Origin: Patescibacteria group bacterium
GTDB lineage: Bacteria; Patescibacteriota; Patescibacteriia; Patescibacteriales; UBA12465
Assembly (NCBI GenBank): GCA_049317985.1
Contig: JBMOHF010000003.1
Span: forward strand, 22,350 to 86,349
DNA: 64,000 nt
Direction: 5' to 3'
Part shown: piece after piece, positions 1 to 64,000 of the stretch
Layout: every line of letters starts with the position of its first letter
Position numbering within the stretch: position 1 is the first letter of the stretch
Position numbers and translations under genes: made by a program
The notes under the pieces: model-generated
Told to the model about the DNA's origin: nothing
The model's database searches: none
The model's input: only the letters and a program-made list of their open reading frames with translations

Positions 1-183
1 GTAAAAGCTTAAAATCTTCTCTTGGTATCCTAATAAAACATATGAAAAACAAAAAGAAAAAGGAAAAACCTGCCGCTAAAAAAATTGGCAAGAAAGGACT
101 TCTATCGATTGGGGCTACACTTGCATCAATTATCCCAACTTTTACCCCAGGGAAACCGTGGCTCTAAAAAGCATCAGAAAATT

Positions 184-1587
184 ATGAAAAAATTTTTTCA
201 AATCATACTTAAAAAGATTGATGACAATTTGATAAAACCAAAAAGCCTTAAAGAAGAGCCGAGAAGAAAGGAATTTATTTTAAATATTTTATTAATTTCT
301 TCTGAAATATTAATGTCTGCTATTTTGATCTTGTCTTTCATCCGAGAAGTAATTGATTTGATTGCCGGAGAAGACCGCGGTTTTGAACCCGCGGTCTTTG
401 TTGTTATGGGGTTTGTCTTTGTTGTTGCCCATTATCTATCTCGACACCAGAAAATAAAGACCGCCTCTTTGATCTTCTTGGCAATCTTTTTTATTCCTAA
501 TTTATATCTTTCCTATCATTGGGGAATCGATTTACCCCAAAGTCTTTTGCTCTATGCCTTCACGATTCTTGCTTCTGGAATCTTAATTAGCACTCGATTT
601 TCACTCTTTGTCACCGCTTTTATTAGTATCTATCTTGGGACGCTGGGATATTTGCAGGGGCACGGAATAATCGTGCCAAATACTTATTGGACTTTGGAAA
701 TGACAACTATTTATGACGCAGTGCCAATAATAATTACTCTTTCTATTATGGCGACAATTTCTTGGCTTGCTAATCGGGAAATTGAAAATTCCCTCTTTCG
801 CGCTCTCCAGTCTGAAAAATCTCTGCAAATTGAAAGAGATAATTTAGAAATCACGGTTGAGAAAAGAACTAATGAATTACAGAGGATGCAAATGGATAAA
901 ATTAGCCAACTTTATCGCTTCGCAGAATTCGGACGAATTTCTTCGGGTATTTTTCATGACCTAATTAATCCTCTAACCGCAGTCTCTCTAAATCTTGAAC
1001 AACTTTCCAAAGATCATCGCTACAATGAAACTTCAACCCAAGTTGAACAGGCGGTAATGGCAGCGAAGAGGATGGAGACATTAGTTGTTAGTGTCAAAAA
1101 ACAATTGCAAAAAGAGGAGTGTCGGCGCTTATTTTCCTTGAATCAGGAGATCAAATCGATGTTTGATTTAATGGCTTATCGCGCTTTAAAAACAAACACT
1201 AATCTTAAATTCCGCTATCAAGAAGAAATAATAATATTTGGCGATCCTTTAAAATTTAGCCAAATAATTATGAATTTGATGGCAAATTCCTTGGATGCAC
1301 TGGAGGGAATGGAAAAAGAAGAAAAGGAAATCAGAATTAACCTGAGCAAGAAAAACGAAAGTGAAATGCGCATAATTACTAAAGATAATGGTCCAGGAAT
1401 CAAAGAAGAAGTAATCAAAAAAATATTTGAACCATTTTTTAGCACCAAAAAAGAGAAGGGCCTGGGACTGGGATTATCATCGATTAAACATCTTATAGAA
1501 AAAGACTTCAAAGGAACAATTTATGTAAAAAATTTACCAAGCGATGGTTGCGAGTTTGTAATTTCTCTACCAATAACCAAAGAATAA
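184..1587 (+). CDS. Sensor histidine kinase (multi-pass membrane N-terminus, HisKA + HATPase_c core)
   Basis: ORF 85..1587 (TTG) trimmed to first ATG at 184. H-box SSGIFHDLINPLTAV, N-box IIMNLMANSLDAL, G1 DNGPGI, G2 GLGLGLS. Several hydrophobic helices precede the H-box. No response regulator adjacent in window. Confidence 0.85.
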   Translation: MKKFFQIILKKIDDNLIKPKSLKEEPRRKEFILNILLISSEILMSAILILSFIREVIDLIAGEDRGFEPAVFVVMGFVFVVAHYLSRHQKIKTASLIFLAIFFIPNLYLSYHWGIDLPQSLLLYAFTILASGILISTRFSLFVTAFISIYLGTLGYLQGHGIIVPNTYWTLEMTTIYDAVPIIITLSIMATISWLANREIENSLFRALQSEKSLQIERDNLEITVEKRTNELQRMQMDKISQLYRFAEFGRISSGIFHDLINPLTAVSLNLEQLSKDHRYNETSTQVEQAVMAAKRMETLVVSVKKQLQKEECRRLFSLNQEIKSMFDLMAYRALKTNTNLKFRYQEEIIIFGDPLKFSQIIMNLMANSLDALEGMEKEEKEIRINLSKKNESEMRIITKDNGPGIKEEVIKKIFEPFFSTKKEKGLGLGLSSIKHLIEKDFKGTIYVKNLPSDGCEFVISLPITKE

Positions 1588-1594
1588 AAAAAAT

Positions 1595-2428
1595 ATGACT
1601 AGTCAAAAAACCTTTGCTCGAATTCTAAACAGCCCTGAGGGCCTCGCCTCTGTTGAGATTGTTAGTACCCTAGAAAAATCCTGGCAAGACAAAAAGGCAT
1701 TTTCTCCCTTATCAAAAGCTGAAAAAGAATCTTGGAAACAGGCTAATTTAAAGCTCTGGGCTTCCTACACTATTTATGACCACATTATGGATGGAGGCAC
1801 TAGTTTAGCTGAACTTCCTACCGCTAATCTTTTATTATTTGAAAGCGCCAAAATTCTTGGTGGAAAGAGCCAGTTAGCCGACGAAGCTTTTTTGCTAATG
1901 GAAACGGCTAACCAAAGAGAATTTTTGCGGGTTGGCGAACTAAAGAAGGATAAAAGTTATTGGCAAAAACTTAATGAAGACTCCCTCTTGAAAAATGGCC
2001 ACCAAAAATCTTTGGGACTATATATCTCCGTTTTCATATTTTTAGAAAGTCGCGGCGTAACTTTAATAGAGCAAAAAAAGTTTAGAGATTTCTTTATACA
2101 TTTTCTTAACTGCCGCCAACTTGCTGATGACTTGTATGATTGGCGCGATGATTTGAAAGATAATATTCCAACTGCAGTCACTGTTAATCTAATGAAAAAA
2201 TTCGGAAAGAAAAAATATAATCTCTCCGACTTAGAGGTAGAAGTTTTCATCAATCTTTATCCACATTTTCACAATTATTTAATTAAAACTCTAAATTTAG
2301 CAAGCGCAAGCGCAAAAAAGATATCGGTATTAGAAAAGAATAATTTTCTTGCTTCTTGGGCCGAGACAGCGCTCGAGGAAGAAGAAAAACGATGGCAAGA
2401 TTATCAAAAATTACTTAGGGATACGTAA
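1595..2428 (+). CDS. Hypothetical helical protein with two Asp-rich motifs (isoprenoid/phytoene-synthase-like fold suspected)
   Basis: 277-aa ORF 8 nt after the kinase stop. Motifs YDHIMD (aa 61-66) and QLADDLYDWRDDL (aa 175-187). Product assignment is weak. Confidence 0.55.
   Translation: MTSQKTFARILNSPEGLASVEIVSTLEKSWQDKKAFSPLSKAEKESWKQANLKLWASYTIYDHIMDGGTSLAELPTANLLLFESAKILGGKSQLADEAFLLMETANQREFLRVGELKKDKSYWQKLNEDSLLKNGHQKSLGLYISVFIFLESRGVTLIEQKKFRDFFIHFLNCRQLADDLYDWRDDLKDNIPTAVTVNLMKKFGKKKYNLSDLEVEVFINLYPHFHNYLIKTLNLASASAKKISVLEKNNFLASWAETALEEEEKRWQDYQKLLRDT
2381..2428 (+). repeat. Copy A of duplicated gene 3' end (functional end of ORF 1595..2428)
   Basis: gaagaaaaacgatggcaagattatca matches 3602..3628 at 25 of 26 aligned positions plus a 1-nt indel. 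Encodes ..EKRWQDYQKLLRDT*. Confidence 0.75.
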
Positions 2429-2462
2429 AAAGCGTGATGTCTAAAATATATACATATTCTGT

Positions 2463-2491
2463 TTGACTTTTACACACAGGTGCACTATAAT
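2463..2491 (+). promoter_or_regulatory. Sigma70-type promoter of the TA cassette (TTGACT-17 nt-TATAAT)
   Basis: TTGACT 2463..2468, 17-nt spacer, TATAAT 2486..2491. ATG at 2500 is only 8 nt after the -10 and has no SD, so the mRNA is probably leaderless. Confidence 0.6.
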
Positions 2492-2499
2492 TTTAGTAT

Positions 2500-3189
2500 A
2501 TGACTAAAGACTATTACAAATTCATCAAGGAGCTGCGCTTAAAAAGAGGCCTTTCTCAACTCGAAACTGCCGAAAAAATTGGGATTTCCCGCTCCTCCTA
2601 TATTGGCTTTGAACAAGGCAAAAATGAGCTGAGCTTACTTGAAGCGATAAAACTATCGGATCTTTTTGGCATTTCCCTAGAAGAAATGCGTGGTGGCCTA
2701 AAACCGAACTACGCAAAATACAAGCAAATGATTTTAGCCTATTTGCGATCAGGGAAAGGCGCTGATGGGAAAATACCAAAAACCAAGCTAGCAAAAATGC
2801 TCTACCTGGCTGATTTCGCTTGGTTCTATGAACACCTGGAAAGTATGAGCGGAATGCCTTATCGAAAAATTCAATATGGTCCAGTGCCAGATAATTATTT
2901 CCGCGCTATTGATGAGCTTTTTGAAGCAGGAATTATTGAAATAGACAAAACCACAAGAGACGGCGTCTTTTTTATTTCCCAAACTCGCTCTGGCGAACGG
3001 GAAAAATTGTCAGAACTCAATGCATCAGAACAAAAAATGATCAAAGATATCTCCGCGAAATGGCAGGGGAAAAGAACTCAAGATATTGTGAAATTTACTC
3101 ACGACCAACTACCATATTCTATTTGCGAAGAGAATGAAATAATCCCCTACAGCCTAATAACTCAAGAGGACCCAAGCCATGTTTATTAA
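2500..3189 (+). CDS. Antitoxin: N-terminal XRE-type HTH fused to Panacea (DUF4065/SocA-like) domain
   Basis: HTH: LRLKRGLSQLETAEKIGISRSSYIGFEQGKNELSLLEAIKLSDLFGISLEEM. C-terminal KTKLAKMLYLADFAWFYEHLESMSGMPYRKIQYGPVPDNY matches the Panacea/GepA-like pattern as I recall it. Confidence 0.8.
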   Translation: MTKDYYKFIKELRLKRGLSQLETAEKIGISRSSYIGFEQGKNELSLLEAIKLSDLFGISLEEMRGGLKPNYAKYKQMILAYLRSGKGADGKIPKTKLAKMLYLADFAWFYEHLESMSGMPYRKIQYGPVPDNYFRAIDELFEAGIIEIDKTTRDGVFFISQTRSGEREKLSELNASEQKMIKDISAKWQGKRTQDIVKFTHDQLPYSICEENEIIPYSLITQEDPSHVY

Positions 3190-3571
3190 ATATTCAGTAA
3201 ACATCGAGGAATACGCCCATCGCCACTTCATCAAAAAATTTTCCAAAAAATATGGCCGAGCCTGGGATATTACAATAGAAGCTCTCGTTAGAGAGTTTCA
3301 AAGTTTTGATATTATTTTGGAAAAATCTATTGCCGAGATAATTGTAAAAGATTTCGATGTTAAGATTATAAAAACTGAGTTTAGCGTCGCTGGGACAAAA
3401 ACATCTCGCCACGGCTCCGGCAACCGCTGTATCGTTGCCATGCATGACGATCAAAAATTGATCAATGTTTTATTGGTTTACCACAAAAATGATTTAGAGG
3501 GCAGCAATGAAACGGCTAGATGGAAACAAATAATTAAAGAAAATTACCAAAATTATTGCCATTTACTTTAA
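3179..3571 (+). CDS. Putative toxin partner (RelE/ParE-superfamily-like)
   Basis: 130-aa ORF overlapping the antitoxin stop by 11 nt. FIKKFSKKY..W N-terminal helix and GNRCIVAMHDDQKLINVLLVYHKND resemble the RelE/HigB-like G-x-R-hydrophobic core strand followed by a basic/His motif. Confidence 0.6.
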   Translation: MFIKYSVNIEEYAHRHFIKKFSKKYGRAWDITIEALVREFQSFDIILEKSIAEIIVKDFDVKIIKTEFSVAGTKTSRHGSGNRCIVAMHDDQKLINVLLVYHKNDLEGSNETARWKQIIKENYQNYCHLL

Positions 3572-3601
3572 CCACTTCCTGATTAAAAGAAACCCCCCAA
3601 A

Positions 3602-3662
3602 GAAGAAAAAACGCTGGCAAGATTATCAGTTATTATTAGCCAATACTAAAAATCCCGCCTAA
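3602..3662 (+). repeat. Copy B of duplicated gene 3' end (orphaned relic ending inside the terminator)
   Basis: gaagaaaaaacgctggcaagattatca. Relic frame reads KKKKRWQDYQLLLANTKNPA* with TAA at 3660..3662. Compare RWQDYQKLL in copy A. Confidence 0.7.
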
Positions 3663-3676
3663 AAGCGGGATTTTTT
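3648..3676. terminator. Bidirectional intrinsic terminator
   Basis: tcccgc (3653..3658) / gcggga (3665..3670) hairpin flanked by an A-run and a T-run. Lies between the convergent TA cassette and argS. Confidence 0.8.
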
Positions 3677-3698
3677 ATCAATTACAATATACTCCTTA

Positions 3699-5396
3699 TT
3701 ACATCTTCTCTAAAGTTTCAATCCCTAAAATATTTAAAGATTTTCCTAAAACAATCGTGAAGGCCTCAACCAACTTCAAGCGGAGGTTTGTGTTGCTAGA
3801 ATTAGCGACCGGGCAAGAATGATAAAACTCATTAAAAATTTGCGCTAACTCAAAAGCATAGTGCGCTACTAAAGATGGATTACGATTTTCTCCGGCAAAA
3901 ATAAGTAGTTCCGGAAAGCCAGCAATTTTTTGAATCAGGGCGAACTCGGCATCTTCTAAATTGGCTGTGTCACGAAAATCACCTTCAGTTTCTGATACTT
4001 TTACCAGAATGGAATTGGCACGGGCAAATGAATAGAGAAGATATGGGCCAGTGTCGCCATCGAAACTCAAAGATTCTTTTGGATCAAAAACCATGTCTTT
4101 AAAAACATTAGTCTTGAGTAATTTATATTTAATTGCCGCGAGAGCAATTTTCAGGGCACGAGTGGCGGCTTCGGCTGGATCAATGTCGCTGGTTCTTTCA
4201 ATAATTCCCTCTTTTGCTAAATCAGTTAATTCCCAAATTAAATTATCAGCATCAACAACCGTTCCTTCGCGTGACTTCATCCGCCCTTCGGGTAAAGAAA
4301 TCATCCCGTAAGAAAGATGACTAATTTTTTTGGCAAAACCCATCTTCTTCAAAATAATCGCCAAAACCTTAAAATGATAATCTTGTTCGTTGCCGACGAT
4401 ATAAATTGAATCATCATAGTTATAATCAGCGTCCTTTAAAAAAGCCAGATATAAATCCTGAGTCATATAGACACTGGTACCGTCGGCGCGCAGTAGAACT
4501 TTTTCGTCCAAACCATCGGCGGTCAGGTCAAGAATGATCGCCCCATCTTCACGTTTAGAAAAAACTCCGTCGGACAAATTTTTTAAAACCAAGTCCTTTC
4601 CCTGCTGATAGATTTCGCTTTCAAAATAATTTTTATCATGTTTGATTCCAACAAGCTCAAAAGTTTCCTTAAAACCCTCGAAGGCCCAATTATTCATTTT
4701 CTGCCAAAGGTTTCTGGTTTCCGGATCGCCATTTTCCCATTTCAATAGTAGCTCCTGAGTTTCCTTCTCGAGATTCTCGTCATTTTTGGCGAGGGAGGAA
4801 AATTTTACATAGTAATCACCAACAAAATGATCGGACTTTTTGTCCGGCTCAGCATTCTTGCCTTCTTTTTGATAGGCAATCATCGATTTGCAAATATGAA
4901 TACCGCGATCATTAAAAAGATTAGTGCGAACTACTTTTTCCCCGTTCGCTTCCAAAAGACGGGCTAATGATTCGCCGATTGATAAGTTGCGGAGATGACC
5001 AAGGTGCAAGGGTTTATTGGTGTTTGGCGATGGATATTCAATGACAATTGTTTTGCTGTTCGTTGGTGCATTACCAAATTTTTCACATTTGTCTAAAACA
5101 TCATCCAAAACAGAAATCGCAAAAGACGCACGATCCAGAAAGAGATTGAGGTAAGGACCAACCGCTTCAGCGTTCTGGATAATATTATGACCAGACATTA
5201 AATTCGCAAGCTTTTCGGCAATCACGGCCGGAGGAAGAGCAAGATCTTTGGATAAGACAAAACAAGGGAAAGCAAAATCACCCAAGTCTCTCGTTGGCGG
5301 AACTTCGATTTTTACTAGCAGATCAGAGGCTGAGACCGTCTGACCACTCAATTCTTTCACTTTTTCAGCCAATAACTTGGCGATTTTGCTTTTCAT
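3699..5396 (-). CDS. argS: Arginine--tRNA ligase
   Basis: 565 aa. HIGH-type PLHLGHLRN, KMSKS-type MKSREG, typical C-terminal DALR-like anticodon-binding region. Confidence 0.95.
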   Translation of the reverse strand: MKSKIAKLLAEKVKELSGQTVSASDLLVKIEVPPTRDLGDFAFPCFVLSKDLALPPAVIAEKLANLMSGHNIIQNAEAVGPYLNLFLDRASFAISVLDDVLDKCEKFGNAPTNSKTIVIEYPSPNTNKPLHLGHLRNLSIGESLARLLEANGEKVVRTNLFNDRGIHICKSMIAYQKEGKNAEPDKKSDHFVGDYYVKFSSLAKNDENLEKETQELLLKWENGDPETRNLWQKMNNWAFEGFKETFELVGIKHDKNYFESEIYQQGKDLVLKNLSDGVFSKREDGAIILDLTADGLDEKVLLRADGTSVYMTQDLYLAFLKDADYNYDDSIYIVGNEQDYHFKVLAIILKKMGFAKKISHLSYGMISLPEGRMKSREGTVVDADNLIWELTDLAKEGIIERTSDIDPAEAATRALKIALAAIKYKLLKTNVFKDMVFDPKESLSFDGDTGPYLLYSFARANSILVKVSETEGDFRDTANLEDAEFALIQKIAGFPELLIFAGENRNPSLVAHYAFELAQIFNEFYHSCPVANSSNTNLRLKLVEAFTIVLGKSLNILGIETLEKM

Positions 5397-5438
5397 ATTT
5401 GCTTATTTTGCCATTAATACTTAAGGAAATCAAGACTA

Positions 5439-5468
5439 TTAACAATTATAGCATAAAAATGCTATAAT
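5439..5468 (+). promoter_or_regulatory. Promoter (TTAACA-18 nt-TGcTATAAT) 6 nt upstream of ATG
   Basis: TATAAT 5463..5468 with upstream TG. ATG at 5475, no SD, so the transcript is probably leaderless. Confidence 0.45.
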
Positions 5469-5474
5469 ATACTT

Positions 5475-5846
5475 ATGAAACAATACGAAGAGGCTGCGGA
5501 CGGCCTGCAAAAAAAACTTGATTTCCCTGAACACCCAAGAAAAATTGACTGGGAAACGTATCTTGATGACTTGGAAGAAAAGATAAGAGAGGAGGACGCG
5601 ATTTACGCGACTACCCACCGTGAAGAATGGGATAAACAAGAAGCACTCCAAAAAGTTAGGGACGAGATTTCAGAAGTAAAAGAAACTACTGGTGTGTCAG
5701 TTGAGTTAGATGAAAATGGTCGACACATCAATGACGAGACCGCTTTTCATAAACAGGCGAAAGAAATAAAAGAAAAAACAAAAACAAAAGAAAAACTGTC
5801 GAAGCTAAGTCGGAACAAAGCCTGGTGGAGGTCAATGGCCAAATAA
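5475..5846 (+). CDS. Hypothetical charged (Glu/Lys-rich) protein
   Basis: 123-aa ORF with its own promoter-like signal. No recognisable motif. Confidence 0.5.
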   Translation: MKQYEEAADGLQKKLDFPEHPRKIDWETYLDDLEEKIREEDAIYATTHREEWDKQEALQKVRDEISEVKETTGVSVELDENGRHINDETAFHKQAKEIKEKTKTKEKLSKLSRNKAWWRSMAK

Positions 5847-5889
5847 AGCAGATTATAGACAAAATACAAAAAACGATATATTATATAAA

Positions 5890-6080
5890 CATCCAAAAGC
5901 GATTGCTATAGCCACCAACTATAGGTCATTCCTCAATAACTATTGAGCTAAGCGAATAGGATAAACCAAGATGCTCGAGCTTCGTCTCGAGAAACTGGGT
6001 GGAACCGCGAGACAAAAATAAGTCCCGTCCCAGTAAAAACAGTTTTTCTGTTTTTACTAGGAGGGGATTTTTTTATTAAT
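5890..6080 (+). promoter_or_regulatory. T-box riboswitch leader (Thr-specific) with intrinsic terminator, controlling thrS
   Basis: T-box sequence aaactGGGTGGaACCGCGag at 5992..6012. It is preceded by a Stem III hairpin ctcgag-cttcgt-ctcgag (5974..5991). ACC followed by A sits in hairpin loop 5912..5918. Long terminator stem plus T-run at about 6023..6077. Candidate promoter TAGACA-17-TATTAT at 5856..5884. Confidence 0.8.
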
Positions 6081-6101
6081 AAGAATTAATTTATAAAATA
6101 T

Positions 6102-7847
6102 ATGAAAGAAGAAGCTAACATCGAAATGAAGCGTCACAGCTTGTCTCATATTATGGCGGGGGCAATCAAAGAACTTTGGCCAGATGCCAAACTCGCAATT
6201 GGCCCAGCTATTGAGAATGGTTTTTATTATGATATCGATTTCGGTGATGTTAAAATCACAGAAGCTGATTTAAAAATCATTGAGAAAAAAATGGCTTTTT
6301 TAATCAAACAAAATCTCAAATTTGAGAAAGAAGAGAAAGATGTTGACCAAGCATTAGCCGAAGAAACTAAATCTGGTGAAATCTACAAGGCCGAATTAAT
6401 TGCCGGTATTAAAGAAAACGGCGAAAAAACTGTTAGTTTTTACACCGTTGGAAAATTTACCGATCTTTGTCGTGGACCACACCTGGAAAATACTAACCAA
6501 CTGCAACCTGGTTCCTATAAATTAAACAAATTGGCCGGTGCCTATTGGCGCGGTGATGAAAATAATAAAATGCTAACCCGCATCTACGGATTGGCTTTTA
6601 ACACCAAAGAAGAACTAACTGCTTATGACCAAATGATGTCGGAGGCAGAAAAAAGGGATCATCGAAAACTGGGAAAAGAATTGGATCTTTTCATGACTCA
6701 TGAATATGCCCCTGGGATGCCTTTCTTCTTGCCAAAGGGGATGATTATTCTTCAGGAACTAACAAAATTTGTGCGGTCTGAGTCATACGGTGATGGTTAT
6801 CAAGAAGTTCGTACTCCACAATTATTTAATGATGAACTCTGGAAAACATCTGGGCATTGGGGTCACTACCAGGAAGATATGTTCTGTCTTCACCATGCGG
6901 ATGACGACACTGATATGGCAATTAAACCGATGAATTGCCCAGCGCACATGTTGATTTTTAAGCGGGATATTCATTCATACAAAGAATTACCCCTTCGCAT
7001 TGCGGAAACTACAACTTTGCACCGCAACGAAAAATCTGGTACCCTCCATGGCCTCACCCGCGTTCGTAGCCTTTCTCAGGACGATTCCCATATTTTTGCT
7101 CGCCCCGAACAAATTCTTCAGGAAATTTCTATTCTTTTGGAAAAGACTAAAAGAATTTACCAAGTTTTTGGTTTGGCGATTGATGAGATTCATCTTTCCA
7201 CTCGCCCAGAAAAATTTCTTGGCGAACGGGCGGTCTGGGATGACGCAGAAGCAAGCTTGAAACAAGCCCTGGAGGATGCGGGCTTAAAATACCAAATCAA
7301 TGAGGGAGATGGTGCTTTCTATGGACCAAAAATCGATGTCAAAGTTAAAGATGCGATTGGACGACAATGGCAATTAGCAACGATCCAATTGGATTATCAA
7401 TTGCCAATTCGTTTTGATTTGAACTATATCGACAATGACGGTCAAGAGAAACGCCCCGTGGTTTTGCACCGTGCCCTTCTTGGATCGATGGAAAGGTTTA
7501 TGGGGATTATTATTGAACACTACACCGGAGCCTTCCCGGTCTGGCTCGCCCCGATGCAAGTAAAAATTGTTTCCGTGGCCGAAGCTCATGTCGCACACTG
7601 CAAAAAGTTAGCCAAAGAGTTAAGGGCGGCAGGTATTCGTGTGGAAATCGATGAAGCGAATGAAACGGTTGGTAATAAAATCCGGAAGGCTGCTAATGAA
7701 AAAGTTCCCTATATGCTAGTAATTGGCGATAAAGAAATGGAATCTGAAAAACTGACCGTCAGAGACCGCGGAAGCAAAGACACCCGCGAGATTAATAAAG
7801 AAGAATTCTTTACAGAGATTAAAGAGAAGATTGAGAATTATTTGTAA
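6102..7847 (+). CDS. thrS: Threonine--tRNA ligase (lacks N-terminal TGS domain)
   Basis: 581 aa. Begins at editing-domain motif HSLSHIMAGAIKELWPDAKLAIGPAIENGFYYD. Class II core and C-terminal anticodon-binding domain present. Confidence 0.95.
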   Translation: MKEEANIEMKRHSLSHIMAGAIKELWPDAKLAIGPAIENGFYYDIDFGDVKITEADLKIIEKKMAFLIKQNLKFEKEEKDVDQALAEETKSGEIYKAELIAGIKENGEKTVSFYTVGKFTDLCRGPHLENTNQLQPGSYKLNKLAGAYWRGDENNKMLTRIYGLAFNTKEELTAYDQMMSEAEKRDHRKLGKELDLFMTHEYAPGMPFFLPKGMIILQELTKFVRSESYGDGYQEVRTPQLFNDELWKTSGHWGHYQEDMFCLHHADDDTDMAIKPMNCPAHMLIFKRDIHSYKELPLRIAETTTLHRNEKSGTLHGLTRVRSLSQDDSHIFARPEQILQEISILLEKTKRIYQVFGLAIDEIHLSTRPEKFLGERAVWDDAEASLKQALEDAGLKYQINEGDGAFYGPKIDVKVKDAIGRQWQLATIQLDYQLPIRFDLNYIDNDGQEKRPVVLHRALLGSMERFMGIIIEHYTGAFPVWLAPMQVKIVSVAEAHVAHCKKLAKELRAAGIRVEIDEANETVGNKIRKAANEKVPYMLVIGDKEMESEKLTVRDRGSKDTREINKEEFFTEIKEKIENYL

Positions 7848-7869
7848 TTTTCTTGAGGAAGTGATGCAC

Positions 7870-7903
7870 AAAAAAACTTTCACCAAATGGTGAAAGTTTT
7901 TTT
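7870..7903 (+). terminator. Intrinsic terminator after thrS
   Basis: ctttcacc / ggtgaaag hairpin (7877..7896) followed by a 7-T run. Confidence 0.85.
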
Positions 7904-7925
7904 AATACTAAACAATTTAAATTTT

Positions 7926-7974
7926 AAAAACAAAAAACCCGAGGCACTTAGAATAATCTAAATAAGCTCGGGTT
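7926..7974 (-). terminator. Intrinsic terminator of the minus-strand giant-gene/lipoprotein unit
   Basis: aacccgag / ctcgggtt stem (7936..7974) with an imperfect inner stem. On the minus strand it is followed by ttttttgttttt. Confidence 0.55.
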
Positions 7975-8010
7975 CAAATCGCATCTAATGCTATCATTTC
8001 TTTCCTTTCT

Positions 8011-8039
8011 GTGTTATTCCTTTTGGATAACACTTTTTT
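8011..8039 (+). terminator. Second plus-strand terminator-like hairpin
   Basis: gtgttat / ataacac hairpin followed by tttttt. No ORF lies between it and the thrS terminator. Confidence 0.4.
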
Positions 8040-8049
8040 AAATTGTTAA

Positions 8050-8562
8050 TTACTTTTTTTCGGAGACATAAAATTTTTCTCCACCGGGTAAAATTACTAA
8101 TTTTAGTCTTGGCCAACCAGTCCAGTCATAGTTGCTGAAACCAATGTCACCTAAGTTCACATTTACAACGTGGTCAGTGGTGTCAACATCCGTAAAGTTT
8201 ACCGATTTAACTACACGACCAGAATAAATACTGCCATTTTCACGATAACTGACTTCAACTAATATTTCATATGTTTTACCTATTAACGAATCTGCAGAAT
8301 GTGGTAAAACAAAGGAAAAATTCAACCAGGTTGCGTCTGCACCAAAAATACTATGAGCATCAATATTTTCTCCCTGTCGATGGTCAACTAATGCAATGTA
8401 AAATCCGGTTACTAAATCGGGACTAGGAAAATCTATTGTACCAGTAATTTTGATAGTGTTTTCAATTGGTGGAGGATCAGGTGGCTTGACGATTGGATCG
8501 TCTTTTTTGCAGGAGGATAATAATCCTACTACTGCAAATACGAAAAAAAATATTTTTTTCAT
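8050..8562 (-). CDS. Lipoprotein of unknown function
   Basis: 170 aa. Signal peptide with lipobox MKKIFFFVFAVVGLLSS-C. Pro-rich linker, then a beta-rich domain. Confidence 0.75.
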   Translation of the reverse strand: MKKIFFFVFAVVGLLSSCKKDDPIVKPPDPPPIENTIKITGTIDFPSPDLVTGFYIALVDHRQGENIDAHSIFGADATWLNFSFVLPHSADSLIGKTYEILVEVSYRENGSIYSGRVVKSVNFTDVDTTDHVVNVNLGDIGFSNYDWTGWPRLKLVILPGGEKFYVSEKK

Positions 8563-8609
8563 GGCTATTATTATTTTAATGAATATTTGATTTTACTTAC
8601 TATATTATG

Positions 8610-8638
8610 ATAATAGGATAAGCTTAAAAAATTGTCAA
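8610..8638 (-). promoter_or_regulatory. Promoter-like TTGACA-17 nt-TATTAT for the lipoprotein gene
   Basis: Minus-strand TTGACA at 8638..8633, 17-nt spacer, TATTAT at 8615..8610. Confidence 0.45.
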
Positions 8639-8639
8639 G

Positions 8640-11600
8640 TTAATCGGTCGTGAAATAACTGTCAGGAACATTGTCTGGAAATGTTTTCCAGAGACCCCAA
8701 TTATCAGTTACTTTGATCTTTATTTCCCTTTTTGTTGCTCCCGCTCCGGCGCTATAGCTGTAATTATGAGATATTGCGTGTGGTGCATTTGCGGCTGGAT
8801 GGTTATCTTGAGTATTAATTACTGATACTTGATCATCACCCCAGTTGATAATAATATTACCAAGCGGCTGTTGTTCTTTATCCACAATACTATTGAATTT
8901 GAGAGTGTAATACCCAGGAGCAATAGTCCATTCGCCGATAGTTGGGTTGGAGGCAGTTAAAGCCGCTCCAGTGCCGTTTCCTCTAAAAAGGCTGACATTG
9001 CTTATTTTTGGCATAATTGCACAAAAATCCGAGTCAGAAAAGTTGCTTACACCAAAATCGCTATTGGCATTTGGACGAGAATTCTGATTGCTACATAATT
9101 TTAACTGGTAAACGCCCTCAAATAAATCGGTACTCGTTGAATGAGAGTCATAAGCTATTCTTTTAATGGGATTATCGGGTATATAATTGCCACCATTTAG
9201 AAGAAAACCTTTGGTTGCGTCTAAAAATATATTCTTCAAAGTATTTTTTTGGTTACTACCAGTTTTGGACTCATCCTCATTCTTAAAGCCATATGAAACG
9301 CAGGGACCATCTACGCCGCTTCCAGCACAAGTAGCGGTTGTCCCGCCGCTGTTTCCGGACATAACGCAATTAATTTCCGGCTTATTTTTACAATATCCAA
9401 TAAATTGACAGGAATTTGTACTTTTAGTAACACCACCAACAATAACGTTATCAGAACAACCATATGGACGTCCAGCGAGGGGGCTTTTTTCTCCACTATT
9501 TGAATTGTTGTTGAACATCGTGCCGAATTTAATAGCAGCTTTGCCAGCAACTGATACAGTGTTAAATAATGATGCTGCGCCATATGGAGCAGTTATACCA
9601 CTAACAACTTGACCAAAACTACTAGAAGCTAGATTGAAATAAGGAACAGTGGAATAACCAAATTCGCTGATGATTGGGAAAAAGTTTGGTGAAGTGGAGG
9701 TTGGATAAACGCCTTCACTAAAGATTCTTTCCATCCATGGTTTACCAATGCCGTTACTATCAACGACCTCCACAAACTTGTTACAAGTCGGGGTAAAAAT
9801 ATCTTCAGGATCAATACCTGCCCCACTATTTATATACCATAATCCAGCGGTAGGATTATTATAATCATAGACGCGAACGGCGCTTTCATTACCAGCTAAC
9901 CCATCGTACTTATACCAACCAGCAGAATAAACGTCGACTCCTGATGTAATTCCATAATCACCATGGCTTTGAGAGCCCCATCTTGGACCTTGATAAAAAC
10001 CACCATCAACTGGCACTATTTTTACGTTTGACACAGCTCCGTTCCCCGTAAATTCCAACCTCGCGGTGGTGTTTGCATTTATTACATATCTGGTCCCCCC
10101 CCAACTTGGCTGAAATCTCATACCATGACTCCCAGCATTAATAACCACGGCAACTTTCATGTTTCCTGTATCAGGCACACAAAGAGAAAAAGTTTCACAG
10201 TGGTCCATTTCAGTATTTTCATCATCATCAAAACTATATTGATAAAAGAATTGATTGTAATTTGGGAGACAATCACCTTGCCCAGCAAAACCAGTTGGGA
10301 TATAGTCATCACTATCTCCCTGACATCCTATATCCCCCGTCGTGTCAGTCTGTTGGCGATAAGGACCACCATTACCTGTGATTCTATTCTCCACCAAATC
10401 AAACTGCGCGTTCGCTTCGGCACAATAATATAAAGGATACGTTCCACCCCTGCCAGCATAACTGGTTTTTTTAGTATTTAAGCTTGATGAAAGAATGTTG
10501 TCTAATGGTAACCATTGTAAACAAACACCCGGGTTAAGCGGATCGTGTTGCAAACAATAACCTTCCCAGCCATTTTTTACAACGCTCTGATCACGGCTCG
10601 AACAGGTCAAGCTATTGCTATCCTCTGTTGGATATAAGCGACATTCCTTTGCCAAATAATTACCTTCATCGCCGGAATGGTTATTAATTTCCAAAACTGG
10701 TTCAATTTTAATGTCATCGTAATAAACTGTACCACCAAAATCATCGCCTAATGCTTGGGACGTCCCAAAAACAATAGCGACCTTATTTTTCTGAACATTA
10801 ATTTTATGAACAACGCGTTGCCAGCCTTTTGTGGTATCTTTAAATACCTGCAAAGGAGTTCCGAGATAAGATTTGTCATCTACTATCTTCACCATCGCTT
10901 GTGGGCCAGACAATCCATCGGTATTAACTAAATAACTTATGTAATAGTTTATTCCTGGTATTAAATTTACTCCCGATTTCCCCAGCATTTTACCAGATTT
11001 AATACCAACAAAAACTTTTCCTTCGGCCGGATAAGACATACTTGGTAAAACTGATGAAGGTTCGTCAGCCAACGTGTAGTCTTGAGGTCCGACATTAGCC
11101 GTGGAAGTTGCTACGCCGCCTGAGGAAAATATCTTTAAATCGAAAGAAACGTCGTTGTCCTCAAAATTAATCGCCTTAAAATCACTAGTCGCCCCAACCT
11201 CTTTCATGTTGGCGATATTGTAGGCATTCAACAAGCTATAACCCGTCGCATTTTTATCCTGTGCGTAATTGAAAACATGAGTCGAAGTAGCACTACCGAC
11301 AAAGTTGCCGCAACCACCACCTTCGGTCAATTTATCGCATTCATTCAAACCATAGCAAGTTTCCGTGCCAGTTTTTTCATCCATCACAGCTGTAGTGCAA
11401 GAAAGCCAGCGACTACAAACTCGATTCGGCGAAACTTTCACCACCATATTGGCATTGCAGCTATTGCCAGAACAACTCGTGGCCAAGCCAGACCCAGTGG
11501 TGCTCGCAAAAGCATTATAACTCAAAGACGAAACTTGTCCCTGAATACCATTATAGGCGCGATTATTAAACAGGACACAACCATTATCAAAATCTACTTT

Positions 11601-14600
11601 TGAGTTACAAGTTTTGAGATCTACCTTATCTTCTTTTTGATACTCAACAACTGCTTCTCGAACCTCTAAAGATGCTGCACGAGCCTGGTTGAGGGTTTTA
11701 CTAGATATTCGACAAACAGAATCATATTTAAGGATAATATTAACTCCCTGGTTATTTTTTAATTCTACGGATTGGACTGAAGTAGTGGAAATATTGTTGT
11801 GAGAATCCAAAACATTAATGACTGGAGTTCCCGCAAAAGGTGTGCAACCCAAGGTATTGACTACCAATGAATTGGCCTGATCAACGCTTCTAACAATATA
11901 CAACTTTCTGGCCTTCAAATAGACATCTTGATAATAATCATTGACATTTTTTATCCACATATCCCCAATAACTCCATTTTTATCAATATCATCGAGGGTT
12001 GGATTCATCACCATATTTGGCGAAACAGCACTCGTTGCATCAATATATTCCGAGCAACCAGAGGCAGCAGTTTCGCACAAGCCTGCGTCCTTGGATGGTT
12101 GAGGAGCGCCCGCTCCAGTGTTTCCAATGGTCTTGAAATAGGAAATATCACAAGGGCGATCAGTTGTGTCGAGAGCGCAAGTTGCAGCGTGACAATCCGC
12201 ATCACTGGCACAAACAGCATTAACATCATTAAAGCCACCACCTAATAGACTTTTACATCTCTTTACTGGCTCTTTGAACCAACCCATCGCTTGGCTATTA
12301 ACATTACTGCTCGCTCGATAGCGACAAGTATTGTCACCTGGATTACGGAAGAAAGACTTTCCATTTTTACTATCAAAGAAAGTTTCACAACCTACCGCCG
12401 AGGACTGGCAGAGAGTGCCATTTGCGCCTTCGTAGTTATCCGGATTATTGATCAAGAAAACATCCGAGAAGAAAACACTAGTACCAAATTTTTTACCTTC
12501 TCCCAGTCGGCTACAGCCGATATCAGCCACTGAACATTCTTTTTCTGGGTTAAAAATGGCATAAACCATTTTGTCGCTTAAAACATTAATAGTGCTACTC
12601 GCGAAAGACTGAGCAAAAGGAGATTTTGAATTTCTGGTATCAATCATCGCCTCACAACCAGCCGACGACTCATCACAAAGACTACTAAACTGACGCAAAT
12701 TATGTTGTGTGCCATATGGATCCTGATAGGCACTGCAACCGAGATTGTATTCTGGCCCACGATAATCGCTATTTAAATCATAGTAACAGCTATCATCGGT
12801 AACCCAAGAATCTTTGATCAAATAATAACGATCAGTGACTTCAGTCACGACCAGGGAGTCAAGATAAATTTCGGAATTAGCCGCTACCACAAATTTTTCA
12901 CCCGCTTCAACTCGATGATTAAGGGCCGGCAAACTTACTTGATAAACTTTCCACTCAGCATCATCGATGTTCACGGAATCAGCACCAACTACGCCGCTAT
13001 TAAAATTAGCAACTTCGGTGCCGCTCGCATTTTCAAAATAGAATTTCAAGTTGGCATTTGGATCGGTTGCCTTCGCCAAGAATTTCAAATAGTAAGCGGA
13101 GTTTCTTGTTACATTCCCGATCATTCCAGAGGTAGGCGTTGAGGCAACACCAGTTAATTTAAGAGATTTTCCGTTTTTGTTGATTGAGATTGAGCTGGTT
13201 GCCGCTGCGCCACTAAAAGGATTGCTGTTTGATTCAAAATCATAAGTAGCAATATTATTAATATTATTACCATTACTGCCATTGTATTCTCGGCAGCCTC
13301 TCTCTGCTTCACCGCAAGCACTACTTTGACTTGGTAGAGCCCTAAAAACACAAGTTGAGCTGGCAACTTCACCGCCGTTACCGGTACATTCAGTTGGAGT
13401 GACGGTCTCATCTAAACGTAATTTGCGACAATCTGGGGTACAAGAAATTGTTTTTGAATATAGATGATAAGAAACGCCTCCGGTTTTATTGTAGAACTGT
13501 CGACAATCGGGATTGTAGTCTGGGTGACCGGCTGGCAATTTGAAAATTGCTTCACTACATTCGTTAGAATCAGAACTATATACTTTTGGTGAAAGATTGG
13601 CACCGGAGCTAGTCGCAACTAAGTTAAAGGACTTCAACTGATAACCACTCTCATCCTCACTACTCCAAGAATAGAAGACGCCACAAGTATTGTCTGGCTG
13701 GATACAACGACGCAAAGCCGAATAATATTCATTACTTTCTCCACCCTGGGTAACACTATCGAGATTGGTAAAACGAGAACAACCAGCTGAGGAGGCTGTG
13801 CAATTAGTTGCTGTTTTTGGAATAAAATAACTTGTTGAAATGTCCTGGAAATTGGTCTTACGTTGAACATAAGAATCATAACCAACACAAACATCTGGAC
13901 AGTATTCATCGAAATTAACTTTGGCAGTTAACTTGAAGTCGTCAGCCATTGAAGAGAAGGTTTGGCAACCAACTTCATCCTTATTACAAAGGCGAGCGAA
14001 ATTGTTGCAAATATCTGGAGCATTGTCTTTTAGGCGATAATCCTTTACCCCGGCAGAAAATGGATTTTTATAACATAGACCAGAAAGATACTCTGGAATT
14101 AATTTCTCTTGGGTAACAACCGGCTTATCGTTAACACTTGAGTCGCCATAATTAGACCAAGCAAAACCTGGCTCACCTGCGCCTCGATTATTTGCTTCCA
14201 ATTTAATTTTACGGAGATAAAAAGCGCCCGAGCTAACAATGGAAAAATCTAGTGAACTAATACCATCACTTGGCTTAGCGGTCAAAGAAATTGCTTGCCA
14301 AGAACCATTGTTGGCGACGGATTTGGTGACTGAATCCGGTGCACCGATCGTTAAAGTAGTAGTTCCGTTTGCGGCGTAGACTTCAGCACTCAAAGTGTAG
14401 TAATAGCCATCGATAACAGAACTATTTTCCGGGATAACAGAGAAATTTGAATCAGAAAACAAAGTTGAATTAGCAGTGAAACCAAGAACCTTCCCAGTTC
14501 CTGAGCCACTAACCACCGCATTTTCGGTAGTAACGACCGCAGAACCGGCAACTTGCCAGTGATTATTTAAGATACCCGCGGTGGAAGTTGAACCAACTGG

Positions 14601-16808
14601 ATCGAGATCAAAATTATTATTGAAAATTAAATTATCCCCCCAAGTTGGTTTAACGCGAACCAAAGAACGACAACCTTCACTGCTGGAATCGCAAGAGATT
14701 GCTTTTTCGTTCAAGAAAATACTATAAGCATTATTTCCTGACCACGAAATGGTGTTGGTCGAAGAGGCGTAAGAGCCAAAAGTAGAATACTGGCGGCAAC
14801 CAGAGTTACTGGCATCACAATCTCCGTAATCTAAAGTATTTTTTAAATAAGAAACCGTTCTACCTTTAACATCGGAGAAAGTTTCGCAACTATTGAAAGT
14901 CTGATCGCAAGAATCGCCATTAAAATCCCAAGTCCGTCGATCCGCGGTGCAATAGCCCCAGGCATCACAAACACCCTTTGTTTCATTGATACAAGTTCTT
15001 TCGTCAGCACAATAATCATCAGCTCGAGAAATAACCAAGTCCGAAGCTGGGCTAGTGGTGCCAGTCGCCATCGTAATCATTGAAAGAATCTGATTACCAA
15101 AACCAGCCTTTGCGCAACGAGTCTGTGGCACCTTTAAAACCCAATTTGGATCAATAAGATCCCGACACCAAGCCTGATTACCTTGAACTTCGGGAGATTT
15201 GAAGGTTGTATATTTATCGGTTGGGCTAAAGCAAGAAATCATGTCACCAAGAGTGACAACCATTTTTTTCTCATCAGCCTGTCTGATTGCCTCCTCCCAG
15301 CCAACTGGAATAATTCTGAATTTTCTTAAAATAATGGCGTTACGCAAGGAATATTTTTCATTAAAATCAAAAACCGTGCTATTTGCCGTTAAGACGCCGT
15401 TCTTATTCAAAGCTCCGTCATTAAGCGCCTCACCAACGGTTTTCTGAGCAGAAATGGCGTCCATGAATTTACTATCAATCACACATTCATCTGGGCTGGG
15501 ATTCTTTTGATCCTGGCAAGTTGCTAATTTTGAGAGAACATCATAGTCAGTTTGTTCTTTGAAGTTTGGAGCAAAAGTTGACATTAAGGCCTGCTGGTTA
15601 GCAAGATAATCGTAGGAACCATTAGTATTACCATCGGTAATGAAATCCTTACTGTCACTACCACCGGTCACCGTTCCCTTGTTCAAGCTATTTAAAAAAT
15701 TATCAAAGGCCGATTTTGCCAGTTGATTTAAGAAAATATTACTAGCATCAACAAAAGCATCTCCCGTTGATTGAGCTAAATTTGCAATGTATGCACCAGT
15801 TGCTGTTTTTTTCTTTTCTTCCGCCGCTCCTGGCACGTTCTTTAAATCCCCGCCGACGCCAAAAGAATCCAACCAACCGCCTTTGCCAAAAAAATTCTTG
15901 GAAGCGGTGTCGGTTTTGGCTCCGATGTCTTCGGTCATGCTCGTGCTCATCACAAGCGCGACACTCAAGTCAGAAGACTGAGTATCAAACATATTTCTCA
16001 AATTGCTATACAGTTTCTGTTGATTTGCTTCTTTTGAAAGACCAGCGCCAGTGAGATCTTCATAGGCTCCTTTAACATCCCAGGCCTTTTTCATGTCAGA
16101 CCAAGCACAATTTGGTCGAGCTGGACGAGCTTGATTTACTAAACCAAGAGATAATTTTAATCGAACAGCCAAAGATGGGGCGCAAAGATTCAAACCAGGA
16201 GAAGCTTTTCCGCCACTGCTTGTATTTGAAGCATTTCTAGCGAGAGAATTGGTATAATTATCGGTAGCAGTTTTTTCGCAGCTAATCACTGTCTTTAGAC
16301 AATTATCTTGTTTGTCATTATCAAGACCAGCTGCCGCGTCACAAGCTTGATATTGTTTATCACAATTTTTTGTTTCTCGTGTTCTCCGTTGTTCTGATTG
16401 AACATCGGCCGCAAAGCTATCAGCAAAACTCTCAATAAATTGTCCAGCGGCCTCATCGGCGATCATGCCCAAATAAGACTGTCCGTCTTTGGTGACAAAA
16501 AGTGGTTTTTGTCCGTCCGCCCCGGAACCAATCCAAGTCGCCGTGTCGACCGCAATTTTGTTAAGCGCGGTCCGCAAAGTCGCCTGGAAAGCTCCGGACC
16601 CAGCTTTTGCTAATGCTTTACCAAGCTTCTGCCAAATAGTTTGTTTGGTTGTCGCGGCAGTATCTTTGGCAGTCTGAGCAATAGTCGAAGCGTCTGATGA
16701 GACAGCGACTACCCCGGCCGCTTTGACATTTCCGCCCAACCAAAATAATCCACACAGTAAAATAACAATGAAGACAGATTTATTAAAACGCGAAGGATTA
16801 AAACGCAT
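8640..16808 (-). CDS. Giant secreted/surface Cys-rich protein (2722 aa)
   Basis: Single uninterrupted ORF. N-terminal signal/anchor VFIVILLCGLFWLGGNVKAAG. About 85 Cys by manual count. Gly/Ser/Thr/Asn/Asp-rich. Modular structure (see sub-features and findings). Confidence 0.9.
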   Translation of the reverse strand: MRFNPSRFNKSVFIVILLCGLFWLGGNVKAAGVVAVSSDASTIAQTAKDTAATTKQTIWQKLGKALAKAGSGAFQATLRTALNKIAVDTATWIGSGADGQKPLFVTKDGQSYLGMIADEAAGQFIESFADSFAADVQSEQRRTRETKNCDKQYQACDAAAGLDNDKQDNCLKTVISCEKTATDNYTNSLARNASNTSSGGKASPGLNLCAPSLAVRLKLSLGLVNQARPARPNCAWSDMKKAWDVKGAYEDLTGAGLSKEANQQKLYSNLRNMFDTQSSDLSVALVMSTSMTEDIGAKTDTASKNFFGKGGWLDSFGVGGDLKNVPGAAEEKKKTATGAYIANLAQSTGDAFVDASNIFLNQLAKSAFDNFLNSLNKGTVTGGSDSKDFITDGNTNGSYDYLANQQALMSTFAPNFKEQTDYDVLSKLATCQDQKNPSPDECVIDSKFMDAISAQKTVGEALNDGALNKNGVLTANSTVFDFNEKYSLRNAIILRKFRIIPVGWEEAIRQADEKKMVVTLGDMISCFSPTDKYTTFKSPEVQGNQAWCRDLIDPNWVLKVPQTRCAKAGFGNQILSMITMATGTTSPASDLVISRADDYCADERTCINETKGVCDAWGYCTADRRTWDFNGDSCDQTFNSCETFSDVKGRTVSYLKNTLDYGDCDASNSGCRQYSTFGSYASSTNTISWSGNNAYSIFLNEKAISCDSSSEGCRSLVRVKPTWGDNLIFNNNFDLDPVGSTSTAGILNNHWQVAGSAVVTTENAVVSGSGTGKVLGFTANSTLFSDSNFSVIPENSSVIDGYYYTLSAEVYAANGTTTLTIGAPDSVTKSVANNGSWQAISLTAKPSDGISSLDFSIVSSGAFYLRKIKLEANNRGAGEPGFAWSNYGDSSVNDKPVVTQEKLIPEYLSGLCYKNPFSAGVKDYRLKDNAPDICNNFARLCNKDEVGCQTFSSMADDFKLTAKVNFDEYCPDVCVGYDSYVQRKTNFQDISTSYFIPKTATNCTASSAGCSRFTNLDSVTQGGESNEYYSALRRCIQPDNTCGVFYSWSSEDESGYQLKSFNLVATSSGANLSPKVYSSDSNECSEAIFKLPAGHPDYNPDCRQFYNKTGGVSYHLYSKTISCTPDCRKLRLDETVTPTECTGNGGEVASSTCVFRALPSQSSACGEAERGCREYNGSNGNNINNIATYDFESNSNPFSGAAATSSISINKNGKSLKLTGVASTPTSGMIGNVTRNSAYYLKFLAKATDPNANLKFYFENASGTEVANFNSGVVGADSVNIDDAEWKVYQVSLPALNHRVEAGEKFVVAANSEIYLDSLVVTEVTDRYYLIKDSWVTDDSCYYDLNSDYRGPEYNLGCSAYQDPYGTQHNLRQFSSLCDESSAGCEAMIDTRNSKSPFAQSFASSTINVLSDKMVYAIFNPEKECSVADIGCSRLGEGKKFGTSVFFSDVFLINNPDNYEGANGTLCQSSAVGCETFFDSKNGKSFFRNPGDNTCRYRASSNVNSQAMGWFKEPVKRCKSLLGGGFNDVNAVCASDADCHAATCALDTTDRPCDISYFKTIGNTGAGAPQPSKDAGLCETAASGCSEYIDATSAVSPNMVMNPTLDDIDKNGVIGDMWIKNVNDYYQDVYLKARKLYIVRSVDQANSLVVNTLGCTPFAGTPVINVLDSHNNISTTSVQSVELKNNQGVNIILKYDSVCRISSKTLNQARAASLEVREAVVEYQKEDKVDLKTCNSKVDFDNGCVLFNNRAYNGIQGQVSSLSYNAFASTTGSGLATSCSGNSCNANMVVKVSPNRVCSRWLSCTTAVMDEKTGTETCYGLNECDKLTEGGGCGNFVGSATSTHVFNYAQDKNATGYSLLNAYNIANMKEVGATSDFKAINFEDNDVSFDLKIFSSGGVATSTANVGPQDYTLADEPSSVLPSMSYPAEGKVFVGIKSGKMLGKSGVNLIPGINYYISYLVNTDGLSGPQAMVKIVDDKSYLGTPLQVFKDTTKGWQRVVHKINVQKNKVAIVFGTSQALGDDFGGTVYYDDIKIEPVLEINNHSGDEGNYLAKECRLYPTEDSNSLTCSSRDQSVVKNGWEGYCLQHDPLNPGVCLQWLPLDNILSSSLNTKKTSYAGRGGTYPLYYCAEANAQFDLVENRITGNGGPYRQQTDTTGDIGCQGDSDDYIPTGFAGQGDCLPNYNQFFYQYSFDDDENTEMDHCETFSLCVPDTGNMKVAVVINAGSHGMRFQPSWGGTRYVINANTTARLEFTGNGAVSNVKIVPVDGGFYQGPRWGSQSHGDYGITSGVDVYSAGWYKYDGLAGNESAVRVYDYNNPTAGLWYINSGAGIDPEDIFTPTCNKFVEVVDSNGIGKPWMERIFSEGVYPTSTSPNFFPIISEFGYSTVPYFNLASSSFGQVVSGITAPYGAASLFNTVSVAGKAAIKFGTMFNNNSNSGEKSPLAGRPYGCSDNVIVGGVTKSTNSCQFIGYCKNKPEINCVMSGNSGGTTATCAGSGVDGPCVSYGFKNEDESKTGSNQKNTLKNIFLDATKGFLLNGGNYIPDNPIKRIAYDSHSTSTDLFEGVYQLKLCSNQNSRPNANSDFGVSNFSDSDFCAIMPKISNVSLFRGNGTGAALTASNPTIGEWTIAPGYYTLKFNSIVDKEQQPLGNIIINWGDDQVSVINTQDNHPAANAPHAISHNYSYSAGAGATKREIKIKVTDNWGLWKTFPDNVPDSYFTTD
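8694..9011 (-). other. PKD-like Ig-fold domain at the C-terminus of the giant protein (aa ~2600-2705)
   Basis: IIINWGDD...HAISHNYSYSAGAG..REIKIKVTDNWG follows the PKD pattern WxFGDG...H.Y...G.Y.V.L.V.D..G. Confidence 0.55.
12039..14909 (-). repeat. Protein-level array of a C-x5-G-C-x2-aromatic disulfide unit (aa 634-1590 of the giant protein)
   Basis: CDASNSGCRQYS, CDSSSEGCRSLV, CNKDEVGCQTFS, CTASSAGCSRFT, CGEAERGCREYN, CDESSAGCEAMI, CSVADIGCSRLG, CQSSAVGCETFF, CETAASGCSEYI. Looser variants: CDQTFNSCETFS, CIQPDNTCGVFY. Confidence 0.7.
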
Positions 16809-16830
16809 AGATATAATAATAAATAAAAAA

Positions 16831-17391
16831 TTATTTAGGTGATGAAGTCGCGACCGTTGCGGCCGCGCCAGCTGTCTGACTAGAGGCAGAAGAATCGCCA
16901 GTATCTTGCAGTGATTCTTGATATACTTTCAAAAGATCGGCATCGCTAATTTGACCAAGCATCGTCGCGTCAGCACCGCTTTGCAACATTAAAGCCCGCA
17001 AAGAAGCCGCACTAACTCCACCACTCAAAAGTTTTTCAAGCTCGGCTTGTTTTGGATCAACAACTGCTGTGCCCGCGGTTCCGGCGGCGCCAGAAGAGAC
17101 ATCAGTGCTATCAACTGGATTCAACAAACGATCTGGAACCTCAAGGGTTCCATTATTAATTGGCGTGCCAGTCGCTGTGGCCGGAGCTTCAGTCATTAAG
17201 CTAGAAATATCGTTTTGACATTCTCCTGTTTTACAGCCAAAAGTAATTTTCTGATTTTTCTTTGCTTGTCCGTATTCAAAAGGCTTGTTTAGGCGAGTAT
17301 TAAACTGCCAAGCGGCACCAAAAAATATAAAAATCGCCACAAACCCCAAGGCAACAATGGCGACTTTTTGTTTTTTATCAAATTCTCGCAT
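16831..17391 (-). CDS. Membrane-anchored Ala/Ser/Thr-rich protein of unknown function
   Basis: ORF 16831..17424 trimmed to ATG at 17391 (MREFDKKQKV). Single TM helix VAIVALGFVAIFIFFGAAW. 22 nt upstream of the giant gene. Confidence 0.6.
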   Translation of the reverse strand: MREFDKKQKVAIVALGFVAIFIFFGAAWQFNTRLNKPFEYGQAKKNQKITFGCKTGECQNDISSLMTEAPATATGTPINNGTLEVPDRLLNPVDSTDVSSGAAGTAGTAVVDPKQAELEKLLSGGVSAASLRALMLQSGADATMLGQISDADLLKVYQESLQDTGDSSASSQTAGAAATVATSSPK

Positions 17392-17424
17392 AATGAATAA
17401 ATAAAGAAAAAATATTTGCTTCAA

Positions 17425-18264
17425 TTATACCACAATTCTTTTTAGTTCAGCAAATAAATTTTCCCAATTTTCTAAGCTCAAATCTTCAGCACGAATCTTG
17501 GGATCAAACTGGAGTTTGTTAAATATTTTATCAATTTTTTGCTTGTCTTCCCCTTTCAATTTCAAGCCGCCACAAAGATTATTTTTCAACATTTTTCGCT
17601 TAGCGGCAAAACCCATTTTTGCCAAGCGAAAAAAGATTTTTTCCTCATCACGGGTGTATTTTGTTTCTTTAATTTTAATCTTAATAATTGCACTATCCAC
17701 TTTTGGTTCTGGCCAAAAATTTCCTGCTTTAACCTCTTTAATGATTTCTGGTTCACCATAAAACTGCACCGATAAGGCCAGCATACTCATATCTGGTGCT
17801 TGCGCACAGATTCGAAGAGCCACCTCTTTCTGTAACATTAAAACCAATATTTCTGGTTTGTTTTTTGCGCCCAAAAAAGTACGAAGAAGAATTGAGCTGA
17901 TATTGTAAGGGATATTAGCAACGATTTTATAAGGGCCAATCGCTTCTGGATTAAATCTTAGGATATCTTGGTTCACAATTTCCACGTTTTCAATCCCCTG
18001 GGAATCAATGGCAATTTTTAATACTTCTGCTAAACGGTCATCAAGCTCCACGGCAATAACTTTCTTTGCTTGTTTTGCTAATTTGGCAGTCAAAAAACCG
18101 AGTCCAGGACCAACCTCAACGATTGTGTCTTCCGGCGTAATTTCGGCGCTACTAATAATTTTATCGTAAATACTTTCAGTGACCAAAAAGTTCTGCCCTT
18201 TTGATCTTTTTGGGCTAATTTCGTAAATACGACAGATTTCTTTCATTTGCTTGAGAAGATCCAT
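17425..18264 (-). CDS. rsmA: 16S rRNA (adenine1518/1519-N6)-dimethyltransferase
   Basis: 279 aa. KGQNFL motif, SAM-binding VEVGPGLGFLT, NIPYNIS motif. Confidence 0.9.
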   Translation of the reverse strand: MDLLKQMKEICRIYEISPKRSKGQNFLVTESIYDKIISSAEITPEDTIVEVGPGLGFLTAKLAKQAKKVIAVELDDRLAEVLKIAIDSQGIENVEIVNQDILRFNPEAIGPYKIVANIPYNISSILLRTFLGAKNKPEILVLMLQKEVALRICAQAPDMSMLALSVQFYGEPEIIKEVKAGNFWPEPKVDSAIIKIKIKETKYTRDEEKIFFRLAKMGFAAKRKMLKNNLCGGLKLKGEDKQKIDKIFNKLQFDPKIRAEDLSLENWENLFAELKRIVV

Positions 18265-18330
18265 ATAGTTTTAATTCTATTTATTTATTGCGAGATTATC
18301 ATACCCTGGTTCTTGAAAAACAACTAGTGA

Positions 18331-19287
18331 CTAAACGACATTAATAATAATTGCTAACCACGCGATAATAATCCATTGAATAATATAGATTATCGTGACG
18401 TTTTTACTCCAAAAAGTCAAAATAGACAGTGATTTAGCCGACAATCGATAGTAATTTATATTAATAATTGCCAACCAATAAACAACCACGGATACTAGAA
18501 TTAAAGCAGACCCTAGATTATGGTGCCAATAGGACAGCGTCGACGAATCAAGACTGACAAACAGTAAAATCAGACCAAGGAAAAGAACAACACCAATTTT
18601 AGCAACACAATTCCGATAAAAGCTTTGTTTATCGATTTCTCTACTTAAGATCGTGCCAAAATAATAACCAACCAATGAATAGAGAAACCAGGGGAAAAAT
18701 GGAAATACAACATATCGAGCCATACCAAAAAAAGGTTCAGTCAAATAAGTTAAGGCGGGATAAGAAAAATTAATTTGGCACAAAAATGGTGAAATTAAAG
18801 CAATAACCAGCGCGAGTGCTAAATAATAATCGGCTTTAACTTTTTGATATTTTAATAAAGCGATGCCCATTAAACTTAAACCCGCTACCTGAAGAATGTC
18901 TACTTCAAGTAAATAATCTATTGGCTGTAATTTATAAAGTATACTTTCTGGATGCTGAAGTATCCCAAAGTGTTGCAACAAAATAAGGGGTAAATAAAAT
19001 CTAATTAGAGACAAGGCATAACCCAAAATAATTAATTTTAATCCTCGAATAAACAACTGACGAGGTTTATTATTTTGCGAATGAATAATATTTGCCCCCA
19101 TTATAAACAAAAAAACTGGCGCCCCAAAAATGACTGCAATAAACAACACAATACTATCGAGAGTCGGATTATTAAATAATCCACTAAAAATCAGTTGCCA
19201 CGTATGTTGAATAATCATCAAAAAAATTGCGATTGCGCGAGCAACATCAAATTCGACATTTCTGTTTTTCAATGATTCTATTCTCAT
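18331..19287 (-). CDS. Polytopic membrane protein, acyltransferase-like (DUF1624/heparan N-acetyltransferase-like N-terminus)
   Basis: 318 aa, about 9 hydrophobic helices. N-terminal R-x-x-EFDVARAIAIFLMIIQH pattern. Confidence 0.5.
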   Translation of the reverse strand: MRIESLKNRNVEFDVARAIAIFLMIIQHTWQLIFSGLFNNPTLDSIVLFIAVIFGAPVFLFIMGANIIHSQNNKPRQLFIRGLKLIILGYALSLIRFYLPLILLQHFGILQHPESILYKLQPIDYLLEVDILQVAGLSLMGIALLKYQKVKADYYLALALVIALISPFLCQINFSYPALTYLTEPFFGMARYVVFPFFPWFLYSLVGYYFGTILSREIDKQSFYRNCVAKIGVVLFLGLILLFVSLDSSTLSYWHHNLGSALILVSVVVYWLAIININYYRLSAKSLSILTFWSKNVTIIYIIQWIIIAWLAIIINVV

Positions 19288-19291
19288 TAAT

Positions 19292-20071
19292 TTAACCTTT
19301 TATTCCCTCGACCTCAACCCCGACTGGTGCGTGATCGGACCCAGTAACTTTATCCAGAATAAATGCGCTCTTGAGGTGTTTTTTTATTTTTTCCGAAACG
19401 CAAAAATAATCAATCCGCCAGCCAACATTTCTCACCCGAGCCATCGCCCGATAGCTCCACCACGAATATTGGACTTTACTCTCATTTAAGAAACGAAAAG
19501 AATCAACAAAACCCTGCCCGACAAAAAAAGTCATCCAAGATCTTTCCTCGTCAGTAAAGCCGGGATTTCCAATATTTTCCTTTGGTCGCGCTAGGTCAAT
19601 TTCCCGGTGCGCCACATTAAAGTCACCACAAATTATGACCGGTTTCTTTTTTTCTAATTTTTTTAAATTAGAAGCAAGGTAATTGTTGTAGGATATTTTA
19701 TAATCCAGACGTGAAAGTTCATGATTTGCATTGGGAAAATAACAATTTACTAAGTAAAAATCGGAAAATTCCAAGATTTGGGTTCTCCCTTCATCATCAA
19801 AAGCAGCTTCGCCAAAGCCATTTTTGGAACTCAAGGGTGCGGGAAAACCATCGCGAACTAAAATAGCGGTACCACTGTAACCAGGGCGAGAAGCGCTATT
19901 CCAATATTCTTGATAGTCAGCGAAATCAAAAACTGAATCTTCCTGAGTGCTTTTGGAAATCTTGATTTCCTGCAAACACAAAACATCGGGCAATTCTGTC
20001 CGAAGAAAATCTGTGAATCCTTTTTTTAGTACTGCGCGGATGCCGTTAACATTCCAGGAAACAAGCTTCAT
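19292..20071 (-). CDS. xth: Exodeoxyribonuclease III
   Basis: ORF trimmed to ATG at 20071 (MKLVSWNVNGIRA). LCLQEIK, CGDFNVAH and SDHAPV motifs. Confidence 0.9.
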   Translation of the reverse strand: MKLVSWNVNGIRAVLKKGFTDFLRTELPDVLCLQEIKISKSTQEDSVFDFADYQEYWNSASRPGYSGTAILVRDGFPAPLSSKNGFGEAAFDDEGRTQILEFSDFYLVNCYFPNANHELSRLDYKISYNNYLASNLKKLEKKKPVIICGDFNVAHREIDLARPKENIGNPGFTDEERSWMTFFVGQGFVDSFRFLNESKVQYSWWSYRAMARVRNVGWRIDYFCVSEKIKKHLKSAFILDKVTGSDHAPVGVEVEGIKG

Positions 20072-20130
20072 AGAGAAATAATTATGTGATATAATAATGA
20101 TACTAAAAATTAGGTATTTTTTCAATCAAT

Positions 20131-20934
20131 ATGGATAACGAATTACAAGACCGGATTCGCCTCGCCGACATGAAAGAGCGACATAAAAATAAACTAAAAC
20201 CCTGGTATAAGAAATGGTGGGGAGTAACGATTATCATTCTTGGGGCAATTACTATTTCCTTGGTAACAATGGCCGCTATTTATGTCTACCAAAGCGCGCA
20301 AAGAATCAATGCTGACAGGACAGCTCTCTATTCCGGACAAAGACCGGAGTTAATCAAATCACTAATTGAAGGACAAGGACGTCCTTATCTTGGTAATGCA
20401 AATTCCGACATTGTTATCGTCGAATATTCAGATTTTGCTTGTCCTTACTGTAAGGAAAATCAACCAGCAATTAAGGCGATCATGAAAAAATATAGTGGAC
20501 AAGTAAAAATGATCTTCCGTAACTTAATTCTTCATCAAGATTCAGAGTATCTTTCCCTCGCGTCTTTATGCGCTGGCGAACAGCAAAAAAATGGTTCCAG
20601 TTTATTCTGGCCAATGCATGATCAGCTTTTTAATCTCCAAGGAAAAATTACGGAGACCGATTTGCCAAAAATTGCGACCGCGCTTGGGGCCGATGAAAAA
20701 ACTTTCTCCGCTTGTATGGCGAGCAAAAAGTACCTCGGCGTTTTGAGTTCCGACATGGAAACAGCGAGCACTTTGCAAATTACTGGATCACCAACTTGGT
20801 TTATTAATAACTATAAGATAGATGGTGTAGTTTCTGAAGCAGAATTGGAAAGTATGATTAAAGAATTAATTACCAACGGTACAGGAGTTGATCAAGTAAT
20901 TACCACTTCAACCTCCACCGAAACCAAAAAATAA
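20131..20934 (+). CDS. Membrane-anchored DsbA-family thiol:disulfide oxidoreductase
   Basis: 267 aa. N-terminal TM helix WGVTIIILGAITISLVTMAAIYV. Thioredoxin-fold active site VEYSDFACPYCK. Confidence 0.85.
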   Translation: MDNELQDRIRLADMKERHKNKLKPWYKKWWGVTIIILGAITISLVTMAAIYVYQSAQRINADRTALYSGQRPELIKSLIEGQGRPYLGNANSDIVIVEYSDFACPYCKENQPAIKAIMKKYSGQVKMIFRNLILHQDSEYLSLASLCAGEQQKNGSSLFWPMHDQLFNLQGKITETDLPKIATALGADEKTFSACMASKKYLGVLSSDMETASTLQITGSPTWFINNYKIDGVVSEAELESMIKELITNGTGVDQVITTSTSTETKK

Positions 20935-20935
20935 A

Positions 20936-21508
20936 ATGAAAGAAGTTAGAATCCATGGACGAGGCGGTCAAGGAGTGGTCACGGCAGCGGAGTTAATTGC
21001 AACGGCCGGCTTTTTGGCAGGATTTGAGACACAAGCCTTCCCTTTATTTGGAGTGGAAAGAAGCGGTGCGCCAATTTCTGCTTTTGCCCGTCTCTCAACA
21101 AAAAAAATTATCGCCAAAGACCAAGTCTATCACCCAGATTTTTTAATTATTCAGGACTCGACTCTCTTAAATCAAAAAAACATTTTTTCTGGAATTTCTG
21201 ACCAGACCTTAATAATCATTAACAGCGAACAAACTTCAAAAGAATTGGCGATTCAGATTAAAAAAGAATTATCGATCAAGATCCGTGAAAAAAATATTTT
21301 TGCCGCCCCAGCCACTGAGATTGCTTTGAGAATTATTGGAAAAAATATTATTAACACAGTGATTCTTGGCATTTTTGCAAAAGTTAGCCAGATGTTAACT
21401 TTAAATGACTTAGAAAAAGCGATTACCGAAAAATTTCAAAATAAAGGCCAGGATATTGTTAAAAAAAATATTCAAGCAATCAAAGAAGCTTATGATTACC
21501 AAAAATAA
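20936..21508 (+). CDS. porG: 2-oxoacid:ferredoxin oxidoreductase, gamma subunit
   Basis: 190 aa. IHGRGGQGVVTAAELIA signature. Starts 1 nt after the DsbA-like stop. Confidence 0.9.
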   Translation: MKEVRIHGRGGQGVVTAAELIATAGFLAGFETQAFPLFGVERSGAPISAFARLSTKKIIAKDQVYHPDFLIIQDSTLLNQKNIFSGISDQTLIIINSEQTSKELAIQIKKELSIKIREKNIFAAPATEIALRIIGKNIINTVILGIFAKVSQMLTLNDLEKAITEKFQNKGQDIVKKNIQAIKEAYDYQK

Positions 21509-21725
21509 TTCACTTAGCAATAAAACTGGTAATTGGCGAACTCATCGACCAGAAATTAATCACCAAAAATGTATTGGCTGTTCTTTGTGTGCAAAAATTT
21601 GTCCAGAAGTATGCATTGAAATGAAAAACCGCAAAGCGTTTGTTGATTATGATTACTGCAAGGGCTGTGCTCTCTGCGCCCATGAATGTCCTGTAAAAGC
21701 GATCGAAATGAAAGAAGATTATTAA
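21492..21725 (+). CDS. porD: 2-oxoacid:ferredoxin oxidoreductase, delta subunit (2x[4Fe-4S])
   Basis: CIGCSLCAKICP and CKGCALCAHECP motifs. ORF 21456 trimmed to ATG at 21492. Confidence 0.85.
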   Translation: MITKNNSLSNKTGNWRTHRPEINHQKCIGCSLCAKICPEVCIEMKNRKAFVDYDYCKGCALCAHECPVKAIEMKEDY

Positions 21726-21726
21726 T

Positions 21727-22893
21727 ATGGAAAAAAATTCAAAACAATTACTCGAAGGTTCAAGGGCAATCGCCTTAACCATTGCCAATATTCAACCGGT
21801 AGTGGTGAGCGCCTACCCGATCACTCCACAAACTCATATTGTGGAAGATTTAGCGACTCTTTACGCGAGCGGAAAATCTAGCTTTGAATACGTTCGCGCT
21901 GAGAGTGAGTTTTCAGCTGCATCAATTGTGATGGGTGCCAGCGCAGCTGGTGCAAGAACTTATAGCGCAACTAGCGGTCAAGGACTGCTACTGATGAATG
22001 AAGTTGTCTATTGTATTGCCGGCTTACGTCTTCCGGTTGTGATGACTGACGCGAATCGCGCAATTTCAGCACCAATTAATATTTGGAATGACCAAAGTGA
22101 TATCATGACCATTCGCGATGCAGGGTGGTTACAATTTTTTGCGGAAAACCACCAAGAAGCAGTCGACCAGCATATTCTGGCTTATAAGATCGCCGAAAAA
22201 CACCGCTTACCAGCGATGGTTAATGTTGATGGTTTTATTATTACACATTTATTTGAGCCGGTCATAATTCCGAGCGTGGCCTTAATTAAAAAATTTCTGC
22301 CAAAAAGACCAGTGAACAAAGGCGAAGTTCTTGATCCAAAAAATCCGAGCACGCTTGGTGAATTTTATGGACCAGAATATTATTTTGAGGCCAGACAGAA
22401 ACTTCACGAAGACTTGGTTGCCAGTATCAGAGATATAAATAGTGAATACAAAATATTTCAAAAGATTTTCGGCAGAAAAAATACCGAAGCGAGAATTGAT
22501 AATGGATTACTAGAATATTGTGGACCAAAAAAACCAAAAATAGTCGTCGTGGCGATGGGATCAATTATTGGCACAATTAAAGAAGTGCAAAAAGACAAAA
22601 AATATCAAGATGTGGGAATTTTGAAAATAAAGTGTTTCCGTCCCTTCCCACATCAGGAAATCCGAGAAGTTTTAAAAAATGCAAAACAAATTGCGGTCCT
22701 GGAAAAATCGAGTGGTAGTGGTAGTTTTTCTCCTTTATACTTAGAGATCTGCGCAGCACTACATAACGAAAAAATAATTATCAACAATTTTGTGGCTGGT
22801 CTTGGCGGAAGAGATATTAGCCGAGCGATTATTAAAAAAATGCTTACTTTAATTAACGCCAAAAATAAAAAACCAATTTTCCTTGGAAAATAA
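21727..22893 (+). CDS. porA: 2-oxoacid:ferredoxin oxidoreductase, alpha subunit
   Basis: 388 aa. LEGSRAIALTIANIQPVVVSAYPITPQT N-terminal signature. Confidence 0.9.
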   Translation: MEKNSKQLLEGSRAIALTIANIQPVVVSAYPITPQTHIVEDLATLYASGKSSFEYVRAESEFSAASIVMGASAAGARTYSATSGQGLLLMNEVVYCIAGLRLPVVMTDANRAISAPINIWNDQSDIMTIRDAGWLQFFAENHQEAVDQHILAYKIAEKHRLPAMVNVDGFIITHLFEPVIIPSVALIKKFLPKRPVNKGEVLDPKNPSTLGEFYGPEYYFEARQKLHEDLVASIRDINSEYKIFQKIFGRKNTEARIDNGLLEYCGPKKPKIVVVAMGSIIGTIKEVQKDKKYQDVGILKIKCFRPFPHQEIREVLKNAKQIAVLEKSSGSGSFSPLYLEICAALHNEKIIINNFVAGLGGRDISRAIIKKMLTLINAKNKKPIFLGK

Positions 22894-22933
22894 TTATCAA
22901 AAGTATTTTAAATAAAAAATAATTATCAATGTT

Positions 22934-24256
22934 ATGAATACTGGGAAGAAAAAACAAGTAATTACAAAAATCTTTGGATATGTTTTTGTGATATATTTTT
23001 TATTGACTGGGATTCTGGTAAACAGTGACCCCGCAAAAGCAGAGACTACTATAAATTGCCAATTCCACAAAGAGTGTATGGATGCATTTCCTAACTCAAA
23101 AATGTTGTGTTACGGACCAAAAGTGAAAATTGGTGAAACAATATACAAAGGCACATGTGCACTTTCAGGTACGGCAGTTATGGGTGCTGATTGCTACTAT
23201 AAAGAGGATTGCGCCGTTGGTACTTGTTTAAAACAACCTCATAAAAGTGCTGATGGCTTACAATGGTCTGGTGTTTGCGGTGAAGAAACAGGATCCTATG
23301 TTGCACCAATCCAAACAAACACTGTTTCCTCTCTAAAATTTACCCCGCAAATACCAATACCTAACACTGAAATGTCAGGTACAGTCGACGTTGGTCATCC
23401 TTCAGGCACAAAAATGGTAAGCGATCTTTTTCCAAAATATATTGGTGCATTCTATCGTTATGGTTTGTCTATTGTTGGGATTATCGCAACTGTGATGTTA
23501 ATGGCTGGCGGAATTTTATGGCTAACTTCTGCTGGTAACGATGGTAAAGTCTCAAAAGGCAAGGAAATGATTTTTAGTAGTTTAGCTGGTATTGCTCTTC
23601 TTTATGGCTCATATTTAATTCTAAGTACAATAAACCCCCAATTAATTCAATTAAAACCTTTAGAAAGCCCTGACATAACAAAAGTGGTAATTGATGTTGT
23701 GTGCTGTGATTTACCAGGAAAAAACTCCGAAATGACAACTTCCATTGACTGCCAAAAAAAAGGAGGGGCCAGAAAATCTGATTATTTTATTGAAAATAAT
23801 AAATGCGTCAGTAATGGCTGTTGCATTAAAGAAGAACTAAGTGAAGGTAGCTATAAAACTATTTATTGTCATCCTGGAGTGTTTTCAATGTGTGAACAAG
23901 AAAACGGCAGCACAAGAGTAATGTGGCATAAAGAAAAATGCTCCGATGACTTACTTGCCATGTTTTGCAACGGAACAACCGCTGATGGTGAAGATATCCA
24001 TGCAACGATTAATGAATGCGAAGGAAAAGATGACGGAGAAACTTGCACAGAAGGAACCTGCTACAGCCAAATTTGCAGAACAAAAAATGGAAAGATTAAT
24101 GAAAAATGCGGCAACGACGGCGGAATATGTAGTGTATATGTAGCCTTGCCTCCGTTATACTATCCCTCCTGTGTGAGTGGCGTGCACGACAATGTGCTTG
24201 GCGGTCAAAGTGGATCGAGTTGTGATATTGGGTTAAGGTGTTGCACCACTAAATAA
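22934..24256 (+). CDS. Cys-rich membrane protein with central T4SS-pilin-like (TrbC/VirB2-like) two-helix hairpin
   Basis: 440 aa, 28 Cys. Signal/anchor helix aa 12-30. Cys-rich N-domain. Hairpin IVGIIATVMLMAGGILWLTSAGNDGKVSKGKEMIFSSLAGIALLYGSYLILSTINP (aa ~165-242, nt 23426..23659). C-domain with CC doublets. Confidence 0.8.
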   Translation: MNTGKKKQVITKIFGYVFVIYFLLTGILVNSDPAKAETTINCQFHKECMDAFPNSKMLCYGPKVKIGETIYKGTCALSGTAVMGADCYYKEDCAVGTCLKQPHKSADGLQWSGVCGEETGSYVAPIQTNTVSSLKFTPQIPIPNTEMSGTVDVGHPSGTKMVSDLFPKYIGAFYRYGLSIVGIIATVMLMAGGILWLTSAGNDGKVSKGKEMIFSSLAGIALLYGSYLILSTINPQLIQLKPLESPDITKVVIDVVCCDLPGKNSEMTTSIDCQKKGGARKSDYFIENNKCVSNGCCIKEELSEGSYKTIYCHPGVFSMCEQENGSTRVMWHKEKCSDDLLAMFCNGTTADGEDIHATINECEGKDDGETCTEGTCYSQICRTKNGKINEKCGNDGGICSVYVALPPLYYPSCVSGVHDNVLGGQSGSSCDIGLRCCTTK

Positions 24257-24259
24257 TAT

Positions 24260-25129
24260 ATGAAAAACAAAAAACTCCTCCTCCCCGGACATAACGCCTG
24301 CGCCGGTTGCGGCCAACTGGTCGCAGTGCAAGCCGTGATGAGAGGATTGAATGAAAATACAATAGTTTCAAATGCCACCGGTTGTCTTGAAGTGACATCG
24401 TCTTCGCATAACCAAAGTGCTTGGAATATTCCGTGGATTCACACTCTATTTGAAAGTGCCGCTCCAGTGGCTTCGGGTATTTTAGCCGCTCTCAAAAAAC
24501 AAAATAAAAAAAATCTGCCAACTATTCTTGTCCAAGCAGGCGACGGAGGAACTTTTGATATCGGTTTTGGTCAAGTAAGTGGAATGTGGGAAAGAAACGA
24601 AAAGATTCTTTACATCTGTTACGACACTGAAGCTTATTCAAATACCGGAATTCAAGCTTCGGGTGCAACTCCATATGGTGCCTCAACAACCACCACACCT
24701 GATGGAAAAAATTCTATTGGTTCAACCCAAAACAAAAAAGATATGATTGGGGTTGCTCTTTCTCATGGTTTGCAATATATTGCTCAAAGCACTGCTGGTT
24801 TTCCAGATGACATTACTAGAAAAGTCAAAGCAGCATTGGAGTTTGACGGACCAACATATATCCAAATTCTTTCTCCTTGTGTTCCTGGTTGGAAAATAAA
24901 AAATGATGAAGCGGTAATGATGGGCAAATTAGCAGTCACGACCGGGCTTTACCCACTTTTAGAATATAGAAACGGACAACTTTCTTCATCTAGCATAAAC
25001 GGCTCTTTTATCGGAAAACCAGTAACTGAATATTTGAATACTCAAGGGAGATTCAAACATCTGGGCGCACCTGATTTAAAAATTATTCAAAGTATTGCTA
25101 ATAAAAACATCGAAAAATATAAAATATGA
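24260..25129 (+). CDS. porB: 2-oxoacid:ferredoxin oxidoreductase, beta subunit (TPP-binding)
   Basis: 289 aa. PGHNACAGCG signature and GDGGTFDIG TPP motif. Confidence 0.9.
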   Translation: MKNKKLLLPGHNACAGCGQLVAVQAVMRGLNENTIVSNATGCLEVTSSSHNQSAWNIPWIHTLFESAAPVASGILAALKKQNKKNLPTILVQAGDGGTFDIGFGQVSGMWERNEKILYICYDTEAYSNTGIQASGATPYGASTTTTPDGKNSIGSTQNKKDMIGVALSHGLQYIAQSTAGFPDDITRKVKAALEFDGPTYIQILSPCVPGWKIKNDEAVMMGKLAVTTGLYPLLEYRNGQLSSSSINGSFIGKPVTEYLNTQGRFKHLGAPDLKIIQSIANKNIEKYKI

Positions 25130-26481
25130 ATCAACGCTTAAGATTCGGAATAATTTCTGGCCTCTTTTCTTTATTGGCACTATTTAGTTTTGGTTTGGAA
25201 GCGAAAGCGGTCTGTGTTTGGGCTGATAGTTGTAATAGTACCTATTATTTAGATACATTAAACGGAACTTGTGGAGCTATCAACACAAAGCCGAAGCCGA
25301 ATTCTAGATGCTGCTGCGACGGAAGTGGCATTGAAAATGCCACGGCTATCTCTGCAAATTTTTCAACGTGTAGTTGGCAAAACGACTTATTAGGTAAGCC
25401 TTGTGGTTTACTTGCCGAGGGAGCGAGTGTTCAAGGTGATAGTTTCTGCGCTGACAAACAAAAAACTGGCACTGACGCCAAGTGTTGCTGCCTACCACAA
25501 ATTCCTCTCGTTGCCTCAAAGCCGGCTGCGGTTTTAAATAATCCTTTTGATAATTTAAGTATTCCTATTCCTGGCCTATACAAATCCCTCAGTTGCAAAT
25601 ATGACGATGCAACCAAAAGTTATGTCTGCCCAAAAGTTAATTGTGAGACTGGCGCTGACGGAACAGCGACTTGCGAAGTGCCATGGATCGGCCAATATCT
25701 AATTGCTATTTATAATTACGCACTCATTATTATTGGCTCCATCGCGGCAGTAACCGTGATGGCTGGAGGGATACTTTGGTTAATTTCTGGTAGCAACGCG
25801 TCGAGAATGAAAGTTGCCAAAGAAATGATCGTTGGCAGCATTAGCGGATTGGTTATTATGTTTTCTTCTTACATGATTATTTCTGTTGTTAATCCTACTT
25901 TATTAATATTTAAACCAATCAGCATTGGGTACATTGAAGAGGCAGCGCCAGATTACTCGGACAGTTCACTGGGGGCGGGAGATAATCCATTTCAAGCTGG
26001 TTGCGATGATTTCAAAAAGAATAAAAGCACTAAAGTCTGCGCAAGTTACGGCACAAAAAAACCAGCAAACTTGGTTAGTTATCAAGGGAAACAAATATCA
26101 GAGGAATTAAAAATAAAAATAGAAAAAGCGCTTAAATGCGTTAGTGATAAAAATGGCGGAAAAGTACTTTTCCGAATTTCAGCTGGATCGAGAACAGCGG
26201 AAAAATCTTTAAGCCTCTATAATGATTATATTTCCGGCAAATCAAAAATAGTAGCAGCAGCTCCTTGCTGCTCGAATCATTTAAGCGGAAACGCTGTTGA
26301 TTTAAACCGTACTGACGGAGTAAATATGATTGTTGGATATAGTGAAAAAACTAAAGCATTTATTAATAGCCAATGGGACTACGTGAAGAAAGTCGGCCTG
26401 GTCGACTGCATGACCCAGAATGGAATCCCTGGCGGGAAGATTGCCAAAGAACCTTGGCATTGGTCATTAACCGGAAATTAA
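25126..26481 (+). CDS. Cys-rich membrane protein: T4SS-pilin-like hairpin fused to C-terminal M15 (VanY/LAS-type) peptidase domain
   Basis: 451 aa, 22 Cys. Signal peptide. CCC triplets. Hairpin IIGSIAAVTVMAGGILWLISGSNASRMKVAKEMIVGSISGLVIMFSSYMIISVVNP (nt 25681..25917). M15 motifs SAGSRT, SNHLSGNAVDL, EPWHW (nt ~26098..26478). Start overlaps the porB stop (ATGA). Confidence 0.8.
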   Translation: MNQRLRFGIISGLFSLLALFSFGLEAKAVCVWADSCNSTYYLDTLNGTCGAINTKPKPNSRCCCDGSGIENATAISANFSTCSWQNDLLGKPCGLLAEGASVQGDSFCADKQKTGTDAKCCCLPQIPLVASKPAAVLNNPFDNLSIPIPGLYKSLSCKYDDATKSYVCPKVNCETGADGTATCEVPWIGQYLIAIYNYALIIIGSIAAVTVMAGGILWLISGSNASRMKVAKEMIVGSISGLVIMFSSYMIISVVNPTLLIFKPISIGYIEEAAPDYSDSSLGAGDNPFQAGCDDFKKNKSTKVCASYGTKKPANLVSYQGKQISEELKIKIEKALKCVSDKNGGKVLFRISAGSRTAEKSLSLYNDYISGKSKIVAAAPCCSNHLSGNAVDLNRTDGVNMIVGYSEKTKAFINSQWDYVKKVGLVDCMTQNGIPGGKIAKEPWHWSLTGN

Positions 26482-26487
26482 GAAATA

Positions 26488-26521
26488 TAAAAACTGACTT
26501 CAATTACGAAGTCAGTTTTTT
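26488..26521. terminator. Bidirectional intrinsic terminator
   Basis: ctgactt / aagtcag hairpin (26494..26515) with flanking A-run and T-run. It is the only terminator after the 20131..26481 gene string. Confidence 0.8.
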
Positions 26522-26536
26522 ATTGAAGAAAAAATT

Positions 26537-26941
26537 TTAATCACTCATCCGATCCATCGCTTCATTTGCTAGCGTATCGGCTTCTTTATTTTTCTCGCGC
26601 GGGATATGAGTAAAAGTAAGTTTTTTAAAATCCAAGGAAATATTATGAATCTTTAAAAAAAGCGGGGCTAATTCTTGATTCTTCACTTTATACTCTCGTT
26701 TTAGTTGTTTTACCACTAGTTCACTGTCCAAGAAACAATCAACTTCATCAGCGCCGATTTCCTTCGCCCTCTCAAGAGCCATAATTAAGGCACGATATTC
26801 CGCCTGGTTATTAGTGGTCTCACCTAGGTAACGAGAAAGTCTTTCGATGATTTCATTTTTTTCATTATATAAAACCGCGCCGATTCCTGCTGGCCCCGGG
26901 TTCCCTCTGGCTCCCCCGTCAGAAAAAGAAATTAATTTCAT
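26537..26941 (-). CDS. rnhA: Ribonuclease HI
   Basis: 134 aa. FSDGGARGNPGPAGIGAVL, NNQAEYRALIMALE, DSELVVKQL motifs. Confidence 0.9.
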   Translation of the reverse strand: MKLISFSDGGARGNPGPAGIGAVLYNEKNEIIERLSRYLGETTNNQAEYRALIMALERAKEIGADEVDCFLDSELVVKQLKREYKVKNQELAPLFLKIHNISLDFKKLTFTHIPREKNKEADTLANEAMDRMSD

Positions 26942-28707
26942 ATTTTTTGTAAATCAATTATTTTTAATTGAATTTCTCTTCGGCCATTAAAATCATTCCA
27001 TTCCGCAAAGTAAGCCAGGTCAATAAAATCTCCAACTTCGCAGTGTTTATATACTTCTGTGCCACCGAAACAAATTGCCCAAAGGCTAAAATCATTTTCA
27101 TCGGACACTTTGAATTTTATATGCTGGTTATCAACGCCCATTTGAAAAGCTTCAACAATCTTCAACCCACGACTGGCAAATTTTGGCTGAGGGTTGTGTT
27201 GTCCGAAGGGAGAAAAAAGAGAAATCTCGGCCAATAGTTCTTCATTAACCGCTACCAGAGGAATCTCGACTTCAATCTTTATTTTTGGCACTAAATTTAC
27301 TTCACCTAATTTTCTTTTGGCGATTTCTTCAAGCTTCACAACAAACCGATCCAACTTCTCTCGACTATCAACGCTAAAACCACAGGCCATTGGATGACCA
27401 CCGTATTTTCCAACTAAACCACCTTCATTTTGAGCAACTTCTTCAATTGCTTCAATTAAATTAAACTCTTCAATTGAGCGTCCAGATCCCTTGAAGCCAT
27501 CCTCTGTTGAAGTAACAACGATTGTTGGACGATAATACCTCTCACAAATCTTTCCCGCGACTAAACCAATAATGCCTTCGCTCCAAATTTTTTCTTGATT
27601 AGAAATTGCTGCTAAAAAATATTTTGGTCCAGCAGCAAATTGTTCATCAATTTGTGCCCTGGCCTCACCAACCGCTTCTTCGGTAATTTTTTGTCGATCA
27701 CTATTTCTGGTATTCAAATCTTTGGCGATAACCTCGGCTTTTGCACTGTCTTCACAAACCAATAACGCAAAAGCATTATTTGCATGATCCATTCGGCTAG
27801 CGGCGTTTAAACGAGGACCAATTTGAAAACCAATATTCCAAGACTCCAAGCGACGAAGATTGTCTAGTTTAGAAATTTTTATTAGTTCAACTAACCCAGG
27901 CCTCTTGGTTTCATTTAATACATCCAGCCCTCGACTAACAAGAGAACGATTTTCGCCCATCAAAGTCACCATATCAGCAACTGTACCGATGGCCACCAAG
28001 TCAAGAAGTCTTTCTAGCAAATAGTGCTTTTGTTCATCGGATAATTTTGAACGAGAAACTATTGCGCTTGCAACCTTAAAAGATACACCAACTCCTGCTA
28101 AGAAACGAAAAGGATATTGATTGCGACGATCAGCCGGGTTAATAATCAAACAATTAGGTAAATCTTCTTCGTTGTCAGGTAAAGTATGGTGATCAGTAAT
28201 AATAACTTCAAGCCCGCGCTCTTTCGCATAAGCGACTTCTTCTTTATTTCTGATTCCTGTGTCCACTGTGACTGCTAATTTAACTCCCGAAGCGATTAAT
28301 TGATCAATCGCTTCCCGATTCAAACCATACCCCTCACTAACTCGATCGGGAAGATAAACTTCAACCTTGGCTTTCAAAATTTTTAGGGTCTCAAGCAAAA
28401 CGGCTGCCGCAGTGATGCCATCAGCATCATAATCACCATAAACGACAATCTTTTCACCGGCCTTAATTTTTTCAATTAGCAGACAGACCGCCGCCTCCAT
28501 GTCGCGGAATAGGAACGGATCGTTAAAACCTTCTTCAGGATTCAAAAAAGTCTCGATTTCATCCTCGGTTCGAAGACCACGATTATAAAGTAACTGCGCC
28601 ATTACTGGCGAAAAACCGATATTTTCCGCAAAGAAACCTTCTGGCGCCTGGGCGTAAGATTGCCAAATTTTAGACATAAGGATGGAGTTAATAGAAAATT
28701 GAGCCAA
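26938..28707 (-). CDS. recJ: Single-stranded-DNA-specific exonuclease RecJ
   Basis: DHH motifs VYGDYDADGITAAAV, DTG, ITDHH. GGHPMACG motif. Start is uncertain (TTG 28707 or ATG 28677). Confidence 0.9.
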   Translation of the reverse strand: MAQFSINSILMSKIWQSYAQAPEGFFAENIGFSPVMAQLLYNRGLRTEDEIETFLNPEEGFNDPFLFRDMEAAVCLLIEKIKAGEKIVVYGDYDADGITAAAVLLETLKILKAKVEVYLPDRVSEGYGLNREAIDQLIASGVKLAVTVDTGIRNKEEVAYAKERGLEVIITDHHTLPDNEEDLPNCLIINPADRRNQYPFRFLAGVGVSFKVASAIVSRSKLSDEQKHYLLERLLDLVAIGTVADMVTLMGENRSLVSRGLDVLNETKRPGLVELIKISKLDNLRRLESWNIGFQIGPRLNAASRMDHANNAFALLVCEDSAKAEVIAKDLNTRNSDRQKITEEAVGEARAQIDEQFAAGPKYFLAAISNQEKIWSEGIIGLVAGKICERYYRPTIVVTSTEDGFKGSGRSIEEFNLIEAIEEVAQNEGGLVGKYGGHPMACGFSVDSREKLDRFVVKLEEIAKRKLGEVNLVPKIKIEVEIPLVAVNEELLAEISLFSPFGQHNPQPKFASRGLKIVEAFQMGVDNQHIKFKVSDENDFSLWAICFGGTEVYKHCEVGDFIDLAYFAEWNDFNGRREIQLKIIDLQKI

Positions 28708-28798
28708 AAGTCCAAGCGAGCATGGAGATCATTACCATTAAAGAGATTAAAATTGTAATCGCTTTAAAGATTTTTTTTCTTTTAATTTTCATAAGATA

Positions 28799-30622
28799 TT
28801 ATTGTCTTTTTAAAATTTTTACGAAGGTGTCAGGTGGAATTTCAACACTACCTTTCCCAGCTGCCATCATCTTCTTTTTTCCTTTTTTTTGTTTTTCTAA
28901 TAATTTTCTTTTGCGAGAAACATCGCCGCCATAAAGTTTGGCAGTCACATCCTTGCTCATAGCGCTAATTCTTTCGGAAGCAATTACTTTTGCGCCAACC
29001 GAAGCTTGCAGCTTTAGGACAAACATTTGCTTCGGTAAAGTATCCTTAAGTATTTTAACAATTTCTTTTCCTTCACGGAAGGCATCATCTCGGTAAACAA
29101 TTGTTGATAGCGATTCCACGACTTCTTCGGCAACCAGAATGTCCATTTTAACAACATCTGCTTCACGATAATCAAAGAATTCGTAATTCAATGAAGCATA
29201 GCCAGAGGAAACACTTTTAATTTTGTCGTAAAAATCCGTTAAAATTGCCGACATCGGAATTTCATAGTGAAGCATCACGCGAGCATCATCGCCTTCAGCT
29301 GAAAGATATTCAGTATTTTTATATAGACCCCGTTTATCCTGCGCGACCTTCATGATATTTCCCAAATAAACTTTGGGGGTAATAATATCTAACTTCACCC
29401 ATGGCTCACGAATCTTATCAATTCGGGTTGGATCTGGTAGGCGTTGAGGAGTGCGAACAACAATCTCTTCCCCGTCGCTCTTTAAAACTTGATAGGCCAC
29501 GCTTGGTACTGTGACAATTAAATCTAGATCATATTCTCGACGCAATCTTTCTTGGCAAACTTCTAAGTGAAGCAAACCTAAAAAACCACAACGGAAACCG
29601 AGGCCCAAAGCATCTGATCTTTCCGGTTCATAAGCGAGAGCGGCATCATTTAATTTTAATTTTTCCATCGCTTCCCTTAGTTCTTTAAAGTCGCTGCCTT
29701 CACGCGGGAAAACACCGGCAAAAACCATCGGCTTTACCTCTTGGTAACCATGGAGCGCTTCCAAATCTTTTCGGTCCGCCTGACTCGAAGCAGTGCTGAT
29801 TGTATCACCAACTCGGCAATCACCGACTTGCTTGAAGCCAGTAATAATATAACCAATTTCTCCTTCTTTCAATTCATTAGTGGAAAAATAATCTGGTTTA
29901 AATATTCCAATATCTAATACTTCACTCTCGGCTTCAGCAATAATCAGCCGAATCTTATCTCCCTTCTTGATACTACCATTAAAAACTCGGACATAGGCGA
30001 CAACGCCTTTGTATTCGTCGTATTTGGAATCAAAAATGAGAGCCCGAGAAAGTTCAGGATTTTTAGTCGGCGAACTTTTTGGACTGGGACCATTTTTGAT
30101 TACTGATTGCAAAATATCAATTACGCCTTCACCGGTTTTTCCAGAAGCACATAAAATTTCTTCTTCCTTGCAGCCAATTAACTTGATAATTTCTGCTTTT
30201 GTTTTTGGCACATCAGCCGCTGGTAAATCAATTTTATTTACCACCGGAATAATTGTCAGGTCTTGATCAAGGGCTAAGTATAAATTTGCCAAAGTCTGGG
30301 CCTGAATTCCTTGCGTGCAGTCCACTAACAAAACCGCCGTCTCAACGGCGGCAAGAGAGCGGGAAACTTCATAAGAGAAATCGACGTGACCAGGAGTATC
30401 AATTAAATTTAACTGATAACCCTCGAAATTCATGGTTACTGGTTGCAATTTGATTGTAATACCGCGCTCACGTTCAATGTCCATGCCATCAAGAATCTGG
30501 TCTTTCATCTTGCGCTTATCGACCGTACCAGTAAGTTCAAGCATGCGGTCGGCAAGGGTGGATTTGCCGTGATCAATGTGAGCAATAATACAAAAATTTC
30601 TGATTTTTTCGCTTCTATTCAT
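28799..30622 (-). CDS. lepA: Translation elongation factor 4
   Basis: 607 aa. IRNFCIIAHIDHGKSTLADR G1, DTPGHVDF G3, NKID G4. Characteristic LepA C-terminal domain. Confidence 0.95.
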   Translation of the reverse strand: MNRSEKIRNFCIIAHIDHGKSTLADRMLELTGTVDKRKMKDQILDGMDIERERGITIKLQPVTMNFEGYQLNLIDTPGHVDFSYEVSRSLAAVETAVLLVDCTQGIQAQTLANLYLALDQDLTIIPVVNKIDLPAADVPKTKAEIIKLIGCKEEEILCASGKTGEGVIDILQSVIKNGPSPKSSPTKNPELSRALIFDSKYDEYKGVVAYVRVFNGSIKKGDKIRLIIAEAESEVLDIGIFKPDYFSTNELKEGEIGYIITGFKQVGDCRVGDTISTASSQADRKDLEALHGYQEVKPMVFAGVFPREGSDFKELREAMEKLKLNDAALAYEPERSDALGLGFRCGFLGLLHLEVCQERLRREYDLDLIVTVPSVAYQVLKSDGEEIVVRTPQRLPDPTRIDKIREPWVKLDIITPKVYLGNIMKVAQDKRGLYKNTEYLSAEGDDARVMLHYEIPMSAILTDFYDKIKSVSSGYASLNYEFFDYREADVVKMDILVAEEVVESLSTIVYRDDAFREGKEIVKILKDTLPKQMFVLKLQASVGAKVIASERISAMSKDVTAKLYGGDVSRKRKLLEKQKKGKKKMMAAGKGSVEIPPDTFVKILKRQ

Positions 30623-30733
30623 AGAATCATCTTACTTGATTTGCCAAAAGCGGTCAATGGATGTCGCTAATATTTAAGTAATTCTTGCGAGTTACGCCAC
30701 TTAGGAAACTAAACAACTGCGGATATTTCCTAT

Positions 30734-30762
30734 TTGACAAAAATGACTAATATTTATAAGAT
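30734..30762 (+). promoter_or_regulatory. Promoter-like TTGACA-17 nt-TAAGAT
   Basis: Upstream of the 30811 gene, which also has a clear SD (aggaaggaga) 5-9 nt before the ATG. Confidence 0.45.
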
Positions 30763-30810
30763 AGAAACAATTCGTAAATTAATAATTTATAAATAGGAAG
30801 GAGAAAAGAT

Positions 30811-31098
30811 ATGCTAGGTTATGCACTCGTTTTTTTATCAGGATTAGTTATTGGAATCTTCGTAATGGCTTATTACCGCGACACTTTTATCCTCTATAAA
30901 GCCGGCACTGGCGTTACAACGAATTTAATTCAAAAAAAAGATAACCTTTCAGATGAAGAGGTTATTGAATTAAAATTTAGAAACAGTCCTATTACTTATG
31001 ACCGCGTCAGGGTAATTCGCTGTGAATCAACAACTATTATTGACTGCGAGCAAGATTATTACTCATATATTATTGAGTACTGGCCCAAAAATACCTAA
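30811..31098 (+). CDS. Small membrane-anchored hypothetical protein
   Basis: 95 aa. N-terminal TM helix LGYALVFLSGLVIGIFVMAYY. Strong SD. Confidence 0.6.
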   Translation: MLGYALVFLSGLVIGIFVMAYYRDTFILYKAGTGVTTNLIQKKDNLSDEEVIELKFRNSPITYDRVRVIRCESTTIIDCEQDYYSYIIEYWPKNT

Positions 31099-31113
31099 CA
31101 ACTGCTTACAAGC

Positions 31114-31146
31114 AAAAAGCCATCCAGGAAACGGATGGCTTTTTTT
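31114..31146. terminator. Bidirectional intrinsic terminator
   Basis: gccatcc / ggatggc hairpin (31119..31139) with A-run and 7-T run. Lies between convergent genes. Confidence 0.8.
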
Positions 31147-31163
31147 AATTTTATTAATAAAAT

Positions 31164-32777
31164 CTAATTCCCTCTCGCCTCACTCTGATCTTCAACCTGG
31201 ACTTTCTTAAATCGCCAACGACCACTCAAAGCGGAAACAAAGCTATCCATTTCTTCGCTTCCTAACATTTTACAAATAAAGGCATAAACTAAAGTTCCGA
31301 CAATGAATGAAACGGATAATTGAATAAACACACCATAAAATCTGGTCATATCGATATATGGCCAAACAGCAACTTTGGAAATCTGAATTGCTACTCCTGC
31401 TAAAAGTGCAGCTGCCGAATATTTTAAGGCACTAATGAATATTGGGAAAGCATTGAAAATTGGAATTTCGACATAAATAAAAAGCCAAAGGAGCACGAAA
31501 TTTAAAGCGCTGGAAACTGAGGCAGCAATCGCCAAGCCGGTCACGCCCATTTTCCGTCCAAGAAACCAAGACAGAACAAGATTAGCAAGGACACTCAAGC
31601 CGCCAATATACAAAGGGGTTTTTGAATTATGTCGCGCATAAAAAACTCTAACAAGAAGAGGGGCGGCTGCCTGAGCAACCAAACTAGTGGAAAAAAGACC
31701 GAGTGCGTTCATAGTTTGAACCGTATCATTCCAATCAAAAGCTCCAGTGCCAAGAACAACACGAATAATCTGCGCCCGAAGTGTAATAATAAAGACGGTA
31801 GCCGGGATCACAAAAAACATAATTTGCCGCATGGTCGTGCTAAATTTTTTCAACAAAATTTCTGGATTAAAGGCATTCTCCGAGAAAGAAGGAAAGGCAG
31901 CAATTGCAAAAGAAACTCCAAAAATTCCAACCGGAAAAGAGGCCAGATTATTGGCAAAATTATAAATCGCTAAAGAGCCACTTGGCAGCATCGAAGCAAT
32001 TACAGTTGTGAAAAGCAGGCCAACTTGTGACACGGCCAAGCTGAGAGTTCGAGGAATCATCATCCTACCAATTTTTCTGGTGTTTAAGTCATGTCGGTTA
32101 AAGATTATTGACCAGCGAAACCCCAGACGATAAACAGCGGGAAATTGAATCGCGGCATGTAAAAATGCACCGATCACCACACCCCAAGCCAAACCATAAA
32201 TCCCCAGCCACCTTGAAAGATACAAGGCACCAAAAATAATTCCGAGATTATATGCCATCGGTGCGATTGAATAAACCAAGAATCTCTTGGTTGATTGCAG
32301 AATACCTCCTAAAACGCCAGATATTCCAAGAAACAAGGGGGACAAGAACATCACACGCGTCAGCTTGGCGGTTAAAAGTTGGGCCTCTGGGCTAAAACCG
32401 GGAGCAATAATTTTAACTAAAGGGTTAGCAAAAATAATTCCAAACACAGACAAAACAAAAATGACAAGAGATAGAAAATTTAAAACGTTGCTAGCTAAAT
32501 CCCAAGCTTCTTTGTTATTTTCCTCATCTTTTTTCAAAAGGGTAGTAAAAACTGGAATAAAGCCAGCCGATAAAGCACCTAAAACGACGAGATTAAAAAC
32601 CAAATCGGGAACCCTAAAAGCCGCGTAATAAATATCGAGAGATTCCCCGGCACCAAATTGACCTGCCAAAATTCGATCACGAATTACTCCCAATAACCTT
32701 GATAACAAAGAAGATAGAGCCACTAGCCCAGCCGCCAAAGTAATACTATTTATTTGTCCGCTTCGCTTCTTTTTCAT
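31164..32777 (-). CDS. murJ: Lipid II flippase MurJ
   Basis: ORF trimmed to ATG at 32777 (MKKKRSGQ). LSRLLGVIRDRILAGQFGAGESLDIYYAAFRVPD signature. About 14 TM helices. Confidence 0.9.
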   Translation of the reverse strand: MKKKRSGQINSITLAAGLVALSSLLSRLLGVIRDRILAGQFGAGESLDIYYAAFRVPDLVFNLVVLGALSAGFIPVFTTLLKKDEENNKEAWDLASNVLNFLSLVIFVLSVFGIIFANPLVKIIAPGFSPEAQLLTAKLTRVMFLSPLFLGISGVLGGILQSTKRFLVYSIAPMAYNLGIIFGALYLSRWLGIYGLAWGVVIGAFLHAAIQFPAVYRLGFRWSIIFNRHDLNTRKIGRMMIPRTLSLAVSQVGLLFTTVIASMLPSGSLAIYNFANNLASFPVGIFGVSFAIAAFPSFSENAFNPEILLKKFSTTMRQIMFFVIPATVFIITLRAQIIRVVLGTGAFDWNDTVQTMNALGLFSTSLVAQAAAPLLVRVFYARHNSKTPLYIGGLSVLANLVLSWFLGRKMGVTGLAIAASVSSALNFVLLWLFIYVEIPIFNAFPIFISALKYSAAALLAGVAIQISKVAVWPYIDMTRFYGVFIQLSVSFIVGTLVYAFICKMLGSEEMDSFVSALSGRWRFKKVQVEDQSEARGN

Positions 32778-32786
32778 AATAAATAA

Positions 32787-32795
32787 ATTATAGCA
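32787..32795 (-). promoter_or_regulatory. Extended -10 (TGCTATAAT) 9 nt upstream of murJ ATG
   Basis: Minus-strand reading gtgcTATAATttatttattATG. No SD. Confidence 0.4.
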
Positions 32796-32805
32796 CAAAC
32801 TCTCA

Positions 32806-32842
32806 AAAAAAATCCGCCCCAAATTTAAGGGCGGATTTTTTA
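32806..32842. terminator. Intrinsic terminator after rpoC (bidirectional shape)
   Basis: atccgccc / gggcggat hairpin (32813..32837) flanked by an 8-A run and a 5-T run. Confidence 0.75.
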
Positions 32843-32855
32843 AAGCAAAGAATAA

Positions 32856-35800
32856 TTACTTATATTCTTCACGAGTCTGCTTTCCTTTGTAGCCAGTTCC
32901 CGCTGGAATTAAACAACCAATAATAACATTTTCTTTCAAGCCCTCAAGATAATCGATCTTGCCATTAACGGCAGCCTCAATTAAAACACGAGGGGTTTCT
33001 TGGAAGGAAGCGGCAGAAAGGAAGCTATCGGTAGTCAAGGAAGCTTTGGTAATACCAAGCAATAATCTTTCAGCAGTTGCCGGATCGTTCGTTTCTCGGT
33101 TTGCCTTATCTAAAACTTCTTCTTCAATAGTCTCACCCGGTAAAAGAATTGTATCACCAGCATCTTTCACTAAATAACGAGAGAACATTTGACGAGCAAT
33201 AATTTCAATATGTTTGTCGTTTAATGGTTGACCCTGGGAAGAGTAAACATATTGAATTTCTCGAATAATATACTTCTGAGTTTCAAGTTGTCCTTTTAAT
33301 TTATAAAGCTCTCGCAAATCGAGACTACCTTCCGTTAATTGGACACCTCTTTCAATCGCATCGCCATCTTTCACCATGATCATGGTTCCGCGAGGGATCA
33401 AGAATTCCTTGATCTTTTCAATTTCTTTCGCAATCGAAACAAATTTGTCTTTTACTTCAGCATTTCCAGAGTCTTTTGCTTTCACGATCTCTTCCCCAAC
33501 AGAGAACAAAGGTGTCCCCTTCGAGACGTGTACTCCATCTTCCACTAAAACTTTGACAGCGAGTTTCTTTTTATCTTTTGAAGTAACACCGGCCGAAAGT
33601 TTAATTTCATTTTGTTTCTCGGAGAAATAATATTTATCCTGATCCTTTCCTTTGTAAGTTATGCTTAAAACCTTGGACTGAGGATTGGCAACAATAATTT
33701 CTTTACCATCTTTGTCTCTAATAACTTTCTGAGCGAATTCAATTTTGACAGTACCTGAAACATCAGTAATCAAAGCTTTTTTCTTTGGAGAACGAGCTTC
33801 AAAGATTTCTTCAACCCGAGGCAAACCTTGGGTAATATCATCTTGACCGGCAACACCACCAGTATGGAAGGTTCTCATGGTTAACTGAGTTCCTGGTTCA
33901 CCAATTGATTGAGCGGCGATAACTCCAACAGTTGCGCCAAGTTTTACTGGCTTGTTGTAAGCAAGGTCATAACCATAACACTTAGCACAAATTCCTTTAT
34001 GCATTTTGCAAGTTAAAACTGAGCGAACACAAACTTCTGAGATATCTTTTGAACGCAAATCCCGGACAACTTCTTCCGTCAACAATTCTCCGGCTGCCAA
34101 AAGCTTTTTACCGGCTGTATCTTTCAAGTCTTTAGCGAGGTAACGTCCGAGCATTCTTCTAAAAATATCTTCACCAACTTTTTCGCTTTCTGCTTTTGTG
34201 ATAATCAAACCCTCGACGTCACCACAATCATCTTGAGAAACAATAATATCTTGAGACACATCAACGAGACGACGAGTTAGATAACCTGCATTAGCGGTAC
34301 GAAGCGCCGTATCGGACAAACCTTTACGCACACCGTGGGTCGAAATAAAGTATTCCAAAACACCAAAGCCTTTTTTGAAGTTTCCCTTTACTGGTAATTC
34401 AATAATCGCACCAGACGGAGAGGTTACCAAACCTTTCATACCAAGAATCTGCACTGGTTGAGCCCAAGAACCTCTGGCTCCTGATTCAATCATGGAGAAC
34501 ACTGGCAAAATTTTTGTTAAACCTTTTTTACAAATTTCAGCAATTTTATCCTTAGTTTTCGTCCACTCCTCAACGACCTTGGCATATCTTTCACTTTCGG
34601 TAAGAAGACCTTCTTCGTATTGTTCTTGAATTAATTCAACTTGAGTGTTTGCTGCTTCAATTAATTGATCTTTTTCAGGCAAAGTTGGCAGATCACCGAA
34701 TCCCCAAGACAAACCAGATTTTGTGATAAAAGCAAAACTGCGATTTTTTAAATCATCAATAAAGTGAACAGTTTCATCTTCGCCATAAAGACGAAGCGCT
34801 TCACGAATTAAATCTTTTAATTTCCCCTTACCAACAACATCGTTGATAAAACGTAATTTATCTGGAAGAACCTGATTGAAAATTACTCGACCAACTGAGG
34901 TTCTGATTCTATTTCCTTCTGGCAAACGAACGATAATCGGTTGATGAAGAGTGATGAAATTATTTTGATAAGCCAAATCAGCTTCATCTTCATTGGAGAA
35001 AAATTTCAAATCCTGATCTTTCAAATCTTTCGTTTCAGAGTCTTCGAGGGTCATATAATAAGCACCCCAAACGATATCCTGAGAAGGAGCAACGATTGGA
35101 TCACCAGTCGCTGGCTTCAATAAATTGTGAGTTGAAAGCATTAACTCGGATGCTTCCTGACGAGCCTCCTTTGTTAAAGGAACGTGGACAGCCATTTGGT
35201 CTCCATCAAAGTCAGCGTTAAAAGCAGTACAAACAAGCGGATGAATCTGAATTGCTTTACCTTCAATCAAGATTGGTCTAAATGCTTGAATACCAAGGCG
35301 ATGAAGGGTTGGTGCGCGGTTTAAGAGAACAAAAGCCTCGCGAACAGTTTCTTCTAAAATATCGAAAACTTCATCGTGACCGGCTTCAATGTAGCGAGAT
35401 GCGCTGCGAACATTATGAACAATTTCTCTCTTAATTAATTGGCTGATAATAAATGGCTTGAACAATTCAATCGCCATGATCTTCGGCAAACCACATTGAT
35501 CTAAATTTAATTTTGGATTTACCACAATTACTGAACGACCAGAATAATCAACGCGCTTACCGAGTAAGTTTTGGCGGAAACGACCCTGTTTTCCTTTCAA
35601 GGAATCAGCTAAAGACTTCAACTGTCTTTTTTGACCAGTAGAGGCCGTGACTGTTTTACTATGACGCGCAGAGTTATCGATCAAAGCGTCAACCGCTTCT
35701 TGCAACATGCGTTTTTCATTTCGACAAATAACTTCCGGCGCATTCAAGTCTACCAACTGTTTCAAGCGATTATTACGATTAATAACGCGACGGTAGAGAT

Positions 35801-36716
35801 CGTTTAAGTCGGAAGCGGCAAAACGACCACCATCAAGAGCGACCATTGGACGCAAGTCTGGTGGTACGACTGGTAAAACATTTAAAATCATCCATTCTGG
35901 ACGAATATTATTGTTACGAAAACTCTTGAGAAGTTTTAAACGTTTAATTAATTTATCCTTTTTCGATTCAACCGCGTCAACAAGTTTTTCCTCTAATCTG
36001 GAAACACTTTTTACGAGATCAATTTTTTCTAATAGTTTACGAATTGCACCGGCGCCAATCCCTGCTTCAAAAACGTGACCAAATTTTAAACTTAAAGATT
36101 GGTAGTTTTGTTCAGAAATTACTAGCAAAGGCTTGAGATCTTTTAATTCTTTGAGGGTGGAATTGAATTCTTCATCCAATTGTTTTGTTTTTTCTTCCTT
36201 CAATTCTCCTCCTTCTTTTTCAATGCTTTTTTTCTTGGACTTGTATTCGTTTTTTATTTGTTCGATTGTTGCTTCTTTCAAATCTTCATCAACTTCCGTA
36301 ACAATGAAACTCGCATAATAAATAACTTTTTCGAGAGATTGGATGCCAAGATTAAGCAATAAGCCGATTTTTGAAGAAACGCCACGTAAAAACCAAATGT
36401 GAGTAGCTGGCACTTGAAGAGTGATGTGGCCCATTCTTTCGCGACGAACAACGCTCCGAGTTACTTCAACTCCGCACTTGTCACAAATAATACCTTTGTA
36501 ACGAATTTTCTTATACTTACCGCAGGCGCATTCCCAGTCTTTTGTTGGACCAAAAATTTTCTCGCAGAACAAACCGTCTTTTTCCGGTTTTTGGGTGCGA
36601 TAGTTAATGGTTTCTGGACGAATAACTTCGCCGAAAGACCATGACAGAATATTTTCTGGACTGGCCAATTTCAGGCGGATAGCGTCGAAATCACTAGTTT
36701 TGATTGGATTTAACAT
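32856..36716 (-). CDS. rpoC: DNA-directed RNA polymerase subunit beta'
   Basis: 1286 aa. Zn-finger [20 protein letters not shown], catalytic NADFDGD. Confidence 0.97.
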
Positions 36717-36756
36717 ATAATTAAATGAAGCACTAAGTTAGTTAGATGAGAAAATT

Positions 36757-39700
36757 TTATTCTGCAAGCTTTTCAGGTTCTTCGATATTTTCTAATTCAG
36801 TTAAAGTTTCGAGACCTTCAGCATCTACAATAATTTCTGGCGCATCAATAATAAATTTATCGTCTTTTGGTTTTCCTTTTTCTTCAGCCGCAAAAACTTC
36901 AGCTGGTGTTTCCTTTGGTACTTCAAGAACTTCATTATTCCCCAAAAGCTCAACATCCAAACATAAACCTTTTAATTCGCGAATCAAAACGTTAAAAGAT
37001 TCTGGAACATTTAATTTTTCAATTTCCTCGCCCTTAATAATCGCTTCGTAAGCTTTGCTACGGCCAGGAACGTCGTCGGACTTAATTGTTAAAATTTCCT
37101 GTAAAGTATGAGCAGCACCGTATCCTTCCAAAGCCCAAACTTCCATTTCTCCAAAACGCTGACCACCAAATTGCGCTTTACCACCCAAAGGCTGTTGAGT
37201 AATAAGTGAGTAAGGACCAATTGAGCGTTGGTGAATTTTATCTTCAACCATATGGTTGAGTTTCAAAACATATTTATACCCAACCGTAATCTTATGATCA
37301 TAAGGATCACCAGTCTTTCCGTCGTATAACATAACCTTTCCATCTTCTGGAAGCCCTGCTTTTTTGAGTTCTTCCCTAATCTGATCTTCGGAAATTCCAT
37401 TTAAGGCTGGTGTCGCAATGCGATAACCAAGTTTTTTTGCTGCAAAACCAAGATGAGTTTCAAGTAACTGACCAAGATTCATACGAGAAATAATACCAAG
37501 AGGTGAAAGGATGATGTCGATTGGCGTTCCATCTTCCAAGTATGGCATATCCTCAACTGGAACAATCTTAGAGATAACTCCTTTATTTCCATGACGGCCA
37601 GACATTTTATCACCAACTTGAATCTTGCGAAGGTTAGCAACGGAAATTTGAATAGATTTCAAAACGCCAGCGGACAATTTGTCGCCGTCTTCGCGAGAGA
37701 ATAATTTGATATCTACTACTTTTCCGTGTTCACCATGTTCAAGGTAAAGTGAAGAGTCACGAACATCTTTGGCTTTATCACCAAAAATAGCGCGTAATAA
37801 TTTTTCTTCAGCGGACAAAGTGGTCTCACCTTTTGGAGTAATTTTACCAACTAAAATATCGCCAGAAGAAACTTCGGCGCCAATTCTGATAATACCCTCT
37901 TCATCAAGATTCTTTAATTTTTCTTCACTGATGTTTGGAATATCGTTCGTTATCATCTCTGGACCAAGCTTGGTGTCACGAACATCAATTGTGTAGTTTT
38001 CGATATGAATTGAGGAATAGGTATCTTTGCGAACTAAATTTTCGGAAATAATCACCGCATCTTCGTAGTTGTATCCTTCCCAAGTCATGAAAGCAACGAG
38101 AACGTTTCGTCCCAAGGACAATTCTCCGTTATCAATACAAGGACCATCCGACAAAACATCGCCTTTTTTGACTTTATCACCAACATTAATAGTTGGATGT
38201 TGATTAATACATGTTGAGGAGTTGGAACGTAAAAATTTATTTAAATTATAACGAGTAACCTGGCCCTTCTTACTAACAGTTTCGATACAGGCAGAATCAA
38301 CACGAGTGGCATCGCCATCTTCAGTGGCAATCACAACGTGTCCGCTATCACGAGCGGCACGAGCTTCAACACCGGTACCAACAACTGGGGATTCGGCCTT
38401 CACCAAAGGCACAGCCTGACGTTGCATGTTAGTACCCATCAAAGATCTCTGTCCATCGTTATGTTCCATGAAAGGAATTAAACTCGTGGCGATCGAGATA
38501 ATCTGATTTGCCGCAACGCCAACAAAGTTGATTTTAGTGGTTTCTTCCGTTGCTGGTTGGCCAAACTTTCTCACTTGGAATTTATTTACCAAAATCTTGC
38601 CAGTCTCATCCATTGGGATTGTGGCATCGGCGGTAATAAATTTCTCTTCTTCAAAAGCGTCAATGTATAAAATTTCATTTGTTACTCGACTACCAGTTTT
38701 TTCATGAACAACTTTTCGGTAAGGAGTTTCCAAGAAACCGTAACTATTTAAGCGAGCAAAACTTGCCAAATGACCAACTAAACCAATATTTGGACCTTCT
38801 GGGGTGGCAATTGGGCAGATTCTGCCGTAGTGAGTTGTGTGCACATCACGAACATCAAAACCAGCACGTTCACGAGTTAAACCGCCTGGACCCATCGCAC
38901 TCAAGCGACGTTTGTGTTCAAGTTCAGCTAATGGGTTGGTTTGATCCATGAATTGAGAAAGCTGGGAAGACATAAAGAATTCCTTCACTACCCCAATCAC
39001 TGGACGAGCGTTGATTAATTTTGTTGGAGTGATACTAGCAATATCAGAAGTGGACATTCGATCTTTCACGATACGTTCCATTCTAGCCAAACCAACACGA
39101 AAACGATTTTGAATCAATCCGCCAATTGCCCGAACGCGACGATTACCCAAATGGTCGATATCATCTTCTAATTCCTTAGTGATGTTTAGGCGGATCACTT
39201 CCTTAATGATCAGAACGAGATCTTCTTTTCGTAAAACCCGATTTTCTTTTTTATTTGGTAAATCTAATTCGAAACGACGATTTAATTTGTAGCGACCAAC
39301 GCGACCAAAATCATAACGATCAAAACGACAGAACATTGACTGGATTAATTGGCGGGCGTTTTCGGTTGAAGCAAGATCACCCGGACGGATTCTTTTGTAC
39401 ACTTCCTGTAAACCTTCTTCTTCGGTTTTAGCAGCATCTTTTTCAATTGTTGCTTCAAGAAAGCCAATTTCATCTGGAGTTTTCTTTAAATCGACATCTT
39501 TAAATAACCCAATCAACTCTTCATCAGTAACATAACCGAAAGCACGCAACAAAGATGTTACGGCAACTTTTCTCTTGCGATCAATTCGGACCCAAAGAAC
39601 TTTATTTTGGTCACTCTCAATTTCTAGCCAAGCACCACGGTTTGGAATAATTTTTGCACCATAGCATTTTTTTCCTTTTACGAACTCGGCAGTAAACATT

Positions 39701-40137
39701 ACTCCGGCGCTTCGAATAAGTTGAGAAACGATAACGCGTTCGATACCATTAATGATAAAAGTCCCTTTATCAGTCATGATTGGGAAATCGCCAAGAAACA
39801 CTTCCTGGGAAACAGTCTGATTAGTTTTTTTATTTAGTAAACGAGTCTTCACACGAAGCGGTGCTTCGTAAGTAATATTTTTTTCACGACTCTCTATTTC
39901 GTTGAATTTTGGTTCATCGAGATAATAATCTTCTAGATATAATTCCAAGTCGCGACCGATAAAGTCAGCAATTGGATTAATTTCATCAAAAAGTTCAGCC
40001 AAGCCCTCTTCCAAGAACCAACGATAAGAGTCTTTCTGAATTTCTATCAGGTCGGGCATCGCCATCACCTCTTCGTGGTCGGTAAAAAATTTCCGACTCT
40101 CCTGTTTTTTTTCGGTTTGTGTGTTGGCCTGAGACAT
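36757..40137 (-). CDS. rpoB: DNA-directed RNA polymerase subunit beta
   Basis: 1126 aa. Rif-cluster region [19 protein letters not shown] and [12 protein letters not shown]. Acidic C-terminal tail of about 60 aa. Confidence 0.97.
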
Positions 40138-40218
40138 AAATTTATTTAAAAAAATTTATAAACTATTTAAAATTTGTGGTCCGCCGAAGCGGTGAACGTG
40201 AACTAACCCCTTATCAAC

Positions 40219-40247
40219 AAAAAAATCTCAAAGCCGATCGGTTTGAG
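40219..40247 (-). terminator. Intrinsic terminator between murE and rpoB
   Basis: Minus strand ctcaaaccgatcggctttgag hairpin followed by attttttt. Confidence 0.5.
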
Positions 40248-40438
40248 TTAACGATATCCTAAATTATGATTTTTTTTGAGTAATCACGGAGCGAAAGCCG
40301 CCCAAAAAAGATAAAAAACCTGTGTGCACATGGCCTTTATTTTTTACAGGGTGGGAATATATTCTTTCCTAAATTGTCTTGATTCTTATAATATAAAATT
40401 ATTTATGTTTTGTCAACACAAAGTTTATCCACAAATTA

Positions 40439-41902
40439 TCAACCGACCAAAAAACCAAGCTCTTCGCGAGCCACGAGCCGATCGTCCCAAGGAATTTTCT
40501 CACCATTTTTGGAGCAAATAAACTGTTCACCACCCTTCCCGGTGATTAACACTAAGTCGCCTTCTCGAGCTTCCTCAAAAGCCCGATGAATAGCTTCCCG
40601 CCTATCGACAATTTTTAGCAAATTTTCGCCAAGAATCTTACCAGACTCTTCCGCGCCAGAAGCTACGGCATCAATAATTTCTTGTGGGTCATCATCGTAG
40701 GGGTCTTCGTTGGTGACAATCACTAATTCTGCTCTACTCCCGGCAATCTTGCCAAGTATTGGCCGCCGAGCTGAATCTCTTCCGCCACCAGCTGAACCAA
40801 GGACATGAATTGTTCTTTTGTGAATAACTAAAGCCATTGTTTCATATAATTTCTCTAAAGCTCGAGGTTCAAAAGCATAATCGACCAAAACGGTAAAATT
40901 CTGGCCAACGTCGATTCTTTCCATTTTACCAACTAAGCCAGATACCTCCTCTAAACCTACCTGCGCTTTTTCAAGCGGTAAATCTATCCCGGCACAAATA
41001 GCAAGAACTGCAGCTGCGTTTTGGGCGTTAAAAACACCGAGTAATTTTAAATTAACCTCCTTTAGTGGTTGCTCTTCGATTTTAAAATCTTTTTGATAAG
41101 CTGCTCGGATAAGAGGAAAAAAAGAAAATGAAGTACCTGCCGCTGAAGTTTCTACATTATTATAATAAAACAATTCCAAATCCTGGTTAATTGCTTCAGA
41201 AAATGCCTTGGCGCCTTCGCCACCAGGTTGACCACTTAAAAACGCGATCTTCCTTTCACTCCAAAAATTTGCAAAATATGGTGCATTTTCATCATCGCCA
41301 TTAACGATAATCGTTTTTTTTACGCGATTTAGACCTAGTTTCTGCAATTCAGTTTTTGGCTTAACAATTTTCTTTTGGTCATTAATGTATTTTGTACGAC
41401 AAAAAGATAAATGCCCGAAAAGACGCCCCTTGGCAATCTTATAATTCTCAAAGTTGCCATGAGATTCTAGATGTTCAGGATATAAACCCGTGAACACCAA
41501 GATATCAAAATTAATAAAGCGGTGGCGAAATTGGCGAATTCCCTCAGAAGTACTTTCAATAATTGCAAACTCACAACCATTTTTGGTCATTGTGCGAATC
41601 ATTCGCTGAGTAAAAAATCGACCAACCATTGTCATTTTCTTGTCATTCAGCCATTCTTTTTCTCCATCAGAGAACATTGCAGTTGAGGTGTAGCCAACTT
41701 TATAACCCATGGATCGCAACGCGCGCGCCAACAGATAAACTGTTGAGGTCTTTCCGGTTGTACCAGTAACGCCAATCACTATCAAGCGATCAGAAGGAAA
41801 CCCGTGGAATAAAACGGCCGCAAAGCTCAAGATAAAATGATAAATTGGCTGGAGGGTGCGAAATAACTGGCGAGGAATTATTTTTTTTATTTTACTTAGC
41901 AT
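40439..41902 (-). CDS. murE: UDP-N-acetylmuramoyl-L-alanyl-D-glutamate--diamino acid ligase (MurE-type Mur ligase)
   Basis: ORF trimmed to ATG at 41902. P-loop GVTGTTGKTST. TNEDPYDDDP sits at the position of the MurE DNPR motif. Confidence 0.8.
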   Translation of the reverse strand: MLSKIKKIIPRQLFRTLQPIYHFILSFAAVLFHGFPSDRLIVIGVTGTTGKTSTVYLLARALRSMGYKVGYTSTAMFSDGEKEWLNDKKMTMVGRFFTQRMIRTMTKNGCEFAIIESTSEGIRQFRHRFINFDILVFTGLYPEHLESHGNFENYKIAKGRLFGHLSFCRTKYINDQKKIVKPKTELQKLGLNRVKKTIIVNGDDENAPYFANFWSERKIAFLSGQPGGEGAKAFSEAINQDLELFYYNNVETSAAGTSFSFFPLIRAAYQKDFKIEEQPLKEVNLKLLGVFNAQNAAAVLAICAGIDLPLEKAQVGLEEVSGLVGKMERIDVGQNFTVLVDYAFEPRALEKLYETMALVIHKRTIHVLGSAGGGRDSARRPILGKIAGSRAELVIVTNEDPYDDDPQEIIDAVASGAEESGKILGENLLKIVDRREAIHRAFEEAREGDLVLITGKGGEQFICSKNGEKIPWDDRLVAREELGFLVG

Positions 41903-42015
41903 ATTGAATAATTCTAGCGCTAAAGGTTGAAAAATGCAAAATATTAGCAAAGACTTGTTATTGACAAAATATTAAATAAATTATAATCTAAGCTTAACAA
42001 CAAAAAAATTTCGAA

Positions 42016-42651
42016 ATGGAATTAGTTCAGTTTTTTAATAACTCAGTAGAGGCCAAAAACTTCGGTCTCAACACAATAACAATTAGCGCTTTAATAACGC
42101 TAATTCTTAGCACCTACCAAATGTGGGGAGTGACAAAGCAAATCGCGACCATAAGAAGAGAAAGATCAACTGAATCAATCTCAATACCACTTATCATTTT
42201 CGCCTTCTTCTATTTAATTGCGACTGTGATGTACGGAATATACACCTCAAAATTATCGATAATATACAACGGTAGTAATTTTTTATTTTTCTTAGTTGTC
42301 CTGATTAATATTTGGCGCATTAAGAAATTTGCCATTAGTGATTTTTTATATTTATTACTATTTTCTTTATTGATCCTAGAGATGATAATTAATCCTAATA
42401 AAAAATTGGCATATATGATGTGCGCCTCGATTATGTTAATAGGGATGATATCTCAATTAATTCTACTAATTAAAAACGAAAAAAGCGGTGCGCTAGAGCC
42501 AAAGTTAATCAACGTTTATATTGTCACAAATTCATCTTGGTTAATCTATGGAATAATAACAAATGATTGGGTGCTACAACTATCGAACGCGATCTCGGTC
42601 ACAATAGTAATATCGATTGCAATTCTACTAAAACGTTACAAAGGCAGATAA
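42016..42651 (+). CDS. Polytopic membrane protein of unknown function
   Basis: 211 aa, 6-7 hydrophobic helices. No diagnostic motif recognised. Confidence 0.6.
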   Translation: MELVQFFNNSVEAKNFGLNTITISALITLILSTYQMWGVTKQIATIRRERSTESISIPLIIFAFFYLIATVMYGIYTSKLSIIYNGSNFLFFLVVLINIWRIKKFAISDFLYLLLFSLLILEMIINPNKKLAYMMCASIMLIGMISQLILLIKNEKSGALEPKLINVYIVTNSSWLIYGIITNDWVLQLSNAISVTIVISIAILLKRYKGR

Positions 42652-42671
42652 ACATACAAATCTGTCTTTTT
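42643..42671 (+). terminator. Intrinsic terminator overlapping the stop codon of 42016..42651
   Basis: ggcagat / atctgtc hairpin followed by ttttt. Confidence 0.6.
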
Positions 42672-42675
42672 TATT

Positions 42676-42705
42676 TAAAAAAGACCCTTCTCTCAGAGGG
42701 TCTTT
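42676..42705. terminator. Bidirectional intrinsic terminator (serves ftsK on minus strand)
   Basis: aagaccct / agggtctt hairpin with flanking A-run and T-run. Confidence 0.7.
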
Positions 42706-42719
42706 TCATTTGGTTGTGA

Positions 42720-45263
42720 TTAGTGAGAAAAATAATCTTCCTCATCATCAAGCGCTGGTTTTTTTTCTTTTTTTACCTCAACTGTCTCTTCCTGTCTATT
42801 TTCTTCTGAGTCATGAATATTTTCAAGCATTTCTTCTTCGTATTCTTCAGCGCTCGTTGGCTCGTCCTCCAGGGCAGATATCTCCTCTTCGGTGGTAAAC
42901 ATCCCTGTTGTTGGTTCTTCTATTTCTTCAACTCCGGGGTTTTCATCTTCCTCTGGCTCACTACTGTGGCCGAAATCTAAAACGCCATCATCCCCTTCAT
43001 CATCACCCAAATAATGTTCTGGGGCAACAGAATTTACACGGCTATGAACTGGTGAAACAGGGATTCCTGCTTCGTAATCATCTTTACTTACCAAAATCTC
43101 TCGGGGCTTCGATCCGTTCGATGGACCAATCATTCCATTTTCTTCCATCATATCCAAAATTTTTGCTGCCCGGCCGTAACCAATACTCAGACGACGTTGC
43201 AACAGTGAAGTGGAAGCTTTGCCAGCCTTAATCACAATTTCTTTTGCCTCTTCCATCAAATCATCTTCATCTCCATAACTACCATCCATTCCGACCCCAG
43301 CAACTCCGCCAACCTTTTGTCTTTCTGTGACACCATCCAAATAGTCAACCTGACCACTCTTCTCTTTAATATAATTAATAATGTCTTTAATTTCTTCATC
43401 GCTGACATAAGCACCTTGAATACGTTTTGGCTTGGAAAGCTCTGGAGTTGTCAGAAGCATGTCTCCTTGTCCCAATAATTTCTCCGCACCTGAAATATCT
43501 AAAATTGTTTTTGAATCAACTAACGATGTAACCGCGAAGGCAATACGGGCTGGAATATTTGCTTTAATCAGACCAGTAATAACATCCACACTAGGGCGTT
43601 GGGTGGCGAGAATTAAATGAATACCAACCGCTCGAGACATTTGAGCTAAACGAATAATTGCCGCTTCCATATCTTTACCGGCAGTCATCATAAAATCTGC
43701 CAACTCATCAATTACAAAAACAATGTAAGGCATCTTTTCTTTGCCGTCGATATTATAGCTCGCAATATTCTTTTTTCCAGATGCGTTCAGAATATCATAA
43801 CGACGGTTCATCTCGTTGAGACACCACTTCAAAGCATTAATGGTTTTCCCGACCTCAGTGATTACCGGAACCAATAGATGTGGAATACCATTATAGATCG
43901 GCAATTCAACGCGCTTTGGATCAACCATGATAAAACGCAAATCCTCGGGATTGTTTTGATAGAGCAAGGAAACGATAATCGTATTCAAACAAACAGATTT
44001 CCCTGAATTAGTTGCACCAGCAACCAACAAATGTGGCATTCGAGTGATATCATAAATCCAGGAAGTACCAGAAACATCTTTCCCCAAAGCAATCATTAAA
44101 TTATTTTTGCGATTACGGAAAACTTCATCATCCAAGATTTCACGCAAACCAACAAGCGCCTTAGCTTTATTTGGAACTTCTACGCCGATTAGTGATTGCC
44201 CCGGGATTGGTGCCTCAATACGAATTGGATGAGCAGCAAGTGCTAAAGATAAATCATTATTTAAGGTTGTGATCCTCGCAACCTTCACACCTTCGGCGGG
44301 TTTAAAAGTATATTGAGTGACTGTTGGGCCAACTTTTGTTTCACCCATTTCCACCATGATGCCAAAATTTTCTAAAGTATGTTTAATTTTCAAAGCACCA
44401 GCGGCGGTGTCACCACTAATTGCTTTTGTTACTTTATTGTTTAATAACTCCAGAGGAATATCAATCTTGATAGTCTTCTTTGGCCAAACAATTTTTTCTT
44501 GAGTTTTCTTTTCGACTTCCTTGAATTTCGCCGGAACAACTTCCTCTGGATCCTCAAAATCTTCTTCATGGTGAGTAGATACTTCTTTTTGTTGCCAGGC
44601 TGAAAGAATTTTTTTGCTCAACATACTGGCAGTCGCCTGGGCGCCACTTTCTAGTTCATCATTTTCACTGCCCTCGCTAATCTCTGGTTTGCCAGAAAAA
44701 GAGCGAAGAATTTTTGCCCAAACACTTTCCCGACCAATAATCTTTGCTAAAGAAGTATTAAAAACGATTACGATAGATAACAATAACAAACAACCAAGGA
44801 CTAAAACTCCACCCCAAAATCCAAATAAATAAAAAAATAACCGAGATAGTTCGAAGCCAAGATAACCGCCACCCGATCCAGCGGCTGCTTTTACTTCCCA
44901 AGTTAATGGGTTATATAAAAAATGGAAAAGAGTTTGAATGGAGACAAATAAAAGAAAGAGTCCGAGATAGTCATTAAATCTAATTTGATATTTTTTGGCG
45001 AGAGAAAGCAGTCCACCCCAGGCTAAAAAGAATAGTGGCACCAACCAGCGGCCGAAGCCAAACCCCAAGCTAAGCCAGTGAGCAAAAAACTGACCAAACT
45101 TGCCCGACAAATCAAAAAGACCCAACAAGCTTAGTAGGCCGAAAGCAAATATTGCCAAGATTAGAATACTTTTTCTGGCACGCTCTCCCAATTCTAAACC
45201 TGGTGCCGAAACATGCTCCAACGGCTCTTTTTCTTGGGATTTTTTTGAATTTTTCTTACTCAT
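42720..45263 (-). CDS. ftsK: DNA translocase FtsK/SpoIIIE
   Basis: 847 aa. N-terminal TM helices. Walker A VAGATNSGKSV. Gamma-domain LLQRRLSIGYGRAAKILDMMEENG. Extra acidic tail of about 130 aa. Confidence 0.93.
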   Translation of the reverse strand: MSKKNSKKSQEKEPLEHVSAPGLELGERARKSILILAIFAFGLLSLLGLFDLSGKFGQFFAHWLSLGFGFGRWLVPLFFLAWGGLLSLAKKYQIRFNDYLGLFLLFVSIQTLFHFLYNPLTWEVKAAAGSGGGYLGFELSRLFFYLFGFWGGVLVLGCLLLLSIVIVFNTSLAKIIGRESVWAKILRSFSGKPEISEGSENDELESGAQATASMLSKKILSAWQQKEVSTHHEEDFEDPEEVVPAKFKEVEKKTQEKIVWPKKTIKIDIPLELLNNKVTKAISGDTAAGALKIKHTLENFGIMVEMGETKVGPTVTQYTFKPAEGVKVARITTLNNDLSLALAAHPIRIEAPIPGQSLIGVEVPNKAKALVGLREILDDEVFRNRKNNLMIALGKDVSGTSWIYDITRMPHLLVAGATNSGKSVCLNTIIVSLLYQNNPEDLRFIMVDPKRVELPIYNGIPHLLVPVITEVGKTINALKWCLNEMNRRYDILNASGKKNIASYNIDGKEKMPYIVFVIDELADFMMTAGKDMEAAIIRLAQMSRAVGIHLILATQRPSVDVITGLIKANIPARIAFAVTSLVDSKTILDISGAEKLLGQGDMLLTTPELSKPKRIQGAYVSDEEIKDIINYIKEKSGQVDYLDGVTERQKVGGVAGVGMDGSYGDEDDLMEEAKEIVIKAGKASTSLLQRRLSIGYGRAAKILDMMEENGMIGPSNGSKPREILVSKDDYEAGIPVSPVHSRVNSVAPEHYLGDDEGDDGVLDFGHSSEPEEDENPGVEEIEEPTTGMFTTEEEISALEDEPTSAEEYEEEMLENIHDSEENRQEETVEVKKEKKPALDDEEDYFSH

Positions 45264-45327
45264 ATCAAAATTATAGCAGTTAGTTCGGAATAAAAAAAGA
45301 AGGACAAAAACGTGTTCAGGAAACAGA

Positions 45328-46335
45328 TTAATTTATTTCTATATCAATAAAGACTATTTCCGGAAAACGATCTTTAATTTTCTTTTCAATTTCATCAATT
45401 TTCTTGCCCACCAAACGCGGAACACGGTCCATATATTCGACGCAGAACTTTTTAAATTCTTCAGGATCACCTTGAACTTCTTTGTATTCATTAGCAATAA
45501 AATGATTGCGATCTAAATCCTTAATCATTGCCGACGCGTTAAATTCAACGTCACATTTCACAAGATATTTATCGGCATCAAACACGGCCGATTTAAACTC
45601 ATAAATTTTTTCAATTACCGGATCAGCCAACAAAATCGCTTTAACCTCCTGAGACATTTTTAAAGGGATGGATTTGGTGATTAAAAAATGTCTATTTTTG
45701 TTAATTAAAACAACCGCAACAATGCCAAGTAAGACACCAATGAGAATTGAACCAATGGCGTCCCAATAATGATTACCGGTGTAGCGAGTTAAAATAATAC
45801 CGGTACCAGCAATTAAGACACCCACGACTGCCAAGCCGTCCTCCATCACGACAGCTAAAGTAGTTGGATCAGCATCACGGTTAATAGTTTTCCATTTAGC
45901 GCGCGGAAAGTTCTTTTTTATCTCACGAACGGCTAACCAGAGAGTAAAAGATTCTATGATCAAAGAAACGGCTAAAATAACAATTGCCCAATTACTATAA
46001 TTAAAAACATGACCATTAACCAAAACATCAATCCCATGATAAACGGTGACACCGCAACCCAAAAAGAAAATACCGCAGGCAGAAATTAAAGCCCAAATAT
46101 AGCGCTCGCGACCATGACCATAAGGATGTTCGTCACTCGCCTTCTTTCGCGATCGCTGCAAACCAACAAATAAAAGAAATTGGTTTGAGGTGTCGGCAAA
46201 GCTATGGATGGCTTCGGAAAACATCGAACCTGAACCAGTAATTAAGAATCCGGCAAATTTTGCGAGAGTGACAATAAAGTTTCCGACAAATGCGGCAATG
46301 ACTGGCAAACGTCCGGTGTGATGGCTGTTCTTCAT
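45328..46335 (-). CDS. Cation diffusion facilitator family transporter
   Basis: 335 aa. FSEAIHSFADTSNQ motif in TM2, six TM helices, cytoplasmic C-terminal domain. Confidence 0.8.
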   Translation of the reverse strand: MKNSHHTGRLPVIAAFVGNFIVTLAKFAGFLITGSGSMFSEAIHSFADTSNQFLLFVGLQRSRKKASDEHPYGHGRERYIWALISACGIFFLGCGVTVYHGIDVLVNGHVFNYSNWAIVILAVSLIIESFTLWLAVREIKKNFPRAKWKTINRDADPTTLAVVMEDGLAVVGVLIAGTGIILTRYTGNHYWDAIGSILIGVLLGIVAVVLINKNRHFLITKSIPLKMSQEVKAILLADPVIEKIYEFKSAVFDADKYLVKCDVEFNASAMIKDLDRNHFIANEYKEVQGDPEEFKKFCVEYMDRVPRLVGKKIDEIEKKIKDRFPEIVFIDIEIN

Positions 46336-46346
46336 ATTAATATCTC

Positions 46347-47408
46347 TTAACTCTTATAATTAACCATCAAATCCTGAGCATGACGCCCAGTTTTTTGACG
46401 CTCGTGAATTGCTGCTAATAATTCTCTTCCATTCACTGGTGAAGCATGATGATTTAGAAACCAATAAACTGCCGTTCTTAAAGCCGTCCAATCATAATAA
46501 AGATTAATCCGCTCCTGTAAGTTTTCGTCAAGAACGCGCCCAGAGACCCGAAGATACTCCGTTAAAAAAAGCTTTTTCATTGTCCTGGCGAATTCCAAAT
46601 CTTCGACCTTACGAACAATTTTATATTCTATCTGTTGAATAAACGCCCCAATGTCACGAGCAAAATCAGCTGGAGAAAAATCGGTAAAATCAATTAAGCC
46701 AATTTTATTTTCACCAACTTTAATAATATTTTCTGGATGAGCATCGCCATGAATTAAAGATCTTTTATTTTGCTCGGGAAATAATTTTTCTTCGCGCCTA
46801 ACACATTCGGCATAAAAATCCACTAAATCTTCATATTCGCCATTCTTAAAACGTGATATGAGCTCGGAATAAATAAACTTCTCACCCGGGACAACTGTGG
46901 AAATCTTTTGGTTATCAACATTAAACTCAAAGCTAGGGTCAATTGGTATTTGATGGAGTCTAGCAAACATTCTTGCGGCACCTGAGATTAACGAAGCAAT
47001 CGCCACCTTGTCTCCCTTTTTTATATAGTGAAGGAGAGTCTGACCGGATAGGGCGCGATAAAACGTCGCTTGAAATTCCTCAATATAAAATAGCGGTCGA
47101 GGCAGCTTAACCTCTAAGTTTGGTAGATTTTTTGCCCAAAGATAATTTAAGGTATCTAAAACATTTTTTCGAGGTTCATTACTATGCGCCGAACAAACGA
47201 TTTGAATTTTTTTTTCTTCGGCCTTTTCATTTCTCCAAAACAAATCATAAGCGAAAACCACGTGATAAGTAGTGTCCCAAATCATCTTTTTATATGGGGT
47301 GATTTCTATTCTGTCGAATGTTTTTATTTGTGGATAAAAAGGAAGCACCTTATCAATAAATAAAGCCTTCACATAATCAATATCCAGTAAGCTATAAATC
47401 TTGTTCAT
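46347..47408 (-). CDS. Aminoglycoside-phosphotransferase-fold kinase (possible sugar/maltose kinase)
   Basis: Brenner/catalytic loop LIHGDAHPENII and IGLIDFTDF. The ATG at 47408 avoids a 31-nt overlap with the upstream gene (ORF track start 47444). Confidence 0.65.
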   Translation of the reverse strand: MNKIYSLLDIDYVKALFIDKVLPFYPQIKTFDRIEITPYKKMIWDTTYHVVFAYDLFWRNEKAEEKKIQIVCSAHSNEPRKNVLDTLNYLWAKNLPNLEVKLPRPLFYIEEFQATFYRALSGQTLLHYIKKGDKVAIASLISGAARMFARLHQIPIDPSFEFNVDNQKISTVVPGEKFIYSELISRFKNGEYEDLVDFYAECVRREEKLFPEQNKRSLIHGDAHPENIIKVGENKIGLIDFTDFSPADFARDIGAFIQQIEYKIVRKVEDLEFARTMKKLFLTEYLRVSGRVLDENLQERINLYYDWTALRTAVYWFLNHHASPVNGRELLAAIHERQKTGRHAQDLMVNYKS

Positions 47409-47413
47409 AAATT

Positions 47414-48571
47414 CTAAAAATATTTCTGCCAATGTTTGGTCCAAACTAGGGACCGTAATCGAGAGGCTATTTTTTCGGCAAGTATTTTTTTCCGCCTTGT
47501 TTTTTTATCTTCTAAAGATCTTACCGCTCTCAGTAAATCATTGGTTCCTCTTTCAAGTTCATCCGGGCTCCAGGCGAGAGGACCAAAGTGACGCGAAAAA
47601 TCATGTCCACTGCTCCACCACCACGAACAACTAGCTAGACCGCGAGACAAGTGCCAGCGCGCCCAAACATAACCGTGATCTTTTGGATTTTCATGGACCA
47701 CTTTAATTGCTAATTTCGCCAAACGCCAAAGAGATTGATGAATTTCATTCCGTTTATTATTCCACAGCTCATATGGATTATTGGCTGACAATTCTCTTTC
47801 ACTGCTTTCCCAAGAACAAGAGCGCAAAATAATTTTTTCTGGATTTGTCGTTAAAGAAATAAAATCGCCAAGTGTACCGGTTCCCAAGCGCTCATCTTTG
47901 CAAATTTTTTCAAGTTCGGCAGTTTGATCGACGTGACGTAAACCATATAACTCCGCATCGCTAGCCGTCACGACGATACCAGTACGATTGGTCCGCAGGG
48001 ATTTCTGGAAATAATCTGGTGCATATTTTGATGACCAAGCCCGATTACGAAAAACGATTTTTAACCCACTGGCCTGATCACAATACGTTTTCAGAGCTTC
48101 AAAATCACGGAGGTTTTTATTACTGTATGCGATTGGATCAAGAATTAAATATTCATAGCCAAGACTCTTAATAATTTTTGCAACAGCCGATGAGTATGCC
48201 ATTTCTGGTAAGAAAAAACCCCTTGGCCTTGAAACACCGAGATATTTTTTTAAGATTTTTTCCTGTTCTTTAATTTGAAAAATTACTTCTTTCTCGGGAA
48301 GTAACGGTAGAAAGGCGTGGTATGCCGCCGAGCCAACAATTTCGATTCGCCCAGATTTAACAAGAGGCAATAATCTTTTAGCAAAGTCTTCTAGTCCTAA
48401 TTCATTCATTCTTTCGAGAAGACAACCAGAAACGTTGATTGTCATTCGCAAATTTTTGTTCTCTTCAAAAAGACGAAGCAGACGAAAATAACTTTTTTCA
48501 CTTGCTTCTTTTATTATCTCTGCCTCAATATTCGCTGGTTGATAAAAATGTAGAAAATTAAACCATTTCAT
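47414..48571 (-). CDS. Glycoside hydrolase family 57-like protein
   Basis: 385 aa. N-terminal FNFLHFYQP (GH57 hFHQP-type motif). Neighbour of glgA. Confidence 0.65.
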   Translation of the reverse strand: MKWFNFLHFYQPANIEAEIIKEASEKSYFRLLRLFEENKNLRMTINVSGCLLERMNELGLEDFAKRLLPLVKSGRIEIVGSAAYHAFLPLLPEKEVIFQIKEQEKILKKYLGVSRPRGFFLPEMAYSSAVAKIIKSLGYEYLILDPIAYSNKNLRDFEALKTYCDQASGLKIVFRNRAWSSKYAPDYFQKSLRTNRTGIVVTASDAELYGLRHVDQTAELEKICKDERLGTGTLGDFISLTTNPEKIILRSCSWESSERELSANNPYELWNNKRNEIHQSLWRLAKLAIKVVHENPKDHGYVWARWHLSRGLASCSWWWSSGHDFSRHFGPLAWSPDELERGTNDLLRAVRSLEDKKTRRKKILAEKIASRLRSLVWTKHWQKYF

Positions 48572-48576
48572 AATAT

Positions 48577-50043
48577 TTAGAAACGCAGAGTTTTTCGATA
48601 CAACTCCACATACTTTCGGGCTTGAATCTTCCAGCTATTTGACTGCTTCATCACTCTTTTTACGAATTCTCGCCAATCTTTTTTATTTTTGTAATTTTCC
48701 AAAGCACGAATAATTGCTCCATAGAATTGCCAAGTATCCTCGGCCTTAAAAGTAAAGCCGCTGCCGCGCTTGGTCGCTGGAGAATAATTTTCTACCGTAT
48801 CATAAAGTCCACCAATTTCACGGACAATTGGAATGCAGCCATAACGCATCGCAATCAATTGATTAATCCCGCACGGTTCATGGTTTGATGGCAGCAAAAA
48901 GAAGTCGGAACCAGCATAAACAAGAGTTTCATATTTTTGATTTGCTTCATGAGATGGAATTAAAACCATTTTCTTTGGATGCTTTTTGGCGATTTTCGCT
49001 AATTCTTTTAAATAATTTTTATCTCCTGAGCCAATAATAATAAATTGCACATCCATCTTCAAAAGAATGGGCATCAAAGCGATAATCAACTCAAATCCTT
49101 TTTGAAAAGTCACCCGGGAAGTGGTACAAAAAATCGGTACGTTTTCATCCTCTGGTAAACCAAATTGCTTCTGCAAAAAAAGTTTATTTTCCTTTTTAAT
49201 TTCTGGTGTAGAAAAAGAATATTTTTTAAAAATTGCTTCGTCTTTTTCTGGGTTATAGGAGTTATAATCAATTCCATTAATGATTCCGAATAACCGTTCT
49301 TCACGTTTTTTTAAAATTCGGTTAAGATCCTGCCCGAATTTTTTAGTCAATATTTCGTTGCGATATTGCTCACTCACCGTATTGACTGTATCGGCAGACA
49401 TAACACCTCGCTTGGCGAAATTAATTTTTTCAATTGATGGATCAGCAATGTGTGGCAGACGCTTACGGCCAAAATCCCTTTCCTTGGTTGGAATTTCCCA
49501 CCAATTGTGTCCGAGTTGAAAAATTAGATTATGGATTGTAAAAACTGTCTTTGATTTTTTTAAAGTTTTAGAATAACGAAAATCATTTTTTAAATAGTAG
49601 GGAATAAGGCCGGTTTGCCAATCATGGCAATGGACAATGTCTGCCTCAAATTTTAATAAAGAAATTAGTTTTAAGGCAGCGACGCTAAAAATTAAAAATC
49701 GAGCGTTTTCTTTATCGGAACCATAAATTTGTTTTGAACGAGAAAAATATGCTGGCTGCTCGATAAAATACACCGGTAAACCTTCCATTAAATATCCTTG
49801 CCAATAACTAACAACCACCGTTTCCGTGGAGTTTAAATATATTTTTACATCTTTAAATAAAAGCTTTAGACCCTCCTCTTCTTTGTTAATCACTTTTCCA
49901 TAAAGCGGCGTAATAATACAAACGTCATGCCCTAAGCGTTTTAAAGCTTTTGGCAAACTACGCACCACATCACCAAGACCGCCCGTTTTTGAGAATGGGG
50001 CGACTTCCGAAGCAATGTGAACTATTTTTAGTTTCTTGGCCAT
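48577..50043 (-). CDS. glgA: Glycogen/starch synthase (GT5)
   Basis: 488 aa. KIVHIASEVAPFSKTGGLGDV N-terminal signature. Confidence 0.9.
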   Translation of the reverse strand: MAKKLKIVHIASEVAPFSKTGGLGDVVRSLPKALKRLGHDVCIITPLYGKVINKEEEGLKLLFKDVKIYLNSTETVVVSYWQGYLMEGLPVYFIEQPAYFSRSKQIYGSDKENARFLIFSVAALKLISLLKFEADIVHCHDWQTGLIPYYLKNDFRYSKTLKKSKTVFTIHNLIFQLGHNWWEIPTKERDFGRKRLPHIADPSIEKINFAKRGVMSADTVNTVSEQYRNEILTKKFGQDLNRILKKREERLFGIINGIDYNSYNPEKDEAIFKKYSFSTPEIKKENKLFLQKQFGLPEDENVPIFCTTSRVTFQKGFELIIALMPILLKMDVQFIIIGSGDKNYLKELAKIAKKHPKKMVLIPSHEANQKYETLVYAGSDFFLLPSNHEPCGINQLIAMRYGCIPIVREIGGLYDTVENYSPATKRGSGFTFKAEDTWQFYGAIIRALENYKNKKDWREFVKRVMKQSNSWKIQARKYVELYRKTLRF

Positions 50044-50052
50044 AAATAATAA

Positions 50053-50538
50053 TTAACAACCATCAAGGCGAGCTCCACTTGCGCAAATGGCTAAAGCCAG
50101 TGCGTCAGCGGCATCGTCTGGTTGCGGAAGTTTTTCTAAATTCAAAATGGTCTTCACCATTTTTTGGACTTGAATTTTTGGTGCAGCTCCATAAGAGCAG
50201 ACTGCGGCCTTCACCTGAGAAGGCGTAAAGTTAACAATTGGAATTTTATTTTGTTTAAGTGCCAACAAGGCAACACCACGTGCTTGTCCAACAATAAGCG
50301 CAGTAGTGACATTGGTATTGAAAAACAATTGTTCGACCGCTGCCAAGTCAGGATGGTATCTTTTCAAAATAGAACCAAGATCTTGGTAGAGTATCTCTAA
50401 GCGATCACTTAATTCTGTTTTTTTTGGAGTTTTTATTGAACCATAAGTCAGACAAGTAATTTTTCCCTTTTCCACTTCAATTAACCCAAAACCAGTATCG
50501 GCAATTCCCGGATCAATTCCCAAAATTATTTTTGACAT
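50053..50538 (-). CDS. ruvC: Crossover junction endodeoxyribonuclease RuvC
   Basis: 161 aa. ILGIDPGIADTGFGLIE. C-terminal DAADALALA. Confidence 0.9.
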   Translation of the reverse strand: MSKIILGIDPGIADTGFGLIEVEKGKITCLTYGSIKTPKKTELSDRLEILYQDLGSILKRYHPDLAAVEQLFFNTNVTTALIVGQARGVALLALKQNKIPIVNFTPSQVKAAVCSYGAAPKIQVQKMVKTILNLEKLPQPDDAADALALAICASGARLDGC

Positions 50539-50546
50539 ATGATGAT

Positions 50547-51272
50547 TTAAAATTCAGCGTTGGTGTAGTATTCACTGACATCCTCATTATCTTCAAGCTC
50601 GCCGATAAATTTCTCCAACTTAACAATGTCTTCGGCACTGGTTACTACTAATTTTTCTTTGGCAACGTATTCCATTTCTGCTGATTCAGTTTTTAAATTT
50701 TTCTTTGCTAAAAAATCAGTCATCGCATGAAAATCTTTGATTTCTGTATAAATTGTTAAACCTTCCTCTTCTTTAACGATGTCACGTACTTCCTGATCAA
50801 TAAGCTCTAATTCCAAATCATCAAAATTAATTTTTTTGTCTTTTAGTTCTTCGTCAGAAATAAGAAAAACTCCTAATTGATCAAAATTCCACATCACTGC
50901 CCCAAACGAGCCACCATTTTTGGTGAAAAGATGACGAACCGTGCTAGCACTGCGATTTTTGTTGTCGGTTACACATTTTACAATAAACTGTGCTCCCAAG
51001 GAGCCAAGACCCTCGTAATATAGTTCTTCTAAAGCAGCGCCACCTAATTCGCCAGTCCCTTTTTTGATTGCTCTTTCGACATTATCCTTTGGCATATTAG
51101 CGGCCCGAGCCTTATCAACGGCTGTCCGAAGTGAGGGATTTGCCTCTGGATCACCGCCTTTTTTGGCAGCAAGAGAGATATTGTTGGCCAATTTTGTGAA
51201 AATTGCCCCTCTTTTAGCATCTACTAATTCTTTCTGGCGATGTGTCGTCGCCCATTTGGAGTGTCCAGACAT
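50547..51272 (-). CDS. YebC/PmpR family DNA-binding transcriptional regulator
   Basis: 241 aa. MSGHSKWATTHRQK N-terminus typical of the family. Confidence 0.9.
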   Translation of the reverse strand: MSGHSKWATTHRQKELVDAKRGAIFTKLANNISLAAKKGGDPEANPSLRTAVDKARAANMPKDNVERAIKKGTGELGGAALEELYYEGLGSLGAQFIVKCVTDNKNRSASTVRHLFTKNGGSFGAVMWNFDQLGVFLISDEELKDKKINFDDLELELIDQEVRDIVKEEEGLTIYTEIKDFHAMTDFLAKKNLKTESAEMEYVAKEKLVVTSAEDIVKLEKFIGELEDNEDVSEYYTNAEF

Positions 51273-51385
51273 AAAAATATATAGTGAATTCTAAATAAGA
51301 TACGCCATCATCTTAACCCAAATTGAAATAAAAATCAATATCAACTATAATTGAATTATCAATAAAATTGGGTAAAAAATCATTT

Positions 51386-52300
51386 ATGAAAAAAGAATAT
51401 TTGCCATCTTTAAGCGAGGTCACTTTGTCCGCCGTGACCCTTTTTACAAAAAATAGACCACCAAAACTTGGACCAAAAAACTTTATGTTTCCCATCATTA
51501 TTGGCAGCGGTAACGCCTACAACGCCGGCCAAATCATTTTTGGTAATCAAAAAGCTGTTTTTGCCAGCGAAAGTAACTTTAAGGAAATCGTTAAAAATTA
51601 TAAAAACCTAATTTCTCAAAAGATTATTAGTGACGCGATTGTTATTTCTGCTTCTGGTGAAAAAGATTCAATCTGGGAAGTAAAATTAGCAAAAAAACTG
51701 GGGTTGAAGACCTCTTTATTTACTTGTTCCCCGGCATCTTCAGCAGCAAAGCTGGCCGATCAGGTTTTTGAGTATAAAAAACTACCAGAACCATATACTT
51801 ATAATACTTCCACTTATTTGGGAATGATTTTAAGCGCCACAATGGAAGATCCAAAAGTTATCTTGAAGTATTTAAAATCGATTAAACTACCAAATCGTTT
51901 TCGAAGATATGATTCATATGCTTTTGTGTTGCCAAATAACTTTGCCGCTCTCGCGCCAATGCTCGAAATTAAACGTAATGAATTATTTGGACCAAAACTG
52001 TCTTTAAGGGCTTTTTCTGAAGGCGAGGCTCGGCATGCCAAGTTTGTTATTCGCGACGAACGCGAGTTAGTAATTAGTTTTGGCGAAAATTTGTATTTTG
52101 GTCATCCAAAACACCGTTGGGAAATTAAATTACCAAAAGGTGCGGATTATGGATTAATGATGGCTTTAACCTATTTCGTGATTGGTCAAATTCAAGAGTC
52201 CAAACCAGCTTGGTTTGAAAAAAATATTTATAATTTCTGCAATGACTACGGCTTCCCACCTTATGGTGGAAATAAGCCGTTTGAGGTAATTGTGAAATAA
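51386..52300 (+). CDS. SIS-domain-like protein of unknown function
   Basis: ORF 51368 (TTG) trimmed to ATG at 51386. IIIGSGNAYNAG and VISASGEKDS resemble SIS sugar-phosphate-binding motifs. Confidence 0.5.
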   Translation: MKKEYLPSLSEVTLSAVTLFTKNRPPKLGPKNFMFPIIIGSGNAYNAGQIIFGNQKAVFASESNFKEIVKNYKNLISQKIISDAIVISASGEKDSIWEVKLAKKLGLKTSLFTCSPASSAAKLADQVFEYKKLPEPYTYNTSTYLGMILSATMEDPKVILKYLKSIKLPNRFRRYDSYAFVLPNNFAALAPMLEIKRNELFGPKLSLRAFSEGEARHAKFVIRDERELVISFGENLYFGHPKHRWEIKLPKGADYGLMMALTYFVIGQIQESKPAWFEKNIYNFCNDYGFPPYGGNKPFEVIVK

Positions 52301-52301
52301 G

Positions 52302-52784
52302 ATGACAAAAAAAGAACAATTCATGATGGAAGCAATCAAAGAAGCTGAAATAGCCTTTAAACAAGGAAATTGGCCAATTGGTTGCGTGATCGTTCTGGAT
52401 GGAAAAATAATTTCTCGAGCACATAATTTAGTCTACTCTAAGGACAATAAACTAGCTCACGCAGAAATACTCGCCATCCAAAAAGCAAAAGATATATTAA
52501 AAGAAAACCCAAAAAAAGCTATTTTATATACAACATACGAGCCCTGCCCTATGTGTTTTGGGGCTTCTGCTTTAAGTAGAATAAAAAAAGTTGTCTGCGG
52601 AATTGATTTGGATAATAGTGGCGCAATGTATTTTCGGAAAAATTTACCTCAGCTATTCAAACAAAAGAAATTTTCTCTAGAATTTGAAACCGGAGTTTTA
52701 AAAGAAAAATGCAGAGAAATTTTCATCAAAGGAGAGCCAACAAAAAAACTAATAAAACAAAAGATTGTTAATTTTAATGATTGA
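52302..52784 (+). CDS. CMP/dCMP-type zinc deaminase (TadA/nucleoside deaminase-like)
   Basis: 160 aa. HAEILAI and PCPMCFGA zinc-binding motifs. Confidence 0.8.
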   Translation: MTKKEQFMMEAIKEAEIAFKQGNWPIGCVIVLDGKIISRAHNLVYSKDNKLAHAEILAIQKAKDILKENPKKAILYTTYEPCPMCFGASALSRIKKVVCGIDLDNSGAMYFRKNLPQLFKQKKFSLEFETGVLKEKCREIFIKGEPTKKLIKQKIVNFND

Positions 52785-52839
52785 CTTAAATATTTAAAAA
52801 AATTAGGATAATAGAAACTCAAATCAAAAAACCGTTCTT

Positions 52840-53394
52840 ATGAAAAATACCTTAACACAAGAAATAGAAAATTTATTAGAAAATTGTTCTACCGCAGAAA
52901 CTGCATGGAAGTTTAAACAAAAATTAAAAGAAGGCAAACTGACAAGGGAGGAAGACCCGGAGAATCATTTTTGTGCCTTCTTTGCCGCTTGCGATTACGA
53001 AACCAAGCAATTTTTTATCGGGCAGCACAAAAAATCTGGACTATGGCTTTTTAATGGTGGGCATATCGACCCAGAAGAAAATATAAGAGAAACTGTGCGA
53101 CGCGAAATCGGAGAAGAATAGGGTTTGGATATCAATGATTTAGAAGTAAAGGCACCAGAACTATTAACGATAACGGACATTTACAACCCAAGCAAACAAA
53201 GGTGCTTAACGCATTTTAATGTTTGGTATTTTATCAATGTTGATAGAAATAGCTTTAACCCAAACTCGGACAATCTTGCTGAAGAATTTTTATCAGTCGA
53301 GTGGATGGATATAGAAAAAGCCAGACAACTTGTCACCGATAAAAGCACTTTAGAAGCAATTGGTTTTGTTGAAAAAAATTATTTCAAAAATTAG
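52840..53394 (+). pseudogene. Nudix hydrolase interrupted by one in-frame TAG (53119..53121)
   Basis: ORFs 52840..53121 and 53125..53394 are in the same frame. Joined sequence GGHIDPEENIRETVRREIGEE*GL is a complete Nudix box G-x5-E-x7-R-E-U-x-E-E-x-G-U, with the stop at the second variable x. Confidence 0.8.
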
Positions 53395-53400
53395 CAAGCA

Positions 53401-53432
53401 AAAAGGAACGAATTAAATCGTTCCTTTTTTTT
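53401..53432. terminator. Bidirectional intrinsic terminator
   Basis: aggaacga / tcgttcct hairpin followed by an 8-T run, with an A-run upstream. Confidence 0.8.
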
Positions 53433-53438
53433 GTTTCA

Positions 53439-53900
53439 CTAGTTTCTTAATTTCCTCTCCACCAAATCTATCGCTTCTTTCAGAATATCGAGGTCTTTTA
53501 ATTTTTCCTCATTTGGTAATCTTGAATATTGAGTTTTTTGTTCGCCAGAGGCATAGTTGTCATTTCTATCCAACCATTTGTCGTGAATCAAATATAGAAC
53601 TTCTTCCAACTTTTCCGTTGCCACTTTGGCGGAAAGATAATTTTCTTCCTGCCAATCGAGTGGTAATTCTGAAAAAGGAGTATTAGCAATATCAACTTCT
53701 TTGGCGCCACCATGTGCGATAATCCATTCTTCGTCTTTGACGTCTTTAAGTCTTGGTTCGTAGTTATTTTCTTGGACGTTAAAACGTCCTTGTCGCCAAC
53801 TTTCATGCATTAAATTCGCTAAAGAGTTGATCATTTCACGTCGATCGTTCTCTAGTTTGTTTTCTCTTTCATTAAAAATTGGCACCTCATTCTTATTCAT
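53439..53900 (-). CDS. Hypothetical protein (possible RyR-like domain)
   Basis: ORF trimmed to ATG at 53900 to avoid overlapping gpmI. LMHESWRQGR...FSELPLDWQEENYLSAKVA loosely recalls the RyR-domain pattern. Confidence 0.5.
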   Translation of the reverse strand: MNKNEVPIFNERENKLENDRREMINSLANLMHESWRQGRFNVQENNYEPRLKDVKDEEWIIAHGGAKEVDIANTPFSELPLDWQEENYLSAKVATEKLEEVLYLIHDKWLDRNDNYASGEQKTQYSRLPNEEKLKDLDILKEAIDLVERKLRN

Positions 53901-53925
53901 AAATTTAGTTTTAAAAAGGATTAAT

Positions 53926-55443
53926 CTATTCAAACAAGCACTCACCATCCATTTCAGCTGGCACTGGCAAATCTAGCAAACGCAAAATAGTCGGCGCGAC
54001 ATCCTTGAGACCACCATTTGAAATAAGTTTTTTTTGATTTAAATCCTGATTATTAGAAATCAAAATCACTGGCACTGGATGAGTGGTGTGACTTGTCTCA
54101 ACTGCTGCACTTTTGTCTTCCGCGTTACCATGATCAGCCAATACTAAACAAACATAATTTTTCTGGAGAGCTGCATCAATTATTTTTCCCTGAGCAAGGT
54201 CAACAGCTTCTACTGCCTGAATAATTGCTGGAATATCACCAGTATGTCCCACCATATCACTGTTAACTAAATTAACAACAATAAAATCATAGATATTCTT
54301 TTCAATTTCTGCCACTAAACGATCAGCAATCCCAAAAACGCTCATCTCTGGCTGTAGATCATAAGTAGCAACTTTAGGAGAACTAATCATCACCCGATCT
54401 TCACCTAAATTAGGCTCTTCAGCTTGACCATTGAAGAAAAAAGTGACGTGCGGATATTTTTCAGTTTCACTAATCCTTAATTGACGCAAGCCAGCCTTAC
54501 CAATAACTTCCCCCAGTAGATTGCTTAAAGGAATATTTGAAAAAGCAACTTTTGCTGTGCTCGGCTCATAGTATTGAGTTATCGTTACATAATCGACGGG
54601 AATTAATTCTCTCTTAAAATCAGAGAAATCCTCACCGATAATTGCTTTGGTTAATTGTCTAGGGCGATCAGTCCGAAAATTGAAAAATATAACTCCGTCA
54701 TGGGCAGTAAAACCATTGTAGCCAATTAATTTTCTAGGTTGAATAAACTCATCGGTTTCATCGTTTTGGTGACAAATTTTCACTTGCTGCATCGGATTAC
54801 TAAACTCTGGGCCTTGACCCAAAACAATTGTTTTATAAGCTTGCTCTGTTCGCTCCCAACGATTATCGCGATCCATTGCAAAATAACGACCACTGATTGT
54901 GACAATCTGACCAAACCCAAGAGAAGAAAGTTTGTCTTGTAATTTTTTTAAATGCTCAATGCTCTCGGTAACTGGCGCGTCGCGTCCGTCAGTAATAACA
55001 TGAATTAATACATCGTGAAAATTTTGCTGCTGACACAAATCAAGCAGTGCAAAAAGGTGATTGATGTGAGCATGCACTCCCTGATCTTGAAGCAAACCAA
55101 TTAAATGCAATTTTGTTTCGTTTATCTGACAATTGTTAATAACTTGGAGAAAAACTGGATTGCGAAAAAAATCACCAGTTGCAATAGCTTTATCGATACG
55201 CGTTAACGATTGGAAGATAATTCTGCCAGCGCCCATTGTGATGTGGCCAACTTCGGAGTTTCCCTGGTAGCCATTACTGAGTCCGACAGCTTCACCGCTC
55301 GTAGCCAAAAGATTATGCGGATATTTCAATAAATAACTGTCTTCATTTGGCGTATGCGCCTGAGCAATCGGGTTATTTTCTGGATGTGAGTTATAGCCCC
55401 AACCATCACGAATAATTAAGATCACGGGTTCTACTGTTTTCAT
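53926..55443 (-). CDS. gpmI: 2,3-bisphosphoglycerate-independent phosphoglycerate mutase
   Basis: 505 aa. ILIIRDGWGYN, GNSEVGHITMGAGR, ADHGNAE motifs. Confidence 0.93.
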   Translation of the reverse strand: MKTVEPVILIIRDGWGYNSHPENNPIAQAHTPNEDSYLLKYPHNLLATSGEAVGLSNGYQGNSEVGHITMGAGRIIFQSLTRIDKAIATGDFFRNPVFLQVINNCQINETKLHLIGLLQDQGVHAHINHLFALLDLCQQQNFHDVLIHVITDGRDAPVTESIEHLKKLQDKLSSLGFGQIVTISGRYFAMDRDNRWERTEQAYKTIVLGQGPEFSNPMQQVKICHQNDETDEFIQPRKLIGYNGFTAHDGVIFFNFRTDRPRQLTKAIIGEDFSDFKRELIPVDYVTITQYYEPSTAKVAFSNIPLSNLLGEVIGKAGLRQLRISETEKYPHVTFFFNGQAEEPNLGEDRVMISSPKVATYDLQPEMSVFGIADRLVAEIEKNIYDFIVVNLVNSDMVGHTGDIPAIIQAVEAVDLAQGKIIDAALQKNYVCLVLADHGNAEDKSAAVETSHTTHPVPVILISNNQDLNQKKLISNGGLKDVAPTILRLLDLPVPAEMDGECLFE

Positions 55444-55576
55444 AGCTTTTATTTGTTTATTCTTGTTAATTTTTTAGATAAAAAATAAGTAATCTTAGGA
55501 TATTTTAACAGATTTTAAAGAAAAAGAAAATTGACGCCTAAGCACCCATAATGATAGTATTAAAAGCAGAAAACCC

Positions 55577-56977
55577 ATGGAACCAGAAAACGGACAATCA
55601 AAAAATCCAAGACTAGGAAAAGCCGCAATTAACTTTTTGTTGAACGCGGTTAAACTTTTGTTATTTTTAAAAAAAACGATTGCACTTTTAATCAATTTAC
55701 TTGCCAAATTTATTGCTTGGATTTTTCGTTTAGTTTTGAAGCGCCCGCTAATTAGAATTTACTATTGGATATTTCGCTTTAAAAAGGAAGGATTGATTGA
55801 AAATTCAATTTTTGATGTTGTTCGTAAAAAAATACCACATTTTTTTATTGCTCTACTAGTTTTTATTAGTTTCTTATCTAACCTTGGACAACCAAATAAA
55901 ATTTCCGCTGTCACTGAAAGTATGTCAAAGACCACCATGGCCCAGTTAGTGTCCGGCGAATTTAGCAATCTTGAACAAGAGAGCATGATCAAAGAGACTC
56001 TTAACCCAGCTAGCATCCACGATTACGCTAATGATAAATATTCTCACGATCAAGGCGTTTTAAACAATGAATTGCCAATAATTGACACTAATACTGATTT
56101 TGAAGATGATCAGTTCGTAATCGAAAAAAATTCTGACTATCTCAGTAAACCAGATATTTGGGGTGTTAATAATAATTCCGGCAGTACAAACGTACCCGCT
56201 GCACAAAAAAGAAATAGTGTAATATATTATACAATTAAAAATGGCGAAACTATTAGCGCAATCGCCAGATCTTTTGGGCTTAATGTAAACACAATCTTGT
56301 GGGCAAATAATCTTGGCCCAAGAAGTTTGATTCAACCAGGAAACCAGTTAATGATCTTGCCTCAGAATGGCGTCGTTTACACGGTTATAAAAGGTGATAC
56401 AATTGGTAAAATTGCGAGAAAATACGGAATTGGTGAAAATATTTTAATTTCCGAAAATAACTTGGGAAATAGCATTGCTATCGGACAAAAAATTCTTATT
56501 CCCGGTGGTCGCATTTTAACAGAAAGCGCTCCAACTACTAACACCACAAAAACCAATAGTTATACGGGAATTTCAGTAATTAAGGATTTAGTAAAAGCCC
56601 CAGCAGCAAAAATAACGGGTGGAAATATGCTTTGGCCAACAGTTGGACATCGCATTACCCAATATTATTCTTGGAGACATACAGGATTGGATATTGCAAA
56701 TAAAGTTGGAACACCTCTTTATGCGGCCGAAAGTGGAACAGTTGAATTCGCAGGTTGGAGTAATGGTTATGGAAACAACGTCGTAATTAACCACGGCGGC
56801 GGCAAGAAGACTCGTTACGCTCACGCCTCAAAACTGTTTGTTTCTGTTGGACAAGAAGTTGACCGTGGCGAAAATATCGCGGCCATGGGATCTACTGGTT
56901 GGTCTACCGGCCCGCACATTCACTTTGAAGTGATGGTTAATGGTGTCAAATATAACCCACTAAACTATATTAAGTAA
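55577..56977 (+). CDS. Membrane-anchored LysM-repeat M23 peptidase
   Basis: Two LysM repeats (YTIKNGETISAIARSFGLNVNTILWANNL; YTVIKGDTIGKIARKYGIGENILISENNL). M23 motifs HTGLDIA and GPHIHFEV. Confidence 0.9.
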   Translation: MEPENGQSKNPRLGKAAINFLLNAVKLLLFLKKTIALLINLLAKFIAWIFRLVLKRPLIRIYYWIFRFKKEGLIENSIFDVVRKKIPHFFIALLVFISFLSNLGQPNKISAVTESMSKTTMAQLVSGEFSNLEQESMIKETLNPASIHDYANDKYSHDQGVLNNELPIIDTNTDFEDDQFVIEKNSDYLSKPDIWGVNNNSGSTNVPAAQKRNSVIYYTIKNGETISAIARSFGLNVNTILWANNLGPRSLIQPGNQLMILPQNGVVYTVIKGDTIGKIARKYGIGENILISENNLGNSIAIGQKILIPGGRILTESAPTTNTTKTNSYTGISVIKDLVKAPAAKITGGNMLWPTVGHRITQYYSWRHTGLDIANKVGTPLYAAESGTVEFAGWSNGYGNNVVINHGGGKKTRYAHASKLFVSVGQEVDRGENIAAMGSTGWSTGPHIHFEVMVNGVKYNPLNYIK

Positions 56978-56984
56978 AAAGATT

Positions 56985-57245
56985 ATGAAAATCATTCTTG
57001 GCATTCTAATTGCCTTTGGCGGAACAATGATGGTGCTAAAAACCGAGTGGCTAATGGAAAATTTTGGCCGAATGAGCTGGTTTGAGGAAAAATTAGGAAC
57101 CGAGGGTGGATCTCGCCTTGGTTACAAACTGATCGGCTTGGCTGCTATCTTTTTTGGCATTTTGATGATGACCGGCTCATCAGATTCCTTTATCCAATGG
57201 ATACTTAGCCCATTAATTAAAGCGGGAAACCGTGGTCAAAGCTAA
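56985..57245 (+). CDS. Small two-helix membrane protein
   Basis: 86 aa. Hydrophobic helices at both ends. 7 nt after the M23 gene. Confidence 0.55.
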   Translation: MKIILGILIAFGGTMMVLKTEWLMENFGRMSWFEEKLGTEGGSRLGYKLIGLAAIFFGILMMTGSSDSFIQWILSPLIKAGNRGQS

Positions 57246-57319
57246 GGGGACTAGACAAAAAGAAAATTAAATAATAAAATAAAGCGACGGTCATACAAAA
57301 ACAAGATCGTCGTTATCGC

Positions 57320-57392
57320 GGGCCCTTAGCTCATCTGGTAGAGCACCTGCTTTGCAAGCAGGGGGTGGCAGGTTCGAGTCCTGTAGGGTCCA
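57320..57392 (+). tRNA. tRNA-Ala (anticodon UGC), no encoded CCA
   Basis: Full cloverleaf folded by hand. Acceptor GGGCCCT/AGGGTCC with G3:U70. D-stem GCTC/GAGC. Anticodon arm CCTGC-TTTGCAA-GCAGG. T-arm GCAGG-TTCGAGT-CCTGT. 73 nt. Confidence 0.93.
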
Positions 57393-57396
57393 CAAG

Positions 57397-57426
57397 AAAA
57401 AAATCTAGCAACAGCTAGATTTTTTT
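57397..57426 (+). terminator. Intrinsic terminator after tRNA-Ala
   Basis: atctagc-aaca-gctagat hairpin followed by tttttt. Confidence 0.75.
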
Positions 57427-57440
57427 CTTGTGCAAAAATC

Positions 57441-57551
57441 ACAGGACGAGAAAGCCGGAGCCGCATTTATGCGGCGAGGCCGGACTAGGGTGCTTGTTTT
57501 TCGCCGAGTGTAACGAAGGTGAAAAACTTAGCAACCGGAACCGAGTCCTGT
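57441..57551 (+). ncRNA. Unclassified GC-rich structured RNA candidate (three-way junction)
   Basis: Closing helix acaggac/gtcctgt (57441..57447 with 57545..57551). Arm 1: ccgg..gccgca-ttta-tgcggc..ccgg (57455..57483). Arm 2: 9-bp tttttcgcc/ggtgaaaaa extended by gcttg/cttagc (57491..57533). Sits in an otherwise AT-rich spacer. Confidence 0.5.
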
Positions 57552-57615
57552 ATTTATTAAATATTTATTAGCTGATTGCTTAAACTTTATCGACGTCATG
57601 AAATAATAACCCTAT

Positions 57616-57683
57616 GGGCCAGGTATGGCTACGAACCAGAATTTAACAATCAGGTCTTCGGAGTTCGATTCTCCGCTGGTCCA
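57616..57683 (+). ncRNA. 68-nt tRNA-like element (non-canonical; not assignable to an amino acid)
   Basis: Acceptor GGGCCAG/CTGGTCC with G3:U70 and discriminator A. Perfect T-arm CGGAG-TTCGATT-CTCCG. The D region (TGG-CTACGAA-CCA) and central hairpin CCAGA-ATTTAACAA-TCAGG (A-A mismatch, 9-nt loop) do not fit a cloverleaf. Confidence 0.5.
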
Positions 57684-57773
57684 CTTGGTTGAATTTTTTC
57701 AATCAACATGATATTATTAAATAGTTAAATTCTGGTACAATATACGTATCCATGCGAGACAATCACATATTTC

Positions 57774-57805
57774 AAAAACCTCCCTTTTCGGGAGGTTTTT
57801 GTTTT
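57774..57805 (+). terminator. Intrinsic terminator
   Basis: cctccc-ttttc-gggagg hairpin followed by tttttgtttt. Confidence 0.8.
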
Positions 57806-57883
57806 ATTCAAGTTTATAACTTATAATAGCAATACACTAACAGCGCCGTTTGGCGCCTATTCAAAAAATCTAATCATCTTTTT

Positions 57884-58108
57884 ATGTCCCAAGAAGAAAA
57901 ACACGAAGCAGCTTGCTGTTCCAAAAAAAAGCATCATGGCAGTAACAATAATTTATGTGGTGGCGTCTACTTTTTTGCTTTCATCGGCGCAGCTGTCTAT
58001 TTCATTCAGCACTCAAGCGGCTTTTGGCTTGGTGTACTGGCAGTACTCAAAGCTCTTGTTTGGCCAGCAATACTGATTCATAAAATTTTCACGATGATAG
58101 GTATGTAA
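57884..58108 (+). CDS. Small membrane protein with Cys/His-rich N-terminus
   Basis: 74 aa. HEAACCSKKKHHGSNNNLCGG followed by two hydrophobic helices. Confidence 0.5.
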   Translation: MSQEEKHEAACCSKKKHHGSNNNLCGGVYFFAFIGAAVYFIQHSSGFWLGVLAVLKALVWPAILIHKIFTMIGM

Positions 58109-58126
58109 AAGTTTGCCGCGGAATAT

Positions 58127-58154
58127 CAAAAACAGATTCGGTGAGTCTGTTTTT
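58127..58154 (+). terminator. Intrinsic terminator
   Basis: acagatt / gagtctgt hairpin followed by a T-run. Confidence 0.65.
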
Positions 58155-58200
58155 ATTTACCTGGCCATAGTATAATACAAGTAACTAATTCATTAAAAAT

Positions 58201-58380
58201 ATGGAAAATATAATAGAAAAAATCCGCCGAGGAAAAATTTTACCCACTTTTAAAGTTGACATTCGTACGGCATCCCAGAAAAAAACTATCCTTAAACAAG
58301 CGTTTAAACTGCAAAAGGAAAACGAATTACTGGCAGAAGTTAATTGGCCAGAATTAAACCGCTTCGTTATTCTCATTTAA
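58201..58380 (+). CDS. Small basic hypothetical protein (59 aa; below the ORF-track cutoff)
   Basis: Hand translation MENIIEKIRRGKILPTFKVDIRTASQKKTILKQAFKLQKENELLAEVNWPELNRFVILI*. TATAAT-like box upstream and a plus-strand terminator downstream. The antisense 63-aa ORF in the track looks spurious. Confidence 0.45.
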   Translation: MENIIEKIRRGKILPTFKVDIRTASQKKTILKQAFKLQKENELLAEVNWPELNRFVILI

Positions 58381-58395
58381 ACTCACTTCCTCTCT

Positions 58396-58418
58396 AAATA
58401 GGCCCTGGCCTATTTTTT
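58396..58418 (+). terminator. Intrinsic terminator
   Basis: ataggc(c) / (g)gcctat hairpin followed by tttttt. Confidence 0.65.
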
Positions 58419-58494
58419 ATTTTAGAATTCGTCTCCCATATCTAATAAACGCCCTAAGTGATAAAATAGAGATGAGAAATAACTACTAAAATAT

Positions 58495-59145
58495 ATGAAA
58501 AAGAAAAAATCAAATTTTAAAATTATCATTGTTGTTATTTTGCTTATTGGCCTCTCCGCTATTGTCGGCGAATATGTTTGGCAAAAAAATCAAGCAACTG
58601 ATTACGAAAAAAATATTCTCACTCAAAAAACAAATAACCTTTCTTCTTCAACAACATCGAGCATAACAGATACCACCACGCAAGAAAATGGACCACTATT
58701 ATACGAAATAAACGCGAAACAGGTATCCGCTACCCGAGAAATTGATGGGATATTTGACTATACTGCTGCAGAACTAAAATCAAGAGCCGATGATTGCGGG
58801 ACAAAATACCCCGAAGCTTATTTTGAAAATCTGGTTTCTCAATTTAGTGGCGCACCAAAAATTTATTATATCTTTAGCTATGAAGGCTCTAACCCTGCAA
58901 ATAGCGACGGAAGTGTTTATTCGGTGACTCTTTTACCAAACAAAGCTGGTTATACTTCTCAAGATCAATTTAAAAAAGATTTTAACCTCTGCTCTTCTGG
59001 CGGTGTCGATAATCCATTAATAATGAACAACAACTGGCTTCTTTTTGTTAGTTCCTGTGGCAGTGGTTTCAATGACGGTTCAGGAAGAATTAATGGCTGC
59101 GATGAAGCCAGAAAGATTATTGAGCCGAGTTTGGGATTGAAATAG
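58495..59145 (+). CDS. Membrane-anchored extracytoplasmic protein of unknown function
   Basis: 216 aa. N-terminal TM helix FKIIIVVILLIGLSAIVGEYVW. Ser/Thr-rich linker, then a globular domain with 4 Cys. Confidence 0.65.
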   Translation: MKKKKSNFKIIIVVILLIGLSAIVGEYVWQKNQATDYEKNILTQKTNNLSSSTTSSITDTTTQENGPLLYEINAKQVSATREIDGIFDYTAAELKSRADDCGTKYPEAYFENLVSQFSGAPKIYYIFSYEGSNPANSDGSVYSVTLLPNKAGYTSQDQFKKDFNLCSSGGVDNPLIMNNNWLLFVSSCGSGFNDGSGRINGCDEARKIIEPSLGLK

Positions 59146-59153
59146 GCTAAATC

Positions 59154-59182
59154 TTGACAAAATAAAAATACTATGGTATAAT
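59154..59182 (+). promoter_or_regulatory. Perfect consensus sigma70 promoter (TTGACA-17 nt-TATAAT) driving the downstream small RNA
   Basis: TTGACA 59154..59159, 17-nt spacer, TATAAT 59177..59182. No ORF follows before the terminator at 59293..59320. Confidence 0.75.
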
Positions 59183-59196
59183 TCTAATATACAAAC

Positions 59197-59289
59197 GCCA
59201 GGGAATTAGCCATTGTTCCTAACAAAATAATGGAAGCAAACGGGCGGTAAACTAATAACTCCGCAGAGGTTCGAATCCTCTCCTTGGTG
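59197..59289 (+). ncRNA. 93-nt tRNA-like small RNA of unknown class
   Basis: Four-helix layout. Acceptor-like GCCAGGG/CCTTGGT. 8-bp stem CCATTGTT/AATAATGG with loop CCTAACAA. GCGG/CCGC stem with 13-nt loop. Perfect T-arm AGAGG-TTCGAAT-CCTCT. Bounded by a consensus promoter and a terminator. Confidence 0.6.
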
Positions 59290-59292
59290 CAA

Positions 59293-59320
59293 AGCGATAT
59301 ATAATTTATATCGCTTTTTT
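59293..59320 (+). terminator. Intrinsic terminator of the small RNA
   Basis: agcgatata-taatt-tatatcgct hairpin followed by tttttt. Confidence 0.8.
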
Positions 59321-59345
59321 CTTTTTCTTCACTTATCCTATTTTA

Positions 59346-59354
59346 TGCTACAAT
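59346..59354 (+). promoter_or_regulatory. Extended -10 (TGcTACAAT) 6 nt upstream of polA ATG
   Basis: tgctacaat-tgaaat-ATG with no SD, so the polA mRNA is probably leaderless. Confidence 0.4.
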
Positions 59355-59360
59355 TGAAAT

Positions 59361-62033
59361 ATGGATAATAAACCAGAAATCTTAATAATCATTGATGGAA
59401 ATGCTCTCGTGCATCGCAGTTTTCATGCCTTGCCGACAACCATGAAGCGCCAAGACGGACTAACAACCAACGCTGTCTATGGTTTTACTTCATTTCTATT
59501 GAAAGCCATCCAGGAATTCAAGCCTCTCTATGCGGTGGTTACTTTTGATGAAGCTGCCCCGACTTTTCGCCACGAAGCTTATGTCGAATACAAAGCCAAC
59601 CGCGTCAAAGCACCAGATGAATTATACGAACAAATTCCTCTCACCAAAGAAGTTTTGGAAGCTTTTGAAATTCCAATTTTTTCTAAAGCCGGTTTTGAAG
59701 CTGACGATCTAATCGGCACCATCTGCCAAAAAGTAAAAAAAGAAAAAAACCTAGTTAGTTATATCATCACCGGCGATATGGATACACTCCAGTTGGTTGA
59801 TGACAAAGTAAAAGTTTATACCATGAGTCGAGGGCTGAGTGACCCAATAATTTATGATGCCGCAAAAATAAAAGAACGCTACGGACTTCGTCCAAACCAA
59901 GTAATTGATTACAAAGCTTTGCGCGGTGATCCAGGCGACAATATTCCAGGAGTAAAAGGAATTGGTGAAAAAACGGCAGTGGGGTTATTAAATGATTACG
60001 ATACACTAGAAAATATCTATCAAAATATTGACGCCGCCGAAAAAGAAAAAAAAGTTACTCCGCGTATTGCTGGACTACTGCGCGACCAAAAAGAAAGCGC
60101 CTTCTTTTCACAGGAGTTAGCAACCATCAATATTGATTCACCTTTAGAATTTGATTTAGAAAAAGCAAAATTAAATTTTTCGCGGGAAAAAGTTGCCGAA
60201 ATTTTTTCGGTGATGAATTTTCGTTCACTTTTAAACCGTCTGCCGAGTCACCAAGAAAATGATCAGGTTCAATCTTTAACAATCAAAAAAGAAGTAGCAA
60301 TCAAATGCCAAGAGATTAACAACGAAATTGATTTTAAGAAATTTTTTGATAGCCTAGTCAAGGAAAAATATTTTGCTTTTAGCTTAGAGATGAACGAAGA
60401 GAAAAAAATTGCTGGGCTTTCTTTTTCCTGGAAAAAAAATGAGGCCTTTTATCTTCCACTGAATAATTCTGCACAAGGTGGTTTGTTTGGGAATGCAAAC
60501 CCTTGGTTGGATAAATTAAAAGTAGTTTTCGAAAATCCAAAAATCGAAAAAATTGGGCATGATCTAAAATCTTCCTGGCATTATCTTGCCGATGAAGGAA
60601 TAACACTTAACGGCTTGTCCTTTGACGCAATGATTGTTTCTTATCTTCTTGACCCCGGACGTCGTCGACATGACTTGCAAACTTTAGCCTTCCTGGAATT
60701 TGGCTTAGAAAATATCCCTAGCGAAAAAGGGGCTGACGCTGCATTACTGTGGCGATTAAAAGAAGTGTTGGCACCAAGACTTAAAAAAGAAAACCTTTTG
60801 AACCTATACCTGGAAATGGAGCAGCCACTAATTCCGATATTGGGAAAAATGGAAATAACCGGCATTGCCTTGGATAAGGAATTTTTAAAAGAATTCAGTA
60901 AAAAATTAGCCAAGCGTCTGAAAGAACTTGAAAAAGAAATTCATCAACAGGCCGGCGGAGAATTTAACATCAACTCGACTAAGCAACTAAAAGAAGTTTT
61001 GTTCGAAAAATTAGCCCTGCCAACAAAAAATATCAAAAAAAGTAAAACTGGATTTTCGACGGCTGAAGATGAACTGGATAAACTGGCCGACTTACACCCA
61101 ATCATTCCCTTCTTAAAAGAATATCGCGAACTAAATAAATTACGCAGTACTTATATTGATGCTCTGCCACTTCTTGCCGACAAAAATAGTCGAATTCACA
61201 CAACCTTCAATCAAACAGTTGCGGCAACTGGCAGATTATCTTCGACTGACCCAAATCTCCAAAATATTCCAGTAAAAACTGAACTCGGAAAAGAAACGAG
61301 GCGAGCTTTTGTTTCTGCACCTGGCAAAAAATTACTAAGTTTAGATTATTCACAGATTGAATTGCGTCTTGCTGCTCATTTATCTGGTGACCCGATTATG
61401 ATCAAGGCTTTTGTTGACGGTGATGATATCCACACCATAACGGCAGCGGCAATAAACGGCGTAAAAGAAGATGAGGTCACAAAAAAAATGCGCCGTGAAG
61501 CAAAAGCGGTTAATTTTGGTATTCTTTATGGCCAAGGACCGCACGGATTAGCGCAAGGGACCGGAATTTCTTTTATGGAAGCCAAGGGCTTTATTGATAA
61601 ATATTTCGAAACCTACAAAGGCGTTCGCAAGATGATGGATCATTTCATCGCTCAAGCTGAAAAAGATGGTGAATCAGTCACAATGTTCGGTCGCCGCCGA
61701 CCTTTGCCAGATATGAATTCAGAAATGGCTCAAATACGCAAAATGTCTGAGAGAATGGCAATCAACACTCCCGTTCAGGGCGCTGCTGCTGACCTCCTTA
61801 AATTAGCAATGATTAAAATCGACGAAGCTATTGGCCATGAAGGACAGGATATCAAAATGCTACTCCAGGTTCACGACGAATTAATTTTTGAAGTTGACGA
61901 AAACAAGGTGGACGATTATGCTAAGATGATTAAAGATATCATGGAAAACACCCATCATTTCGCTGTCCCAATTATCGCTGAAGCTTCAGTTGGCGACAAC
62001 TGGAACGAATTAAAAAAAATGATAATAAAATAA
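59361..62033 (+). CDS. polA: DNA polymerase I
   Basis: 890 aa. 5'-nuclease domain (IIIDGNALVHRSFHA, GDPGDNIPGVKGIGEKTA). Central 3'-5' exo-like region. Pol motifs DYSQIELR, RREAKAVNFGILYG, QVHDEL. Confidence 0.95.
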   Translation: MDNKPEILIIIDGNALVHRSFHALPTTMKRQDGLTTNAVYGFTSFLLKAIQEFKPLYAVVTFDEAAPTFRHEAYVEYKANRVKAPDELYEQIPLTKEVLEAFEIPIFSKAGFEADDLIGTICQKVKKEKNLVSYIITGDMDTLQLVDDKVKVYTMSRGLSDPIIYDAAKIKERYGLRPNQVIDYKALRGDPGDNIPGVKGIGEKTAVGLLNDYDTLENIYQNIDAAEKEKKVTPRIAGLLRDQKESAFFSQELATINIDSPLEFDLEKAKLNFSREKVAEIFSVMNFRSLLNRLPSHQENDQVQSLTIKKEVAIKCQEINNEIDFKKFFDSLVKEKYFAFSLEMNEEKKIAGLSFSWKKNEAFYLPLNNSAQGGLFGNANPWLDKLKVVFENPKIEKIGHDLKSSWHYLADEGITLNGLSFDAMIVSYLLDPGRRRHDLQTLAFLEFGLENIPSEKGADAALLWRLKEVLAPRLKKENLLNLYLEMEQPLIPILGKMEITGIALDKEFLKEFSKKLAKRLKELEKEIHQQAGGEFNINSTKQLKEVLFEKLALPTKNIKKSKTGFSTAEDELDKLADLHPIIPFLKEYRELNKLRSTYIDALPLLADKNSRIHTTFNQTVAATGRLSSTDPNLQNIPVKTELGKETRRAFVSAPGKKLLSLDYSQIELRLAAHLSGDPIMIKAFVDGDDIHTITAAAINGVKEDEVTKKMRREAKAVNFGILYGQGPHGLAQGTGISFMEAKGFIDKYFETYKGVRKMMDHFIAQAEKDGESVTMFGRRRPLPDMNSEMAQIRKMSERMAINTPVQGAAADLLKLAMIKIDEAIGHEGQDIKMLLQVHDELIFEVDENKVDDYAKMIKDIMENTHHFAVPIIAEASVGDNWNELKKMIIK

Positions 62034-62064
62034 AAAAACCTTCTTTAATTTTATAAAGAAGGTT
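62032..62064 (-). terminator. Hairpin terminator between convergent polA and the 62063..62554 gene
   Basis: aaccttcttta / taaagaaggtt 11-bp hairpin. The T-run is present only on the minus strand. Confidence 0.6.
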
Positions 62065-62554
62065 AACCGGGAAACAAAATTTCCCAAAAAATATTGCTTA
62101 ATTCAAGTAGAATAATTATCCCGATGAAAATAAGGATAAAAGCCAAATAAGCAACAACCCCGAAACAAATTGAATTCAGATAAAAAGAGAGGCAAACACC
62201 CGAGGCGACGGCAAAGAAATTAATTGCTGGTAAAACGATTAATTCGTGTCGTTCAAGAAATTTTAGTTTAGCAAAACCAAAGACTAAAAAACCCCAAGCG
62301 GCAGTAAAAGCAAAATTCCAATAGCCTGCGATTTCTAGACCAGTCGCCTTCCAACCCCAGCTTTTTTCCATTACCGAAAAATATTCTTGGTTTGTGGAAA
62401 TAGTAAAAGATTTCTCTAAAATTATAGTATTAATTATTATAAATAGTAGAGAAAAAATAAACGAAGCGGCTAGAGAGACCAACAAAGATTTACCAATTTT
62501 ATAAATATAAAATTTAAGTGAATTCAAAATTTTTACTAATAAATTTTTCTTCAT
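62063..62554 (-). CDS. Polytopic membrane protein of unknown function
   Basis: 163 aa with 4-5 hydrophobic helices. Confidence 0.55.
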   Translation of the reverse strand: MKKNLLVKILNSLKFYIYKIGKSLLVSLAASFIFSLLFIIINTIILEKSFTISTNQEYFSVMEKSWGWKATGLEIAGYWNFAFTAAWGFLVFGFAKLKFLERHELIVLPAINFFAVASGVCLSFYLNSICFGVVAYLAFILIFIGIIILLELSNIFWEILFPG

Positions 62555-62621
62555 TATCTTAAGTTTTTAAAGTATTTAAGAATTTAAACACAGAAAAGGA
62601 TTAAAATCAATTTATTAATAT

Positions 62622-64000
62622 ATGGATAGCCAGACATCAAAAAGTTTTATCTTTAAAAGTTACTCCTTCGACCAGAGAACAAAACTGGCTTCTTTTTTTT
62701 ATTCCTTTGATAATAAATTGAATTTCAAAGAAATTCTCGATTTTTCTGCCTGCAAAACGAACTGGCATCAGATAAATAAAAAACTACTAGACCGAGCCCT
62801 CTTCAATCTTCATCTCGCAATTGGTGTCGGCTATTACAAGGCCTATTGCCCAAAAAAAATCGAAATAAAAAGCGGAGCACTCAACAAAGAACAAGCGGAA
62901 TTTTGGAATAAGCTCTACGAACGAGGACTTGGAGAATTTTTTTATCGTAACCAAATTGATTTCCGCGGTTTAATCAATTTTCCAGCCAACGGGAAGGGAC
63001 AAAAACCATTCGAAGTAAAATTTAAAAAACGAACGCTACTGCCAATCGGAGGTGGTAAAGATTCTTGTCTCAGCGCTGAAAAATTACTGGAAATTTGGCA
63101 CCCTTTCTCTTTGATTAGCTTGCGTGACAGCAAGATTCAAAAAGATACTGCAAAAATAATTGATGCGCCGAGACTTGTCATCGGCCGCGAAATGGATTCA
63201 CAACTATTCCGCTTGAATGAAAGCGGCGCTTATAACGGACACGTGCCGATTTCTTCAATTTATTCCTGGACCTGTGTCGTGGCGGCAATTCTTGGAGATT
63301 TTCAAGACATTGTTTTCTCTAACGAACATAGCGCCAACTTCGGAAATGTTGAGTATTTAGGAACCGAAATTAATCATCAATACAGTAAGAGTTTTGAATT
63401 TGAAACTGACTTTGCCAACTATCTTCATAAATTTTTAACACCAAATCTTCAATATTTCAGCATTCTCCGCCCTTATTCAGAACTGAAAATCGCTCGCGAA
63501 TTTTCTCAATACAAAAAATACTTCTCAGCTTTTTCTAGTTGCAATAAAAATTTTAAAATAACAAAAAAAACTCACCAACGTTGGTGTGGTGTCTGTGCAA
63601 AATGCGCCTTCTCGTTTGCTATTTTTGCTGCTTGGAATAATCCAAAAACTCTTCAAAAAATTTTTGGCGCTAATTTACTAAATGACAAAAAATTATTGGC
63701 CACCTTCCAAGAACTTTGGGGTGAAAAAGATTTCAAACCATTTGACTGCGTCGGTACACCAGAGGAAGTCCGCGCAGCCCTTGTTTTAATTTGCGAAAAT
63801 GCGGCCTGGGATGAATCATTGGTTGTTGAATATTTTCGAAAAAAAATTCTACCAACGATAAAAAATAAAACTACTTTATTAAATCATGAACTAACAAATA
63901 GCGCAGAACATGCCGTGCCTCTTAACTTCCAAAAGACTTTAATTCTTGGGTTTGGCAAAGAAGGAAAATTTGCTCTTAATTATTGGCGCAAAAATAACCC
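62622..64000 (+). CDS. PP-loop ATPase-like protein (MurL-like?) continuing into a MurD-like N-terminus; 3'-partial at window end
   Basis: Not in the ORF track because it has no stop. Hand translation from ATG 62622 is open to 64000 (459 codons). PP-loop LLPIGGGKDSCLSAE, WCGVCAKCAF Cys motif. Last residues KTLILGFGKEGKFALNYW resemble the MurD Rossmann N-terminus. Confidence 0.7.
   Translation, partial: MDSQTSKSFIFKSYSFDQRTKLASFFYSFDNKLNFKEILDFSACKTNWHQINKKLLDRALFNLHLAIGVGYYKAYCPKKIEIKSGALNKEQAEFWNKLYERGLGEFFYRNQIDFRGLINFPANGKGQKPFEVKFKKRTLLPIGGGKDSCLSAEKLLEIWHPFSLISLRDSKIQKDTAKIIDAPRLVIGREMDSQLFRLNESGAYNGHVPISSIYSWTCVVAAILGDFQDIVFSNEHSANFGNVEYLGTEINHQYSKSFEFETDFANYLHKFLTPNLQYFSILRPYSELKIAREFSQYKKYFSAFSSCNKNFKITKKTHQRWCGVCAKCAFSFAIFAAWNNPKTLQKIFGANLLNDKKLLATFQELWGEKDFKPFDCVGTPEEVRAALVLICENAAWDESLVVEYFRKKILPTIKNKTTLLNHELTNSAEHAVPLNFQKTLILGFGKEGKFALNYWRKNN

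Follow-up and report, generated by a model that had tools for sequence, protein, structure and literature searches.

A candidate tRNA-derived mimic lacking a D-arm, encoded at the polA end of a hypervariable island in a Patescibacterium

What does a perfect bacterial promoter transcribe when no protein gene follows it? The question is raised by a 176-nt cassette (59146–59321, + strand) of a Patescibacteria bacterium, which consists of a spacer, a promoter, an RNA gene and a terminator and lies in a 64-kb window, the whole stretch of DNA analysed here. The RNA encoded in it has the acceptor stem and the T-arm of a tRNA, combined with an abnormal decoding half.

Layout of the cassette and fold of its RNA

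The promoter scores 12/12 against the sigma-70 consensus and carries an extended −10 TG at 59174–59175. It had been singled out in the initial annotation as the best promoter match of the window, and it is indeed the sole 12/12 match there: one perfect TTGACA-N16–18-TATAAT is found in the 64 kb, against 0.05 expected, and 5 of 100 shuffled sequences had one. From the quality of the promoter alone, strong constitutive expression is predicted. Scanning the cassette for open reading frames returned no plausible one, in keeping with the earlier statement that the promoter drives none. An antisense or small ORF was also considered and rejected, as the reverse frame that stays open for 52 codons has no credible start codon. 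The parts of the cassette are listed below.

59154–59182, + strand: sigma-70-type promoter, with the −35 box TTGACA at 59154–59159, a 17-nt spacer and the −10 box TATAAT at 59177–59182
~A59189, + strand: probable transcription start, placed by the usual 7-nt distance to the −10 box
59189–59196, + strand: putative 5' leader of ~8 nt, placed from where the promoter lies and where the acceptor stem begins; removal by RNase P is proposed
59197–59289, + strand: 93-nt RNA body with a four-helix fold
59197–59203, + strand: 5' strand of the acceptor stem, GCCAGGG, pairing with 59282–59288 (G1.U72 and G5.U68 wobbles; pair probabilities 0.93–1.0)
59204–59209, + strand: 6-nt linker AAUUAG at the position of a D-arm, the only segment between the acceptor stem and helix 2
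59210–59233, + strand: helix 2, an anticodon-like arm with an 8-bp stem CCAUUGUU/AAUAAUGG and the 8-nt loop CCUAACAA at 59218–59225
59234–59243, + strand: 10-nt junction AAGCAAACGG, as defined by the fold
59244–59264, + strand: helix 3, a hairpin resembling a variable arm, formed by GCGG/CCGC around the 13-nt loop UAAACUAAUAACU and directly adjoining the T-stem
59265–59281, + strand: canonical T-arm, AGAGG-UUCGAAU-CCUCU, defined by the fold and by a structural scan
59282–59289, + strand: the acceptor stem's 3' strand, CCUUGGU, and discriminator G59289; no CCA is encoded and the next bases are CAAAG
59291–59322, + strand: intrinsic terminator, an 11-bp hairpin AAAGCGATATA/TATATCGCTTT (stem-loop 59291–59317) followed by a T-run

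The terminator hairpin and T-run after the RNA had been recognised before and stand, whereas the count of 9 bp given for the stem does not, as the tool finds 11 pairs. This gene layout is that of the tRNA-Ala gene located 1.9 kb upstream, which has its own promoter-like site, no encoded CCA, and a hairpin plus T-run directly after the gene. The description of the element as a non-coding gene of tRNA-like type, standing alone between a consensus promoter and an intrinsic terminator, is supported when judged from sequence. A polA leader or attenuator was rejected, the polA promoter region being conserved downstream of the terminator in relatives that do not have the cassette, as was a mobile repeat or MITE, a second copy of any part of the cassette being absent from the window.

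The four-helix junction, originally drawn by hand, is recovered in full by ViennaRNA as both the minimum free energy and the centroid structure of the body (−27.7 kcal/mol, z = −2.6, with 1 of 200 shuffles as good). Pair probabilities are ~1.0 for the acceptor stem, ~0.78 for helix 2, ~0.96 for helix 3 and ~1.0 for four of the five pairs of the T-stem. U85 can pair with A69 in a 7/5 layout (p = 0.39) or with A8 in an 8/4 layout (p = 0.55). The same fold is kept in the predicted 134-nt primary transcript, in which the terminator forms a separate hairpin, and the alternative helix 2, with a 3-bp stem and the loop UUCCUAA, which is the sole 7-nt option, is 8.3 kcal/mol worse. The folding z-score of −2.6 is in itself modest.

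The AUUAG of the linker is complementary to CUAAU (59252–59256) in the loop of helix 3, a complementarity that arises in 8% of shuffles, and a pseudoknot between the two is possible, at a chance level that is not significant on its own. Likewise, the GC content of the body (46%, compared with 38% in the window) is not significant alone, 13% of 93-nt windows being as high. A scan of 787 kb for the combination of acceptor stem and T-arm returned essentially only real tRNAs, the element, a degenerate tRNA-like element at 57616 (hereafter the 57616 element) and one AT-rich false positive; the acceptor-plus-T-arm module is clearly non-random.

Relation to tRNAs and to known RNA families

Searched against Rfam 15 over the whole window at the gathering threshold, the element matches no family, and E-value searches with 2.5 kb and with 141 nt gave sub-threshold noise and a tRNA-Sec match of 14.7 bits only. 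The tRNA model RF00005 (gathering threshold 29 bits) left it unmatched at the gathering threshold or at E <= 10, the 141-nt search included. The best match within the tRNA clan, tRNA-Sec (RF01852), has E = 1.4 and falls far below the 47-bit threshold of that model, the alignment to which places helix 3 as the variable arm. ARAGORN, run with eight option sets (standard, intron, -ps, -ps80, tmRNA and mitochondrial modes), did not call the element. In intron mode at -ps80 the program produced only absurd calls, which span the promoter. The misfit to class I and class II tRNA folds that had been claimed at the outset is therefore borne out, the Rfam tRNA model and ARAGORN both being silent, and the lack of fit to tmRNA, SRP, 6S and RNase P RNAs holds as well, with no Rfam 15 family near its threshold. 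As for tmRNA, ARAGORN -m -ps and the tmRNA-clan models of Rfam are silent on the element, and 93 nt is too short.

Compared part by part with a tRNA, the element has the 7-bp acceptor stem, the 5-bp T-stem with a GTTCRANYC loop and the discriminator (G59289). A D-arm with a 3–4 bp stem and G18G19 in its loop is absent, its place being taken by the 6-nt linker only, and an anticodon arm of 5 bp with a 7-nt loop, U33 and a purine at position 37 is replaced by 8 bp and an 8-nt loop. The element does have G73 and a hairpin resembling a variable arm, and its 8/4 and 7/5 layouts have almost the same probability. The 5–6 bp D-stem with a tetraloop that marks tRNA-Sec and the allo-tRNAs is not found, the D-arm being absent there and helix 2 having 8 bp and an 8-nt loop, nor is a mitochondrial D-replacement loop, the mitochondrial mode of ARAGORN making no call at 59197–59289.

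The closest covariance-model matches to the RNA are class II tRNAs, namely a phage tRNA-Tyr (23.8 bits) and tRNA-Leu (21.7–22 bits). A 22-nt stretch formed by the T-arm and the acceptor stem's 3' strand recurs exactly in a phage tRNA-Tyr and in a Coxiellaceae tRNA-Leu. Where helix 3 meets the T-arm, the element reads CCGC-AGAGGTTCGAATCCTC, and phage class II tRNAs that have G73 and a GCU (serine) anticodon carry exactly this junction. With bacterial and phage class II tRNAs (Ser, Leu, Tyr) the element thus has in common not only these exact identities of 20–22 nt but also the 7-bp acceptor stem, the 5-bp T-stem closed by a UUCGAAU loop, a stem-loop that directly precedes the T-stem on its 5' side, the discriminator G73 found in serine tRNAs, and a gene laid out like that of a tRNA, without encoded CCA. 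It departs from them in the 6-nt linker in place of a D-arm with G18G19, in the anticodon-like stem of 8 bp instead of 5, in the 8-nt loop without a U33-triplet-R37 frame, in the 10-nt junction and in the 13-nt loop of the variable-arm-like hairpin. By their sequence, the acceptor stem, the T-arm, the G discriminator and the stem-loop abutting the T-stem are of the class II (long-variable-arm) tRNA type.

Other irregular tRNAs offer partial parallels. tRNA-Sec and the allo-tRNAs (8/4 and 9/3 layouts; PMC5389517) share with the element a long variable arm, G73, an anticodon stem longer than normal and proximity to mobile or variable DNA; an 8/4 layout can be drawn for the element through the A8–U85 pair, and some members of the group are thought to be unused in translation (PMC5389517). 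Unlike them, the element reaches 14.7 instead of 47 bits and has neither a long-stem tetraloop D-arm nor a UCA or otherwise clean anticodon. The tRNA-Other of Bacillus cereus (PMC3399842) is likewise an island-edge tRNA-like gene that does not fit the normal isoacceptors, for which recruitment to a non-translational role has been proposed; it has, however, no sequence relationship to the element, forms a complete cloverleaf and is part of longer transcripts, whereas the element is tightly bracketed by a dedicated promoter and terminator. The D-arm-less mitochondrial tRNAs (type III, for instance mt-tRNA-Ser(AGY); PMC7609411) also have a short connector in place of the D-arm, which contacts the variable and T-loops, and a comparable pairing between the linker and the loop of helix 3 is possible in the element. 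These tRNAs differ from it in being organellar and short, without a long variable arm and with degenerate T-loops, and the mitochondrial mode of ARAGORN, silent on the element, does call the 57616 element.

A cassette restricted to one version of the island

Homology to relatives ends at 59144, which is the end of a 216-aa ORF (L001, L002, L093, L094), and resumes at 59322 (L090, L096, L097), 59337 (L091, L092) or 59342 (L001, L002, L093, L094). In L001, L002, L093 and L102–L111 the homologue of this ORF lies 24–30 nt from polA. No relative examined has the cassette, not even those whose PolA is 83–91% identical. The cassette lies in a hypervariable island downstream of the tRNA-Ala gene, at the end towards polA, and the interval from tRNA-Ala to polA holds four different cargos in relatives. 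The cassette sits exactly at a recombination junction, with an L001-like left flank and an L096-like right flank. Debris of tRNA genes is found in the island, namely the 57616 element itself and, in relatives, a second copy of the tRNA-Ala 3' end; a repeat of tRNA-Ala or of the 57616 element forming an attachment site was rejected, the 3' ends being unlike. The cargos of relatives include ThiF-like, HD and MerR/Xis-like genes. In the version of the island present in the window, a partner protein (toxin, transferase, extra synthetase, nuclease or defence gene) was sought and none was seen, and the small ORFs of the island have no family matches.

The sole other copy, on Logan contig L052, is identical and possibly comes from the same population. 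The cassette was not found by a synteny search of 50 metagenome polA loci and of closer relatives reached through a protein database, nor in 10 contigs of a neighbouring lineage with a 227-aa ORF, checked by gene spacing. A covariance model built from the element as a single sequence (R1) and run on ~95 loci (~0.8 Mb; about 1 Mb in total) detected ordinary tRNAs only, at <= 24 bits. When the cassette was compared with phage records by BLAST, the promoter alone was matched, and scans of IMG/VR for near-exact motifs returned only ordinary class II tRNAs or random matches; the IMG/VR candidates L058 and L067 were discarded, as they carry CCTAACAA inside stems and not in an apical loop. Degenerate patterns, searched through three-frame translations of the DNA of the RNA in IMG/VR and GTDB, gave no confirmed match, and the exact 22-mer has a single match in GTDB genomes, the Coxiellaceae tRNA-Leu. 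These pattern scans were exact or near-exact only, so that diverged copies would be missed. The initial annotation had proposed a member of an undescribed family; the absence of an independent homologue from the loci, IMG/VR and GTDB searched, and of the cassette from relatives, does not sustain this, and the sequence is most likely that of a tRNA-derived accessory RNA rather than of a new conserved family.

The relationship to the 57616 element, which had been suggested as a paralogue, fares no better. UUAACAA is present in its anticodon-like loop, as had been reported, and the UAACAA common to both loops is the only specific link between the two elements; against R1 the 57616 element scores 12.2 bits, below ordinary tRNAs (18–24 bits). 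ARAGORN in mitochondrial mode calls it a tRNA-Leu(taa) without a D-loop, under the label D-loop mtRNA-Leu(taa).

Possible nature of the RNA

We consider the chances about even (a probability of roughly 0.5) that the cassette is a stand-alone gene for a tRNA-derived, D-arm-less mimic, or pseudo-tRNA, carried as island cargo at the polA end in this Falkowbacteria-like Patescibacterium; such an RNA would be processed like a tRNA and would probably not decode. Transcription from the consensus promoter would give a primary transcript of ~134 nt, ending at the intrinsic terminator. RNase P, RNase Z and the CCA-adding enzyme recognise the minihelix in which a 7-bp acceptor stem stacks on a canonical T-arm, and therefore the ~8-nt leader and the terminator trailer would be removed. 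CCA would be added after G59289; tRNA-Ala, likewise without encoded CCA, must mature the same way. Four features of a class II (Ser/Leu/Tyr-type) tRNA would remain in the mature RNA of ~96 nt, namely the acceptor stem, the T-arm, the variable arm and G73, and through them a tRNA-binding protein such as SerRS could bind the RNA and perhaps charge it. This enzyme does not read the anticodon. Its identity elements are a long variable arm and G73 (PMC5389517). The decoding half, by comparison, has neither a D-arm nor G18G19, its anticodon-like stem is 8 bp long, and its 8-nt loop cannot be arranged so that a triplet is framed by U33 and a purine at 37; therefore the RNA is most likely not a regular decoder. 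More probably it imitates a tRNA and serves, for instance, as ligand, decoy or regulator, as other irregular tRNA-like genes beside mobile DNA may do: tRNA-Other, an island-flanking pseudo-tRNA, has no role in translation (PMC3399842), and irregular tRNAs with a long variable arm that lie close to toxin-antitoxin or mobile elements may receive an amino acid and yet be unused in translation (PMC5389517). What is shown for the element comprises its sequence features, its predicted fold, the lack of a match among known families and the missing cassette in relatives; transcription, processing, any charging and function are what we infer.

Some observations run counter to a mimic. No independent homologue being available, covariation gives no support for selection on the fold, and the variable-arm-like hairpin, with 4 bp and a 13-nt loop, is unlike the variable arms of the serine tRNAs seen here. 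A canonical T-loop normally docks on G18G19 of the D-loop, and this docking partner is missing in the element.

A class II tRNA gene scrambled by island recombination, left as a non-functional relic behind an accidentally strong promoter, would fit a strain-specific cassette lying exactly at the junction of L001-like and L096-like flanks, the lack of homologues in the searches and the other tRNA debris of the island (the tRNA-Ala 3' end duplicated in relatives and the 57616 element); besides, inactivation of tRNA genes by integrating islands is known (PMC3399842). Nevertheless, all stems are intact, one of them an 8-bp hairpin foreign to any parent tRNA, which argues against random decay, expected to break pairs as it has done in allo-tRNA pseudogenes (PMC5389517). 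As the T-arm is also perfect and the sole 12/12 promoter in 64 kb is matched by a clean terminator directly after the RNA, we regard a relic as unlikely, although it deserves serious attention. The complete acceptor–T minihelix, the discriminator and the tRNA-style gene layout would equally suit a working, if aberrant, decoder, be it a D-arm-less tRNA of Leu(UAA) type or charged with serine, or one whose CC-UAAC-AA loop reads a four-base codon. The loop contains UAA, the 57616 element is taken for a D-loop-less tRNA-Leu(taa) by ARAGORN in mitochondrial mode, the 8 nt can be read as 2 + 4 + 2 nucleotides with A at position 37, and mitochondria do have working D-arm-less tRNAs, the connector of which touches the variable and T-loops (PMC7609411). 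Such a decoder is improbable, however, given that the tRNA covariance model is silent at E <= 10 and ARAGORN in all modes, that C occupies the universal U33 position in both the UAA and the UAAC readings, that the 8-bp stem lengthens the anticodon arm, and that the gene is dispensable because close relatives do not have it. Leucine identity requires A73 (E. coli tRNA identity rules), with which G73 conflicts, and we know of no D-arm-less tRNA that is functional in a bacterium. One review describes working D-arm-less tRNAs for mitochondria only (PMC7609411).

Hypervariable islands are a typical seat of conflict genes, and the ThiF-like, HD and MerR/Xis-like cargos of relatives, the predicted strong constitutive expression, the UAACAA common to the loops of two tRNA-like elements of the island and the irregular tRNAs reported beside toxin-antitoxin systems (PMC5389517) would be in line with a decoy or antidote RNA, the body of which soaks up a tRNA-targeting enzyme (an anticodon nuclease or a tRNA-modifying toxin) in phage–host or toxin-antitoxin conflict. 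But a toxin, nuclease or defence gene was not detected in this version of the island, and the loop is unlike a standard anticodon loop, so that we give this proposal only a small chance. A slender one is left for a trans-acting base-pairing sRNA, in which the loops CCUAACAA and UAAACUAAUAACU would pair with mRNAs and the fold would provide stability only. Its stand-alone promoter and terminator are typical of small regulatory RNAs, its single-stranded loops are long, and tRNA-Other has been proposed as a tRNA-like module in a regulatory RNA (PMC3399842); on the other hand, RNase P and RNase Z, prompted by the canonical T-arm and acceptor stem, would cut the flanks away, and no target candidates were identified. 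Complementary targets of the UUGUUAG type, which the initial annotation recommended looking for, are not enriched in the window: the complement TTGTTAGG has 2 matches against 2.2 expected, one of them the element itself.

If the proposed mimic is cleanly expressed, it would be a natural example of tRNA genes turned into mimics inside mobile islands, and a compact scaffold showing which tRNA enzymes need only an acceptor–T minihelix and a variable arm; as a single orphan locus, its value is that of a lead, not of a result. A bolder version, which we see as a long shot, takes the RNA, and possibly the 57616 element too, for a working D-arm-less tRNA: charged through its acceptor stem, variable arm and G73, most plausibly by SerRS, it would be brought to the ribosome or to a tRNA-dependent transferase, and its loop CC-UAAC-AA would read UUA or a four-base codon. 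Were this true, a free-living bacterial lineage would provide the first D-arm-less tRNA outside organelles, and Patescibacteria would have a mobile recoding device. Finally, the presence of two such elements in one Patescibacteria island hints at a local recurrent process or at a shared role.

Fold and gene layout of the tRNA-like RNA

The tRNA-like RNA and its signals occupy a short interval immediately upstream of polA:

59146-59321, + strand: 176-nt cassette holding promoter, RNA gene and terminator, with no other content
59154-59182, + strand: promoter TTGACA-17 nt-TATAAT with an extended -10 TG
59197-59289, + strand: 93-nt tRNA-like RNA
59291-59322, + strand: intrinsic terminator, an 11-bp hairpin followed by a T-run

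The same four helices that the initial annotation had drawn by hand as a junction make up both the minimum-energy and the centroid structure of the 93-nt body (G59197-G59289; -27.7 kcal/mol, with z = -2.6, a modest value that is weak evidence by itself). The acceptor stem and four of the five T-stem pairs form with a probability of about 1.0, helix 3 with 0.96 and helix 2 with 0.78. Folding the predicted 134-nt primary transcript leaves these helices in place and puts the terminator in a hairpin of its own. For U85 two partners are about equally probable, one closing a 5-bp T-stem (7/5 layout) and the other extending the acceptor stem to eight pairs (8/4 layout).

The gene signals also agree with what had been described. 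The promoter, previously singled out as the best in the window, is the sole perfect TTGACA-N16-18-TATAAT in the 64 kb, against 0.05 expected; between it and the terminator no credible ORF lies on either strand. The terminator follows the RNA directly, and we count its hairpin as 11 bp. The nearby tRNA-Ala gene (57320-57393) is laid out alike: it has a promoter-like site of its own, CCA is not encoded, and its 3' end is followed at once by a hairpin and T-run. As CAAG follows its discriminator A in place of CCA, it implies that maturation in this organism would involve RNase Z and a CCA-adding enzyme. The 64-kb window has no other canonical tRNA gene; those for tRNA-Ile and tRNA-Met come shortly after its end (8745-8951 of L052, a Logan contig).

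The combination of acceptor stem and T-arm is clearly beyond chance. A structural scan of 787 kb (the window plus the compared loci) for a TTCRANN loop with five closing pairs, followed directly by a strand pairing 7/7 with an upstream segment, yielded, besides the tRNA-like RNA and a second tRNA-like element farther upstream (the 57616 element), real tRNAs and a single AT-rich false positive. Two further features are weak when taken alone: a GC content of 46% in the body versus 38% in the window, matched by 13% of 93-nt windows, and a candidate pseudoknot pairing AUUAG of the six-nucleotide linker after the acceptor stem with CUAAU in the helix 3 loop, seen in 8% of composition-preserving shuffles.

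A class II tRNA design with an abnormal decoding half

The claim that the RNA lies outside known families holds for ARAGORN and Rfam 15. ARAGORN called a single tRNA in the window, tRNA-Ala, and left the tRNA-like RNA uncalled also with introns, with thresholds down to 80%, and in tmRNA or metazoan-mitochondrial mode; Rfam 15 at gathering thresholds returned tRNA-Ala only over the entire window. In a permissive E-value Rfam search (141 nt), the top tRNA-clan alignment was tRNA-Sec (14.7 bits, threshold 47, E = 1.4), which matches the acceptor and the T-arm, takes helix 3 for the variable arm and leaves the stretches in between unaligned; the general tRNA model was absent even from these results.

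R1, a covariance model built from the one sequence and its four helices, recovers ordinary tRNAs only, at 24 bits or less, the top matches being class II tRNAs with a long variable arm (a phage tRNA-Tyr at 23.8 bits and tRNA-Leu genes at 21.7-22 bits). The 22-mer GAGGTTCGAATCCTCTCCTTGG has one exact occurrence in IMG/VR, in a phage tRNA-Tyr, and one in 185,579 GTDB species genomes, in a Coxiellaceae tRNA-Leu(CAG). Moreover, the junction CCGC-AGAGGTTCGAATCCTC, in which the 3' strand of helix 3 runs directly into the T-stem, is also present in five phage class II tRNAs with a GCU (serine) anticodon and G73. Judged from these sequence matches, the 3' two-thirds of the molecule is a class II tRNA in design, and the 5' third is not. 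The RNA shares with class II tRNAs the variable-arm hairpin abutting the T-stem, the canonical T-arm and the acceptor stem, and with serine tRNAs the G discriminator; it differs from class II tRNAs in that six nucleotides stand in place of the D-arm, the anticodon-like arm consists of an 8-bp stem and the 8-nt loop CCUAACAA, and 10 unpaired nucleotides precede the variable-arm hairpin. No register with U33, a triplet and a purine at 37 exists on a stable stem of this RNA; the sole candidate anticodon register, UUCCUAA on 3 bp, costs 8.3 kcal/mol.

An acceptor-T minihelix suffices for RNase P, RNase Z and the CCA-adding enzyme, and the RNA would thus be matured to a CCA-tailed molecule of about 96 nt. 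Since SerRS recognises the long variable arm and G73, and not the anticodon (PMC5389517), charging is conceivable. Regular decoding is unlikely, given the abnormal decoding half. We favour, with a probability of roughly 0.5, the reading that a tRNA look-alike has been recruited to another role, perhaps as ligand, decoy or regulator. Precedents fit it: in Bacillus cereus the island-flanking tRNA-Other has no function in translation (PMC3399842), and irregular long-variable-arm tRNAs adjoin toxin-antitoxin or transposable elements, some of them chargeable yet unused in translation (PMC5389517). The ORFs of the island give no clue to the role.

The position of the cassette, an orphan at a junction, would suit a functionless relic of recombination, but intact stems throughout and a perfect promoter speak against it, and we regard this origin as rather unlikely. 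We give little credence to a genuine aberrant decoder, which would be remarkable, D-arm-less tRNAs being otherwise described for mitochondria only (PMC7609411), and equally little to a decoy for a tRNA-targeting enzyme. A base-pairing small RNA seems still less probable, as the loop complement shows no enrichment in the window.

The initial annotation had proposed a member of an undescribed sRNA family. No second member was found by synteny at the relatives' loci, by R1 over about 95 loci (about 0.8 Mb), by BLAST of the cassette against phage records, or in five IMG/VR and two GTDB scans. Because the collection scans register a motif only when it is exact, or in a translated-frame workaround a stretch of about 48 nt only when it is nearly identical, diverged homologs could have been missed, and the result speaks for no close copy in these collections rather than for uniqueness. 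Of that interpretation, the stand-alone, tRNA-like character outside known families stands; family membership and paralogy with the 57616 element do not. We would place the RNA among the irregular tRNA-like genes already known from genomic islands, as a structurally new variant, and CCA-tailed transcripts, charging or diverged homologs, if found, would sharply raise its significance. In the viral contigs, the 8-mer CCTAACAA followed 30-60 nt later by GGTTCGAATCC occurs in 37 (IMG/VR, L053-L089), versus a rough estimate of about 13. In most of these the 8-mer closely precedes an ordinary phage tRNA gene and is not part of it; it may be a recurrent spacer or processing motif of phage tRNA arrays, or a composition effect.

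The tRNA-Ala-to-polA island and its other RNA-like elements

PolA homologs place the organism among Candidatus Falkowbacteria/Patescibacteria. The tRNA-Ala-to-polA interval (57394-59360), compared with relatives (L091, L093, L096 and L102), is hypervariable, with at least four unrelated cargos among relatives whose PolA is 83-91% identical.

Cargo of the tRNA-Ala-to-polA interval
Window: small ORFs, a 216-aa secreted-looking protein, several RNA-like elements
GCA_026396875.1 (PolA 87% identical): ThiF-like gene, 296-aa and 745-aa genes
Relative in the window's 90%-identity PolA cluster: Hydrolase_2, DUF4325, MerR/HTH_17
Widely sampled lineage (PolA 83% identical): HD protein, 103-aa ORF, 227-aa homolog of the 216-aa ORF

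In every relative having it, the homolog of the 216-aa ORF ends 24-30 nt before polA. BLAST alignments with the relatives break off at 59144; depending on the relative, they pick up again at 59322, 59337 or 59342. By these alignments the 176-nt unit is a discrete cassette that, in the set compared, only the window's lineage carries. Its sole other copy is an identical one on the Logan contig L052, maybe from the same population, and no part of it recurs within the window.

Three further elements lie in the same interval:

57441-57551, + strand: structured element (~110 nt) following closely on the tRNA-Ala terminator (L091 ~5076-5200; L096 ~6640-6765)
57616-57683, + strand: 57616 element, with a 7-bp acceptor stem and a perfect T-arm, CGGAG-TTCGATT-CTCCG
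57689-57808, + strand: ORF-less promoter-to-terminator unit (TTGAAT-17-TATTAT with TG, 57689-57717; terminator 57773-57801)

The 57616 element has no proper D-arm, a mismatched anticodon-like stem and the loop UUUAACA. Its suggested paralogy with the tRNA-like RNA is unsupported, since it scores 12.2 bits against R1, below unrelated tRNAs; UAACAA does occur in the loops of both (chance of a shared 6-mer about 1%, a rough estimate). Standard ARAGORN misses the element, its mitochondrial mode calls a 69-nt D-loop-less tRNA-Leu(taa), and in Rfam it comes closest to mascRNA/menRNA, at a sub-threshold 25.1 bits. Window alignments to L091 and L096 skip it.

The 57441-57551 element is 77-88% conserved in two relatives, with four predicted pairs retained through double changes; in Rfam it draws no more than a partial match of 20.6 bits. 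Its end in the relatives is an exact duplicate of the tRNA-Ala 3' end, CGAGTCCTGTAGGGTCCA, of which the window retains only CGAGTCCTGTA. The whole has the appearance of an integration-site repeat with a small RNA-like insert inside. Directly upstream of polA in three relatives (L090 1840-1886; L096 ~9915-9961; L097 ~470-516) lies CCCCGGACTCAAAAGCCGAG, similar to the 5' start of this element (CAGGACGAGAAAGCCGGAG), and the pair may represent a repeated recombination site bracketing the island cargo.

The 57689-57808 unit, with only sub-threshold leader-like matches in Rfam, comprises about 80 nt after its promoter and ends in a strong 12-bp terminator; it is possibly a small RNA, and its terminator part is conserved in L091 (5297-5333).
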